Assembly: GCA_031372985.1 (NCBI GenBank)
Contig: JANMMF010000069.1
Coordinates: 1 to 53,108 of the forward strand
Source: Gemmatimonadota bacterium
GTDB taxonomy: Bacteria > Gemmatimonadota > Gemmatimonadetes > Gemmatimonadales > Gemmatimonadaceae
Length of the DNA: 53,108 nucleotides
Direction: 5' to 3'
This document shows, in pieces, positions 1 through 53,108 of the stretch; positions within the stretch are counted from its first letter, which is position 1, and each line of letters begins with the position of its first letter. The notes beneath the pieces are model-generated. The model worked only from the letters and a program-made list of their open reading frames with translations. It did no database searches and was not told where the DNA came from. The translations under genes were made by a program, and so were the position numbers.

Positions 1-729
1 GGGGACGTCCGACTGCTTGGAATAGTCGAGCACAATCGCGGGGTTCTCATGAACATGCGGGGCAAATTCGCCGCCGCCGAAGTCCGATACGCGAGCAGCC
101 TGAGCGCATTTGAGAAGGTGGGAGACGGACAGTCGGTCTCGTCGGTGCTCAACAATCTCGGAATCCTCTATACGAAGCTGGGCCATTACCAGCGCGCGGT
201 GGAGACATTGGGGAGAGGTTTGGAGATTGCCAGGGCGCGCCAGGACGCGGTGATCGAGAGCATCCTCACGCTCAGTCTCGCCGAGGCGTGGGTGGCCGCG
301 GGAAGGCTGGACCAGGCGGAAGACGCCTGCGCGCTTGCGCTCGAATTGGCACGCGATCGCGGCGATCACCTGACGATGGCAGGGGCGCTGAAGTGCAGAG
401 CCAGAATCGAGCGCGAGCGAGGCGCTTTCGGCTCGAGCATCTCCACCCTTCGAATCGGGATTCTCGAGGCAGAAGTACTGGAGGACAGGCTTCTCCAGGC
501 GGAGCTTCTCAGCGAGCTTGGGAAGACTTCCAAGGCTCTGGGGAACTCGGCGGATGCCCGCCTTGCCTGGAGAGATGCGGCCGAATCCTTTGAGGGGCTC
601 GATGCGCGACACGAGGCCGCCGAGATCAACGCCTTGCTTGCTTCCCTCCCCGCGGAGAGGAACGCTCCTGCTCCCACTCGGCGAAGGCCAACCCCGCCCC
701 GCGACGAGGGATTCTCCCCGAACCCGTAA
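1..729 (+). CDS. TPR-repeat protein, 5'-partial (frame open to the window edge)
   Basis: Frame 1 is open from base 1 (GDVRLLGIVEHNRGVLMNMRG). TPR-like helices such as VLNNLGILYTKLGHYQRAVETL and LLSELGKTSKALG. Confidence 0.85.
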   Translation, partial: GDVRLLGIVEHNRGVLMNMRGKFAAAEVRYASSLSAFEKVGDGQSVSSVLNNLGILYTKLGHYQRAVETLGRGLEIARARQDAVIESILTLSLAEAWVAAGRLDQAEDACALALELARDRGDHLTMAGALKCRARIERERGAFGSSISTLRIGILEAEVLEDRLLQAELLSELGKTSKALGNSADARLAWRDAAESFEGLDARHEAAEINALLASLPAERNAPAPTRRRPTPPRDEGFSPNP

Positions 730-815
730 ACGCTGAAAAACGGGTGACTTAGGCCCCCCTCTTCTCGTCTGAGAGAAGAGCCGCTGGATGAGCCCAAAAG
801 CGGCGATTAAGCTCC

Positions 816-1892
816 TTGAATTCACATTCCGCGCTCGGGCCCCTCTGGTCCGAGCGACACAGGTATGGTGCAATTATCTCAGCCCGATCGCAGCTCGCCT
901 CGGCTGACCGCTGGGACTCCCACGTAATAGGGGAGAGCGCGGCACTCCGCGAAGTAATCGCACTAGCGACCCAGGTAGCCACCAGTCGCAGCGTGACGGT
1001 TTTGCTCGTCGGAGAAACCGGCACCGGTAAGGAGCTGTTCGCCCGTGGCATCCACGCCGCGAGCCAACGTGCGGCGGAGCCGTTCGTGGCCATCAACTGC
1101 GCCGCGATCCCCGAAACGCTGCTAGAGAGCGAGCTGTTCGGACACGAGCCGGGCGCGTTCACGGATGCGCGCAATCTCAAGCGTGGATTGTTCGAAGTGG
1201 CCGGCGGCGGGACCGTTTTTCTGGACGAGGTCGCTGAGCTCCCACTGAAGCTGCAGTCAAAACTGCTTCGCGTGGTCGAGGATCGGCGCTTTCGCCGGCT
1301 CGGCGGATCGGAGGAGCGGCTGCTTTCAGCGCGCATCGTCGCAGGTACGAACTCGTCGCTCGAGACCGCTGTCACGGACAACCGGTTCCGCGCCGACCTT
1401 TTCTATCGCTTGAACGTAGCGCGCATCGAGCTTCCCCCGCTGCGCGACCGCGACGGCGACATCCCCATCCTTGCCCACTATTTCGTGAAGCGCCACGCCG
1501 AGACCGAAGGCCGCGAGAATCTTCGTCTCGCGCAGGACTCCGTCAGCGCGCTCGAGCGGCACCGCTGGCCGGGCAACATCCGGGAGCTGAAGAACGTCAT
1601 CGAGAGAGCGGTGGTGGTGTGCACGGGTGACGTCATTCAGCCACACCATCTGTCTCTGCAGCGCCGCTCCTTCGTACCTCTGGTCGAGACTCCGGCCGGT
1701 GGGGTGATCCGTATTCCGGCGGAGGGAAAGTCTCTGCAGGCAATTGTCGATGAAGCGATCCACACGACCATCGGACTCACCGGTGGCAATCTGAGCGCGG
1801 CCGCCCGCATTCTTGGCATCTCGCGGCCCACGCTCGCGAGAAAACTCCGCGACGAAGGCTCTGTCCGCCGCACAATCCTCGCTTCGTCATGA
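816..1892 (+). CDS. Sigma54-dependent transcriptional activator (AAA+ plus Fis-type HTH) with no N-terminal sensory domain; start uncertain
   Basis: IGES, Walker [24 protein letters not shown] loop, Walker [23 protein letters not shown]-terminal [20 protein letters not shown]. Confidence 0.93.
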
Positions 1893-3535
1893 GCGTGCGC
1901 TCCACTCCACGCTCATGGGAGCTGGAAGCGCCCCGGATCAAGGCTTTCATCGAAGAGGCAAAGCGGGCGGAGCGCGAAGGACGCTGGAGCGAGGCGGCCT
2001 TCGGCTACGAGACGCTGGTTCGGGATCCGATGGCCAGCGACCTGACGCGGCTGTCCGCGCTGCGCTGGCTGGGACGCGTCTATCTCGAGCAGGGAAACCG
2101 CGGCGCGGCAATCGACGTTCTGGAAGCCGCGGTGGCTGCCGCGACTCAGGCCGGGTCGGCAACGTCCATCGCGCAGGCGCTCAACGTCGTCGCGATCGTC
2201 CACCAAACCGGCGGCGACCTCGATCGGGCGGAGTTGATGTACAGGGAGGCGCGTGGCACCGCGGAATCCATCAGGGACTCCGAGGCGATGGCGATGATCG
2301 ACCAGAACCTGGGCACGGTGGCGAGCATCCGCGGCGACATCCACGAAGCCCTCGAAGCGTTTCAGAGAAGCCTCGAGGGCTACCGAGCCCTCGGGATGCG
2401 TGACCACGCGGCGCAGGTTCTCAACAACATCGGTCTCGCGTTTACCGATCTAGGTGAGCTCGAAAAGGCGGAGGCCGCCTACTCGGAGGCGGCGCTGGCG
2501 TTTGGCGAGGAGCACGATCATCCGAATGAGATGAACGTCGCTCTCAATCAGGTCCAGCTTTGCATCGCCACCGGCCGGTTCGACGAAGCCCAGGAGCGCG
2601 TCGACCCCCTCATTGCGCGCACCGGAGAGATCGCGCCGTCGTGGCGAGGCGAAGTATTCCGTCACGTCGGAGTGATCGCCCGCGAGCGCGGGGACTACGT
2701 GAAGGCCGCGGAATATCTGGGACGCGCCGCCGAGTCCGCGGAGGAGGGAGAAGACCTGCTGCTCAAGGCCGACGTCGCCGAGCAATTGGCCGAGCTCTAT
2801 TGGACGCAGAAGCGGCACCGCGACATGCTGGCGCACCTCAACCAATCGCACGCTCTCTATTCCCGCCTGAAGGCGCAGCACCGCGTCGCGCAGGTGGAGC
2901 GACGAAACGCCGCACTCGAGTCTCGCTTCCTCGAGATGGCGCACCACTGGGGCGATTCGATCGAGAGCAAAGACCACTACACCCAGGGCCACTGCGAACG
3001 CGTGGCTTTCTTTGCGTGCGTGCTCGCCGACAGCACCGGAATGGATTCGCGGTCGTTGTTCTGGTTCAGGCTGGGCGCGCTGCTTCACGACATCGGCAAG
3101 ATCATCGTGCCCACAGAGGTGCTGAACAAGGCGGGCAACCTCACCCAGGAAGAGTGGGCGATCATGAAGCGTCATCCGGAGGCGGGGCTCGAGCTGGTGG
3201 CGGACATCGATTTTCCAGGGGATGTGCGGGCGATCATCAGGAATCATCACGAGCGCTGGGACGGCAAGGGCTATCCCGACGGGCTCGCCGGCGAAGAGAT
3301 ACCTTTCGCAGCGCGAATTCTTTGCGTGGCGGATGTGTACGATGCGCTCACGACTGCGCGCTCGTATCGCGATAGCCTCTCGCATGCACGGGCGGTGGAA
3401 GTGATGCGCGAATCGCCGGGACAGTTCGATCCCCAGCTGCTCGATGCTTTTCTCGGTTGGGCGGAGTCGTCGGAGGTTCCCGCCCGCTCCAGCCCGCAGC
3501 GCGTTGCAAATTTTTCAACGGGACTGACTGCATGA
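1889..3535 (+). CDS. TPR-repeat / HD-GYP cyclic-dinucleotide phosphodiesterase fusion
   Basis: N-terminal ~340 aa of TPR-like repeats, then [34 protein letters not shown] and [12 protein letters not shown] overlap with the upstream activator. Confidence 0.92.
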
Positions 3536-5160
3536 AGAAGGGCTACTCGGCGTCCGCGCTGGCAGTGTTGTTTGCGCTCATGGTCGCCTGCTCGCCTGAA
3601 GGCCGTGCGACGAAGGGACGTGTTGGCGGTACGATCGTACTCTCCTCGGCCGCGGATGCGGACGCACTCGTTCCGCCACTGACGATGTCGCTGCAGGGCA
3701 AGCAGGTCGTCGATCAGATCTTCGACAACCTGGCGGACATCGGTCCGGCGCTCAACACAGTAGGGGACGCGGGATTCACATCGCGGCTTTCCGATCGGTG
3801 GAGCTGGGCGAGCGACTCGCTGTCGGTCGCATTCCACATCAATCCGCGAGCGCGGTGGCACGACGGATCTCCTGTCCGCGCCGAGGATGTGCGCTTCACG
3901 TTCGCGCTGGTGAAAGACACGTCGCTGGCGTCGCCGCTCTCCTCGAATCTCGACAACGTCGATTCAGTCACGGTGGTCGATTCCCTTACGGCGCGGGTGT
4001 GGTTTCATCAACGGACACCCGACGCGTTCTTCAAGGCGGCGAGCCCCGTCGCCATTCTTCCTTCGCATCTGCTGAAGAACGTTGCTCCCGCATCCCTGAG
4101 GGAGAGTGCCTTCGCCCGCGCACCGGTTGGAAGCGGACGATTCCGTTTTGCAGCATGGGATCGGGGCGCTCGCATCGTGCTCCAGGCGGACAGCGGTAAT
4201 TATCGCGGTCGGCCGAACCCTGACCGGCTCATCTGGCTCGTCGCAGCCGATTATCCGGCTGCCGCGGTGAGATTCCTGGGCGGTGACGCCGACTTCCTCG
4301 ATAACGTGAAGCCGGAGTACGTGTCAGAGGTGAAGGCAAAGGGCGGAGCTGTTCTGGTGTCGCCGGGAAGCCTCGACTACGGATACGTCGCCTTCAATCT
4401 CCGCAATGCCCGCAACACCGGACCGCACCCCATTTTTGGTGATCGCGAAACGCGCCGGGCGTTGGTGATGGCCGTCGACCGAGCAGCGTTGGTGCGGAAC
4501 GTGTTCGACACGCTGGGTCTGGTCGCCCATGGTCCGGCAACCCGCGTCCTCGCGACCAGCGACACCACGATCGGCATTCCTTACGATCCACAGCAGGCGT
4601 CGAGCACACTCGATTCACTCGGCTGGCGGCGTGGAGCCGACGGGATGCGGTTCCGCGGGAAGACTCCGCTTGCGTTTTCGCTAATGGTGCCCAGCTCGAG
4701 CGCGATCCGAATGAAGGTCGCGGTCGTGCTTCAGGAGCAATGGAGAAAGGCGGGCGCCAACGTTCGCATCGAGCCGCTGGAGCTCAACACGTTCGGCAGC
4801 CGGATGGACTCGAGAAAGTTCGAAACGCTGCTCAATGCCTGGCACATCGACCCGACTCCGTCGTCGGTGAGAGAAGAGTGGGCGAGCTCGGAGATCAGAC
4901 CCGGCGGCTACAACGCGGCTTCGTACCGCAATCCGGGGTTCGATGCAGTGATCGACAGTGCCGTCAGGGAGATGGATCCCGCTCGTAGCGCGGCGCTCTA
5001 CCGGCGCGGCTACCGCATTCTCACCGATGATGCGCCCGCAATGTGGCTCTATGAGCTGCGCAACGCGCAGGGGGTGTCGAAGCGGATTCGTACGGCTGGT
5101 GTGCGGCCCGATGCCTGGTGGGCGAATCTTGCGGATTGGAGCGTCGTTAGCGGCAACTGA
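3532..5160 (+). CDS. ABC transporter substrate-binding lipoprotein, family 5 (OppA/DppA-like)
   Basis: ATG at 3532 overlaps the HD-GYP stop (ATGA). Lipobox LMVAC, WHDGSPVRAEDVRFT, PVGSGRF and RRALVMAVDR family-5 signatures. Confidence 0.9.
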   Translation: MKKGYSASALAVLFALMVACSPEGRATKGRVGGTIVLSSAADADALVPPLTMSLQGKQVVDQIFDNLADIGPALNTVGDAGFTSRLSDRWSWASDSLSVAFHINPRARWHDGSPVRAEDVRFTFALVKDTSLASPLSSNLDNVDSVTVVDSLTARVWFHQRTPDAFFKAASPVAILPSHLLKNVAPASLRESAFARAPVGSGRFRFAAWDRGARIVLQADSGNYRGRPNPDRLIWLVAADYPAAAVRFLGGDADFLDNVKPEYVSEVKAKGGAVLVSPGSLDYGYVAFNLRNARNTGPHPIFGDRETRRALVMAVDRAALVRNVFDTLGLVAHGPATRVLATSDTTIGIPYDPQQASSTLDSLGWRRGADGMRFRGKTPLAFSLMVPSSSAIRMKVAVVLQEQWRKAGANVRIEPLELNTFGSRMDSRKFETLLNAWHIDPTPSSVREEWASSEIRPGGYNAASYRNPGFDAVIDSAVREMDPARSAALYRRGYRILTDDAPAMWLYELRNAQGVSKRIRTAGVRPDAWWANLADWSVVSGN

Positions 5161-5390
5161 CGACACCTGCTCGGGGCTTCGAGCGGAGCGGCGCGCGGCT
5201 TCGAGCCGGAAACGCGTTTGATCATGGAGCAGAGCATTTTGCGCACGGCGATTGTTCGCCTGACAAGCCGGAGGCGAATCATTGTCGAAAATGAGACAGT
5301 CGCGATCCCTCTCAGTTCCCTATTGCCCGTCGCCCCCAGCCGCTCCGCCCACTGCCCCTTACAGGTAGTCTTCAGTGAAAAGCTCGTCAA

Positions 5391-5430
5391 GAAAAAAAAA
5401 GGGCCGACTGATACCAGTCGGCCCTCTTTT
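5391..5430 (-). terminator. Rho-independent terminator of dnaK, possibly bidirectional
   Basis: GGGCCGACTG-atac-CAGTCGGCCC 10-bp stem with A9 on the left (U-tract for the minus strand) and TCTTTT on the right. Confidence 0.9.
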
Positions 5431-5448
5431 GGTTCTTAAAGCGGATTC

Positions 5449-7383
<1,935 letters not shown>

Positions 7384-7470
7384 TATTCATTTCTCCTTTC
7401 CGGGAGCCGGTGCGGCTCCTTCGTTCCGAGCGCTGTGAGCTGGCGCGCACCGCGCCGGCACGCCTCCAGA

Positions 7471-7486
7471 GGCAAGGGCAGGGCCG
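7471..7486 (-). promoter_or_regulatory. Candidate sigma54 (-24/-12) promoter of dnaK
   Basis: Minus strand reads CGGCCCTGCCCTTGCC (GG-N10-GC with TTGC), ~90 bp upstream of the ATG. Two TCTGCCAT copies lie further upstream. Confidence 0.5.
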
Positions 7487-7577
7487 CGTTTCTCTGCCAT
7501 ATCGGCGCATGGATGAGGGTCGTTTGGGCGCGAGTCTGCCATCGTATGGATTACAGGAGTTCATTTAAGCAGCAACG

Positions 7578-8324
7578 ATGATTCCACTCAGCGACGAACT
7601 CCCGAGTGTCCGCACGCCGTGGATGACCTATGTCATCCTGGCCGTCATGTTCGCGACCTGGTTTTTCATCCAGGGGGCGGGTTTCGACTATCAGGCGATG
7701 GCTGCGAGCGTGTGCAACCTGGGGATGGTCCCGGGTGAACTCTCCCGTCTCGCCCCCATTGGAACGGCGATTCCGCTCGGCCACGGCCTGGCGTGCGTCG
7801 TCGACAACGACCCGATCAATGTGCTCACTCCGTTCACCTCGATGTTCCTTCACGGAGGATGGGGACACCTGCTTGGCAACGCGCTGTTCTTCTGGGTCTT
7901 CGGCAACAACATCGAGGACAGCCTCGGCCACTTCCGGTTCCTTGTTTTCTATCTCGTCTGCGGGCTGGCCGCGGCCCTCGCGCACGTCATCGCTCAGCCG
8001 GCATCGCCGTTGCCAACGGTCGGAGCGTCGGGAGCCATCTCCGGAGTGCTCGGAGCGTACCTGGTGCTTTACCCGAGAGTGCGGGTGAGGATGTTCTTTT
8101 TCTTCATCATCTTCTTCAAGGTGATTCCGATCCCGGCGTGGCTCGTTCTCCTCTGGTGGTTCTTCTGGCAGCTCGTCGCGGCGCTGCCCGCGCTCGCAGA
8201 CGGCTCCGACCTGACCGGAGGCGTCGCGGTATGGGCGCACGTCGGCGGGTTTCTCTCCGGAGTCCTGCTGGTGAAACTGTTCGAGAGCCGTCACTTGGTA
8301 GTGCGACGGGCCCCTTCCAGGTAG
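7578..8324 (+). CDS. Rhomboid family intramembrane serine protease
   Basis: TSMFLHGGWGHLLGN, catalytic GASG, AHVGG and multiple TM segments. Confidence 0.95.
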   Translation: MIPLSDELPSVRTPWMTYVILAVMFATWFFIQGAGFDYQAMAASVCNLGMVPGELSRLAPIGTAIPLGHGLACVVDNDPINVLTPFTSMFLHGGWGHLLGNALFFWVFGNNIEDSLGHFRFLVFYLVCGLAAALAHVIAQPASPLPTVGASGAISGVLGAYLVLYPRVRVRMFFFFIIFFKVIPIPAWLVLLWWFFWQLVAALPALADGSDLTGGVAVWAHVGGFLSGVLLVKLFESRHLVVRRAPSR

Positions 8325-8381
8325 ATTTTTCGGCCCAGAGGACTCCGGCGGAGTCTTCACGACTCTTCCGGAGAAATTGTT

Positions 8382-8993
8382 TTGCGGATCCTCCCTCGGG
8401 ACGAAAAGTTCTATGACATGTTCACCGAGCTTGCGATCAGGCTCACGGCCTCGGCGAATCTGCTGCACGAGCTGTTCAAGAGTCCCAGCGAGCTCGAAGC
8501 GAAAGTCGCGACGATCAAAGGCCTCGAGCACGAAGCGGACAACCTCACGCACGACATCATCGACCGGATCGATCGAACGTTCGTGACGCCGTTTGATCGC
8601 GAGGACATTCACGCGCTCGCCTCCGAGCTGGACGATGTCATCGATTTGATCGACGGCACCGCGCGGCGCGCGACGATATTCCGCATCCAGAAGACGAGAC
8701 CGGCGGCGGTGGTGCTGGCTGAAGTGCTCGCTCGCGCGGCCAGCACTGTCGAAGAGGGCGTCCGCGACATGAAGAGCGCCAAGCACGTCTACAAAATCAG
8801 CGAAAAGCTGAAGATGCTCGAGGAAGAGGGGGACGCGGTCTACCACGACGCCATGGGTGCGCTTTTCGCCGAGGGGGGGGACGCGCTCGAGGTGGTGAAG
8901 TGGAAGGATCTTTACGACAAGCTCGAGGATGCGCTCGACCAGTGTGAAGATGTGGGGAACGTCCTCCAGAGCATCGCACTCAAGAACGCCTAG
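8382..8993 (+). CDS. DUF47 family phosphate transport regulator (PhoU-like)
   Basis: LEHEADNL...TFVTPFDREDI...LEEEGD...WKDLYDKLE...DQCEDVGN pattern. Overlaps the PiT start. Confidence 0.93.
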   Translation: MRILPRDEKFYDMFTELAIRLTASANLLHELFKSPSELEAKVATIKGLEHEADNLTHDIIDRIDRTFVTPFDREDIHALASELDDVIDLIDGTARRATIFRIQKTRPAAVVLAEVLARAASTVEEGVRDMKSAKHVYKISEKLKMLEEEGDAVYHDAMGALFAEGGDALEVVKWKDLYDKLEDALDQCEDVGNVLQSIALKNA

Positions 8994-10027
8994 TGGTCCA
9001 CTACGTCGCCGCGATCGTAGTGGTCGCGTTCGTTTTCGACTTCATCAACGGGTTCCACGATTCGGCCAACTCCATCGCCACGATCGTGGGCACCCGTGTG
9101 CTCAGCCCGCTTGCGGCGGTGGTGTGGGCTGCCTTCTTCAATTTCACCGCGGCTTTCACAGCCGGTGAGCTGGTGGCGAAGGCGATTCAAAAGGGAATCA
9201 TTCGCATCGACATCGTCACCCCGAATCTCATTCTCGCGGGATTACTCGGGGCGATCATCTGGAACCTCATCACCTGGTTCTACGGGATCCCGTCGAGCTC
9301 GTCGCACGCGCTGATCGGTGGATACGCGGGCGCGGGAGTCGCCGCGGCGGGCTGGAGTGCGATCACCTGGGGAACGAAGTGGATTCAAACTCTCTCGTTC
9401 ATCGTGATCTCGCCCCTGGTGGGGGGGCTGGCGGGATTCATCCTTATGGTGACGGTCTACTGGACTTTCCGGCGAATGGCGCCGGCGCGAGTTGACCGTT
9501 TCTTTCGTGGCGCCCAGCTCTTCAGCTCGGCGCTGCTGTCCCACGCGCACGGTGCAAACGACGCCCAGAAGACGATGGGAATAATCGTCGGGTTACTGGT
9601 CTCAGTGAGACCGCTAATGGAGAAGGAAACAGGATTCTTCCATCACTTGTACGTGCCGAACGAGGGAATCCCCCTCTGGGTGAAGATGGGTGCGTATACC
9701 GCGATCTCGCTCGGCACTTTGTTCGGAGGCTGGCGAATCGTGCACACGATGGGCTCCCGCATCACGCGACTGAGGCCTGTGAGCGGATTCGCCGCCGAAA
9801 GTGGCGGGGCGCTCGCGATCAGCATTGCGACGCACTACGGAATTCCAGTGAGTACCACCCACACGATCGCCGGCGCGATCATGGGTGCCGGCGCCACATA
9901 TCGCTTTTCCGCCGTGCGGTGGGGAATTGCCCGCCGGATCGTGTGGGCGTGGGTGATCACCATCCCCGCCTCGGCGGCGATGGCGGGGATCTCATATTTC
10001 CTGCTCTCTCGATTCAGCCTGCAATAA
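8993..10027 (+). CDS. pit: Inorganic phosphate transporter, PiT family
   Basis: NGFHDSANSIAT, PSSSSHA, HGANDAQKTMG and PVSTTH signatures. Confidence 0.96.
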   Translation: MVHYVAAIVVVAFVFDFINGFHDSANSIATIVGTRVLSPLAAVVWAAFFNFTAAFTAGELVAKAIQKGIIRIDIVTPNLILAGLLGAIIWNLITWFYGIPSSSSHALIGGYAGAGVAAAGWSAITWGTKWIQTLSFIVISPLVGGLAGFILMVTVYWTFRRMAPARVDRFFRGAQLFSSALLSHAHGANDAQKTMGIIVGLLVSVRPLMEKETGFFHHLYVPNEGIPLWVKMGAYTAISLGTLFGGWRIVHTMGSRITRLRPVSGFAAESGGALAISIATHYGIPVSTTHTIAGAIMGAGATYRFSAVRWGIARRIVWAWVITIPASAAMAGISYFLLSRFSLQ

Positions 10028-10060
10028 CGAGCACCAGCTGGATCGCGAGGAGCGGCCGGT

Positions 10061-10756
10061 TTATTCCTCGCGGTGGTGCTTGATCTGCTTTCCCTCGGCT
10101 AGATAGACGGCGTCCTCGCTGATGTTGGTCGCGAGGTCGGCGATTCGCTCGAGATTTCGGCCCACGAGGAGCAGCTCGAGCGAAGGCGTGATTGTCTTGG
10201 GGTCGGCCATCATGTGTGTCAGGAGGACGCGAAACACTGAGTCGTGGAGCGCGTCGACGACATCGTCCGCTTTGCAGACTTGCCTGCCGAGCGCCCCGTC
10301 CGCGCGGATGAACGCGTCGAGCGAATCTCCGAGCATCTTCCGCGCGCGACGCGCCATGACCTCGATCTCAGGAATCTTTATGCTGACCTTCGGCTTTTCC
10401 GCCAGCCTGATCGCGCTCTCGGCGATGTTGACGGCGTGATCTCCCACGCGCTCGAGATCGTTCGATACCTTGATCGCTCCGATGATGAAGCGAAGGTCGC
10501 GGGCCATCGGCTGCTGGAGCGCCAGCAGTTCCACCGCTGCCTGTTCGACCTCGATTTCGAGCTTATTGAGATCGACATCGCCCTCGATCACGAGATTGGC
10601 CTTGTCCGTGTCGCGCGCGAGCAGCGCTTCCATCGCGAGGTCTGTACGCTCTTCAGCCTTCGCCGACATTCCGAGCAGCTGTTCCTTCAGCGAGGACAGC
10701 TGATCGTGAAAATGGCGGAAGCCGATGGCAGAGGTCGTAGTCGCTTCAACCGTCAT
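10061..10756 (-). CDS. phoU: Phosphate signalling complex protein PhoU
   Basis: [22 protein letters not shown] and [11 protein letters not shown]. Last gene of the pst operon. Confidence 0.97.
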
Positions 10757-11553
10757 CCAAACCTCCCGGTGATGTATGCCTCGGTTCGCTCCTGGCGGGG
10801 CCGAGTGAAGATCTGCTCCGTCGGTCCAAACTCGACGAGCTCACCCACGAAGAAAAAAGCCGTGTGATCCGAGGCGCGCGCGGCCTGTTGCAGATTGTGT
10901 GTGACGATGATGATAGTCAACTCCTGTTTGAGCTCGTATAGCAGCTCCTCGATTTTCTGCGTTGAGCTCGGGTCGAGCGCGCTGGCAGGTTCGTCGAGGA
11001 GAAGAAGCTCGGGCTGGTTCGCCAGCGCGCGGGCGATGCACACTCGCTGCTGCTGTCCGCCGGACAGCCCGAGGGCGCTGGTACGCAACCTGTCCTTGAC
11101 CTCTTCCCATAGCGCCGCCCGCCGAAGGGAGCGCTCGACGATCTCATCCAGGGTCGCGTCGCTGGAGACGCCGTTGATGCGCGGGCCGTAAGCGACGTTC
11201 TCGTAGATCGATTTGGGAAAGGGATTCCACCTCTGGAATACCATGCCCACGCGCTGACGGAGCGCGACGACGTCCATCCCCTTGTCGAAAATGCTCTGGC
11301 CGTCGAGGCAGAGGTCGCCTTCGTGGCGGATGCCGGGAATGAGATCGTTGAGGCGGTTGATCGAGCGCAGGAATGTGGACTTGCCGCAGCCCGACGGCCC
11401 GATCAGCGCGGTTACCGCGCGCGGGGGAACAGCCAGCTGGATTTTGTTGAGCGCCTGTTTTTTTCCGTACCAGAAGGAGAACTCACGCGCTTCGATCGTT
11501 CCAGCCTGATTCGCGGGCTTCGCAAGGGGCTCCTGCACGCTGACAGCGGTCAT
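10753..11553 (-). CDS. pstB: Phosphate ABC transporter ATPase PstB (distal copy)
   Basis: [22 protein letters not shown] and [10 protein letters not shown]. Confidence 0.97.
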
Positions 11554-12374
11554 CCAAACCGTCCTGTGATGTACGCCTCGGTCCGCGAATCCCTGGGCGC
11601 GGTGAACAGCTCGTTGGTGGGCGCAAACTCGATCAGCTCACCCGCGAGCAGGAAGGCGGTGCGGTCGGATACTCTCGCCGCCTGCTGCATGTTATGGGTG
11701 ACGATCACCACCGTCATGGTTTCCCGTAGCTGATACACCAGCTCCTCGACTTTCTGGGTGCTGAGCGGATCGAGTGAGGCGGTCGGTTCGTCGAGCAGCA
11801 GCACGCGCGGACGGGTCGCCAGTGCCCGGGCGATGCAGAGTCGCTGCTGCTGGCCGCCGGAGATTCCCATCGCGGTCTCATTCAGTCGATCCTTCACCTC
11901 CTCCCAGAGTCCGGCGCGGTGCAATGCTTCTTCTACGATTTCATCCTCCGCCTGATTTGCCAGCCGCTGTTTGGAGTCGACGCGGAGGCCGGCGGCGACA
12001 TTCGCCTTGATCGACATCGTTGGAAACGGCGTCGGACGCTGGAAAACCATACCGACGTGCCGGCGCACGGCAGTGGGGTTCGTTCCTTCACCGTAAATCG
12101 GCGTTCCAAGGATTTCGACCATGCCGTCGACACGCGCGTTCGGCACTGTCTCGTGCATCCGGTTCAGGCAACGGAGGATCGTCGATTTCCCGCATCCGGA
12201 TGGGCCGATGATCGCAGTCACCGCCAGCTGCGGAATTGCGACCGAGACATCCTTTACTGCCGCCCTGTCCCCGAAGAACGCGGAGAGGTGATTCGTGATG
12301 ATGCACGGCTTCTCTGGCCCCGTGGACTCACGGGTGTCCGCCACTGTTGGCCGGGGCGCCGTTATGTGAGGCAT
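11550..12374 (-). CDS. pstB: Phosphate ABC transporter ATPase PstB (proximal copy; the ORF track extends it to 12413)
   Basis: [17 protein letters not shown] and [13 protein letters not shown] at 12374 chosen because it avoids overlap with pstA. Confidence 0.95.
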
Positions 12375-12396
12375 CACGCGCGGCCCCCGCGCGACG

Positions 12397-13245
12397 TCAG
12401 TCGACTGGAGCACCGAATCTGGACCGGGTAACGAAGCGAGCGGCGAGGCTGATCACCAGAACTATCGTGATCAGAACGAGCGCGCCTGCCCATGCCTGTG
12501 CGTGCCATTCGTCGTAGGGGCTGATGGCGTAGGTGAAGATCTGAAGCGGGAGAGCAGCGATCGGCTCCCGCAGCGCTGTGGACCAGAACTGATTGCCGAA
12601 GGCGGTGAAGAGAAGCGGCGCCGTCTCGCCTGCGATTCTTGCCACGGCGACCAGAGCACCGGTGGCGATGCCGGCAAGCGCCGTGCGAAGAATGATCGAA
12701 ATCGACGTTCGCCACCTCGGATATCCAAGGGCCAGTGCCGCTTCGCGCAGAGACACGGGAACGACGCGTAGCATCTCTTCGCTGGTGCGCGTGACGAGCG
12801 GAATCATCATCGCCCCAAGCGCCGCCCCGCCCGCGAGAGCCGAAAAGTGTCCAGCAGGGCGTACGAGAAACTCCCAGGCGAAAATGCCCATCACTATGGA
12901 GGGCAGGCCGTTCAGAACGTCGGCGAGGAATCTGACCGAATGCGCGATTGGCGTCGTCCGCTTCTCGGCGAGGTAGATACCGGCGCCGATGCCAATCGGC
13001 AAACCGATCACGCAGGCAATGCCAATCAAAGTCAGGGTGCCGACGATCGCGTTCGCCATGCCGCCGCCCGCCTCGCCAACCGGCTGGGGCATGTTGGTAA
13101 AGAATGCGAGTGATAGCGAAGAGGCGCCTTTCTTGAGCAGATGCCAGAGAATGAGCAGCAACGGCAGTGTGGCAAGCAAGGCCGCGAGAAAGGTAGTTCC
13201 GATCATCGCACCGCTGACCCAGTGACGTCCGCGCAGTGTCTTCAC
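12397..13245 (-). CDS. pstA: Phosphate ABC transporter permease PstA
   Basis: GGMANAIVGT, REAALALG and ARIAGETAPLLFT. Confidence 0.97.
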   Translation of the reverse strand: MKTLRGRHWVSGAMIGTTFLAALLATLPLLLILWHLLKKGASSLSLAFFTNMPQPVGEAGGGMANAIVGTLTLIGIACVIGLPIGIGAGIYLAEKRTTPIAHSVRFLADVLNGLPSIVMGIFAWEFLVRPAGHFSALAGGAALGAMMIPLVTRTSEEMLRVVPVSLREAALALGYPRWRTSISIILRTALAGIATGALVAVARIAGETAPLLFTAFGNQFWSTALREPIAALPLQIFTYAISPYDEWHAQAWAGALVLITIVLVISLAARFVTRSRFGAPVD

Positions 13246-14216
13246 GACGCCCGGCCCCGCGAGACCTGCCAGACGAGCCAGCGCGCTCCGGCGTTGACGA
13301 TGAGCGTGATGATGAACAGGATCGCTCCCACCGCCATGAGGGCCGAGAGATGGAGATCGTTCGTGGCCTCGCTGAACTCATTGGCGATGAGCGACGCCAT
13401 GGTGTAGCCCGGGGCGAACAGCGATGCCGAGATCTCCGGGCGGTTTCCGATAACCATCGTCACGGCCATCGTCTCGCCGAGCGCCCTTCCCAAGCCGAGC
13501 ATGATACCGCCGATGATGCCCGACTTGGCGTATGGAATGACCGCATCGCGAATCATCTCCCAGCGTGTCGCTCCCAACGCCAGAGCCGCCTCCCGCTGCG
13601 ACCGCGGCACCGCCATCAGCACCTCCCGGGAGACTGCGGAGATGTACGGCAGGGCCATGATTGCGAGAACGACACCGGCCGCCAGCATGCTCGGTCCGTA
13701 CGCGGGGCCGGAGAAAAAGGGTGTCGATCCCAGATGCAGCCGGTCGCGGAGGAACGGCATCACGCTCTCGCGCAGCATCGGCAACAGCACGAAGATCCCC
13801 CAAAGTCCGTAGACAACGCTGGGCACCGCGGCGAGCAGATCGACCAGAAACCCGATGGGCTGGCGCAGCCATAGCGGAGAGAACTCGGAGAGAAAAATCG
13901 CGACACCGATCGCCAGTGGAGTGGCGATGATGAGCGCGACCGCGGAAGACACGATGGTGCCGTAGATCGCCGGCGCGGCGCCGAACTTTCCGGCACCCAC
14001 ATCCCATTCGCTCGAGGTGACGATCGAGAGCCCGAGCTTGGCGAACGCCGGCCACGCCGCAGCGAAAATGGCAATTGCGATCGCGATCACGAGTGCGGGA
14101 ACCACCAGCGCGCACGCCGTCGTAGCTATCTCGTAAATCCGGTCTCCGATCGCCGCGTCGTGGATCCGAAGACGACGGCGATCCTTTTGCTGCGCGTCCG
14201 CCGAGACCGCGGTCAC
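13242..14216 (-). CDS. pstC: Phosphate ABC transporter permease PstC
   Basis: AAVPSVVYGLWG, REAALALGATRWE and LGRALGETMAV. Confidence 0.97.
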   Translation of the reverse strand: MTAVSADAQQKDRRRLRIHDAAIGDRIYEIATTACALVVPALVIAIAIAIFAAAWPAFAKLGLSIVTSSEWDVGAGKFGAAPAIYGTIVSSAVALIIATPLAIGVAIFLSEFSPLWLRQPIGFLVDLLAAVPSVVYGLWGIFVLLPMLRESVMPFLRDRLHLGSTPFFSGPAYGPSMLAAGVVLAIMALPYISAVSREVLMAVPRSQREAALALGATRWEMIRDAVIPYAKSGIIGGIMLGLGRALGETMAVTMVIGNRPEISASLFAPGYTMASLIANEFSEATNDLHLSALMAVGAILFIITLIVNAGARWLVWQVSRGRAS

Positions 14217-15289
14217 TTCGTGCCGGTGAGATCGATGGTTTTCAGTCTGGCCAGGACGTTGGATGCCATGTCACTGGGCAACGGCGCGTAGTCGAGCGAC
14301 GACGCTTCCTTCTCGCCCTCTGTCAGAGCCCAGTTGAGGAAGTCGACGAGCTTCTTGCCTTTGACTGGGTCCTTCTGTTTCTGATAGACCAGAATCCAGG
14401 TGAACGACGAGATCGGATATGAATCCGCGCCCGGCGCGTCGACGATGGAGACTCGGAAGTCGGTGCTCGCCGGCAGACCCTTTGCGGCGCCGGCAGCAGC
14501 GGCGGTGACTGCGGGAACCGAGGCCACGATGAACTGACCCGCTTTGTTCCGGATTGCGGCCACCGGCATCTGGTTCTGCTTCGCGTAGGCGAGCTCAACG
14601 TAACCGATCGAGCCGGGCGTCTGCTTCACCTGACCGGCAACGGCCTCATTGCCCTTGGCCCCAAGCCCAACCGGCCATTTCACCTCTTTTCCCTTACCAA
14701 CGCTGGCCTTCCAGGCGGGAACCGCGGTCGTCAGGTAGTCGGTGAAGACGTAAGTCGTGCCGCTCCCGTCCGAACGGTGGACCACCAGAATATCGGAATT
14801 GGGGAGCACCACCCCCGGATTCAGAGAAGTGATGCGTGTGTCATTCCACTTGGTGATCCGGCCCGAGAAAATGTCGGCTATGACCTGCGGCGTCAGCTTC
14901 AGCGGCGTGTTCACGCCGGGAAGGTTGTAAGTGATGACAACGGCGCCCAGTACTGTCGGAAGGTGCAGGATGGGGCCGCCCTTCGCCTTGGCCAACTCTT
15001 CATCGGACATCGGACTGTCCGAAGCGCCGAAGTCCACCGTCTCCTCAGAGAGCTGTCTGATGCCGCCGCCGGAGCCGATTGACTGGTAGTTGATCTTGAC
15101 ACCGGTGGTGTTCGCGTACGTCGAGAACCACTTCGAGTAGAGTGGGTATGGAAATGTCGCTCCCGCTCCGGTGAGATCGACGGACTGGCTGGATGTGGTG
15201 GTCGAGGAAGCAGTACCGGAGTTGCTGCTACCGTCTTTGGAGCATGCGACGGCGCACGCGAGGAGTGCGGCAGCCTTTAAGACTTTCAC
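14213..15289 (-). CDS. pstS: Phosphate ABC transporter substrate-binding lipoprotein PstS
   Basis: Lipobox AVAC, GAGATFPYPLY, YQSIGSGGGI and HRSDGSGTT. SD AAGGAG upstream. Confidence 0.98.
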   Translation of the reverse strand: MKVLKAAALLACAVACSKDGSSNSGTASSTTTSSQSVDLTGAGATFPYPLYSKWFSTYANTTGVKINYQSIGSGGGIRQLSEETVDFGASDSPMSDEELAKAKGGPILHLPTVLGAVVITYNLPGVNTPLKLTPQVIADIFSGRITKWNDTRITSLNPGVVLPNSDILVVHRSDGSGTTYVFTDYLTTAVPAWKASVGKGKEVKWPVGLGAKGNEAVAGQVKQTPGSIGYVELAYAKQNQMPVAAIRNKAGQFIVASVPAVTAAAAGAAKGLPASTDFRVSIVDAPGADSYPISSFTWILVYQKQKDPVKGKKLVDFLNWALTEGEKEASSLDYAPLPSDMASNVLARLKTIDLTGTK

Positions 15290-15376
15290 TGAAAAGCTCC
15301 TTGGTTTACAGGTCGTCTGACTGCTTTTCTATGCGATAAAAGGTAAGGCGCCCCCGACGGGTGATCACCGACGCCA

Positions 15377-15394
15377 CGTAACGACATCGTCACA
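15377..15394 (-). promoter_or_regulatory. Candidate PhoB-type direct-repeat site upstream of pstS
   Basis: Plus strand CGTAAC (15377) and CGTCAC (15388) are 11 bp apart, like PHO-box half-site periodicity. Confidence 0.4.
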
Positions 15395-15432
15395 ACCGCC
15401 GCGGGCTTTTTTCAAACCTGTGAATCGACCCG

Positions 15433-16596
15433 CTAGTAGTTCGCGACGAGGTGGAGGAAATAGGTCTTGGTCGTCGCAACCCCCGGGGCGGAATGTGGCG
15501 TCTGCTCCTGATAGTCGAGCGCCAGCGCCGTCTTCTTGGTAAGGTCCCAGGTCAGGCCACCAATCACGGTGTTGATGTATCCGGGCAGAGCCGTATTGGG
15601 CTTGAACCGGTCCCACCGCGCAATCACCCCCAGCGGGAAGGTTGACTTGTCGTTCAACAGCTGAAACGGCTTGGCGGTGACGAAGCCGGCGATGAGCCGG
15701 CCACTGGTGTCAATTTCAACGCGCGGCGATAGAACCGTGTTAGCTCCAGTCTCCCTCGCATCTTTCCGCGTATCCCACTCGGCTCCGAGTGAGAGCCGTG
15801 GGTCACGCACGCCCACGAACACCCCGGATCTGGTGCGCGGCATGGACTCGCCTATCGGTCCGAATTGGCCCACTCCGCCGGCTGCGAACTGACTACCAAT
15901 CGCGCCCACGTAGGTCCAACCCGTCAGCGCAAAGGTCTTGACGATCTTGTTGTTGGAGCCCGAGAAGGGTGTAAGCGTCAGACGCGCTGCGTAGTCCTTG
16001 AATCGATCGGTCTCCCGCGATGTATAGCCCGGCCCGTTCACGATCGTCGTGTAGAGCTCACCGAACTTGTTCGGGAAGGTCAGAAGGTTTGCGACACCCG
16101 CATCCGATGACGAGAAAGCGCCGGAGCGCTCGATTGGTGACTGGGAGATCCAGCGTGGCCAGAATGTTTCGACGTGATCGATCACGACGTTGTGGAGCAT
16201 TCCGCCGCGGGCGAGGGCGTTCCAACCCGTTGTGCTCTTGAGATAGTCGTATTGCAGGTATGCGTACTTGGCGCGAATCACCCATCCCCTGTAGAACGCG
16301 TCGTTCGGAGTTGTGGTCTGCTGGAACACATCCGCTGTCAGGCGGATGCTGGCCCGGTCTCCGGCCGGCAACCTGAAAGTGAAGTAAGCCCGCTCGAGAT
16401 CGAACTTATTGGTCGATTTCGCGGCGCCGGCATCTCCGCGGTATTGGAAATTGGCGTAAAGCACTCCCGAGAAGTCGACGGGAATGGATACGCTCGCTGG
16501 CGCCGGCTTCGTCGTATCGGCTGGCTGCTGGGCGTGAAATATGACAGGCGCCAATAGACCAACGGCCGCAGCTATGGTGCGAACGGTTTTGATCAC
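15433..16596 (-). CDS. Outer-membrane beta-barrel porin, probably phosphate-related
   Basis: Signal peptide, amphipathic strands (FDLERAYFTF, IRAKYAYLQY) and C-terminal aromatic (HLVANY). Sits between phoR and pstS. Confidence 0.75.
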   Translation of the reverse strand: MIKTVRTIAAAVGLLAPVIFHAQQPADTTKPAPASVSIPVDFSGVLYANFQYRGDAGAAKSTNKFDLERAYFTFRLPAGDRASIRLTADVFQQTTTPNDAFYRGWVIRAKYAYLQYDYLKSTTGWNALARGGMLHNVVIDHVETFWPRWISQSPIERSGAFSSSDAGVANLLTFPNKFGELYTTIVNGPGYTSRETDRFKDYAARLTLTPFSGSNNKIVKTFALTGWTYVGAIGSQFAAGGVGQFGPIGESMPRTRSGVFVGVRDPRLSLGAEWDTRKDARETGANTVLSPRVEIDTSGRLIAGFVTAKPFQLLNDKSTFPLGVIARWDRFKPNTALPGYINTVIGGLTWDLTKKTALALDYQEQTPHSAPGVATTKTYFLHLVANY

Positions 16597-16643
16597 TAAG
16601 GACTCCGTGAGAGGTAGTTGTCGCGGTTGAAGCTCACCCTACT

Positions 16644-16683
16644 ATGTCACGGACTGTCACATCGAACGTAAAGGATGTGTCAC
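16644..16683 (-). promoter_or_regulatory. Candidate PhoB-type repeat array upstream of the porin
   Basis: TGTCAC at 16645, 16655 and 16678, with CGTAAA at 16667. Resembles the CTGTCA(T/C) PHO half-site at 10-12 bp spacing. Confidence 0.5.
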
Positions 16684-18401
16684 GAAAGAGGGGCGATCTT
16701 CATGGTCGGAAAGAAGATTCTGATCGTGGTGCCGGCTCCCACGATGCTTTGAGCGCGCACCGACCCGTCATGCGCTTCAACGAGGTGCTTCACGATCGCG
16801 AGGCCGAGACCGGTGCCGCCGGACTCGCGCGACCTGCCGCTGTCGGCGCGGTAGAAGCGCTCGAAGATCCTCGGCAGATGCTCCGGCGGAATTCCGGTGC
16901 CAGTGTCTTTCACGATCAGGTAGGCTCCGCTTTCTGTGGCTACCTGATCGATGGTTACGCTTCCCCCCTCTGGAGTGTGACGAAGTGCGTTCTCCACCAG
17001 GTTCAGGAGGATCTGCTCGAGAGCGGTTCGATCCGCGTAAACCACATCGGCGGCGGGGTTGATGGCGCTATTGAGACCGACTCCCTTTGATTTGGCGCTC
17101 GCTCCAACGCGGGCGAACACCTCGCTGGCGACCTCGGCAACCCGGACCGGCTCGGGCCTCGGCGTCCAGTGACCCGACTCGATTCGGGAAAGGTCGAGTA
17201 GCTCGTCAACGATCCGCTGCATGCGCTGAGTGTTGCTGAAGATCGTCTTGGCAAACTCCGCCCGCTTGTCCGCCGGCACACTCGGGTCCTGAAGCGTTTC
17301 GGCGAAGCCGCCAATGATCGTGAGCGGAGTGCGCAGCTCGTGGGAGACGTTGGCGACGAAATCCCGGCGGACCGCTTCGAGCTTCCGGATGGGAGTCAAG
17401 TCGAACAGCGCGACGACCGCGCCACCGTTGACGAGTGGGCTCGCGGTTAGCGACAGAGTGTTGTCGTCGATTACAACCTCTTCCGGCTCCGTCTCCGTGC
17501 CCTTCAACGCCCGTGAGATCGCGCTCCGAAGCGTTGCTTCGCGGGGAAGGAAATCCATCCCGAACGGAACGGTCCGGTCGATCGAGAGCAGGCGGCGTCC
17601 CGTATCATTGATTCGGACGACTTCGTGTTCGGGAGAGATCGCCACCACTCCTTCATTGAGCGTCTCCACCAGCGCCGACAGTATCGACTGTTCCGCCACC
17701 AGCGCGGATAGCCGTGTCTCCAGCTGCTCTGAAAGCCGGTAGATCGCGTCCGCGAGGTCTCCCACCTCGCCTGGCGCCGCAAGCGGGGGATAGCGCAGGC
17801 GCTCGCCCGCGGCAAGAGATCGCGCGACATCTCTCAGCTCGGTGATCGGCCTCGAGACTGCGCGAGAGAAGAGCACCGCCAGCACCCCTGCCAGCAGAAC
17901 GGAAATAAGGCCGGCGGCAATGACTCCGCTGCGCGCTCGCGCGAAGATCTCTTCGATCGCTCTGGTCGTCACCGAGACCCGTGCAAAACCGTTCGGGGCT
18001 TTGACCGCGACGTACAGCTGGGACTCGCCGGTTGACGGACTGACGCGCCGTGCCGAACCGACCCCGCTCTGTCGCGCCTCGACTATCTCGGGGCGAGTGC
18101 TGTGATTCTCCAGACTCTGAAGCGCCGGCCCGTCGAATTCGGAATCACCGACGACGCGACCCGTCGAGTCGATGAGAGTGATGCGGTGCCCGGTCGCGAC
18201 TCCGGCTTCATCGGCGAGGAGATCCGGGTCTACTCCTGACTTCCACTGCGCGGCCAGCAGCCTCGCCTCACCGGCAAGGTCGCGGGTCGCCTGATCCGTA
18301 ATTCCCGCGTGGATCTGATTGTCGATGATGACTACGACGGACACGACCATGACCGCAACGATCGCGAGCGACTGGAGCAGCAGCCGGTGGGCGAGCCTCA
18401 C
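16680..18401 (-). CDS. phoR: Phosphate regulon sensor histidine kinase PhoR (TM-sensor-HAMP-PAS-HisKA-HATPase)
   Basis: RRDFVANVSHELRTPLT, NLVENA, FERFYRAD and GTGLGLAIVKH. ENHSTRPEI periplasmic motif. Confidence 0.93.
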   Translation of the reverse strand: MRLAHRLLLQSLAIVAVMVVSVVVIIDNQIHAGITDQATRDLAGEARLLAAQWKSGVDPDLLADEAGVATGHRITLIDSTGRVVGDSEFDGPALQSLENHSTRPEIVEARQSGVGSARRVSPSTGESQLYVAVKAPNGFARVSVTTRAIEEIFARARSGVIAAGLISVLLAGVLAVLFSRAVSRPITELRDVARSLAAGERLRYPPLAAPGEVGDLADAIYRLSEQLETRLSALVAEQSILSALVETLNEGVVAISPEHEVVRINDTGRRLLSIDRTVPFGMDFLPREATLRSAISRALKGTETEPEEVVIDDNTLSLTASPLVNGGAVVALFDLTPIRKLEAVRRDFVANVSHELRTPLTIIGGFAETLQDPSVPADKRAEFAKTIFSNTQRMQRIVDELLDLSRIESGHWTPRPEPVRVAEVASEVFARVGASAKSKGVGLNSAINPAADVVYADRTALEQILLNLVENALRHTPEGGSVTIDQVATESGAYLIVKDTGTGIPPEHLPRIFERFYRADSGRSRESGGTGLGLAIVKHLVEAHDGSVRAQSIVGAGTTIRIFFPTMKIAPLS

Positions 18402-19165
18402 GATCGTTCGTTGACGTTTCGAATGCGGTAGCCGAATCCACGAACTGTCTCGATGAGGTCACCGGCCTCGCCCAGCTTCGCCCTCAATCGCTGCACGTGC
18501 ATGTCGACGGTCCGCGTCTGGATGTCGGGTGCCGCCTCCCACACCATCTCGAGAAGGAGGTTTCGAGGCTGCACGCGCCCTCGCCGCTCTACGAGCAGAA
18601 GCAGGAGCTTGAACTCCGTTGGCGTGAGGTCGATTTCGCGGCCCTCTACTGTCACCCGGTGCGCGGTGCTGTCTATTCGCAGCGGTCCGATCTGCCTGAC
18701 GTCCTCAGACTCCTCTCGCCCCGCCTTCACGCGTCGCAGAATCGCGCCGACTCGCAATACCAGTTCCTGCGGGCTGAAGGGCTTCGTCAGGTAGTCGTCA
18801 GCACCCAGGGTGAGGCCTCTGATACGATCGCTTTCCTCACGCCGGGCGGTCAGCATCAGCACGGCGATGCCGGAGGTCGCGCTGTCGCCGCGCAGCTCTT
18901 CCATGACCTCAAGGCCGGAAAGACCGGGAAGCATCAGGTCGAGCACGATGATGGACGGCTTGTCGCGCCTCGCGACCGCGAGGCCTTCCGTGCCGCTCGT
19001 TGCCGTCGATACGGTGTAGCCGGATTTGGCGAGGTGATAGGCAACCAGCGCCACAATGTCAGGCTCATCATCCACCACGAGTACGCGCTCGGCTACAGCG
19101 CTCGTCTCATTCACGACTTGAAGTTGTTGGCTTCCTCCGCTTCGCGTCAACCGCCGAAGCGTCAC
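18398..19165 (-). CDS. phoB: OmpR-family response regulator PhoB (true start may lie downstream)
   Basis: VVDDE, LDLMLPG, GADDYLTKPF, TRTVDMHVQRLR and ETVRGFGY. Overlaps phoR next to pst. Confidence 0.92.
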   Translation of the reverse strand: MTLRRLTRSGGSQQLQVVNETSAVAERVLVVDDEPDIVALVAYHLAKSGYTVSTATSGTEGLAVARRDKPSIIVLDLMLPGLSGLEVMEELRGDSATSGIAVLMLTARREESDRIRGLTLGADDYLTKPFSPQELVLRVGAILRRVKAGREESEDVRQIGPLRIDSTAHRVTVEGREIDLTPTEFKLLLLLVERRGRVQPRNLLLEMVWEAAPDIQTRTVDMHVQRLRAKLGEAGDLIETVRGFGYRIRNVNERS

Positions 19166-19333
19166 GACTGCCTGACGGAGTTACCGCATCCGAACCGATT
19201 GTAGCCGCTAGGAACGAAGCCACCTTCTGATCCGACTGCGTCGCGGGGTTCACACGCCCTGCGCGACTCTCGCCCATTGAGCCAGGCCGCTAGTTTTGTG
19301 TGATCTAGCGACCCGAGTCAAAGGCATTTTCCA

Positions 19334-22300
19334 ATGGGAATGAGAAATCTCGTGCTGGTTTGGTTGGCGACATCGTTGTTGGCCTGTGCGCCCGCGCAGC
19401 TCCCGCGATCGACTGAGCCAGTCGACCTGGTGATCGCCACCACGACCGACGTGCACGGACGCCTGCGGGCCTGGGACTACTATGCAAACCGGGCGGAAGA
19501 GGTGCGCGGACTGTCCAGGGCAGCAACCATCGTCGATTCGGTGCGCGCGGCGAACCCTGGCCGCGTCGTACTGCTCGACGCGGGGGACCTGCTGCAGGGC
19601 AATCCGCTGGCGTATGTTGCTGCGCGGGTCTCCGACAACCGCACCAATCCGATCGTCGCCGCGATGAATGCGATGCGCTACGACGCCGCGGCAATTGGAA
19701 ATCATGAGTACAACTACGGGGTGTCGTACCTCGATAGTGCGGTGCGACAGGCCAGCTTTCCTTTTCTTTCGGCCAATACATACCGGATCGAGCCAGAAGG
19801 AGTTCACGCCTACCGGCCATGGACGATCGTCGAGCGCGCCGGTCTGAAGGTCGGGATCGTAGGCGCCACAACGCCTGGCGTAGCAGTGTGGGACGCCGAG
19901 AACATTCGAGGCAGGCTCAGGTTCGGTCCGATCGTTTTGGCAGTGCGCGAGGCGGTGCAGGAAGCACGACGCGCAGGCGCTGACATCATTCTCGTGACGG
20001 TTCATTCAGGACTCAACGAGCCGTCGAGCTACGACACCGTCACCACCGGCGTAACGGGCGAGAACGTGGCGGGCCGAATTGCCGCGGAAGTTCCGGGGGT
20101 CGACCTTGTGCTGTATGGACACTCCCACAAGGAGAACCGCGGCGCGACGTCAGGCGAGACGCTGCTGATCCAACCCAGGAACTGGGCGACGAGCGTTGGC
20201 GTTGCGCACCTGATCGCGTCGAGAACCAATGGCGCATGGAAGGTCAGTCAGAAACGGAGCGACCTGATTCAGGCTGCCGGGCATCCGGAGAACGCGGCTG
20301 TGCTCGCGGCGACGGATCTGGCGCACCGTGAGACCGTTGCTTACGTCACCACGCCGATCGGAACCACGCCAGAGCGTTGGAGCGCCGACTCCGCGCGTGT
20401 GAAGGACACACCGCTGATCGATTTCATCCTGGCGACCGAGCAGAAGGCGGCGGGCTCCGATCTCGCGTCGACCGCGGCGTTTTCCACCAATCTGGTGATG
20501 GGGCCGGGTCCGATCACGATTGCGCAGGTGGCGCAGCTCTATCCGTACGACAACACTCTGCGGGCGGTGCGCATCACGGGCAAGCAGCTGCGCGACTATC
20601 TCGAGTTCAGCAGCCGATACTATCGGACCCCGGCGTCCCCAACCGCGCCGCTGGAGACGGATCCGCGGATTCCGGGCTACAACTTCGATGTCGTCTCCGG
20701 GGTCGACTACGTGATCGATGTGTCGCGCCCAATCGGCTCGCGGATCACGCGGCTGGATTACAGGGGAGTGGCCGTGCAGGACGGCCACAGCTTCACCATG
20801 GCGCTCAACAACTATCGCCAGACCGGTGGCGGGGGGTACGCGATGTTGAGCGGCGCGCCCGTCGTTTACGACAAGCAGCAGGAGATTCGCCAGCTCCTGA
20901 TCGACGAGGTGAGGCGGCGCGGCGTTCTGCGGCAGGCAGATTACTTCACGCCCAACTGGAGCCTCTCGCGGGGCGCCGCAACGCCGGCACCGGCACCGGC
21001 TCCCATGCAGCCGGCATTCCCGACTGGAACCAGATTCCTGCGCATCATCGGCACCAACGACTTTCACGGGGCGCTGGAGCCGAGACCGGACGCAAACGGC
21101 GTTCGGCGCGGTGGTGCCGCGTACCTGGCGGCGGCGATCGATAGAGCGCGAAAGGAATGCGCTCCATCATGCGAAACATTGATCCTCGACGGGGGCGACA
21201 TGTTTCAGGGAACTCCCGCCTCCAACCTTTCCTACGGACGGCCCGTCGTCGATTACTACAATAGAATGGGCTACGCCGCAGCCGCACTCGGCAATCACGA
21301 ATTCGATTGGGGCGTCGACAGCCTCCGTGCTCGGATGCGCCAGGCAAGATTCGGAATCCTTGGCGCCAACGTTCGCTACACCGACGGCCGCGATGTCAAA
21401 TGGATAAGAAATGACACCATCGTCACGAGAGGCCGAACCAAGATCGGTATCGTCGGCGTCTCTACCGTCAACACTCCAACAACGACTCGTGCCGGCAATG
21501 TCGTGGGCCTGCGATTCGACGATCCAGCGCCAATCGTGGACAGCATCGGACGAGCGCTCCGCAACCGAGGCGCGGACTTCGTGGTGGTGATCGCGCACGC
21601 CGGCGCAACCTGCGGCAGGGATCCCGGGGCCAGCTGCAACGGAGAGATCATCGATCTGGCAAGAAAGATCACGACGAAGGTGGATGCGATCGTCAGTGGT
21701 CACAGCCACAGCCTCATCAACACTGTAGTGAACGGAATTCCGATCGTGCAGGCACGCTCCAGCGGCCGGGCGATCGATGTCCTCGATTTGCCACTCGGCA
21801 GCGCCGCGGGCGTAACACCCCGACACGAGGTTCGCGAGCTGGCTGTCGACACGATCAAGCCCATGGCGTCGATCGACTCGATCGTTCAGAGAGCGGTCGC
21901 TCGCGTCGCACCGCTCGTGAGTCGGCGTATCGCCACGATCCCGGCGACGCTCGCGCGTCAGGGCCCTCAATATCCGCTCGGCAATCTCATCGCCGATGCA
22001 CAGCGTTGGGCGGGGAAGGGCGACGTCGCAATCATGAACAACGGCGGAATCAGAACCGAGCTGCGCGCCGGCGACGCAACCTACGGATCATTGTTCGAGA
22101 TTCAGCCATTCGGCAACACCTTGTATTCTCTTACGATGACCGGGGCCCGGCTCCGGGGGTTACTCGAGGCCATGCTCAGCAAGTCGCCCGTCAACGATCA
22201 CGTCAGCGGCCTCACGATCAGCTTCGATCCGTCACGCCCCAGGGGATCGCGCATCGCCTCGGTGACGATGGCCGACAGCACCCCGTTGTCGGATGCCCGG

Positions 22301-22486
22301 AGCTACAACGTGATCCTGAACGATTTCCTGGCAACGGGCGGAGAAGGGTACAACGCAAGCGGGCGCGCCACGGCGTCCAGGCCCCTCAACATCGTTGATC
22401 TCGACGCGTTGATAGACTATCTCCAGTCGTTGCCCGCACCGATCGCAGCGCCCACCGAAGTCCGCATCGCACCGGTTCCACGATGA
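19334..22486 (+). CDS. Lipoprotein with two tandem metallophosphoesterase + 5'-nucleotidase-C modules (CpdB-like 2',3'-cyclic phosphodiesterase / 5'-nucleotidase; YfkN-like)
   Basis: Lipobox LLAC. Module 1: TTDVHG, DAGD, GNHE, GHSH. PAPAPAP linker. Module 2: TNDFHG, DGGD, GNHE, GHSH, NNGGIR. Confidence 0.93.
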   Translation: MGMRNLVLVWLATSLLACAPAQLPRSTEPVDLVIATTTDVHGRLRAWDYYANRAEEVRGLSRAATIVDSVRAANPGRVVLLDAGDLLQGNPLAYVAARVSDNRTNPIVAAMNAMRYDAAAIGNHEYNYGVSYLDSAVRQASFPFLSANTYRIEPEGVHAYRPWTIVERAGLKVGIVGATTPGVAVWDAENIRGRLRFGPIVLAVREAVQEARRAGADIILVTVHSGLNEPSSYDTVTTGVTGENVAGRIAAEVPGVDLVLYGHSHKENRGATSGETLLIQPRNWATSVGVAHLIASRTNGAWKVSQKRSDLIQAAGHPENAAVLAATDLAHRETVAYVTTPIGTTPERWSADSARVKDTPLIDFILATEQKAAGSDLASTAAFSTNLVMGPGPITIAQVAQLYPYDNTLRAVRITGKQLRDYLEFSSRYYRTPASPTAPLETDPRIPGYNFDVVSGVDYVIDVSRPIGSRITRLDYRGVAVQDGHSFTMALNNYRQTGGGGYAMLSGAPVVYDKQQEIRQLLIDEVRRRGVLRQADYFTPNWSLSRGAATPAPAPAPMQPAFPTGTRFLRIIGTNDFHGALEPRPDANGVRRGGAAYLAAAIDRARKECAPSCETLILDGGDMFQGTPASNLSYGRPVVDYYNRMGYAAAALGNHEFDWGVDSLRARMRQARFGILGANVRYTDGRDVKWIRNDTIVTRGRTKIGIVGVSTVNTPTTTRAGNVVGLRFDDPAPIVDSIGRALRNRGADFVVVIAHAGATCGRDPGASCNGEIIDLARKITTKVDAIVSGHSHSLINTVVNGIPIVQARSSGRAIDVLDLPLGSAAGVTPRHEVRELAVDTIKPMASIDSIVQRAVARVAPLVSRRIATIPATLARQGPQYPLGNLIADAQRWAGKGDVAIMNNGGIRTELRAGDATYGSLFEIQPFGNTLYSLTMTGARLRGLLEAMLSKSPVNDHVSGLTISFDPSRPRGSRIASVTMADSTPLSDARSYNVILNDFLATGGEGYNASGRATASRPLNIVDLDALIDYLQSLPAPIAAPTEVRIAPVPR

Positions 22487-22731
22487 GCGAGATCGTCCGC
22501 GTTTACATAAATGCGCGTCCTGTCGAGGTCGCCGCGACCGCCACGGCGCTTCAGGCCGTGGAAGCGTGGGATGAAACGCAGGCCGCGGCGGTGCGCAACG
22601 GAGAGCGAATGATTACCGATAGTCGGGGAATCGTCACCGCCAACGACACACCCGTGCACAACGGCGCAATCTTTCGCATCGTTCGCGCTCGACAAGCTGA
22701 CTCCGACGAATCAGACCTCAACTCATTGTAA
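22483..22731 (+). CDS. Small hypothetical protein, predicted beta-grasp (ThiS/TGS/Fer2-like) fold without Gly-Gly or Cys
   Basis: Overlaps both neighbours (ATGA, TAATG). VRVYINARPVEV...TALQAV...DTPVHNGAIFRIV pattern. Confidence 0.7.
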   Translation: MSEIVRVYINARPVEVAATATALQAVEAWDETQAAAVRNGERMITDSRGIVTANDTPVHNGAIFRIVRARQADSDESDLNSL

Positions 22732-23777
22732 TGCCTTTATCGATTTTCTCCAGCAAGCTCCGCCAGCTTCCGAAAGCGGAGCTCCACTGCCATCTCGACG
22801 GCTCCGTTCGGCCCGCGACTCTGCTCGACCTGGCGCGCGAGGCGCGCGTTCAAATGCCGAGGCACACTGCCGAGGAGCTGGCGGAATTCATGAGGGTGGA
22901 CGACGCCAAGACCCTCGAGGATTACCTGCGCCGCTTCGATGTCACGGTCTCCGTGATGCAGACCGAGGAGGCGCTCGAGCGAATAGCGTACGAGCTGGCC
23001 GAAGACGCGTCCGAGGACGGCGTCCGCTACATCGAGGTAAGGAACGCCCCGATCCTCAACGTCGTGCACGGCCTGACTCTGGTGCAGGCTGTCGAAGCTC
23101 CTCTACGCGGACTTCGCCGTGCCGAGAAGGACTTTGGAATCACCGGGCGGTTCATCATCTGCGCGCTCAGGGCATTCACGCCGGAGCAATCGCTCGAGAT
23201 GGCCCAGCTCGCCGTTGAGTTCAAGAATGACGGCGTCGTGGCGTTCGACCTCGCCGGCGGCGAAAAGGGACACCCCGCGGCGCGGCACGTCGCCGCGTTT
23301 CGTTACGCGCGCGAGCACAACCTCGCGGTTACTGTGCACGCCGGAGAAGGGGACGGCGCCGAATCCGTGCGCGAGGCGGTGCACATCTGCGGCGCCAATC
23401 GCATCGGCCACGGCACAAGGCTGATCGAGGATCCGGATCTCACCCAGTACGTGAACGACAGGCGCATCGCGCTCGAGATCTGCCTGACCAGCAACGTTCA
23501 GACGAGGGTGGCCGATTCCTACGAAGCCCACCCACTCCGTGAGTATTTCGATCGTGGGCTGAACGTCACGCTCAACACCGACAACCGCCTGATGAGCGGC
23601 ACCACGCTCACCGATGAGTACGTACACGCTGCCGAGCATCTGGGCTTTACGGTGGACGAGCTCGCCGGTATTGCGCTCAACGGATTCGAGAGCGCATTTC
23701 TTCCGTGGGAGGAGCGGCTGATGCTGATCGAGGAAGCCTCGGACAAAATCGAGGAGCTGATCGGGTTCGACGAATGA
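22731..23777 (+). CDS. add: Adenosine deaminase
   Basis: LPKAELHCHLDGS, TVHAGE, RIGHG, EICLTSN and NTDN. Confidence 0.96.
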   Translation: MPLSIFSSKLRQLPKAELHCHLDGSVRPATLLDLAREARVQMPRHTAEELAEFMRVDDAKTLEDYLRRFDVTVSVMQTEEALERIAYELAEDASEDGVRYIEVRNAPILNVVHGLTLVQAVEAPLRGLRRAEKDFGITGRFIICALRAFTPEQSLEMAQLAVEFKNDGVVAFDLAGGEKGHPAARHVAAFRYAREHNLAVTVHAGEGDGAESVREAVHICGANRIGHGTRLIEDPDLTQYVNDRRIALEICLTSNVQTRVADSYEAHPLREYFDRGLNVTLNTDNRLMSGTTLTDEYVHAAEHLGFTVDELAGIALNGFESAFLPWEERLMLIEEASDKIEELIGFDE

Positions 23778-24625
23778 AAGGCGAGTACTCGACGGAAGCG
23801 GCAATCCAGGCCGCGAAAGCGATTCGCAAGCGCGCACCGCAGGAGCCAAAGGTCGGGATCATCCTCGGCTCCGGACTGGGCGGACTCTCCAAATCGATCG
23901 CGGACGCCGTGCGCATTCCGTTCGGTGACATACCCGGCTTTCCGGAGGTCACAGTCGCCGGTCACGAAGGCGCCGTCATCGTCGGATCCCTGGGCGGCCG
24001 CGAGATCGTCGCCCTGAGCGGCCGCTTTCACATGTACGAGGGGCATCCAGCCGCGCTGGCGGCATTTCCGGTTCGGGTTTTTCACGCGCTCGGCGCCCAC
24101 GACCTCTTCGTCTCGAATGCGGCTGGAGGAATCTCATCCAAGCTCGCAGTCGGCGACCTGATGATGATCTCGGATCATCTCAATCTCATGGGCACCAACC
24201 CATTGGTCGGTGAGTCGCGCGATGGCGAGATTCGTTTTCCCGACATGACTGATGCCTACAATCCTGGTCTGCGCTGGCTGTTGCGGACGACGGCGGAAGC
24301 GCTCGGGATCAAGCTCCGCGAAGGGGTATACGCGGGATTGCTCGGTCCCTCATACGAGACGCCGAGCGAGGTGAAGATGCTCCGGCTCCTCGGCGCGGAC
24401 GCCGTTGGAATGTCGACCGTGCCCGAGGTAATCGTCGCCAGAGCGCTGGGTATGCGCGTGGCTGGGGTGAGCTGCATCACCAACGCCGCCGCCGGCGTCA
24501 CCGGTGCCGCGCTCAGTCATGCTGAAGTGCTAGAGACGACCAACCGCGTGAGCGCCGCGTTCGAGTCGCTGGTGACCGAGTTCCTGGCGCGGTCTGCCGC
24601 GGCTCAACCGTTCGCTGTCAGGTAA
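23774..24625 (+). CDS. punA: Purine-nucleoside phosphorylase (trimeric PNP-I type)
   Basis: ATG at 23774 overlaps the add stop. ILGSGLG, GRFHMYEG, GPSYETPSE, VGMSTVPE and CITN. Confidence 0.95.
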   Translation: MKGEYSTEAAIQAAKAIRKRAPQEPKVGIILGSGLGGLSKSIADAVRIPFGDIPGFPEVTVAGHEGAVIVGSLGGREIVALSGRFHMYEGHPAALAAFPVRVFHALGAHDLFVSNAAGGISSKLAVGDLMMISDHLNLMGTNPLVGESRDGEIRFPDMTDAYNPGLRWLLRTTAEALGIKLREGVYAGLLGPSYETPSEVKMLRLLGADAVGMSTVPEVIVARALGMRVAGVSCITNAAAGVTGAALSHAEVLETTNRVSAAFESLVTEFLARSAAAQPFAVR

Positions 24626-24633
24626 GAAGCGAG

Positions 24634-25422
24634 TCAGCTGTCTTCAGCAAGATGGTTCAAGGGCCCGTGACCTGATCCGAGCCCCGGTGCGCTGGCGATC
24701 GCGTTGTGCACGTAGACGATGGCAACTCGTACGGCAGCGTGCAGTGACTCTCCCTTGGCGAGCTGCGCCGTAATCGCCGCCGAGAGAGTGCACCCCGTCC
24801 CGTGAGTGTTCCGGGCGTCGAGACGCTGACCGCGGAATGCGCGCACGTTCCCGTCGTAGAGAATGTCGACGACCCTGTCGCCAGAGGCCATGTGCCCGCC
24901 CTTGATGAGCACCGCCTGCGCGCCCATGTCCGCCACGATTTTCTCGGCTGCCCGCGCCATCGCATCCTCGTCGTCGATCTCTTCACCAACCAGGATCGCC
25001 GCCTCGTGCAGATTTGGTGTCACGAGAAATGCCTGCGGGATGAGCTCGCGGCGTATCACCTCGATCGCGTCGCGCTCGAGCAGCACATCGCCCGAGGTGG
25101 CCACCATCACCGGATCCAGAACGTAGTTGCGCAGCGAGTGCTCACGGATGGCGCTGGCGACTACCGATGCAATGGCTGCGTTGGCGAGCATCCCGCTCTT
25201 GAACGCCGCGGGGGGTAGATCTTCCGCCACTGAATCGATCTGTGCCCGGACGAGATCCGGGGATACCGCTTCCCAGGTCCTGACGCCAATGGTGTTCTGC
25301 GCGGTGATCGCCGTGATCGCTGAGGTGCCGAAAACGCCAAACCTCTGGAACGTCTTCAGGTCCGCTTGAATCCCGGCGCCGCCGCCCGAATCCGAGCCCG
25401 CGATGGTGAGCGCAATGCGCAT
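24634..25422 (-). CDS. thiD: Hydroxymethylpyrimidine / phosphomethylpyrimidine kinase
   Basis: ALTIAGSDSGGGAGIQADLK, DPVM, TPNLHEA and THGTGCTLS. Start set at the ATG at 25422. Confidence 0.96.
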   Translation of the reverse strand: MRIALTIAGSDSGGGAGIQADLKTFQRFGVFGTSAITAITAQNTIGVRTWEAVSPDLVRAQIDSVAEDLPPAAFKSGMLANAAIASVVASAIREHSLRNYVLDPVMVATSGDVLLERDAIEVIRRELIPQAFLVTPNLHEAAILVGEEIDDEDAMARAAEKIVADMGAQAVLIKGGHMASGDRVVDILYDGNVRAFRGQRLDARNTHGTGCTLSAAITAQLAKGESLHAAVRVAIVYVHNAIASAPGLGSGHGPLNHLAEDS

Positions 25423-25485
25423 TGACGAAAGATGCGCCGTGGTTTCCCACGGCGCATCATCGACACTCAAACTCGCTTGCCGAGA

Positions 25486-26292
25486 CTACTGCAACTGGCG
25501 CGGCGGTGGGGACGGAGGCAGCGACTGGAGCCTCGCCTTGAACGTATGGAAGTTGCGCGTATCAGTGCCTAGCCTCGCGAGCGTTGCGGGGGGGATCTGG
25601 TTGATGCGGGCCTGAACTGCCGCTATCCGATCCTCTTCCAGCGGGTGGGTTCGGAACCAGGCCTCGACTCCGGCGGGGCGGCTTCTACGCTCGGCAATCA
25701 GCTTCTGGAACATCGTCACGATGCCCTGTGGATTGATTCCAGCGCGAACGACGTTGTTGATTCCCTCGTTGTCCGCTTCCAGCTCGTCCTGACGGCTGAA
25801 ACGAGCGAATACGGCGCCGCCCGCGATGTTGATCGCAGCGCCGGCAACCTGACTGTTGCAGACGCTGGTAAGGACGCAGGCGAGGGTGACTCCGATATTC
25901 GCTCCCTGTGCCTTTTCCATCTGCTTGACGGTGTGGCGCCGCACCACGTGCCCGATCTCGTGGCCTAGCACGCCGGCGACCTCGTCCATCCGGTCAGTAC
26001 GCTCGATTAGGCCGCGATTGACGTAGATGAATCCGCCGGGAACGGCGAAGGCGTTGACTTCCTTGCTGTCGACGATGAAAAAACGCCAGTCCAGATTGCC
26101 CCGGCTGGTGAGGCGCGCGATCGAATCTCCCAGCACGTTGATGTACCGATTCAGCTCTGGATCCTGAACGATCGGTAGTTGCGCGTTGATCTGTTGCGCA
26201 TATTCCACCCCCATCTGCACTTCCTGCTGCTGCGAGATGCCGCACGCAACCAGGGACGATGTGAGCGCAATCCCTATGAGAATTCGCTTCAT
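25486..26292 (-). CDS. M48 family zinc metallopeptidase lipoprotein (BepA/LoiP-like)
   Basis: MKRILIGIALTSSLVAC lipoprotein signal, VNAFAVPGG, HEIGH, ELEAD and THP. Confidence 0.93.
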   Translation of the reverse strand: MKRILIGIALTSSLVACGISQQQEVQMGVEYAQQINAQLPIVQDPELNRYINVLGDSIARLTSRGNLDWRFFIVDSKEVNAFAVPGGFIYVNRGLIERTDRMDEVAGVLGHEIGHVVRRHTVKQMEKAQGANIGVTLACVLTSVCNSQVAGAAINIAGGAVFARFSRQDELEADNEGINNVVRAGINPQGIVTMFQKLIAERRSRPAGVEAWFRTHPLEEDRIAAVQARINQIPPATLARLGTDTRNFHTFKARLQSLPPSPPPRQLQ

Positions 26293-26365
26293 TGATACTC
26301 CGAAGATGAAATTAACGCCGACGCCCTTCGTCTCGGGGCTCGCGGCAACTACGAGTGACACGAAA

Positions 26366-26381
26366 GGCAAATCCTATTCCA
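26366..26381 (-). promoter_or_regulatory. Candidate sigma54 promoter of the M48 peptidase(-thiD) unit
   Basis: Minus strand TGGAATAGGATTTGCC, which is GG-N10-GC with TTTGC. Confidence 0.5.
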
Positions 26382-26403
26382 GCAAGCCCCTGATGCCCAA
26401 GCT

Positions 26404-27162
26404 GTGAAATTGCTTACTCTTGCGCGCGATCTGGGGCGCAGAAAGGCCCGCGAGAAGCACTCCCTCTTTGTCGCCGAAGGCGTCAGGTCGGTCGAGGAGC
26501 TGCTCCGCTCAGGCCTCGAGCTGCGGGGTGCTCTGGTTGCCCCACAGCTGCTCACCGCGCCTCGCGGACAGGCCCTCCGGAAAAGCCTCGACGAATCAAG
26601 TGTCGAAGTCGCCGAGGTGTCGGAAAAGGACTTCCGAAGCGCCGCGGAGACAGACTCTCCCCAGGGCGTGATTGCCATTGGAGAGATTCCCGCCCGTTCA
26701 TTGGATACACTCGAGATCGGTCCCTTGTGCCGCCTGCTGCTCCTGGACGGCGTTCAGGATCCGGGCAACGTCGGTACTATCCTGCGAACGGCCGCGGCAC
26801 TGGGAGCAACTGCGACGATCGCGCTGCCGGGAACCGTCGACCTCTGGAATCCCAAAGTGATTCGAAGCTCGATGGGTGCGCAGTTCGCCCACCCCGCGCT
26901 TCATGCGGATCTGGCCGAAACGCTGGCTTTTCTCGATCGACGCGAGATCGAGCTATGGGCGGCCGACGCGGGGGGGAGCGCACTCGATCGGAGCGAGGCC
27001 GCGCCGCGGCTGGCAGTCGCTCTCGGAAACGAGGGCTCGGGGCTCTCTCCGGAAGTTCGCGCGAAGGCGCGGAAAACCATCTCTCTTCCGATCGCCGCGA
27101 GCGTCGAGTCACTGAACGTCGCGGTTGCAGCGGGAATCATTCTCTACGAGCTTCGGGCATGA
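26404..27162 (+). CDS. TrmH/SpoU family RNA 2'-O-methyltransferase
   Basis: FVAEG, VQDPGNVGTILRT, GNEGSGL and ESLNVAVA. Confidence 0.95.
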   Translation: MKLLTLARDLGRRKAREKHSLFVAEGVRSVEELLRSGLELRGALVAPQLLTAPRGQALRKSLDESSVEVAEVSEKDFRSAAETDSPQGVIAIGEIPARSLDTLEIGPLCRLLLLDGVQDPGNVGTILRTAAALGATATIALPGTVDLWNPKVIRSSMGAQFAHPALHADLAETLAFLDRREIELWAADAGGSALDRSEAAPRLAVALGNEGSGLSPEVRAKARKTISLPIAASVESLNVAVAAGIILYELRA

Positions 27163-28013
27163 TCGAAATCATCATGGCGGTATTCGTGTTTCTGATGGGT
27201 GCGAGCTTCGGGTCGTTCCTCAACGTCGCCATCAGCCGCTGGCCGGAAGGTCTCTCGGTGGTGAAGCCGAGGTCCCGCTGCCCAAAATGCGGGCACCAGA
27301 TCTCGGCCAGCGAGAATATTCCGATCCTGAGCTGGCTTATCCTGCGCGGGCGCTGCAGCGGCTGCGGAGAGCGGATATCGATTCAGTATCCGATCGTGGA
27401 GCTGCTTGTCGGGCTGCTCTGGCTCGCGGCCTATATGTACTTCGGGCTGACCTTCACCGCGTTTCGCGTGGCTGTCTTCGCGACGGTGCTGCTTGGAATC
27501 GCGATCACCGACGCGAAGCACTTTCTCATCCCCGATGGATTCACCGTGTTCGGTGTCCTCTTCGTGCTCCTGTCCTCATTTGTCGCGCTCTACCTTGGCG
27601 AGGCGGAGCCGTTTGCGCGGCCATGGGAGGCGATCCTCGGGATGTGTGTCGGTGCGGGCGCGATCTCGATCGTTGGCTGGCTTGGAGAAGTGTGGCTCAG
27701 GAGACCGGCGATGGGATTCGGCGACGTGACCTTGATGGCGGTCGTGGGTGCGGCAGTCGGCCCCGCACGAGCGCTGCTAACGATCTTCATCGCCGCCGCG
27801 ATCGCGCCTGTTATTCTTCTCGGGATCGTCTACCCTCTGTCAGCGCGAGGACTCGCGGACGACAAGGGCCAGACGGAGCTTCCGCTCGAAGCGTCGGCAG
27901 GATGGCGCAAACGCGAGCTGCCGTTCGGCGTCTTTCTTGCGCCGGCGGCGCTGATCGCATTGCTTTTCGGCGACGCTCTCATCGGGTGGTACCTGCGCTT
28001 CTCGGGACTCTAA
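27159..28013 (+). CDS. pilD: Type IV prepilin peptidase / N-methyltransferase (A24)
   Basis: ATG at 27159 overlaps the TrmH stop. GSFLNV, RSRCPKC / GRCSGC zinc pairs, catalytic ITD and MGFGDV, LPFG. Confidence 0.93.
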   Translation: MIEIIMAVFVFLMGASFGSFLNVAISRWPEGLSVVKPRSRCPKCGHQISASENIPILSWLILRGRCSGCGERISIQYPIVELLVGLLWLAAYMYFGLTFTAFRVAVFATVLLGIAITDAKHFLIPDGFTVFGVLFVLLSSFVALYLGEAEPFARPWEAILGMCVGAGAISIVGWLGEVWLRRPAMGFGDVTLMAVVGAAVGPARALLTIFIAAAIAPVILLGIVYPLSARGLADDKGQTELPLEASAGWRKRELPFGVFLAPAALIALLFGDALIGWYLRFSGL

Positions 28014-28015
28014 TA

Positions 28016-29287
28016 ATGAATGTTCGTGTGACACGAAGCGCCACACTGGTCGGCGCCGGTTTTCTCTCCCTCGTATTCGCGTGTGAGAGTCAGAAGCCCA
28101 AATTAGAAGGTCCCTACGCGGAAGAAGTCGCGCAGGCCGTGCCGATGATCGAGAGAGCGGTCGGCCTCAAGTTCAAGTCTCCGCCGAAGATCGAGATGCG
28201 CTCGAAGGCGCAGGTCCGGGAGTTCGTCCTCAAGCAGTTCACGGACGCGCAGACGGTGCGCGACCTCATCGGCCAGGAGGCGGCATACAAGCTCCTTGGC
28301 ATGATCCCGGACACCCTCAAGCTCCAGCCGTTCCTGACGAACCTGCTCGAGGAGCAGATCGTCGGCTATTACGATCCGCGTACGAAGGCCCTCTACATCG
28401 TCGAGGGTGCGGCGAAGGACATAGCCGGCATCACGATCACCCACGAGCTGGTTCACGCCCTTCAGGACCAATACATAAGTCTCGATTCGGTCCAGAAGAT
28501 CAGAGACGACAACGATCGACTCACAGCGGCACAGGCCGTGTTCGAGGGGCAGGCCGTGTACGAGCAGATCGCCATCATGTTGGGGGGCTCCAACATCACG
28601 ATCAACCTGCCGGGCGGCTGGGACCGGATCAGGGATCTGATACGCGAGAGTCAGGCGTCGATGCCGGTCTTCGCCGCCGCGCCGAGACCGATTCAGGAAA
28701 CCCTGATTTTCCCCTATCTGAGCGGCGCCGAGTTCTACCGGAATTACAAGGAAAGAAAACCGGGTGCTGTGATCTACCAGGACATGCCAGCCTCGACGGA
28801 GCAGATCATCCATCCGGCCGCGTACTTCGTGAACCGCGACGCACCGACCAGGGTGTCGCTGGGAACGCTGTCCAACGCGACGGAGACGTATCAAAACGAT
28901 CTCGGTGAGTTCGAGACGAGGCTCTTCCTGTTTGAGAGTCTCAACGATCAGAACGAGGCCGTGCGTGGCGCGTCCGGATGGGACGGCGATCGCTACGCGG
29001 TCATAAACACGCCGCAGGGTCCGGGAATCGTCTGGGTCACCGTGTGGGATTCTCCCGTCGAAGCCGGCGAGTTCTTCCACATCGCGGGACAGGCGATCGA
29101 GAAGCGGTTCGGAGTGAAAGCGGCGGCGAGCACCAACAAGTCCGAGAGCTCCTACTCCACCGCCAACCGGTCGCTTCGATTGACGGCGACCGAGGCGGGA
29201 GGCCGCCCGCTCGTCATCTACGTCGATGTGCCCAAGGGAGCCAGTACCTCTATCGTCCAGCCCAGCCAGGTGACACTGACGCAGTAG
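28016..29287 (+). CDS. Putative zinc-metallopeptidase-like lipoprotein of unknown function
   Basis: ATG at 28016 follows the pilD stop. Lipobox VFAC, GYYDP, HELVHALQDQ with downstream FEG (gluzincin-like), GWDGD. Confidence 0.75.
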   Translation: MNVRVTRSATLVGAGFLSLVFACESQKPKLEGPYAEEVAQAVPMIERAVGLKFKSPPKIEMRSKAQVREFVLKQFTDAQTVRDLIGQEAAYKLLGMIPDTLKLQPFLTNLLEEQIVGYYDPRTKALYIVEGAAKDIAGITITHELVHALQDQYISLDSVQKIRDDNDRLTAAQAVFEGQAVYEQIAIMLGGSNITINLPGGWDRIRDLIRESQASMPVFAAAPRPIQETLIFPYLSGAEFYRNYKERKPGAVIYQDMPASTEQIIHPAAYFVNRDAPTRVSLGTLSNATETYQNDLGEFETRLFLFESLNDQNEAVRGASGWDGDRYAVINTPQGPGIVWVTVWDSPVEAGEFFHIAGQAIEKRFGVKAAASTNKSESSYSTANRSLRLTATEAGGRPLVIYVDVPKGASTSIVQPSQVTLTQ

Positions 29288-29314
29288 TTGGGCAAGTAGG
29301 ACCTTCAGTTGCCT

Positions 29315-30271
29315 TTACCAGCCGAGCACAACCTTCTGCAGGAAGAATGTGCAAACGCCAATGAGCGCGCCGAGAACGTAACCGGTGGTGATGATCAGGT
29401 TGAGCTCGTTCTGGATGACGTTGCGCAGGATCTCCTCGACGCGATCCACGCTGAATGCCATCACCTTGCGCTCGACCATCGCCTGCACGTCGAGCTTCTT
29501 GATCAGCTCGGGTAGCTGGTCGTGCACCCACTCCCAGATCACGGGTGCCGCCTGCGCCGCCAATCGCCTCGGCGCATCCGGATCTTTTTTCGCCTCGACA
29601 TCGCCCAGAATGTCGGAGATCGGCTTCTGCAGATAGGTAAGAATCGCGTCGTGGATCGCCTTCGAGATCTCTTCCCTGATCTCCGGCTCCTCGAGCAAGC
29701 CCACGACCTGCTCGACTCCGTCCGTCTCGATCGCGTCGAGCACCGTGTCGAACTTCTTCTCGGTCATCATGAGCTTCGCGAATATTCGCTCGTGGAAGCG
29801 CATATCGTCGACGAAGCGATTGAACATCGAATGCAGGGCGTTCCGTAGCTTGACTCTCGTCGCGGGCTGGCCGAGGAATGCGCCGAGCTTGGTCATCGCT
29901 ACCGGCAGGTACGATGTCATAGCGCCTTCCAGCGCCGTCACGACGGCGGGCGGCACCTTGTCGATCAGCGGCTCGCGCGATGTCAGGATCCCGGCGATTA
30001 CGTCTTCGATCCGCGCCTGAAAGGCGGCGAGCAGCTCCGGACGCGCGAGCTCGCTCTGCAGATCCCCCGGTGTAAGCAGCCGTTCGCCCACTGTTCGACC
30101 GAGGCTTTTCGCCAGCCGGTTCTGGTTCTTGGGGATCGCTCCCTGGAATCCGAACCGCTTACGCTTCGGGTTGAACAGCATCCACACGGCTACGGTGTCG
30201 GAGAGTCCCCCCGCCATTGTGCCAACGAAGACGTGGATTGCAAACTGGACCCAGGTATTTTCGACGTCCAC
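29315..30271 (-). CDS. DUF445 family membrane protein
   Basis: N-terminal GGLSDTVAVWMLF..GAIPK and C-terminal ELNLI..GYVLGALIG. Confidence 0.85.
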   Translation of the reverse strand: MDVENTWVQFAIHVFVGTMAGGLSDTVAVWMLFNPKRKRFGFQGAIPKNQNRLAKSLGRTVGERLLTPGDLQSELARPELLAAFQARIEDVIAGILTSREPLIDKVPPAVVTALEGAMTSYLPVAMTKLGAFLGQPATRVKLRNALHSMFNRFVDDMRFHERIFAKLMMTEKKFDTVLDAIETDGVEQVVGLLEEPEIREEISKAIHDAILTYLQKPISDILGDVEAKKDPDAPRRLAAQAAPVIWEWVHDQLPELIKKLDVQAMVERKVMAFSVDRVEEILRNVIQNELNLIITTGYVLGALIGVCTFFLQKVVLGW

Positions 30272-30309
30272 CTAGCTCGTGACTGCTCCTGCCGGGGCGC
30301 TGCGGTTGA

Positions 30310-32757
30310 TCACGCCGTCGATGAATCACTGACGGCATTCTTGGCCGGCACATCGCCGTGCGGCTCGGCGGAGTCGGCCAGCGTTCCCGGTGGCTTGGCT
30401 TGCAGCGCGAGCTGGATGATCTCATCCATCGTCGAGACGAACGTGAACGTCATGCTGTTCACGACCTCGTCGGGTATTCCACGCAGATCCTTCTCGTTCG
30501 CCTTCGGGAGAAGCACTTGCCTGAGCCCGGCGCGATAGGCCGCCATCACCTTTTCCTTGACGCCGCCGATCTCGAGCACCTTACCGCGCAACGTCATCTC
30601 ACCGGTGAGGGCCATGTTGCGCCGCACCGGGCGCCGGCTCAGCACGCTGGCAATGGCGAGTGTCACGGCGGCGCCGGCGCTCGGACCATCTTTCGGAATC
30701 GCGCCAGCCGGGAAATGCACGTGGAGATCGCACTCCTTGAATTCGATGTCCTCTACTCCCAGCGTGTGCGCGCGCGAGCGGACATACGAGTACGCTGCAT
30801 CGACTGACTCGCGCATCACGTCGCCGAGCTGGCCGGTGACGGTGAGGCGTCCAGTGCCGGGCATTCTCAGCGCCTCGATCACCATCAGGTCGCCGCCGGT
30901 CGCCGTCCACGCCATTCCCGTCACGGCACCGATCTCCGGCTCCTGATCGGCGTCCTCGAGGGTGTAGGTCGGATTCCCGAGGATGTCGGTGACCATCGGA
31001 TTGTCCACGATCCACGCACCTTCTTCGCCGTCTGCCTTCTTGCGCGCGCGTTTGCGCATCAGTGAGGCGATGTTCCGCTCGAAGTTGCGGAGTCCCGCTT
31101 CGCGCGAATAACGGCTGGAGATGTAGCCGAGGACCTCGTCCGTGAACTGGATGTCCTTGTCGGTGATGCCGTGATCCTCGAGGAGCCTCGGCAACAGATA
31201 TCGCCACGCGATCTCCACCTTTTCCTCGACGGTGTAGCCGAGGACGCGAATGACTTCCATGCGGTCGCGCAGCGGCGCCGGGATGTCGAACAGATTGTTC
31301 GCCGTGCAGATGAAGAGAATGCTCGAAAGATCGAACGGCAGATTGAGATAGTGATCGACGAAATTCGAGTTCTGGGAGGGGTCGAGCACCTCGAGCATGG
31401 CAGCGGTGGGGTCACCGGAGGGGCCCCCGCTCGTCATTTTGTCGATCTCGTCGATCATCAGCACCGCGTCCCTAACCTGCACGCGTCGCAGCGACTGAAG
31501 GATCAGGCCGGGCATCGCTCCCACGTAGGTACGCCGGTGGCCACGGATCTCCGCCTCGTCTCGCACGCCGCCAACGGAGATCCGGTAGAAAGCGCGGCTG
31601 ATCGACATCGCGATCGCTTCACCGAGCGACGTCTTGCCTGTTCCCGGAGGGCCGACGAAGCAAAGAATCGGACCATGCGGATCCCCACCCCGGAGCTTCC
31701 GTACCGCCAGATACTCGGTGATGCGCTCCTTCGCTTCCTTGAGGCCATAGTGCCTCGAGTCGAGAAGCTCCTCTACTTTTTTCAGCTCGATGACTTCGTC
31801 CTTCGACGATTTCACGTTCCATGGAAGCGCGAGCATCCAGTCGAGATAGGTGCGAATGACCTGATACTCGCTCGATGCGGGGGAGAGATTCCGCATTCGC
31901 TCGATCTCGCGCCGCCCTTCCTGCGCTGCCTTCTCGGGCAGATTGGCTTCCTCGAGCTTCTTGAGGGTCTCGATCGATTCCTTCTCGCCCGGATCGCCTT
32001 CGCCCAGCTCCGACTGAATCGCGCGCAGCTGCTGGCGCAGATAAAACTCGCGCTGGTGCTGCTCGATCTTGATCTCGGTCTGCCGCTTTACGTCTTCGGC
32101 AACCCGCGCGCGGCCGACTTCGCGCTCGACGCGACCGAGGAGGAACTTCAGCCGCTGCCCAATGTTCAGGCGCTGAAGAATCTCGTCCTTGTCAGAGACC
32201 TTGAAGTTGAGATTTGTCGCGGCCAGATCGGCGAAGCGTCCCGGATCCGAGATGTTCATCTTGAGGATCGCCGGCACTTCGTCCGGAATACGGTCGATCA
32301 GCTCCGCCAGGGTCTCAGCTCCGGCGACGATGCGTGAGATGAGGTCATCGACTTCGTTCGGATCGGGCGGGATCTCCTTCGCCGGCTTGATGCGGACGAT
32401 CGGGAACGGCTCCGTCTGCACGACGCCTTCGACGATCAGCCGTCGCAAGCCCTGGAGCGTGATCTGGACGGTCTCGCCGGGAAGATTGATTCGCTCGTGC
32501 ACGCGGGCCGCCACGCCAACCCGGCCGACGAATCTCTCGGGGTCGAGCACATCGTCGTGGTCGCCCGTTGCGACGACGAGTCCGACGATCAGGCCGGACT
32601 GCTCGTTTGCCTTGAGGAGGGAAAGATTCTCCGGAGCGCCCATCTGCACCGCGATGGTGCCCAGTGGGTACACGATCGTGGATCGAAGCGCCATGAGCGG
32701 CAGCGTCGATGGTAATTCAGCGTGGAGTATGTCGTCTTTACGCTGTGCAGGCGTCAT
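30310..32757 (-). CDS. lon: ATP-dependent Lon protease
   Basis: LON N-domain, GPPGTGKTS, DEIDK, PKDGPSAG (Ser) and GGVKEK (Lys). Confidence 0.98.
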   Translation of the reverse strand: MTPAQRKDDILHAELPSTLPLMALRSTIVYPLGTIAVQMGAPENLSLLKANEQSGLIVGLVVATGDHDDVLDPERFVGRVGVAARVHERINLPGETVQITLQGLRRLIVEGVVQTEPFPIVRIKPAKEIPPDPNEVDDLISRIVAGAETLAELIDRIPDEVPAILKMNISDPGRFADLAATNLNFKVSDKDEILQRLNIGQRLKFLLGRVEREVGRARVAEDVKRQTEIKIEQHQREFYLRQQLRAIQSELGEGDPGEKESIETLKKLEEANLPEKAAQEGRREIERMRNLSPASSEYQVIRTYLDWMLALPWNVKSSKDEVIELKKVEELLDSRHYGLKEAKERITEYLAVRKLRGGDPHGPILCFVGPPGTGKTSLGEAIAMSISRAFYRISVGGVRDEAEIRGHRRTYVGAMPGLILQSLRRVQVRDAVLMIDEIDKMTSGGPSGDPTAAMLEVLDPSQNSNFVDHYLNLPFDLSSILFICTANNLFDIPAPLRDRMEVIRVLGYTVEEKVEIAWRYLLPRLLEDHGITDKDIQFTDEVLGYISSRYSREAGLRNFERNIASLMRKRARKKADGEEGAWIVDNPMVTDILGNPTYTLEDADQEPEIGAVTGMAWTATGGDLMVIEALRMPGTGRLTVTGQLGDVMRESVDAAYSYVRSRAHTLGVEDIEFKECDLHVHFPAGAIPKDGPSAGAAVTLAIASVLSRRPVRRNMALTGEMTLRGKVLEIGGVKEKVMAAYRAGLRQVLLPKANEKDLRGIPDEVVNSMTFTFVSTMDEIIQLALQAKPPGTLADSAEPHGDVPAKNAVSDSSTA

Positions 32758-32825
32758 CCAGTCCCTCTCGAGCGGCGTTGCGCTTCAGTTGTTTCAGAAG
32801 TTAACGGCGCCTATGTTTAAAGGCT

Positions 32826-34160
32826 ATGTTCGAGGATCTGAGCGAAAAGCTCGAAGCCACGTTCGCCCGCCTGCGTGGCCGCGGTGTTCTTAACGAAGCC
32901 GACATCAAGGAGGGCCTCCGCGAAGTCCGCCGCGTGTTGCTCGAGGCCGACGTCAATTTCCAGCTCACCCGCGAGTTCCTGGAGCGCGTCGAGAAGAAAG
33001 CGACCGGCGTCAACGCGCTCAGTGCGGTCTCTCCCGGACAGCAGCTAGTCAAGATCGTCCACGAGGAGCTCGCCGCCATGCTGGGCGAGCGTCGCGAAGG
33101 GATCAAGCTGAGCACCGTCCCCCCGTCCGTCGTGATGATGGTCGGCCTGCAGGGGTCCGGGAAGACCACCACCGCTGCCAAGCTCGCGCGCAAGCTGATG
33201 GCGGAGGGCCGCTCGACCCGACTCGTCGCAGCCGACGTCTACCGGCCCGCTGCGATCGACCAGCTCGAGACGCTCGGTCGCGAGCTGTCCATCCCGGTGT
33301 ACGCGGATCGCACGACCCAGGACGTCGTGAAGATCGCCCGTGCCGGCGTGGCGGAAGCGCTGCACGAGCGGGACCGCGTGGTGATCATCGACACCGCCGG
33401 CCGGCTGCAGATCGACGAGGCGATGATGCAGGAACTTCGTACTCTCAAGGACGCATTGCGGCCGTCAGAGATTTTGCTCGTCGCCGACGGAATGACCGGC
33501 CAGGACGCGGTGAAGATTGCCCAGGGATTCGACAAAGTGCTCGACATCACCGGCGTTATTCTGACGAAGATGGACGGCGATGCCCGGGGCGGCGCTGCCC
33601 TCTCGATTTACGGCGTCACCAAGAAGCCGATCAAGTACATCGGCGTCGGCGAGAAGCCCGATGCGCTGGAGGAGTTCCATCCGGAGCGAATGGCCGGACG
33701 CATCCTCCAGATGGGGGACATCGTCACCCTGGTGGAAAAGGCGCAAGCCACGTTCGACGAGGCGGAGGCGAAGCGGCTCGAGAAGAAGGTCCGGAAAGAG
33801 GGGATGGATCTGAACGATTTCCTGAACAGCATGCGTCAGATCCAGAAAATGGGCCCGCTCGAGGGGATCCTGAAAATGCTGCCCGGTGTGAACACGAAGG
33901 CGCTGAAGCAGATGAAGGCGGACCCCAAGCGGATGAAGCACGTCGAGGCGATCGTGCTCTCGATGACGCCCGAGGAGCGCAAGAATCCCGGTGTGATCAA
34001 CGGCTCTAGACGGGCCCGGATCGCGAAGGGGTCTGGTCGCCCGATCAGCGACGTGAACCGGTTGCTCGATCAGTTCCGCGAGATGCAGAAGATGATGAAG
34101 AAGATGGCGGGCGGGGGACGGATGGGGATGCCGTCCATGCCCGGCATGTTTGGGAGGTAG
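32826..34160 (+). CDS. ffh: Signal recognition particle protein Ffh
   Basis: GLQGSGKTT, DTAGR, TKMDGDARGG and Met-rich M domain. Confidence 0.99.
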   Translation: MFEDLSEKLEATFARLRGRGVLNEADIKEGLREVRRVLLEADVNFQLTREFLERVEKKATGVNALSAVSPGQQLVKIVHEELAAMLGERREGIKLSTVPPSVVMMVGLQGSGKTTTAAKLARKLMAEGRSTRLVAADVYRPAAIDQLETLGRELSIPVYADRTTQDVVKIARAGVAEALHERDRVVIIDTAGRLQIDEAMMQELRTLKDALRPSEILLVADGMTGQDAVKIAQGFDKVLDITGVILTKMDGDARGGAALSIYGVTKKPIKYIGVGEKPDALEEFHPERMAGRILQMGDIVTLVEKAQATFDEAEAKRLEKKVRKEGMDLNDFLNSMRQIQKMGPLEGILKMLPGVNTKALKQMKADPKRMKHVEAIVLSMTPEERKNPGVINGSRRARIAKGSGRPISDVNRLLDQFREMQKMMKKMAGGGRMGMPSMPGMFGR

Positions 34161-34321
34161 TGGGTCACAAAGGGCAACTGAACGGGCGGGAGGCGTCAGT
34201 GGCAGAGATGCCAGTTTCATAGTTCACAACGCCCTGACTTTTCTACAGCTGTATCGAAGCACAATCTACGAGCCTCTGTGCCGGGAATCTTTGACCAGTT
34301 ACATTGCATGACCCCAGTAGC

Positions 34322-34385
34322 ACCGGGTGCGCACCGGACCTTCCGGTGCCGCGAGGAGCCCGGTTCGAGACGCGATACGCGTCTC
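34322..34385 (+). promoter_or_regulatory. Structured 5' leader upstream of rpsP (candidate cis-regulatory RNA)
   Basis: ACCGGGT/GCCCGGT enclosing GCACCGGA-cct-TCCGGTGC, followed by GAGACGCG-ata-CGCGTCTC. Confidence 0.4.
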
Positions 34386-34415
34386 AATACACACTCGTAA
34401 GGGAGCAGTAAGGAC

Positions 34416-34742
34416 ATGGTAAAGATTCGCCTCCGCCGCGTTGGGCGGAAAAACGCACCGTTCTACCGCATTCTCGTCGCCGACTCGCAGAGCCCGCGAG
34501 ATGGAAAGTTCATCGAGATCATCGGCCAGTACGCTCCCCGGAAGAGTGAGGGCTCGCTCAACGTCGACGAAGCGAGAGCCAACTACTGGCTGGATCAGGG
34601 CGCACAGCCGACCGACACAGTCCGGTCGCTCCTTCGGCGCGCCGGCGTTCTCAAGAATCGCCACGAGAAGAGACTCGGCATCGAGCGCAAGGTCGTCGCC
34701 GTCCCGGTCATCGAGGCGAGCGAAGCACCCGCCGGCGCCTAG
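34416..34742 (+). CDS. rpsP: 30S ribosomal protein S16
   Basis: [22 protein letters not shown] and GAQPTDTV. Confidence 0.99.
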
Positions 34743-34758
34743 AGCGCCGCCCTCTCCA

Positions 34759-35334
34759 ATGCCTGAGCCCGAATACGCGATCGTCGGGCTGATCCGCAAA
34801 GCGCAGGGGATTCGCGGTGAGGTAGTAATCGAGCCTCTCACCGACAAGCCGGACGTGGTCTTCGCGTCCGGCAGTCGTGTTTTTGCGGGAACCTCGAGCG
34901 GCGATCTGGCGATCGTCCGTGACGCGAAGGGTGAGGAGGAGACTCCGACACTCACGGTCTCCCAGTCGAAGCCGTTCAAGAAGGGACTCATCGTCCAGTT
35001 CGAGGAGCTCAAGGATCGCGACAGCGCGGAGCTCTGGCGCGGGCGATACCTTCTGGCGCCGTTCAGCGAGCTGCCGCCGCTCAGGGAGGACGAGGTCTAC
35101 CTCCACGATCTGATTGGAATGACGGTAGTGAGAACGACCGGAGAGCGGATCGGCTCCGTGACAACATTCTACGAGCTTCCACAGGGCATCATGCTCGACG
35201 TCAAGACGGCTCGGGAAAGCGTGATCATCCCCTACCGTCCCGAGATGGTGGTCAAGACCGACATCGACGCGCGCACGATCGTGATCAACGACACGCTCGG
35301 ATTTCTGGACGACAATTCCGATTCCACGGACTGA
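34759..35334 (+). CDS. rimM: Ribosome maturation factor RimM
   Basis: ATG at 34759. VGLIRKAQGIRGEV and EVYLHDLIG; position between rpsP and trmD. Confidence 0.95.
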   Translation: MPEPEYAIVGLIRKAQGIRGEVVIEPLTDKPDVVFASGSRVFAGTSSGDLAIVRDAKGEEETPTLTVSQSKPFKKGLIVQFEELKDRDSAELWRGRYLLAPFSELPPLREDEVYLHDLIGMTVVRTTGERIGSVTTFYELPQGIMLDVKTARESVIIPYRPEMVVKTDIDARTIVINDTLGFLDDNSDSTD

Positions 35335-35338
35335 CCCA

Positions 35339-36013
35339 GTGCCGCTCAGGATCAACGTCGTCACGATCTTTCCGGATTTTTTTCGTGGACCTCTCGGGCT
35401 GAGCATCCCGTCGCGCGCGGCGGCGGCCGGCAGCGTTCAGTACAACCTCGTCGACCTGCGGGATTTCACCCACGACAAGCACCGCACCGTCGACGACGCT
35501 CCGTACGGAGGTGGCGCCGGGATGGTGATGAAGCCGCAGCCATTCTTCGAGGCGGTGGAATCGTTGAACACGAAGCCGCCGATCGTTCTGTTGTCTCCGC
35601 GCGGCCGCGTGTTCTCCCACGCCGACGCCGAGCGGTTTGCAGCGGGTGAGGAGCTAACGCTCTTGTGTGGCCATTACAAGGACATCGACCAGCGGGTCGC
35701 CGATCATCTCGCTACGGAGGAGATCTCTCTCGGCGATTTCGTGCTGAGCGGTGGCGAAGCAGCTGCGCTGGCGATCATCGATGCGACGGTGAGACTGCTC
35801 CCCGGCGCGATGTCAGATCTCGACAGCGCGCGCGGTGATTCATTCTTCGGTCGAGAATTGAGCGCGCCGAGCTATACGAGACCGCCGGAATTTCGCGGAC
35901 ACGCCGTACCGGAGGTACTGCTATCCGGTGACCATGCCAGGATCGCCAAGTGGCGCGACGAGGAAGGCGCGCGGTTGTCCAGGGTGCGAAAGGAGAGGGC
36001 TGACGGTCAGTAG
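35339..36013 (+). CDS. trmD: tRNA (guanine-N1)-methyltransferase TrmD
   Basis: VDDAPYGGGAGMVM, SLGDFVLSGGE, YTRP and VPEVLLSGDH. Confidence 0.98.
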   Translation: MPLRINVVTIFPDFFRGPLGLSIPSRAAAAGSVQYNLVDLRDFTHDKHRTVDDAPYGGGAGMVMKPQPFFEAVESLNTKPPIVLLSPRGRVFSHADAERFAAGEELTLLCGHYKDIDQRVADHLATEEISLGDFVLSGGEAAALAIIDATVRLLPGAMSDLDSARGDSFFGRELSAPSYTRPPEFRGHAVPEVLLSGDHARIAKWRDEEGARLSRVRKERADGQ

Positions 36014-38634
36014 AGCGCGCGCAGGCCGAGCGTGACCGTCCGTCCGGTGTTCACGTGCAAGTTATCCCGCCCGGCATTCAGCACATTGGTGAGGTTGTCA
36101 CCCCGGACGAAGATCTCGGATGACGCCCACAGCTTTTGCCGGGCACTGGCGCGGATCTGGGTGAATCCGGGATATCGGATCCAGTAGGAGCGCGGTGGCC
36201 CGCGGTTGGGATCCTTCGTCAGCACCGCGGTGTAGAGCGCGATCCAGTCGTAGTTGATCCAGTCGCCGACGCTCCACATGCTGAACGACAAGGATCTGCG
36301 GGGGCCGCCGACGGTCGCAGTGGCCGATGCACTCCAGTCTGGCACTTCGAGCATTCGGTCACCGACACGCAATGTTCCGGTGTAACGGGGCGCGATGGAA
36401 CGCACCAGGCTCTCTGTCCGAGCGTAGTTGGCCGCGAAACCAACCAAGCCGATGTCGGCGTTGGCCTCTGCCTCCCAGCCTGTGTTCCTGATCGTGCCGA
36501 TATTCTGCTGCTGCACGACTCTCGGGCGCGACCTCTCGTCGACGAGCACCTGCTGGATCAAACCTTCGGCATGCTGATCGTAATAGGTGATCTTGAGCGA
36601 TGCCCACTTGTCGAAGTAACCATCGAGCCCAAGCTCCGCCCCCGACTGAGACTCCGGTGCCAGCAGCGGATTTGCTCGCTGCGTCAGCTCGGTCAGCTGC
36701 ACCAGCCGGTCGGCGTCCATGGCAGGTGGACGGATACCCTTCCCATACGACGCGCGCGTCTTAAGAGTGAACTTGCCGATATCGCCGATGACCACTGCCC
36801 CCAGCTGCGGGAGGCGAGCGCCGCCGTACGCATTACCGAACGACGTATTCCATTCTCCGCGCAAGCCGCCGGTCAGGAAGACAACCTGACCGAGGGACAC
36901 CGTCGCCTGAGTGAAAAGACCGTGACTCGACTCGGATTCGACGCCGCCGGGCGAGAGCAATCTTCCTTCACTATAGACGGCGTCACTGGCGTGCCTTAGA
37001 TGAGAGGCGTCGAGCCCAAAGGCCAGCGATGTCCCAATGATGCCAGCCGACCCCGGTGACAGGTCAGTCGCGAGCCTCAGCGACTTGCGCTCAAACGCGC
37101 CCCTGGCCGCGACGAGAACCGAGTCGGCCGGACTGATGAATGGCACCGGAGTTCCGACTCCTTCGAGGGAAAAGCGGTCGTAGCCGGCAGTCGCGAGGAG
37201 CTTCAGGTGCGAAGACGGCGCGAAGCGTATGGTTCCTCCGGCTGTCCCATGGTGGGCGGCCCGTACCGGATTATCCACCGCGTGTAGCACCGGGACTCCG
37301 AGCTGTACGAGTATCGGATTGGTCGCCGCACCGCCGTCCACATTGTTTTGGTGCAGCTCAATGTCCGCGCTTGCCTTGCTGGTCCCAGCGTGCACCCTTC
37401 CGAAAGCGGAGCTCTGGCTCGCCGAACCGCCCTGCACGTACGCGCCGGTTGTTTGCCTTTTTCCTCCCGCGAGGAAGGACGCACTGGCGTTCGCTCCGCC
37501 GACCGAGCCACTCACCTCGCGCGTAGGAGCGGAGCCGGCCACGAAGCGACTGCGCATTCTTCCCTCGGCAGCAGAAAGGGTGAAGCGCGGGCGTCCGGTC
37601 ATCGCACCGCGGCCGTCCTTGGTCACGATCTGGATTACACCGCTGCTTGCATCAGAGCCGTGAAGAGCCGCACCCTGTGGACCACGAATTACCTCAATGC
37701 GCTCGATCATCGAGGGATCGAGCATTGATCCGAGAAACGGAGCGGCGACTTCGATCCCGTCGATGTATGTCTTGAAATAATTGATGGAGAACGAAGCCGC
37801 GCCGCGAACGCTTCCGAGGTGGCTGATGAGAGAGGACGGACCATCGTCCCAACCCACGACCCCGGGAATCAGTCCTCGAAAGATGTCATCGAGGGACCCC
37901 AGCTCGAGATTCCGCAACTTCGCGCCGCTAAGTACCGTCACCGCGCTCGCGAGCGACTGCTCGGCGGAGCCGCCGAGCGTTCCCATTACGACGATGCGAT
38001 CGAGAGGGAGCGGTGCGGGCTCCAGAGCTATGCGGAGCCGGCTCGCGAGCGCGGAATCTTCGGGCGGAGCTACCGCGCGGGCTATGTAGCCGATTTTGCG
38101 GACGAGCACGACACCCGCACCCGCAGGAAGTCGGAGTCCGGAGAAGAGTCCAGCGTAGTTAGTGACGCGCGCGACCCTTCCATCCACAAGTAGTGAAGCG
38201 CCGTCGAGCGGCGCACCGCTGTTGGCGTCCAGGACCACACCGGAGAGGGGCAGCGAGGCCACGCTTCCGGTCGGCGCCAGAACAATCAGGTCGTCGGTGA
38301 TAAACCTCGCTTCGAGTTTCGAGCCTCCGAGTATCTCGGCCAGGGCGGCGCCGGCGGTGATCGAGCGCTGATGCAGTGACACGCGGCGCTCGCCGAGGAG
38401 CTCGCGGCTGTAGGAGATGCGGGCACTCGCGTCCCGGGCGATGGCGGACACCGCATCGGAAAGCGCGGTGTCCGTCAGGTCTACCCTGATCACGCGTTCC
38501 AACGGATTGCCCCCCGGGGAGGCGGCGAAGCTCTTGAAGAGCGCCGTGGCCGCCTGGGCATCGAGCCGAAATGGTGTGGCGAGCGAAGCGATGGAAAGAA
38601 TCGTCGCAACACCGGCTCTCAGATTCATTCTCAC
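36007..38634 (-). CDS. TonB-dependent outer-membrane transducer (N-terminal STN-like domain, CarboxypepD-like domain, plug, barrel)
   Basis: Signal peptide; STN-like region ...AGAALAEILGGSKL; LSGVVLDANSGAPL; plug YIDG...IERIEVIRGPQGAALHG...GVIQIVTK; C-terminal LRALY. Confidence 0.9.
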   Translation of the reverse strand: MRMNLRAGVATILSIASLATPFRLDAQAATALFKSFAASPGGNPLERVIRVDLTDTALSDAVSAIARDASARISYSRELLGERRVSLHQRSITAGAALAEILGGSKLEARFITDDLIVLAPTGSVASLPLSGVVLDANSGAPLDGASLLVDGRVARVTNYAGLFSGLRLPAGAGVVLVRKIGYIARAVAPPEDSALASRLRIALEPAPLPLDRIVVMGTLGGSAEQSLASAVTVLSGAKLRNLELGSLDDIFRGLIPGVVGWDDGPSSLISHLGSVRGAASFSINYFKTYIDGIEVAAPFLGSMLDPSMIERIEVIRGPQGAALHGSDASSGVIQIVTKDGRGAMTGRPRFTLSAAEGRMRSRFVAGSAPTREVSGSVGGANASASFLAGGKRQTTGAYVQGGSASQSSAFGRVHAGTSKASADIELHQNNVDGGAATNPILVQLGVPVLHAVDNPVRAAHHGTAGGTIRFAPSSHLKLLATAGYDRFSLEGVGTPVPFISPADSVLVAARGAFERKSLRLATDLSPGSAGIIGTSLAFGLDASHLRHASDAVYSEGRLLSPGGVESESSHGLFTQATVSLGQVVFLTGGLRGEWNTSFGNAYGGARLPQLGAVVIGDIGKFTLKTRASYGKGIRPPAMDADRLVQLTELTQRANPLLAPESQSGAELGLDGYFDKWASLKITYYDQHAEGLIQQVLVDERSRPRVVQQQNIGTIRNTGWEAEANADIGLVGFAANYARTESLVRSIAPRYTGTLRVGDRMLEVPDWSASATATVGGPRRSLSFSMWSVGDWINYDWIALYTAVLTKDPNRGPPRSYWIRYPGFTQIRASARQKLWASSEIFVRGDNLTNVLNAGRDNLHVNTGRTVTLGLRALY

Positions 38635-39692
38635 CGAGGCCCCGGGCTGAACGTCAGGTGACGACCGTCGAGCCGGTACACGATTCCCAGCGTCTGTGTG
38701 ATTACCTGAACGACTGCCTCCGCGGGCTCACCAGCGAACCGCGCGCTGAGCGTTCGCGCTGCGAGAGTAGGGTCGGTCATGGTGATGTCGAGTCCGTACC
38801 ACCGGTGAAGCTCCAGGATCACTTCCGCAAGCGTCGCGTCGCGGAACACGATCTCTCCACGCGTCCACGCCAGCGCGTCCGCCGTCTGGCCGCTGGCAAG
38901 GAGTCGTGGCGCACCGGATCCCTCCACGGTAGCAGCGGATCCTGCTGCCAACTGCAACGGGAGCGAAGACTTCGCCAGCGCACTTCGAAGCGACACGACG
39001 CCCTCGACGACGGAAACCTCGGACCGCGCGGTACCCGGTATCGAGCGGACATTGAAAGCGGTTCCGATGTCTTCGACCAGAGCCGTAGCGGTCTGCACCG
39101 TAAGGCGACGACGCGGGTCGTGCGCGACGGTGAAATACCCCTCTCCGTTCAGGCGCAGCCTGCGCTGCCCGTCGTTTGAGCGTCGTCCTACTTCAAGTGA
39201 GGTTGACGGGGCGAGCATCACGGTGATTCCGTCGTCCAGCCTGATCGTCCTCCGCTCGCCGACCGCTGTAGCAACGGTTTGCAAGTCGTTCGCTCCGGTC
39301 GAAGGAGAGAAGGGGGAGTGCCAGGTGCCGGTGGCCAAAAGGACGATGATGCTGGCGGCGGCCAGAGCAGGGAGGGCCCAGTACGCCGCTCGGGTTCTCG
39401 AACCAAACGCGGATTCCCGCCTTGTCCCAATCACGATGGGTTGGCGACCCGCGCCTTCGATGACGCGGAGCGGACGCTGGTCCATCGCCGCGCTCAGCCT
39501 TGACCACGCCGCCTCCACGTCGACGCTGACAGCGGGATTTTCAGACGACTGGAGAGTTGACGCCAGCGAGGACAAGAGCGCTGAAGCATCCGGATTCCCG
39601 GACATCCAGGCCTCGAATTCGACCTTTTCCCGGGGCGAGCATTCGCCGGCCAGGTACTTTGCCGCGCGAGTCCAATCGATCTGATCGGTCAT
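38631..39692 (-). CDS. fecR: FecR-family anti-sigma / transmembrane sensor
   Basis: N-terminal KYLAGECSPRE..FEAW, one TM, TAVGERRTIRLDDG, GEGYFTVAHD, IGTAFNV, AWTRGEIVF. Confidence 0.92.
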   Translation of the reverse strand: MTDQIDWTRAAKYLAGECSPREKVEFEAWMSGNPDASALLSSLASTLQSSENPAVSVDVEAAWSRLSAAMDQRPLRVIEGAGRQPIVIGTRRESAFGSRTRAAYWALPALAAASIIVLLATGTWHSPFSPSTGANDLQTVATAVGERRTIRLDDGITVMLAPSTSLEVGRRSNDGQRRLRLNGEGYFTVAHDPRRRLTVQTATALVEDIGTAFNVRSIPGTARSEVSVVEGVVSLRSALAKSSLPLQLAAGSAATVEGSGAPRLLASGQTADALAWTRGEIVFRDATLAEVILELHRWYGLDITMTDPTLAARTLSARFAGEPAEAVVQVITQTLGIVYRLDGRHLTFSPGPR

Positions 39693-39707
39693 GGTCTTGG
39701 GGTTGTT

Positions 39708-39745
39708 TGCTTATATGACACCTTAACCCGGGAACCCCCTGACAC
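39708..39745 (-). promoter_or_regulatory. Putative ECF-sigma promoter of fecR-TBDR
   Basis: GTGTCAGGG-N15-GTGTCAT-ATAAGCA. The same motif occurs at 40483-40520. Confidence 0.7.
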
Positions 39746-39898
39746 CCAGGAGAAAGCTTTTTGTCTGGCGGGAACCCTCTAATTGGACGCTTGAGGCGGG
39801 GCCTGGTTGCGCGTTCTCCGTGAACTTCGTCGGACATTGTACGACAGAGACGAAACCGACCCGCCGACCGCTTTTCTACCAACCCCCAGTAATCGCAA

Positions 39899-40417
39899 GT
39901 GACAAGTCCTTCTGAGGCCGCCGAACGCGCTGAATTTGAGAGGATTTTCCGGTCGAATTACCCGGCCCTGGTGGGCTTTGGCGCGCGCTTTACCGGCTCC
40001 GTCGCCACCTCCGAGGAAGTCGTACAGGAGGTCTTCCTTGCTCTGTGGAGGCAACGGGAGACAATGCCGCCCGCGGAAAAGGTTCGCCCGTATCTGTACC
40101 GAGCCGTGCACAATCGCGCACTCAATGTGGTGAGGCACGAGAGGGTCGTTCACGCTCGCGAAGCGCAGATGGCAGAGCCGTCATTCGCGCCCCCGTCGGA
40201 CGAGACGCTCCTGATCGCGGAAACGGCGAGACTCGTTCGCGCTGCGGTGGATAGACTGCCAGAGAGGTGCCGCCTCATCTTCACGCTGAGTCGCGAGCAG
40301 AAGTTGACTTACGCGGAGATCGCCCAGGTCGCCGGAGTAAGCATCAAAACCGTCGAAACCCAGATGGGACGGGCGCTCCGCTCTCTTCGAGCTTCATTGG
40401 CGGACCTCAATAGGTAG
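39899..40417 (+). CDS. ECF RNA polymerase sigma-70 factor (FecI-like)
   Basis: EEVVQEVFLALW, YLYRAVHNRALN and LPERCRLIF...TYAEIA...SIKTVETQMGRAL. Divergent from fecR. Confidence 0.95.
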   Translation: MTSPSEAAERAEFERIFRSNYPALVGFGARFTGSVATSEEVVQEVFLALWRQRETMPPAEKVRPYLYRAVHNRALNVVRHERVVHAREAQMAEPSFAPPSDETLLIAETARLVRAAVDRLPERCRLIFTLSREQKLTYAEIAQVAGVSIKTVETQMGRALRSLRASLADLNR

Positions 40418-40482
40418 CCCCTCCGCCTTCGAGCCTCGACTCCGAGGCTGGACCGGAGACTTGCGGTCCCAAATATCCTCCT

Positions 40483-40520
40483 GTGTCAGGGTCCCGACCC
40501 TCCAGCGTGTCTTGAGAGCA
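40483..40520 (+). promoter_or_regulatory. Putative ECF-sigma promoter of the Cys-repeat lipoprotein
   Basis: GTGTCAGGG-N15-GTGTCTT-GAGAGCA, with the same spacing as the fecR copy. Confidence 0.7.
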
Positions 40521-40576
40521 TGACACGCGTTGGCGACAACCCGCCGGCGCACGATTGGCACCCTAACGGAGGCACC

Positions 40577-41629
40577 ATGATTTCCCTTATCAGACAGATG
40601 TCGTTCCGGCACCTCACGACGATAGCGGCTCTCAGCATCGGGCTCGGGGCGTGCGCCACTGACTCTCCGACATCACCAAACGCGTCATCTTTGGCGCCCG
40701 CCGTCCCGGTGAGCGCCGCAACTACCGCGGCCATTTCCTCGGACATCGCAAGGGCGGCTGGCAATTCGATAGCCAGCGACATTCAAAACCTGACTGCGAA
40801 TGAGATTGCTGCTGTCGCGTCCGGCTTCACCGTTATCACGCCGCGCTTCGACGGCACGACCGGCGCGACCGGCGACACGGCCCGAGCCACCCCGAATTGC
40901 GTGGAGAGCTCTGAAAAGGGCGTCTACTTCTGCACCAAGGAGCCTGCCAGCAGCGAGCACGCAAGCTGCAAGTATTCAGAGGAGAGAAAGCTCTTCATCT
41001 GCACCAGACAGGCGCCTCCAGCTGGAGATCACCCCGGCGACCAGCCAGGTGGCTCGGAAACGTGCACGTTCTCGAGCGTCACTCAGCTCTACACCTGCAC
41101 AAAGTCGTCGCAGGAATCCGTCGTTCGTTCCTATGGCTTCTTCGACGCGGACGGCAAGCCGATGGCGAGCTTCGTCAAGGGCGTTACCGCTTCGATTCAT
41201 TATCTGGTGAAGATCGACGGCTCCATCGCGATCGACTCGACCTTCACGGCCGTCAAGCACTCGCTTCGCGACCAGACTGTGAGCGGTTTACTGGGCAACA
41301 CCCGGATCTGGAACGGCTTCGGCAGCAGCGCTGATACCAATACGCACCGGGGACCGCTGTCCACGAGAACGTACGCCGGCCTAGCGGTCGATACGCTCAA
41401 AGCGGTGACCTTTGCGGCCGAGAGATCAAGCCAACCATATCCGCTCTCGGGCGTATCGGTGAGGGTGGTGAACTATACCGTGGTATCCACCGGCAGGCAG
41501 ACCGAGACCACGACGGTGAGCAAGCGGGTCGTGGTTACGTTCAACGGGACCGCCGATGTGCCGATCACGCTCGGAGACTACAGCTGCACACTTCACCTGG
41601 ACACGAAGAAAGTCGATGGGTGTGAGTAG
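40577..41629 (+). CDS. Hypothetical lipoprotein with three C-x10-C-T repeats and a beta-rich C-terminal domain
   Basis: SD GGAGG before the ATG at 40577. Lipobox GLGAC. Repeats NCVESSEKGVYFCTK / SCKYSEERKLFICTR / TCTFSSVTQLYTCTK. Confidence 0.85.
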   Translation: MISLIRQMSFRHLTTIAALSIGLGACATDSPTSPNASSLAPAVPVSAATTAAISSDIARAAGNSIASDIQNLTANEIAAVASGFTVITPRFDGTTGATGDTARATPNCVESSEKGVYFCTKEPASSEHASCKYSEERKLFICTRQAPPAGDHPGDQPGGSETCTFSSVTQLYTCTKSSQESVVRSYGFFDADGKPMASFVKGVTASIHYLVKIDGSIAIDSTFTAVKHSLRDQTVSGLLGNTRIWNGFGSSADTNTHRGPLSTRTYAGLAVDTLKAVTFAAERSSQPYPLSGVSVRVVNYTVVSTGRQTETTTVSKRVVVTFNGTADVPITLGDYSCTLHLDTKKVDGCE

Positions 41630-41660
41630 CGATTTCCTGGAACTTCGATCACGTGACATC

Positions 41661-41698
41661 GAGGGGCGCGGCTAGGAAGCCGCGCCCCTTTTGTTTTT
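41661..41698 (+). terminator. Rho-independent terminator after the lipoprotein gene
   Basis: AGGGGCGCGGCT-agga-AGCCGCGCCCCT followed by TTTGTTTTT. Confidence 0.9.
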
Positions 41699-41828
41699 GG
41701 GCCGACTGATGCCGAAAGACGCAGCGGCGAGCTAGCATTGGAATCTGCCGACCATTACTTTTAGGGGCTTCCCACGAACCTCCTAAACACGTCTTTACCA
41801 GGCTGTTAACTCCAGCCCCGAGCGTCAT

Positions 41829-42224
41829 ATGCATCCCTTCATCGAAACCCAGAAAGAGTGGCTCCGCGATAACATCCCCCCGTTCCGCGCCGGCGACACA
41901 CTCCGTGTGAACGTCCGCGTCCGCGAGGGCGACAAGGAAAGACTCCAGGCGTTCGAAGGTGTCTGCATCGCCAAGCGTGGAAGCGGAGTGAGCGCGACGT
42001 TCACAGTCCGGAAGATCTCGAACGGAATCGGTGTCGAGCGCATCTTCCCGATTCACAGCCCGATGATCTCGGAGATTATCGTCGTTCGCCGTGGACGCGT
42101 CCGTCGCGCGAAGCTGTACTACCTGCGCCACCTCACCGGCAAGGCGACCCGCATCCGCGAGCGGAAGGCGAAAGTCACCATTCCCGGTAGCGACACGGTG
42201 GTCGAGGCCGGAACCGAGGCCTAG
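41829..42224 (+). CDS. rplS: 50S ribosomal protein L19
   Basis: [30 protein letters not shown] and [10 protein letters not shown]. Confidence 0.99.
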
Positions 42225-42245
42225 CTCTCCCCGCGCCGCCGGATC

Positions 42246-43016
42246 GTGCCTCGTCGTAAGCGCTGGACCACGATCGAGCGCGACCTGCGAGCCACCAAGG
42301 GTCCACTCCTCGCCGGCGTCGATGAAGTTGGCAGAGGGCCAATAGCAGGTCCCGTCGTGGCATGCGCGGTCATCATGCCCGCCGACACGCGGGCGATCGC
42401 CGGCGTCGACGACTCCAAGCGGCTCACGCACGATCAGCGCGTGCGACTCGCAATTAAAATCCGCGAGCGCGCCGTCGCCTTCGCAATCGGCGCGGCATCA
42501 GTTCACGAGATCGATCGGATCAACATCTACCAGGCGAGCGTCCTCGCGATGCAGCGCGCGCTCCGGCGCCTCAAGGTCGCGCCCGATCATGTCGTGATCG
42601 ATGGAAGGGCGATGCGCACGCTGACAATCCCGCACACCGCGGTCGTGCACGGCGACGCCCGCTGCTTCAGCATCGCGTGTGCATCGATACTCGCCAAAGT
42701 AACCCGCGATCTCCTCATGACGCGGCTCGCTCGGCGCTATCCGCACTATATTTGGGACCACAACGCCGGCTATACGACGCGTGAGCACGTCGCGGGGCTC
42801 GCCGCACACGGGATCACGCCGCACCATCGCAAAAGCTTCTGCCGCATCAGCGACCTGCTGCTCGAGCTCGCGCACCAGGCCAAGCTGGAGGATCTGGAAC
42901 AGCGCGCGCTCGACGACGTCGGATCACCGGACGAGGACGATCTCGAAGACGACATGATCCCCGCAACCGATACGTACCTGGTCGAGCACGAGCGCGGACT
43001 GGAAGAGCGGCTGTAA
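42246..43016 (+). CDS. rnhB: Ribonuclease HII with an acidic C-terminal extension
   Basis: [32 protein letters not shown] and HRKSF. Confidence 0.96.
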
Positions 43017-43054
43017 CGCGGCGCGAGCCGATCACAGAGCAAGAGGGAAGAATC

Positions 43055-43552
43055 GTGGCGGATGCGCTTGTTGGATTGATCATGGGCTCCAAATCCGATT
43101 GGGACACCATGCAGCACGCGGCTGAAATCCTCGACGCGCTCGGCGTTCCACACGAGACGAAGGTCGTGTCCGCGCACCGCACTCCGGACCTCCTGTTCGA
43201 GTACGCAGAGTCGGCGGAGTCACGCGGAATCCAGGTGATCATCGCCGGAGCGGGAGGCGCGGCGCACCTGCCGGGGATGACAGCGGCAAAGACGACGATT
43301 CCCGTGCTCGGAGTGCCGGTGGAATCGAAAGCGCTGCAGGGAATCGACTCGCTGCTGTCCATTGTGCAGATGCCCGCCGGCGTGCCCGTCGGCACGCTCG
43401 CGATCGGCAAGCCTGGCGCGATCAACGCCGCGCTGCTCGCCGCGGCGATCGTGGCGATAGCTCGACCCGACGTGCGGGAGAGACTTCGCGCTTTTCGCGC
43501 CGAGCAGACCAATGCCGTGCTCGCTCAGCCAGATCCGGCCGCGCGCGAGTGA
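43055..43552 (+). CDS. purE: N5-CAIR mutase PurE
   Basis: [22 protein letters not shown] and [11 protein letters not shown]. Confidence 0.98.
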
Positions 43553-44655
43553 GAGTAGGTGTACTCGGCGGCGGACAGCTCGGACGGATGCTGGCGCTCG
43601 CCGGCTATCAGCTCGGCATCGAGTTCAGGTTCTTTGATCCCAATTCCGGTGCACCCGTGGGGCAGATCGGCGAGCTCATCGCGGCCGACTACGGTGATCA
43701 TGAAGCGCTGACACGGTTTCTCGACGGCGTCGACGTCGTGACCTACGAGTTCGAGAGCATTCCGCTCTCGACCGTGCGGTTTGTGGCGGAGCGCGTCAGA
43801 GTTTTTCCGCCGCTCGCGGCTCTGGAGACGGCGCAGGACCGCCTGCTCGAAAAGAATCTCTTTCAGGAGCTCGGCATCCCGACGCCTCAGTTCGCGCCGG
43901 TCGAGAGCCTGGATCAGCTGCGCACGGCGGCGACGCGAATCGGATTGCCGGTCGTGCTCAAGACCCGGAGAATGGGGTACGACGGGAAGGGTCAGTTCGT
44001 GATCCGCGACGAGGAGTCGGTCGATCGAGCGTGGAAGCTTCTGGGTGGCTCACCGCTGCTGGTAGAGAAGTGCATCGCGTTCCAGCACGAGCTGTCGGTG
44101 ATCGGAGTACGCGATCCGGCCGGTCGAGAGGTGTTTTATCCCCCGATCGAGAATCTTCATCGCGAGGGGGTGCTCCGACGATCGATCGCTCCGGCGCCGA
44201 GCGCGACACCGGAGATTGCCTCGCTCGCGATCGACTACTGCCGCCGGTTAATGGATCGGTTGGAGTACGTGGGCGTGCTGGCGCTCGAGCTCTTCTCTGT
44301 GAACGGGAAGCTCCTCGCCAACGAGATGGCACCGCGAGTCCATAATTCGGGACACTGGACGATCGAAGGGGCAGAGACGAGCCAGTTCGAGAACCACCTG
44401 CGGGCGATCCTCTCGCTTCCTCTGGGTGTTACTACCCCAAGGGGCCGGTCGCTGATGCTGAACATCCTCGGACACATTCCCCCGGCCGAGTCCGTATTGG
44501 CTGTAGAGGGGGCGCATCTTCATCTCTACGGAAAAGCGCCCACCGAGAAGAGGAAAGTCGGACACGTCACGCTAGTGGCTCAGGGTGCGGCAGAGACGGA
44601 CCGGCGCGTCGGATTGCTGCTGGAGGCGCTCGGGCTCGGCAAAGACGGGCCGTGA
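43549..44655 (+). CDS. purK: N5-CAIR synthetase PurK
   Basis: [32 protein letters not shown] and RKVGH. Confidence 0.98.
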
Positions 44656-44827
44656 GGCCGTCCCAGAGGGAGCCAAGGCTCGCCGAAAGCTGCCCGAAGC
44701 CAGTTCAAACCATGGGCTGCCACCGACTGTCATATCTGCAGCTACCGGGAATCACCATTGGCGCGTATTCAAACCTTTGAGCCGCTCGAGCTATCCAATC
44801 ACGCAGCAAAGCCAGGACAACGATTCA

Positions 44828-45385
44828 ATGCCGGCGGCCTCCAACGCGGTACGCGTACCCATGGGTGATTCAACGGACGTGGCCCTGGCCGCGGGTGGGG
44901 ATCGTCAGGCCTTCGAGCGGCTTTACCGGACGCACGCCAACAGGGTGTACTCGCTATGCACGCGGATGTCCGGAAGCAGGACGAAGGGAGAGGAGCTGAC
45001 TCAGGATGTGTTCGTGAGAACATGGGAAAAGCTTCCGCAGTTCAGGGGAGACAGCGCGTTTTCCACCTGGCTGCACCGCTTGGCAGTGAACGTGGTGTTG
45101 AATGCGAGAAAGACCGAGGGTAAGCAGGCCTCGAGAACGGATGAAAGCGATGTGGGTGACGAGCGCTGGGATGTAGCAGGGCGCGCCCCCATGCACATAG
45201 AGAGGATGGACTTGCAAGAGGCGATAGCGAAGCTGCCGGCGGGCGCACGAAACGTTTTCGTGCTCCATGACGTTGAAGGTTTCAAGCACGAGGAGATCGC
45301 CGAACTGTGTGGGATCACCTCGGGCGGAAGTAAGGCGCAGCTGCATCGCGCGAGACTTCTTTTGAGAGAGGCACTGGAACGATGA
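44828..45385 (+). CDS. ECF RNA polymerase sigma factor (start 44828 or 44861)
   Basis: AFERLY, EELTQDVF, FSTWLHRLAVN and GFKHEEIA...SKAQLHRAR. Confidence 0.94.
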   Translation: MPAASNAVRVPMGDSTDVALAAGGDRQAFERLYRTHANRVYSLCTRMSGSRTKGEELTQDVFVRTWEKLPQFRGDSAFSTWLHRLAVNVVLNARKTEGKQASRTDESDVGDERWDVAGRAPMHIERMDLQEAIAKLPAGARNVFVLHDVEGFKHEEIAELCGITSGGSKAQLHRARLLLREALER

Positions 45386-46221
45386 CGAACTCCGACATGA
45401 CCTGCGAAGCATTCGACGCCGCGCTCCCTGATTATCTCGAGGGAACGCTCGACGACTCGGTGCGCGCTTCGGTCGAAATGCATTTGAGAGAGTGCGTCCG
45501 TTGCGCCGGCCTGGTGAGAGATCTCGAGAACATTCGGCGGGATGCGTCGGCACTTCCCGACCTCGTTCCGGCGCGCGACTTGTGGGAAGGCATCGAAGCG
45601 CGGATTGCGGCACCCGTGATTCCGTTGGCTGCTCGTCCCGAGCGCCGGACAACCTTTGCCGCGGCCTGGATGGGCGTCGCCGCGGCCGCGTTGATAGTGA
45701 GCACCGCGGGAATCACCTACACACTTACGCAGCGCTCACTCGCGCTCGGCCAGCGCGGGGCTGTTGCGCAGGGAGAGCCGACACCCGGTCAGACTGGTGC
45801 CCGGATCGATGGTGGCGCCGGCGGGCAGGGGTCGCCAAATGCGATTGCCACTGCGCCGAACCAGATCGAGGGCAATTCGACCAACGTCTCGCAGGTAAGT
45901 GAAGCTTCCGCCCAGCGCCGCGGAACCGCCGCGAGCCTGGCCAGCCAGTCTCAGAATCCTTCGGGGCAGCCAGAAGCCGTCTATGGAAAAGAGATCGCGG
46001 CCCTTCAACAGATCGTTAGCCAACGGAAGACCCAGCTCGATTCGTCGACCGTCGTGATCATCGAAAAGAACCTGCGAATAATCGATGCTGCCATCGAGCA
46101 GAGCAGGGCAGCGCTGGCCAAGGATCCGGCGAGCCTTCTGCTCAGCGAGCAGCTGACACACGCGCTCGACAAGAAGGTCGAGCTCCTACGTACGGCGGCA
46201 CTGCTGCCGGCCAGCACATAA
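45382..46221 (+). CDS. Zinc-finger (zf-HC2/ZAS) membrane anti-sigma factor
   Basis: HLRECVRC (HxxxCxxC), one TM, helical C-terminal domain. ATGA-coupled to the sigma gene. Confidence 0.9.
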   Translation: MTNSDMTCEAFDAALPDYLEGTLDDSVRASVEMHLRECVRCAGLVRDLENIRRDASALPDLVPARDLWEGIEARIAAPVIPLAARPERRTTFAAAWMGVAAAALIVSTAGITYTLTQRSLALGQRGAVAQGEPTPGQTGARIDGGAGGQGSPNAIATAPNQIEGNSTNVSQVSEASAQRRGTAASLASQSQNPSGQPEAVYGKEIAALQQIVSQRKTQLDSSTVVIIEKNLRIIDAAIEQSRAALAKDPASLLLSEQLTHALDKKVELLRTAALLPAST

Positions 46222-47192
46222 TGAGAAACGAAATGATGCTCCGACTGATCGTCGCCGCAGCGGTAGTGGCGGCCCTTCCGCCTTCCGCAGGGGCGCAGGA
46301 CTACCAAGGCGTTCAGATACGAGGCCTCACTCGGATAGACACCACGGTGAGACTGGATCGTGGGGGTGCCGTAGATCTCTCACTTATTTCCGGCAGGATC
46401 CGGGTAACCGGATGGGACCGCCCAGAGGTAAAGGTCTCGGCGTCGATCGACAATGGACGGTTGCGCTTCGACGCAAACTCGTCGAGGGTCAGCCTGAGGG
46501 TGGACGACTCCGACAACGAAGGCCGGAGGAGGAACCGACACGACAACGTTGGTGACGCTCGCTACGAGGTTTCGGTTCCGCGCGGCTCGCGACTGATTCT
46601 GGAGGCGGTCTCCGGGGACGTCACTGCCAGCGGCTCGCAGGGGGAGATCGAGGCGACGAGCGTGAGCGGCGACGTCGACGTGACTAACGGAGTGCGAGAC
46701 GTAATTGTCGAATCCGTGTCGGGATCCGTCCACGCGGCGCAGATCAATGGTGATCTTACAGCGCAGAGCGTCAGTGGCGATGTCCGGGTAGAAACCGTGT
46801 CCGGCGCTGTCGAGGCGAGCACGGTCAGCGGCAACATCCGCCTCATCGGCGTCCAATCGAAAGACGTGCGGAGCGAGACCGTCAGCGGAAACATCGTCTA
46901 CTCGGGCAGCATCGATGCGGGTGGGCGGTACAACTTCGAGTCCCACTCGGGAACCGTGCGGCTCAACATCCCGCGTGGAGCGGGGGCCACTTTCAGCGTG
47001 GAGACGTTCAGCGGGGATATCAACGCGGATTTCCCCGTCACCGTTCCGCCCAGCTCTGGTAGAGGAAGAAGGAACGGCCGGATGGAGTTTACGATCGGCG
47101 ACGGAAGAGCGAGGGTCACCGCCCAGACCTTCAGCGGCAGCATTGTGATCAACAGCGGTTCAGACTCAACCACCCGGAGAGATGATGAATAG
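46221..47192 (+). CDS. Secreted DUF4097-type beta-strand-repeat protein
   Basis: Signal peptide and many (S/T)VSGD(V/I) repeats. Confidence 0.88.
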   Translation: MRNEMMLRLIVAAAVVAALPPSAGAQDYQGVQIRGLTRIDTTVRLDRGGAVDLSLISGRIRVTGWDRPEVKVSASIDNGRLRFDANSSRVSLRVDDSDNEGRRRNRHDNVGDARYEVSVPRGSRLILEAVSGDVTASGSQGEIEATSVSGDVDVTNGVRDVIVESVSGSVHAAQINGDLTAQSVSGDVRVETVSGAVEASTVSGNIRLIGVQSKDVRSETVSGNIVYSGSIDAGGRYNFESHSGTVRLNIPRGAGATFSVETFSGDINADFPVTVPPSSGRGRRNGRMEFTIGDGRARVTAQTFSGSIVINSGSDSTTRRDDE

Positions 47193-48033
47193 AACGAAGA
47201 TTGTGGCGGCTCTCGCCCTCATGCTCGCCGCGCCGGCACTTGGCGCGCAGCAGGAATTCGGGCGCGACTCCGACACCTGGCGTTGGGATGGCCGCGTCGA
47301 TTCCGGTCGCTGGATGCAAGTGTTCAACGTGAACGGCTCGGTGGATTTTGCGCCCAGCCCCGACAACCAGGTCCACCTGGTCGCGGAGAAGCGCTCGAAC
47401 GGACGCGAGATGGACGACATTCACTTCGAAGTCGTGCAGGCCGGCGGCAACGTGACCATCTGCGCGATCTGGAACAACAGCGCGCGTTGCGAGGACGGTG
47501 GGACCGTATCCATGCGCCGCAACCAGAACAACGACACCCACTCCTCAGTGAAGTTCACGGTCAAGGTGCCGCGCAACATCAGGGTCGGTGCGCATTCGGT
47601 GAACGGCGGGGTGTCGGTCAGGGACGTCGGTACCGAGGTGCGGGCGAGCTCGGTCAACGGCGGTGTGAACGTTCGCAATACGAGCGGTCCGGTGCGCGCG
47701 ACGACCGTGAACGGCGGAGTCGACGTCAGCACGTCGGCGGGCCCGGTCACCGCCACGACGGTAAACGGCAACGTCGACGCTCGCATGGCATCGCTGCAGG
47801 GCGACGACGACATGAGCTTCAAGACCGTGAATGGATCGATTGCCATTTACGTTCCATCGGGCTTCGACGCAAACTTCCGCTTCGATACCGTAAGCGGCGG
47901 AATCGACAGCGATTTCCCGATGACTTTGACGGGCAAGTGGGGACCGCGCCACGCCTCCGGCAAGATCGGAAACGGCGGGCGGGACCTGAGGGCGAGCAAC
48001 GTCAACGGCAGCATCGAGTTGAGAAAGCAGTAG
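47182..48033 (+). CDS. Secreted DUF4097-type beta-strand-repeat protein
   Basis: Signal peptide (APALGA) and many (S/T)VNGGV repeats. Confidence 0.88.
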   Translation: MMNRTKIVAALALMLAAPALGAQQEFGRDSDTWRWDGRVDSGRWMQVFNVNGSVDFAPSPDNQVHLVAEKRSNGREMDDIHFEVVQAGGNVTICAIWNNSARCEDGGTVSMRRNQNNDTHSSVKFTVKVPRNIRVGAHSVNGGVSVRDVGTEVRASSVNGGVNVRNTSGPVRATTVNGGVDVSTSAGPVTATTVNGNVDARMASLQGDDDMSFKTVNGSIAIYVPSGFDANFRFDTVSGGIDSDFPMTLTGKWGPRHASGKIGNGGRDLRASNVNGSIELRKQ

Positions 48034-48050
48034 GCCACAACGGCTGATGA

Positions 48051-48092
48051 CAACAGGGGGGAGTCTCTGCCGAGGCTCCCCTCTGTTGTTTC
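48051..48092 (+). terminator. Probable intrinsic terminator after the ECF/DUF4097 operon
   Basis: CAACAGGGGGGAGTCTC...GAGGCTCCCCTCTGTTG hairpin followed by TTTC. Confidence 0.7.
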
Positions 48093-48107
48093 TGCTATTT
48101 TCTGCTG

Positions 48108-48719
48108 GTGTCCGTCTCCATCCCGCCCCATAGCGACACGGCGCCCCCCGATCAGGGGTTCAACCACCACTTACCAAGATGGTGGGGCAACAGGCTGATC
48201 ATACTGCTCGAGGGTGCGGGATTCGTCGTCCTCCTCGTCACGTATCTCTACCTGTGGCGGAACGCCGCAACCTGGCCGCCAACCGGCACGCTCGTACCCG
48301 ACCTCGGCGTCTCTACCATCAACCTGGTGGTGCTGATCGTTGGTATTCTTCCGATGTGGCACGCCGCGCATCTCGCCCCGCGTGACGACAAGACGCGAGC
48401 GATTGGGTCCTGGCTGCTGGTGTGCGTCTCGTTCGGAATCGCCGCGGCGGTTCTCAGGCTACTCGAGTTCAGGAGTATCCACACCCGCTGGAACTCCAAC
48501 GCATACGGGACCATCCTGTGGGCGATCCTGGCGGTGCACTTTGCCCATATCGTTGCCGCGACCCTCGAGACGCTCGTCCTCGGCGTTCTGACGTTGAGGG
48601 GCCCGGTGGATGAAAAGCAGTTCGCGGACATACCACTGAACGCGCGCTACTGGTATTTCGTCGCGCTGTCCTGGGTCGCGTTCTACGCTATCGTGCTCCT
48701 GTCGCCGCGGTGGATGTGA
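48108..48719 (+). CDS. Heme-copper oxidase subunit III-like membrane protein (orphan)
   Basis: Five TM segments; WW...IL.EG..F, WPP, NAYG.I.W...HFAH and YWYFV...W pattern typical of COX III. Confidence 0.75.
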   Translation: MSVSIPPHSDTAPPDQGFNHHLPRWWGNRLIILLEGAGFVVLLVTYLYLWRNAATWPPTGTLVPDLGVSTINLVVLIVGILPMWHAAHLAPRDDKTRAIGSWLLVCVSFGIAAAVLRLLEFRSIHTRWNSNAYGTILWAILAVHFAHIVAATLETLVLGVLTLRGPVDEKQFADIPLNARYWYFVALSWVAFYAIVLLSPRWM

Positions 48720-48737
48720 AGCTTAGGTGGGGTGCGG

Positions 48738-50849
48738 TTACGGGCCGCGCTTCGCTGCCGCGAGCAGGGTAACCCCGACGTACACCGAGCGCTGAGAGCC
48801 AGGCTCGAAGAACTTTCCTCCGGCGGCGTTCACACTCACAGAGGATACGTACCTGGTATTGAACAGATTCTGCGCGCCGACGGTCAGCTCCGCACCTGAG
48901 AATCCGAACGTTCCACCGGTTACGATTCGGGCGTTGAAAATGGCGTAACCGGGCGCGCTCTCCGAATTGGCGTCGTTGACGGCCATTTTGTCGGCGACCG
49001 TGGCTTCAGTCACCAACGTCGCAAGGGCGCTGCGCAGGGCCGCGCTCGCCTGCAGCGTCTGCCTGGGAATCCCGGGGATGCGGTTACCGGCGTAACGCGC
49101 CGTATCGACCGTGAAGTCGGTGAAACGATAGTTGGCGTACGTGTAAGCCCCGCCCAGCTCGAGGGAACGAACCGCCACAACCAGCCCCAGCTCCGCGCCG
49201 CGCCGCGAAGTGCGCCCGGCATTTCGGAAGTAGCGCCGGCCGCCGCCAGAGGGAATGTCGAAGGGAATGAGCTCATCGTGCACACCGGTGTCGAAGAGCG
49301 ACGCGTTGTACTGCACACCACTCGCCCCGACGCCTTTCACTCCGACTTCGTAAGTCGTGGAGCGCTGCGGCTTGAGATCGCGATTGATTCCCCCCGCGCC
49401 ACTGGGCTGATTCCCCAGCTCCGTCGCCGTCGGCGTCTCGAACGCCGAGGAGACGTTGGCGTACGCGCTGTGCGATGCCGAGAGCCGCGCCAGGATTCCT
49501 ACCATTGGGCTGACCGCATCGAGTACCCGTCGTCCCGAATCGTCGGGATTCGTTCCGCTGATCAGTCTGTCATTCACGCGGAAACGCACGGCATCAGCGC
49601 GTGCGGATGCAGTGAGTATGTACCGCTCGCCGATCTCAAGCTCCTCACGAACATAGGAGCCAAGGGATGAGACGATCTCGCGCTGGTGGAGCGTCAGCAC
49701 TCCGCGCTCGACGCCGATGGCCGGACACGTAGCGGTCGGGGCCGTCGGCCGTGGAATGTCGTTGCAGTTGGCGAAATTCCGGCGGAGATCGTTCTGAAGC
49801 TGGATCTCTGCGCCAACGGTGAGTCGGTGATCCAACCCAAGAGAGGAGAAGGGAAGGGTCGCCCGGAGGCTACCGCCGGAAGTAGCGCGCCCGACGTCGA
49901 CAATCGCGAACGCCAGCGGATTGTCCAGCGATCGAGTCGCCGCGTAAGCGGAAGCTTCGAGCTCGCCTCTGAAGCCCGCGCGGCGCGCAGTGACGCCGAA
50001 CTGGGACTGCGTGACCGCCTTCCGTGCGCTCTTTCGAATGGAGAGCGGATCGGCGAGCCGCGGATTCGTCTCGAACTGCGCGCGGGTGAGCGCCCCCGGG
50101 TTCTGCGCCACGGGTGTGTCCAAGCCCAGCCACTGGAGCGCGTACGATCCGCCGCCGCGATCGAGCGACACCCGCGCGAATCCATTCGTCATCCGCTGCC
50201 GCGAATGATCCCGGTAACCATCGCTCTCGGTCCGCGCAACATTTGCCTGATAGCCAAGCCCCTCGGTGGCGCCGCTCGTTTTGAGGACCAGCCTTCGCGA
50301 CCCGAGTGCTCCGCTCCATAGACGCAAGGCTCCGGAGATGGGAACTCGAAGCGGCTCGCTCGTCCGGAGGTCGACAACGCCCCCGCCTGCATTTCCGTAG
50401 AGCGAAGAAGCGCTTCCCCGCATGACTTCGACGCGGCCCACCGATTCGAGATCGAGGTAGTCGACGGGGGTCTGGCCGTCAGGAAGCGTGAGCGGTATTC
50501 CATCGCGCAATACCCTGATGCCCCTGACCCCGAACGCGGACCGGGCTCCAAATCCCCGGATCGAAATCCTCGGATCCTGCGAGGGGTTGTTGCGATTCGA
50601 GACGGTGAGGCCGGGAATCAGGAGTAGCGTTTCGTCCAGCGAGAGATGCCGCTGCCCGGGCCTCGAGGAATCGGGCGTCTGGACGGTGACCGCGAAAGGG
50701 AGATCGAGTGGCGATCTGTGCGAGCCGCGCCCGACTTCGACCACGACCGGTTTCAGCTGAGTGGCAGCGGTGTCCTGCGCCCAACTTGTGTGCGGGACGA
50801 GCGTGAGAATGCCGACGCCGCCGGCGATTCGGAGATGCTTCGCGTTCAT
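48738..50849 (-). CDS. TonB-dependent receptor, YncD/PqqU-like
   Basis: RNNPSQDPRISIRGFGARSAFGVRGIRVLRDGIPLTLPDGQ plug, FETPT..EL, RNAGRTSRRGAE and FFEPG. Confidence 0.9.
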   Translation of the reverse strand: MNAKHLRIAGGVGILTLVPHTSWAQDTAATQLKPVVVEVGRGSHRSPLDLPFAVTVQTPDSSRPGQRHLSLDETLLLIPGLTVSNRNNPSQDPRISIRGFGARSAFGVRGIRVLRDGIPLTLPDGQTPVDYLDLESVGRVEVMRGSASSLYGNAGGGVVDLRTSEPLRVPISGALRLWSGALGSRRLVLKTSGATEGLGYQANVARTESDGYRDHSRQRMTNGFARVSLDRGGGSYALQWLGLDTPVAQNPGALTRAQFETNPRLADPLSIRKSARKAVTQSQFGVTARRAGFRGELEASAYAATRSLDNPLAFAIVDVGRATSGGSLRATLPFSSLGLDHRLTVGAEIQLQNDLRRNFANCNDIPRPTAPTATCPAIGVERGVLTLHQREIVSSLGSYVREELEIGERYILTASARADAVRFRVNDRLISGTNPDDSGRRVLDAVSPMVGILARLSASHSAYANVSSAFETPTATELGNQPSGAGGINRDLKPQRSTTYEVGVKGVGASGVQYNASLFDTGVHDELIPFDIPSGGGRRYFRNAGRTSRRGAELGLVVAVRSLELGGAYTYANYRFTDFTVDTARYAGNRIPGIPRQTLQASAALRSALATLVTEATVADKMAVNDANSESAPGYAIFNARIVTGGTFGFSGAELTVGAQNLFNTRYVSSVSVNAAGGKFFEPGSQRSVYVGVTLLAAAKRGP

Positions 50850-50905
50850 CGACTATATATAGAGCGCGGCGCGCCCCCTGAACATATCGGTCGAGCGAAA
50901 AGAGG

Positions 50906-53108
50906 TCAGCCCTCGTCGAGAACTTTCCTGACGGTTCGCAGGAGATTGTCGGAGGTGAACGGCTTCTGCAGAAAACTCCTCGACGGCTCGATGAATCCGC
51001 GACGAATGATGTCGTCGTCCGTGTAGCCCGACATGTAGAGCGACTTTATTCGCGGGCGAATGCCGGTGAGACGCTCGACCAGACCGCGACCGTTCATTCC
51101 CGGCATCACGACGTCTGTGAGGACGAGGTCGATCCTGCCTTCTTCCTTGGATGCGATCTCCATCGCCTCGCGACCGTGCTGGGCGGCGATGACGCGATAA
51201 CCCTGCTTCTGCAGAATGCGCGAAGTGAGGCCTCGCACTGCTTCTTCGTCCTCCACGAGGAGGATCGTCTCGGACCCACTCGTTTCCGTCGACGCGACTC
51301 GAGGCTCGCTGGTCGAGAAAGCGGCGGACGCGCTCACTTCCGGGAAATAGAGCTTCAGCGTTGTTCCGAGCGCCGGCTCGCTATAGATCCAGACGTAGCC
51401 GCCCGATTGTTTCACGATTCCGTAGACCGTCGCGAGGCCGAGTCCAGTGCCTTTTCCCGCCTCCTTGGTCGTGAAGAACGGATCAAAGGCGTGTTCCCTG
51501 GTATCCCGATTCATGCCAACGCCGTTGTCGCCAACGGCGAGCATCACGTAGCGGCCCGCCACCACCGGCGCGTGCTCGCTGGTGTAGGTCTCGTCGAGCT
51601 CTACGTTTCGCGTCTCGATGGTGATGCGCCCGCCCTGCGGCATCGCATCACGCGCATTGACCACAAGATTGACCAGGATCTGATCGAGCTGGCCCGGGTC
51701 TGCCACGACGTATCCTCGGGCGCTGCACGTTGAAGCGATGGAGATGTCCTCGCCAATGAGCCGGCGCAGCATTGGCTCGACGTTGCCGACCACGCTGTTC
51801 ATGTCGAGCACACGGGGTTGGAGGATCTGCTTGCGACTGAAAGCGAGCAGCTGGCGTGTGAGCCCTGAGGCGCGCTCGGCAGCGCTTCTGATCTGCTTCA
51901 CGTCTTCGCTGCGGGGATCCGTTGGATCGAATCCCTCCATGATGATTTCCGTGTTCAACCGGATGACCGTCAGGAGATTGTTGAAATCGTGCGCGATGCC
52001 GCCGGCGAGCCTTCCAACCGCGTCCATCTTCTGCGACTGGCGGAACTGCTCCTCCAGATTCCTCCGCTCGGTGAGATCGATGGACACGGTCACGAAGCCG
52101 AGGACTCTGCCTAGCTCGTCAAGCACGGGGGAGGTCGTCAGCAGAGCGGGGAACGCCTTACCTGACTTGCCCTGCACCAGAAACTCGCCGGTCCAGCTTC
52201 CGCCGGCGGCCCCGCGCTCCATGATCTCCGGTCCGTGCTCGCGCAGGAACGGCGAAGGTGTGAGGTCCTGGATCGTCTGTCCGACTGCTTCCTCGGCGGT
52301 CCACCCGTAGAGGAGCTCCGCGAACTTGTTCCAGAAGATCACGATTCCCTCAGGATCAGTCGCGACGACGGCCTGCTGAACGGCGTTTAGGAGCTGCGCC
52401 TGGAATCTGATCGCCGCCTCCGACCGAGAGCGCTCGCTGACATCGGTCATGGCGCCGATCATCCGCAGCGCCGCTCCACCCGGGTCTCGCGCGACATACC
52501 CGCGGTCCATCACTTTCACGTAGGTGTCGTCAGCGCGGCGGTAGCGGTATTGATCGCTCCAGCTGGTGCCGCCGTGATCGAGAACTCCCCAGATGCCGGC
52601 TATAACCCGTTCCCGGTCATCCGGATGGATGTGATCGTGCCACCACTGGATCTCGGGATAGATCTCGGTCTGCTTATGGCCGAACACGATCTCGACAGAA
52701 TCGTTCCAGACGAGCGCGTTCGTCAGGATGTCCCAATCCCAGATGACATCCGTCGTCGCGCGCGCCACGAACCGGAACCGCTCGTCGCTGATGCGGACGG
52801 CACTCTCGGCTTTGCGGTGGTCAGTGAGATCCACCACGATCGCGACCGCGGCGACGACGGCGCCTGCGTCGTCGACAACGGGGGCCGAGCTCATGCGAAT
52901 GAAGCCCTCAGTCCCGTCGCCGCGCAGAATCCGGATCTCTTCGCCGCCAATTCTCTCCCGGGTAATGATGGTCCGGGCCAGCGGCCACTCGAGGGCCGTG
53001 TACGGCGTGCCGTCACTGTGAAAGCCTATCAGCTCATGATAGCTCTTGAGATCCGCGGCCGGCTTGAACGACGTGCGAAAGATCGCAGTCATTTGCGCAT
53101 TGACGGAA
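50906..53108 (-). CDS. Multi-PAS hybrid sensor histidine kinase with C-terminal receiver (CckA-like), 5'-partial
   Basis: PAS repeats, [33 protein letters not shown] and REC (LVEDE, TDVVMP, KPF). Frame stays open to the window edge. Confidence 0.95.

What the first reader, a model, noticed from the sequence alone, without database searches (positions are those of the whole stretch)
36007..41698. Self-contained cell-surface-signalling module (TBDR, FecR, ECF sigma, Cys-repeat lipoprotein) whose regulon is readable from the sequence
Seen: fecR-TBDR (minus) and sigma (plus) are divergent, followed by an uncharacterised lipoprotein and a strong terminator. The same bipartite motif precedes both fecR and the lipoprotein gene. 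Known: FecI/FecR/FecA-type triads sense a ligand through an STN-bearing receptor and usually induce uptake genes or a SusD partner. No SusD, ABC permease or obvious catabolic gene lies in this block. Inference: the main output, or the sensed ligand, is the lipoprotein itself, for example a protein-sensing or protein-export circuit. This is the best candidate for an undescribed system in the window.
Basis: partly seen in the sequence, partly recalled or inferred. Interest (0 to 1): 0.8.

Follow-up and report, generated by a model that had tools for sequence, protein, structure and literature searches.

The report
Surface-signalling cassette with swappable lipoprotein output
This is a four-gene cassette of Gemmatimonadota bacteria in which an outer-membrane receptor, an anti-sigma factor and a sigma factor likely relay an outside signal, possibly a peptide, to switch on the receptor operon and one unannotated lipoprotein that other lineages place under different, likely stress-type promoters, so it is a new wiring of a known signalling design.

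Summary
Observation confirmed. TBDR (36007-38634) and fecR (38631-39692) are divergent from an ECF sigma (39899-40417), followed by a Pfam-less lipoprotein and a terminator. TGTCAGGG-N16-TGTC lies before fecR and before the lipoprotein (2 in the window, 0.01 expected). The cassette is inserted between trmD and rplS. The triad is conserved in Gemmatimonadaceae: FecR beside 80 of 80 receptor homologues, sigma beside 79. The motif precedes fecR in 58 of 62 divergent triads, and follows the sigma in 36 of 40 with a lipoprotein there against 3 of 22 without. But the output is exchangeable: two unrelated lipoprotein families fill the slot, and this family mostly lives away from triads, under a sigma54-type motif beside flotillin or the self-promoter motif of an ECF with a CpxP-like partner. 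Sister receptors sit beside S9 peptidases and lasso-peptide genes. Best reading: cell-surface signalling with Serratia Has-like logic, likely sensing a peptide and inducing an envelope-response lipoprotein. Nothing found supports the lipoprotein being the ligand or an export cargo. Ligand and lipoprotein function are inferred, not shown. New variant of a known kind.

The parts
36007..38634 (-). TonB-dependent receptor, 875 aa: signal peptide, STN signalling domain, CarboxypepD-like domain, TonB-box-like DRIVV, SusC/RagA-like plug, short barrel
38631..39692 (-). FecR-type anti-sigma factor, 353 aa, one hydrophobic segment (residues 102-120), FecR and FecR_C domains; overlaps the receptor start by 4 nt; only FecR found in this assembly
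39717..39744 (-). Predicted promoter of the cassette's sigma for fecR-receptor (TGTCAGGG-N16-TGTC)
39786..39810 (-). Second conserved element GCAAC-N16-CGTC facing fecR; ECF-promoter-like; confined to the trmD-rplS-site clade; a lead only
39899..40417 (+). ECF sigma factor, 172 aa, TIGR02985 (Bacteroidetes-type, FecI-like clade) above cut-off; no copy of its motif upstream
40484..40511 (+). Predicted promoter of the cassette's sigma for the lipoprotein gene
40577..41629 (+). Lipoprotein of an unnamed family (family A): lipobox LGAC with Cys at 40652, long helix, three Cys-bounded hairpin repeats, curved beta-sheet domain; longest ORF starts at 40520
41661..41698 (+). Intrinsic terminator
41732..41761 (+). 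Predicted sigma70-type promoter of rplS, conserved in congeners; it would let rplS survive the insertion
35339..36013 (+). trmD, left flank of the insertion (not part of the cassette)
41829..42224 (+). rplS, right flank of the insertion (not part of the cassette)

Best explanation
The cassette encodes an STN-bearing TonB-dependent receptor, a FecR anti-sigma and an ECF sigma that likely form a cell-surface-signalling relay, sensing an outside ligand (most likely a peptide) and switching on two predicted promoters, one for fecR-receptor and one for a lipoprotein that likely acts as an envelope-response effector rather than as a dedicated receptor partner. Shown here: domains, gene order, motif placement, linkage, exchange of the output gene. 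Inferred from E. coli Fec and Serratia Has: ligand binding, TonB-driven release of the STN domain, FecR cleavage, sigma release, and reset by newly made FecR. Inferred from neighbourhoods only: a peptide ligand (about 0.35) and an envelope-protective role of the lipoprotein (about 0.45). The two-promoter regulon itself I put at about 0.85.
For: Triad: FecR in 80 of 80 and sigma in 79 of 80 receptor loci. Motif RGGG-N14-16-GTGT[CTA] before fecR in 58 of 62 divergent triads (opposite strand 6 of 62; colinear triads 1 of 17), after the sigma in 23 of 24 family-A, 13 of 16 family-B and 3 of 22 other loci; the stricter RGGG-N15,16-GTGTC gives 49 of 62, 20 of 24, 11 of 16, 2 of 22. Upstream of the sigma itself 1 of 62: the HasI pattern. 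Effector reading: of 47 family-A upstream regions, 18 carry TTTGGC-N7-[CT]TGC (sigma54 GG-N10-GC spacing, recalled consensus), 19 carry T[AT]AA?C-N16-18-CGTC, 3 the cassette motif, controls 0, 0, 1; in metagenomes 35, 10 and 6 of 60, no locus with two. TTAAC-N16,17-CGTC precedes 29 of 30 orthologues of a family-wide ECF (56 of 61 genomes) encoded with a zf-HC2 anti-sigma and a CpxP-like protein (E 2.7e-5, under cut-off). The sigma54-type clade follows a flotillin-like gene (31 of 60). The window's lipoprotein groups with that clade (support 99), not with 27 other triad-linked ones; one origin rejected, p-AU 0.0005. Peptide lead: of 16 loci of the sister receptor clade scanned, 9 carry S9 peptidases, 3 PD40/DPPIV propellers, 3 asparagine-synthase (lasso-cyclase-like) genes, 1 M16 peptidase; best solved matches of the plug are BT2264 and RagA.
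Against: No expression, binding or genetic data. The motifs were found by eye and refined on these loci, and kin are not independent. The peptide clue comes from a sister clade that lacks the motif (1 of 17), and the PDB similarity covers the plug only; no peptidase or peptide gene is in this cassette. 'Envelope stress' rests on a sub-cut-off CpxP match and a weak flotillin match (E 6.7e-8). The sigma54-type clade often has a Plug/TonB_C gene and SusC/SusD just downstream (33 of 80 loci), which fits a receptor-associated role instead. Receptor clades match lipoprotein families on the tree, as a dedicated partnership would also give. L011 carries two motif types.
Confidence: 0.45

Rival explanations
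1. Same signalling relay, but a nutrient-uptake unit: the lipoprotein is a surface lid or ligand-capture partner of the receptor that replaces SusD (as BtuG, XusB or HmuY do in Bacteroidota; those examples recalled, XusA-XusB also listed).
For: Co-induced by the same motif; no SusD-like gene in 80 of 80 loci while the control finds SusD in the genome; two unrelated lipoprotein families fill the slot, each with its own receptor clade; the model has a concave sheet that could hold a ligand; sigma54-type relatives lie upstream of SusC/SusD.
Against: Many family members have no receptor of this kind within about 6 kb (0 of 20 with sigma or FecR, 1 with a SusC-like gene at the edge); 22 of 62 divergent triads have neither family in the slot; the window's copy comes from a different clade than its nearest receptor relative's lipoprotein.
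Confidence: 0.3
2. One reading: the lipoprotein is itself the ligand (released, loaded and re-bound like HasA on HasR) or the cargo of a protein-export circuit.
For: It is the only non-signalling gene under the motif here; the regulatory logic matches HasI/HasS/HasR/HasA; the Cys-repeat and Gly/Pro linker region varies between homologues as a specificity region might.
Against: It has a lipobox in nearly all full-length homologues, so it is predicted to be anchored; no secretion genes in the block; the family occurs without the receptor and the receptor without it; TonB-dependent receptors are known as importers (established knowledge).
Confidence: 0.12
3. An ordinary FecIRA-type iron-carrier uptake system, with the lipoprotein a passenger.
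For: FecI-like sigma, FecR and STN receptor; most characterised systems of this design serve iron.
Against: Receptor far below the cut-offs of siderophore, haem and B12 receptor models, best match SusC/RagA; best Fur-box match 10 of 19 in the sigma-fecR spacer (consensus recalled, and Fur sites of this phylum are not known to me); no ABC or siderophore genes; the motif follows the sigma only where a lipoprotein does.
Confidence: 0.1

Closest known systems
Serratia marcescens HasI/HasS/HasR/HasA (PMC9249621, section 22 read)
   Same: ECF sigma, FecR-like anti-sigma and signalling receptor; the sigma induces the anti-sigma and the receptor but not itself, and is needed for an extracytoplasmic protein output.
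   Different: HasA is a secreted haem carrier that binds HasR; here the output is a lipoprotein of unrelated sequence with no shown binding, no haem or Fur link, a different motif, and it is exchangeable.
Bacteroidetes ECF240 (old ECF10) sigma-FecR-SusC-SusD loci (PMC7826278, passages and supplement part 24)
   Same: TIGR02985-type sigma, FecR with FecR_C, SusC-like plug with CarboxypepD domain; an inverted order (anti-sigma at -1, receptor at -2) is described for ECF240s1 and s22.
   Different: No SusD in 80 of 80 loci; a conserved target motif, whereas ECF240 is described as lacking one; Gemmatimonadota host.
ECF239 (same supplement)
   Same: FecR plus CarboxypepD-fused receptor without a SusD.
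   Different: ECF239 is described as colinear and probably autoregulated through (A|G)ACA/TAC; here divergent, not autoregulated, motif RGGG/GTGTC.
Isopeptidase-type lasso peptide clusters (astexin, sphingopyxin; PMC9266682 passages)
   Same: TonB-dependent receptor with a FecI/FecR pair; the sister receptor clade here lies beside S9 peptidases or lasso-type genes.
   Different: This cassette has no precursor, cyclase, leader peptidase or isopeptidase.
Pseudomonas aeruginosa PUMA3 VreA/VreR/VreI (PMC2729926, abstract)
   Same: Cell-surface signalling with a non-iron output.
   Different: VreA lacks a barrel and the output is virulence and secretion genes.
Autotransporter translocator domains (fold only)
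   Same: Helix lying inside a curved antiparallel sheet; VIA Z 12.9, rmsd 4.6, 207 aligned.
   Different: Lipobox, Thr/Ser-rich strands without membrane-type alternation, C-terminal Cys pair, identity 6-8%.

Membership tests
Cell-surface signalling (FecIRA type) | TonB-dependent receptor with plug, barrel and N-terminal STN signalling domain | tested here: met
   STN under cut-off in the window, hit in 12 of 12 homologues, 4 over cut-off
Cell-surface signalling (FecIRA type) | Single-pass FecR anti-sigma with FecR and FecR_C domains next to the receptor | tested here: met
Cell-surface signalling (FecIRA type) | Linked ECF sigma of the FecI-like clade | tested here: met
   TIGR02985 151.5 bits over 126.4; 79 of 80 loci
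Cell-surface signalling (FecIRA type) | Ligand-triggered signal transfer and FecR proteolysis | not testable with these tools
   needs experiments
Iron-carrier FecIRA systems | Fur control and iron-carrier uptake genes | tested here: inconclusive
   best Fur-like match 10 of 19 with a recalled consensus; no uptake genes in the block
ECF240 (SusC/SusD-linked) | SusD-type binding protein after the receptor | tested here: not met
   0 of 80 loci with five SusD-like queries; positive control in the own genome; flank after the receptor mostly 2.5 kb
ECF240 or ECF239 | Assignment by the ECF group HMMs | not testable with these tools
   group models not held
ECF239 | Autoregulation of the sigma gene | tested here: not met
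   cassette motif upstream of sigma in 1 of 62; the (A|G)ACA/TAC motif itself was not searched
Has-type system | Sigma induces anti-sigma and receptor but not itself | tested here: met
   by motif placement only
Has-type system | Induced protein is a HasA-like haemophore that binds the receptor | tested here: inconclusive
   no sequence match to any solved chain at E up to 1; no HasA chain among listed fold matches; binding untested
Isopeptidase-type lasso cluster | Precursor, cyclase, leader peptidase and isopeptidase genes at the locus | tested here: not met
   the block between trmD and rplS holds four genes only
Autotransporter or other outer-membrane barrel (lipoprotein) | Amphipathic membrane strands and C-terminal aromatic beta-signal | tested here: not met
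   long strands show weak polar/apolar alternation and the chain ends in a Cys pair; no Pfam barrel match in 80 members

The most novel reading that the evidence does not exclude
A TonB-dependent signalling receptor derived from peptide-reading ancestors is used as an early-warning sensor rather than as a feeding transporter: it detects a foreign or damage-derived peptide outside the cell and induces one protective lipoprotein. Its sigma-controlled slot works as a plug-in socket that was filled at least three times (family A twice, family B once), and family A (1,186 clusters at 50% identity, no Pfam, no solved relative) is a phylum-typical envelope effector wired to three different sigma factors.
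Probability: 0.2. Interest if true: 0.75.

Novelty: new variant of a known kind. Interest (0 to 1): 0.45.

Why it matters
It gives a conserved, readable target promoter for a FecI-like sigma group whose nearest described relatives are said to lack one, and a two-promoter circuit small enough to test with reporters. It also brings out a large unannotated lipoprotein family of Gemmatimonadetes with three alternative predicted promoter types. If the ligand is a peptide and the output protective, it would be cell-surface signalling used for threat sensing, and it would bear on the open question of what the receptor-FecI-FecR sets beside lasso-peptide clusters do.

Tried and rejected
Complex prediction of receptor (plug and barrel) with the lipoprotein gave no verdict (score 0.00); it is not used either way. 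Sequence and fold searches for a known relative of the lipoprotein: no Pfam family over noise in 80 members, no PDB sequence match, no Foldseek match at E 0.001, Atlas neighbours all 'hypothetical' Gemmatimonadota clusters; barrel matches read as shared geometry. Family A against family B: no profile similarity (probability 0.35); family B was not folded and its Atlas search did not complete. Family B not found in this 89.8% complete assembly (no positive control in that call). A wider regulon in this genome: the two cassette sites rank 1 and 3 in a matrix scan (one was in the training set); rank 2 (C313:169) was not followed. GCAAC-N16-CGTC as a general second promoter: rejected, 2 of 62 against 2.3 expected, chance level in the window. 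No RNA holder listed. The careful lipoprotein tree did not finish; the quick tree was used. Cross-matching the truncated hit lists gave only 9 linked pairs among 66 genomes in both; the fetched regions replaced that count. Earlier findings by sequence and by place: nothing.
Full report
Setting and observation. Named homologues are Gemmatimonadaceae or Gemmatimonadota. The window carries ffh, rpsP, rimM, trmD, then the four-gene block, then rplS and rnhB. The receptor (36007-38634, minus) has a weak STN, a CarboxypepD-like domain, a plug and a barrel; fecR (38631-39692, minus) has FecR and FecR_C and one hydrophobic segment; the sigma (39899-40417, plus) passes the TIGR02985 cut-off; the lipoprotein has no family match. 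The bipartite motif occurs exactly twice in the window, 24 nt before the fecR ATG and about 65 nt before the likely lipoprotein start at 40577. A 13-pair hairpin with a U-run closes the block. One contig of a run not marked as a possible source spans 35675-41813.

The block is an insertion. In 27 of 29 congeneric rplS loci trmD lies directly upstream (26 of 28 without the unpublished G510; one locus ends at its contig edge, one has other genes), and all show a conserved promoter-like element before rplS that the window retains (the call read the 30 best of 51 matches). The same cassette at the same site is seen in L031, in L099 from another genus and, by its rplS flank, in 5 of 6 metagenome loci of the window's own lipoprotein clade. 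FecR homologues occur in 80 of 109 congeneric genomes, nearly all only 30-40% identical (tally includes unpublished G522), so this copy is a distinct sub-lineage.

The triad and its motif are conserved. Receptor homologues were found in 158 of 301 family genomes (includes unpublished G134). I fetched 80 of the about 150 listed matches, chosen by rank and contig length and not at random. All 80 had FecR upstream and 79 a sigma; 62 were divergent like the window and 17 colinear. Family-A lipoproteins were in 29 of 80 (24 directly after the sigma on its strand, 3 reversed, 2 beyond the receptor). A second lipoprotein family, B, was in 16 of 80, two of them frameshifted, with no profile similarity to A. 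The pattern RGGG-N14-16-GTGT[CTA] lies before fecR in 58 of 62 divergent loci (opposite strand 6) and 1 of 17 colinear; after the sigma in 23 of 24 A, 13 of 16 B and 3 of 22 other loci. The stricter pattern gives 49 of 62, 20 of 24, 11 of 16 and 2 of 22. Both patterns were written after I had seen these loci, and related genomes are not independent. A matrix score of 10 or more upstream of the sigma itself occurs in 1 of 62. None of the 80 loci has a SusD-like gene, while the same queries find several in the own genome. That the motif is this sigma's promoter is an inference from placement and ECF-like spacing.

The lipoprotein. The family has matches in 172 of 301 family genomes (includes unpublished G252, G007, G034, G134, G298) and 70 of 201 phylum genomes, in 6 of 12 families sampled (includes G007), and 1,186 clusters at 50% identity. 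Cys-bounded hairpin repeats vary from one to five; the last one and a C-terminal Cys pair are conserved; disulfides are inferred. A model from 80 sequences (pLDDT 86, pTM 0.73) shows a long helix inside a curved antiparallel sheet. Its best fold matches are autotransporter barrels at Z 12-13 with rmsd about 4-4.6, but the strands lack membrane-type alternation, so I read it as a soluble, lipid-anchored curved sheet with no solved relative found.

The output is exchangeable. Among the 28 closest genome loci only L031 had this triad (many flanks were short; L053 had an unrelated ECF 3 kb upstream); among 20 more distant solitary loci none had sigma or FecR hits within about 6 kb. Upstream regions instead carry other motifs. 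Of 47 examined (five loci left out: two duplicates, one with a wrong lipobox call, two from unpublished genomes; seven more had no lipobox call), 18 have a sigma54-type spacing, 19 a TTAAC/CTAAAC-N16-18-CGTC element and 3 the cassette motif. In 60 of 80 metagenome loci with enough upstream sequence the numbers are 35, 10 and 6. The TTAAC element precedes 29 of 30 orthologues of a family-wide ECF, which in this genome is followed by a zf-HC2 anti-sigma and a CpxP-like gene; I infer an autoregulated envelope-stress sigma. The sigma54-type clade follows a flotillin-like gene (31 of 60) and often precedes a Plug/TonB_C gene and SusC/SusD (33 of 80); this genome has rpoN. On a quick tree of 80 sequences the window's protein sits with the sigma54-type clade (99), apart from 27 other triad-linked members (97). 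With 35 rows, one origin for cassette-linked members was rejected (p-AU 0.0005; run after seeing the tree, with long branches present, and two of the rows counted as linked by clade only). The direction of exchange is not established.

The receptor. Its plug is closest to BT2264 and RagA among solved chains; RagAB is an oligopeptide importer (10.1101/755678, search listing only). On a fast tree the homologues fall into family-A-linked, family-B-linked and colinear/S9-linked groups. Of 16 loci of the last group scanned (of 19), 9 have S9 prolyl oligopeptidases, 3 related propeller domains, 3 asparagine-synthase genes (one also scanned for, and carrying, Transglut_core3) and 1 an M16 peptidase. 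This recalls isopeptidase-type lasso clusters, which carry a TonB-dependent transporter and a sigma/anti-sigma pair (PMC9266682, passages). It makes a peptide the best guess for the ligand, but it is guilt by a sister clade.

Mechanism. Shown: parts, order, motif placement, linkage, exchange. Inferred from Fec and Has (PMC9249621, passages and section 22): ligand on the receptor, TonB-dependent displacement of the STN domain, FecR cleavage, sigma release, transcription of fecR-receptor and of the lipoprotein, shut-off by accumulated FecR. Inferred from promoters and neighbours of relatives: the lipoprotein is a general envelope-response effector. The main rival, a SusD-replacing lid for uptake, is not excluded and has real support (co-induction, receptor clades tracking lipoprotein families, SusC/SusD near the sigma54-type clade).

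Comparison and novelty. It works like cell-surface signalling and meets the anatomical tests. It fails the SusD test of ECF240 and the autoregulation test of ECF239 (PMC7826278, passages and supplement part 24; that supplement was cut when stored, and unseen parts may list this motif). PMC13472631 (passages) confirms sigma-fecR-susCD as the Bacteroidetes norm and gave no motif. PMC2729926 (abstract) is a precedent for a non-iron output. I found no description of this Gemmatimonadota cassette, motif or lipoprotein in eight searches of the open library (one search returned no paper with all four terms); subscription papers are not covered. Verdict: real, conserved, apparently undescribed wiring of a known design; new variant of a known kind; interest 0.45.

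Noticed in passing
G000 C25 (L189:1205-2905, minus) and L198-L227: A family-wide ECF with a zf-HC2 anti-sigma and a CpxP-like gene; TTAAC-N16,17-CGTC upstream in 29 of 30 orthologues. Twelve such sites in this genome, several before exported proteins and one before a second ECF/anti-sigma pair (L194).
   Followed up: partly
L089-L098, L101, L103, L104, L106, L114, L160: Second unannotated lipoprotein family (B, about 240-255 aa mature, conserved Cys) in the same sigma-controlled slot; no Pfam or NCBIfam match; not folded.
   Followed up: partly
L100, L110, L115 and L105, L109, L111, L116, L117, L121, L131, L149, L163: Sister receptor-FecR-sigma sets beside lasso-type genes (asparagine synthase, Transglut_core3) or S9 peptidases: possible lasso-peptide or orphan isopeptidase modules in Gemmatimonadaceae.
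   Followed up: partly
L125 (after the sigma), also L162, L165, L153: The slot or its vicinity holds a second ECF sigma; in L125 the cassette motif precedes it (score 21.8), which would make a sigma cascade.
   Followed up: no
window 39786-39810 (-) and about 39827-39840: GCAAC-N16-CGTC facing fecR and a neighbouring CCGACGA element are conserved in 6 of 6 loci of the trmD-site clade but not in other triads; unexplained.
   Followed up: partly
window 40506-40530: The GTGTC box is followed by a conserved inverted copy (ACACGC) in 7 of 7 clade loci; could be a hairpin or a repressor site.
   Followed up: no
window 44816-48033 (+): Another ECF sigma, zf-HC2 anti-sigma and two DUF4097 genes, an envelope-stress-like module 3 kb from the cassette.
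   Followed up: partly
L032-L052, L324-L385: Conserved block: NfeD-like-looking gene, flotillin-like gene, sigma54-type motif, family-A lipoprotein, CarboxypepD-Plug-TonB_C gene, SusC, SusD.
   Followed up: partly
L120, L136, L151, L145, L164: Family-A lipoprotein present but reversed after the sigma or placed beyond the receptor; their promoters were not located.
   Followed up: no
G000 C313:169 (+): Second-ranked match to the cassette motif in the genome (score 19.7), near a contig end; gene context not examined.
   Followed up: no
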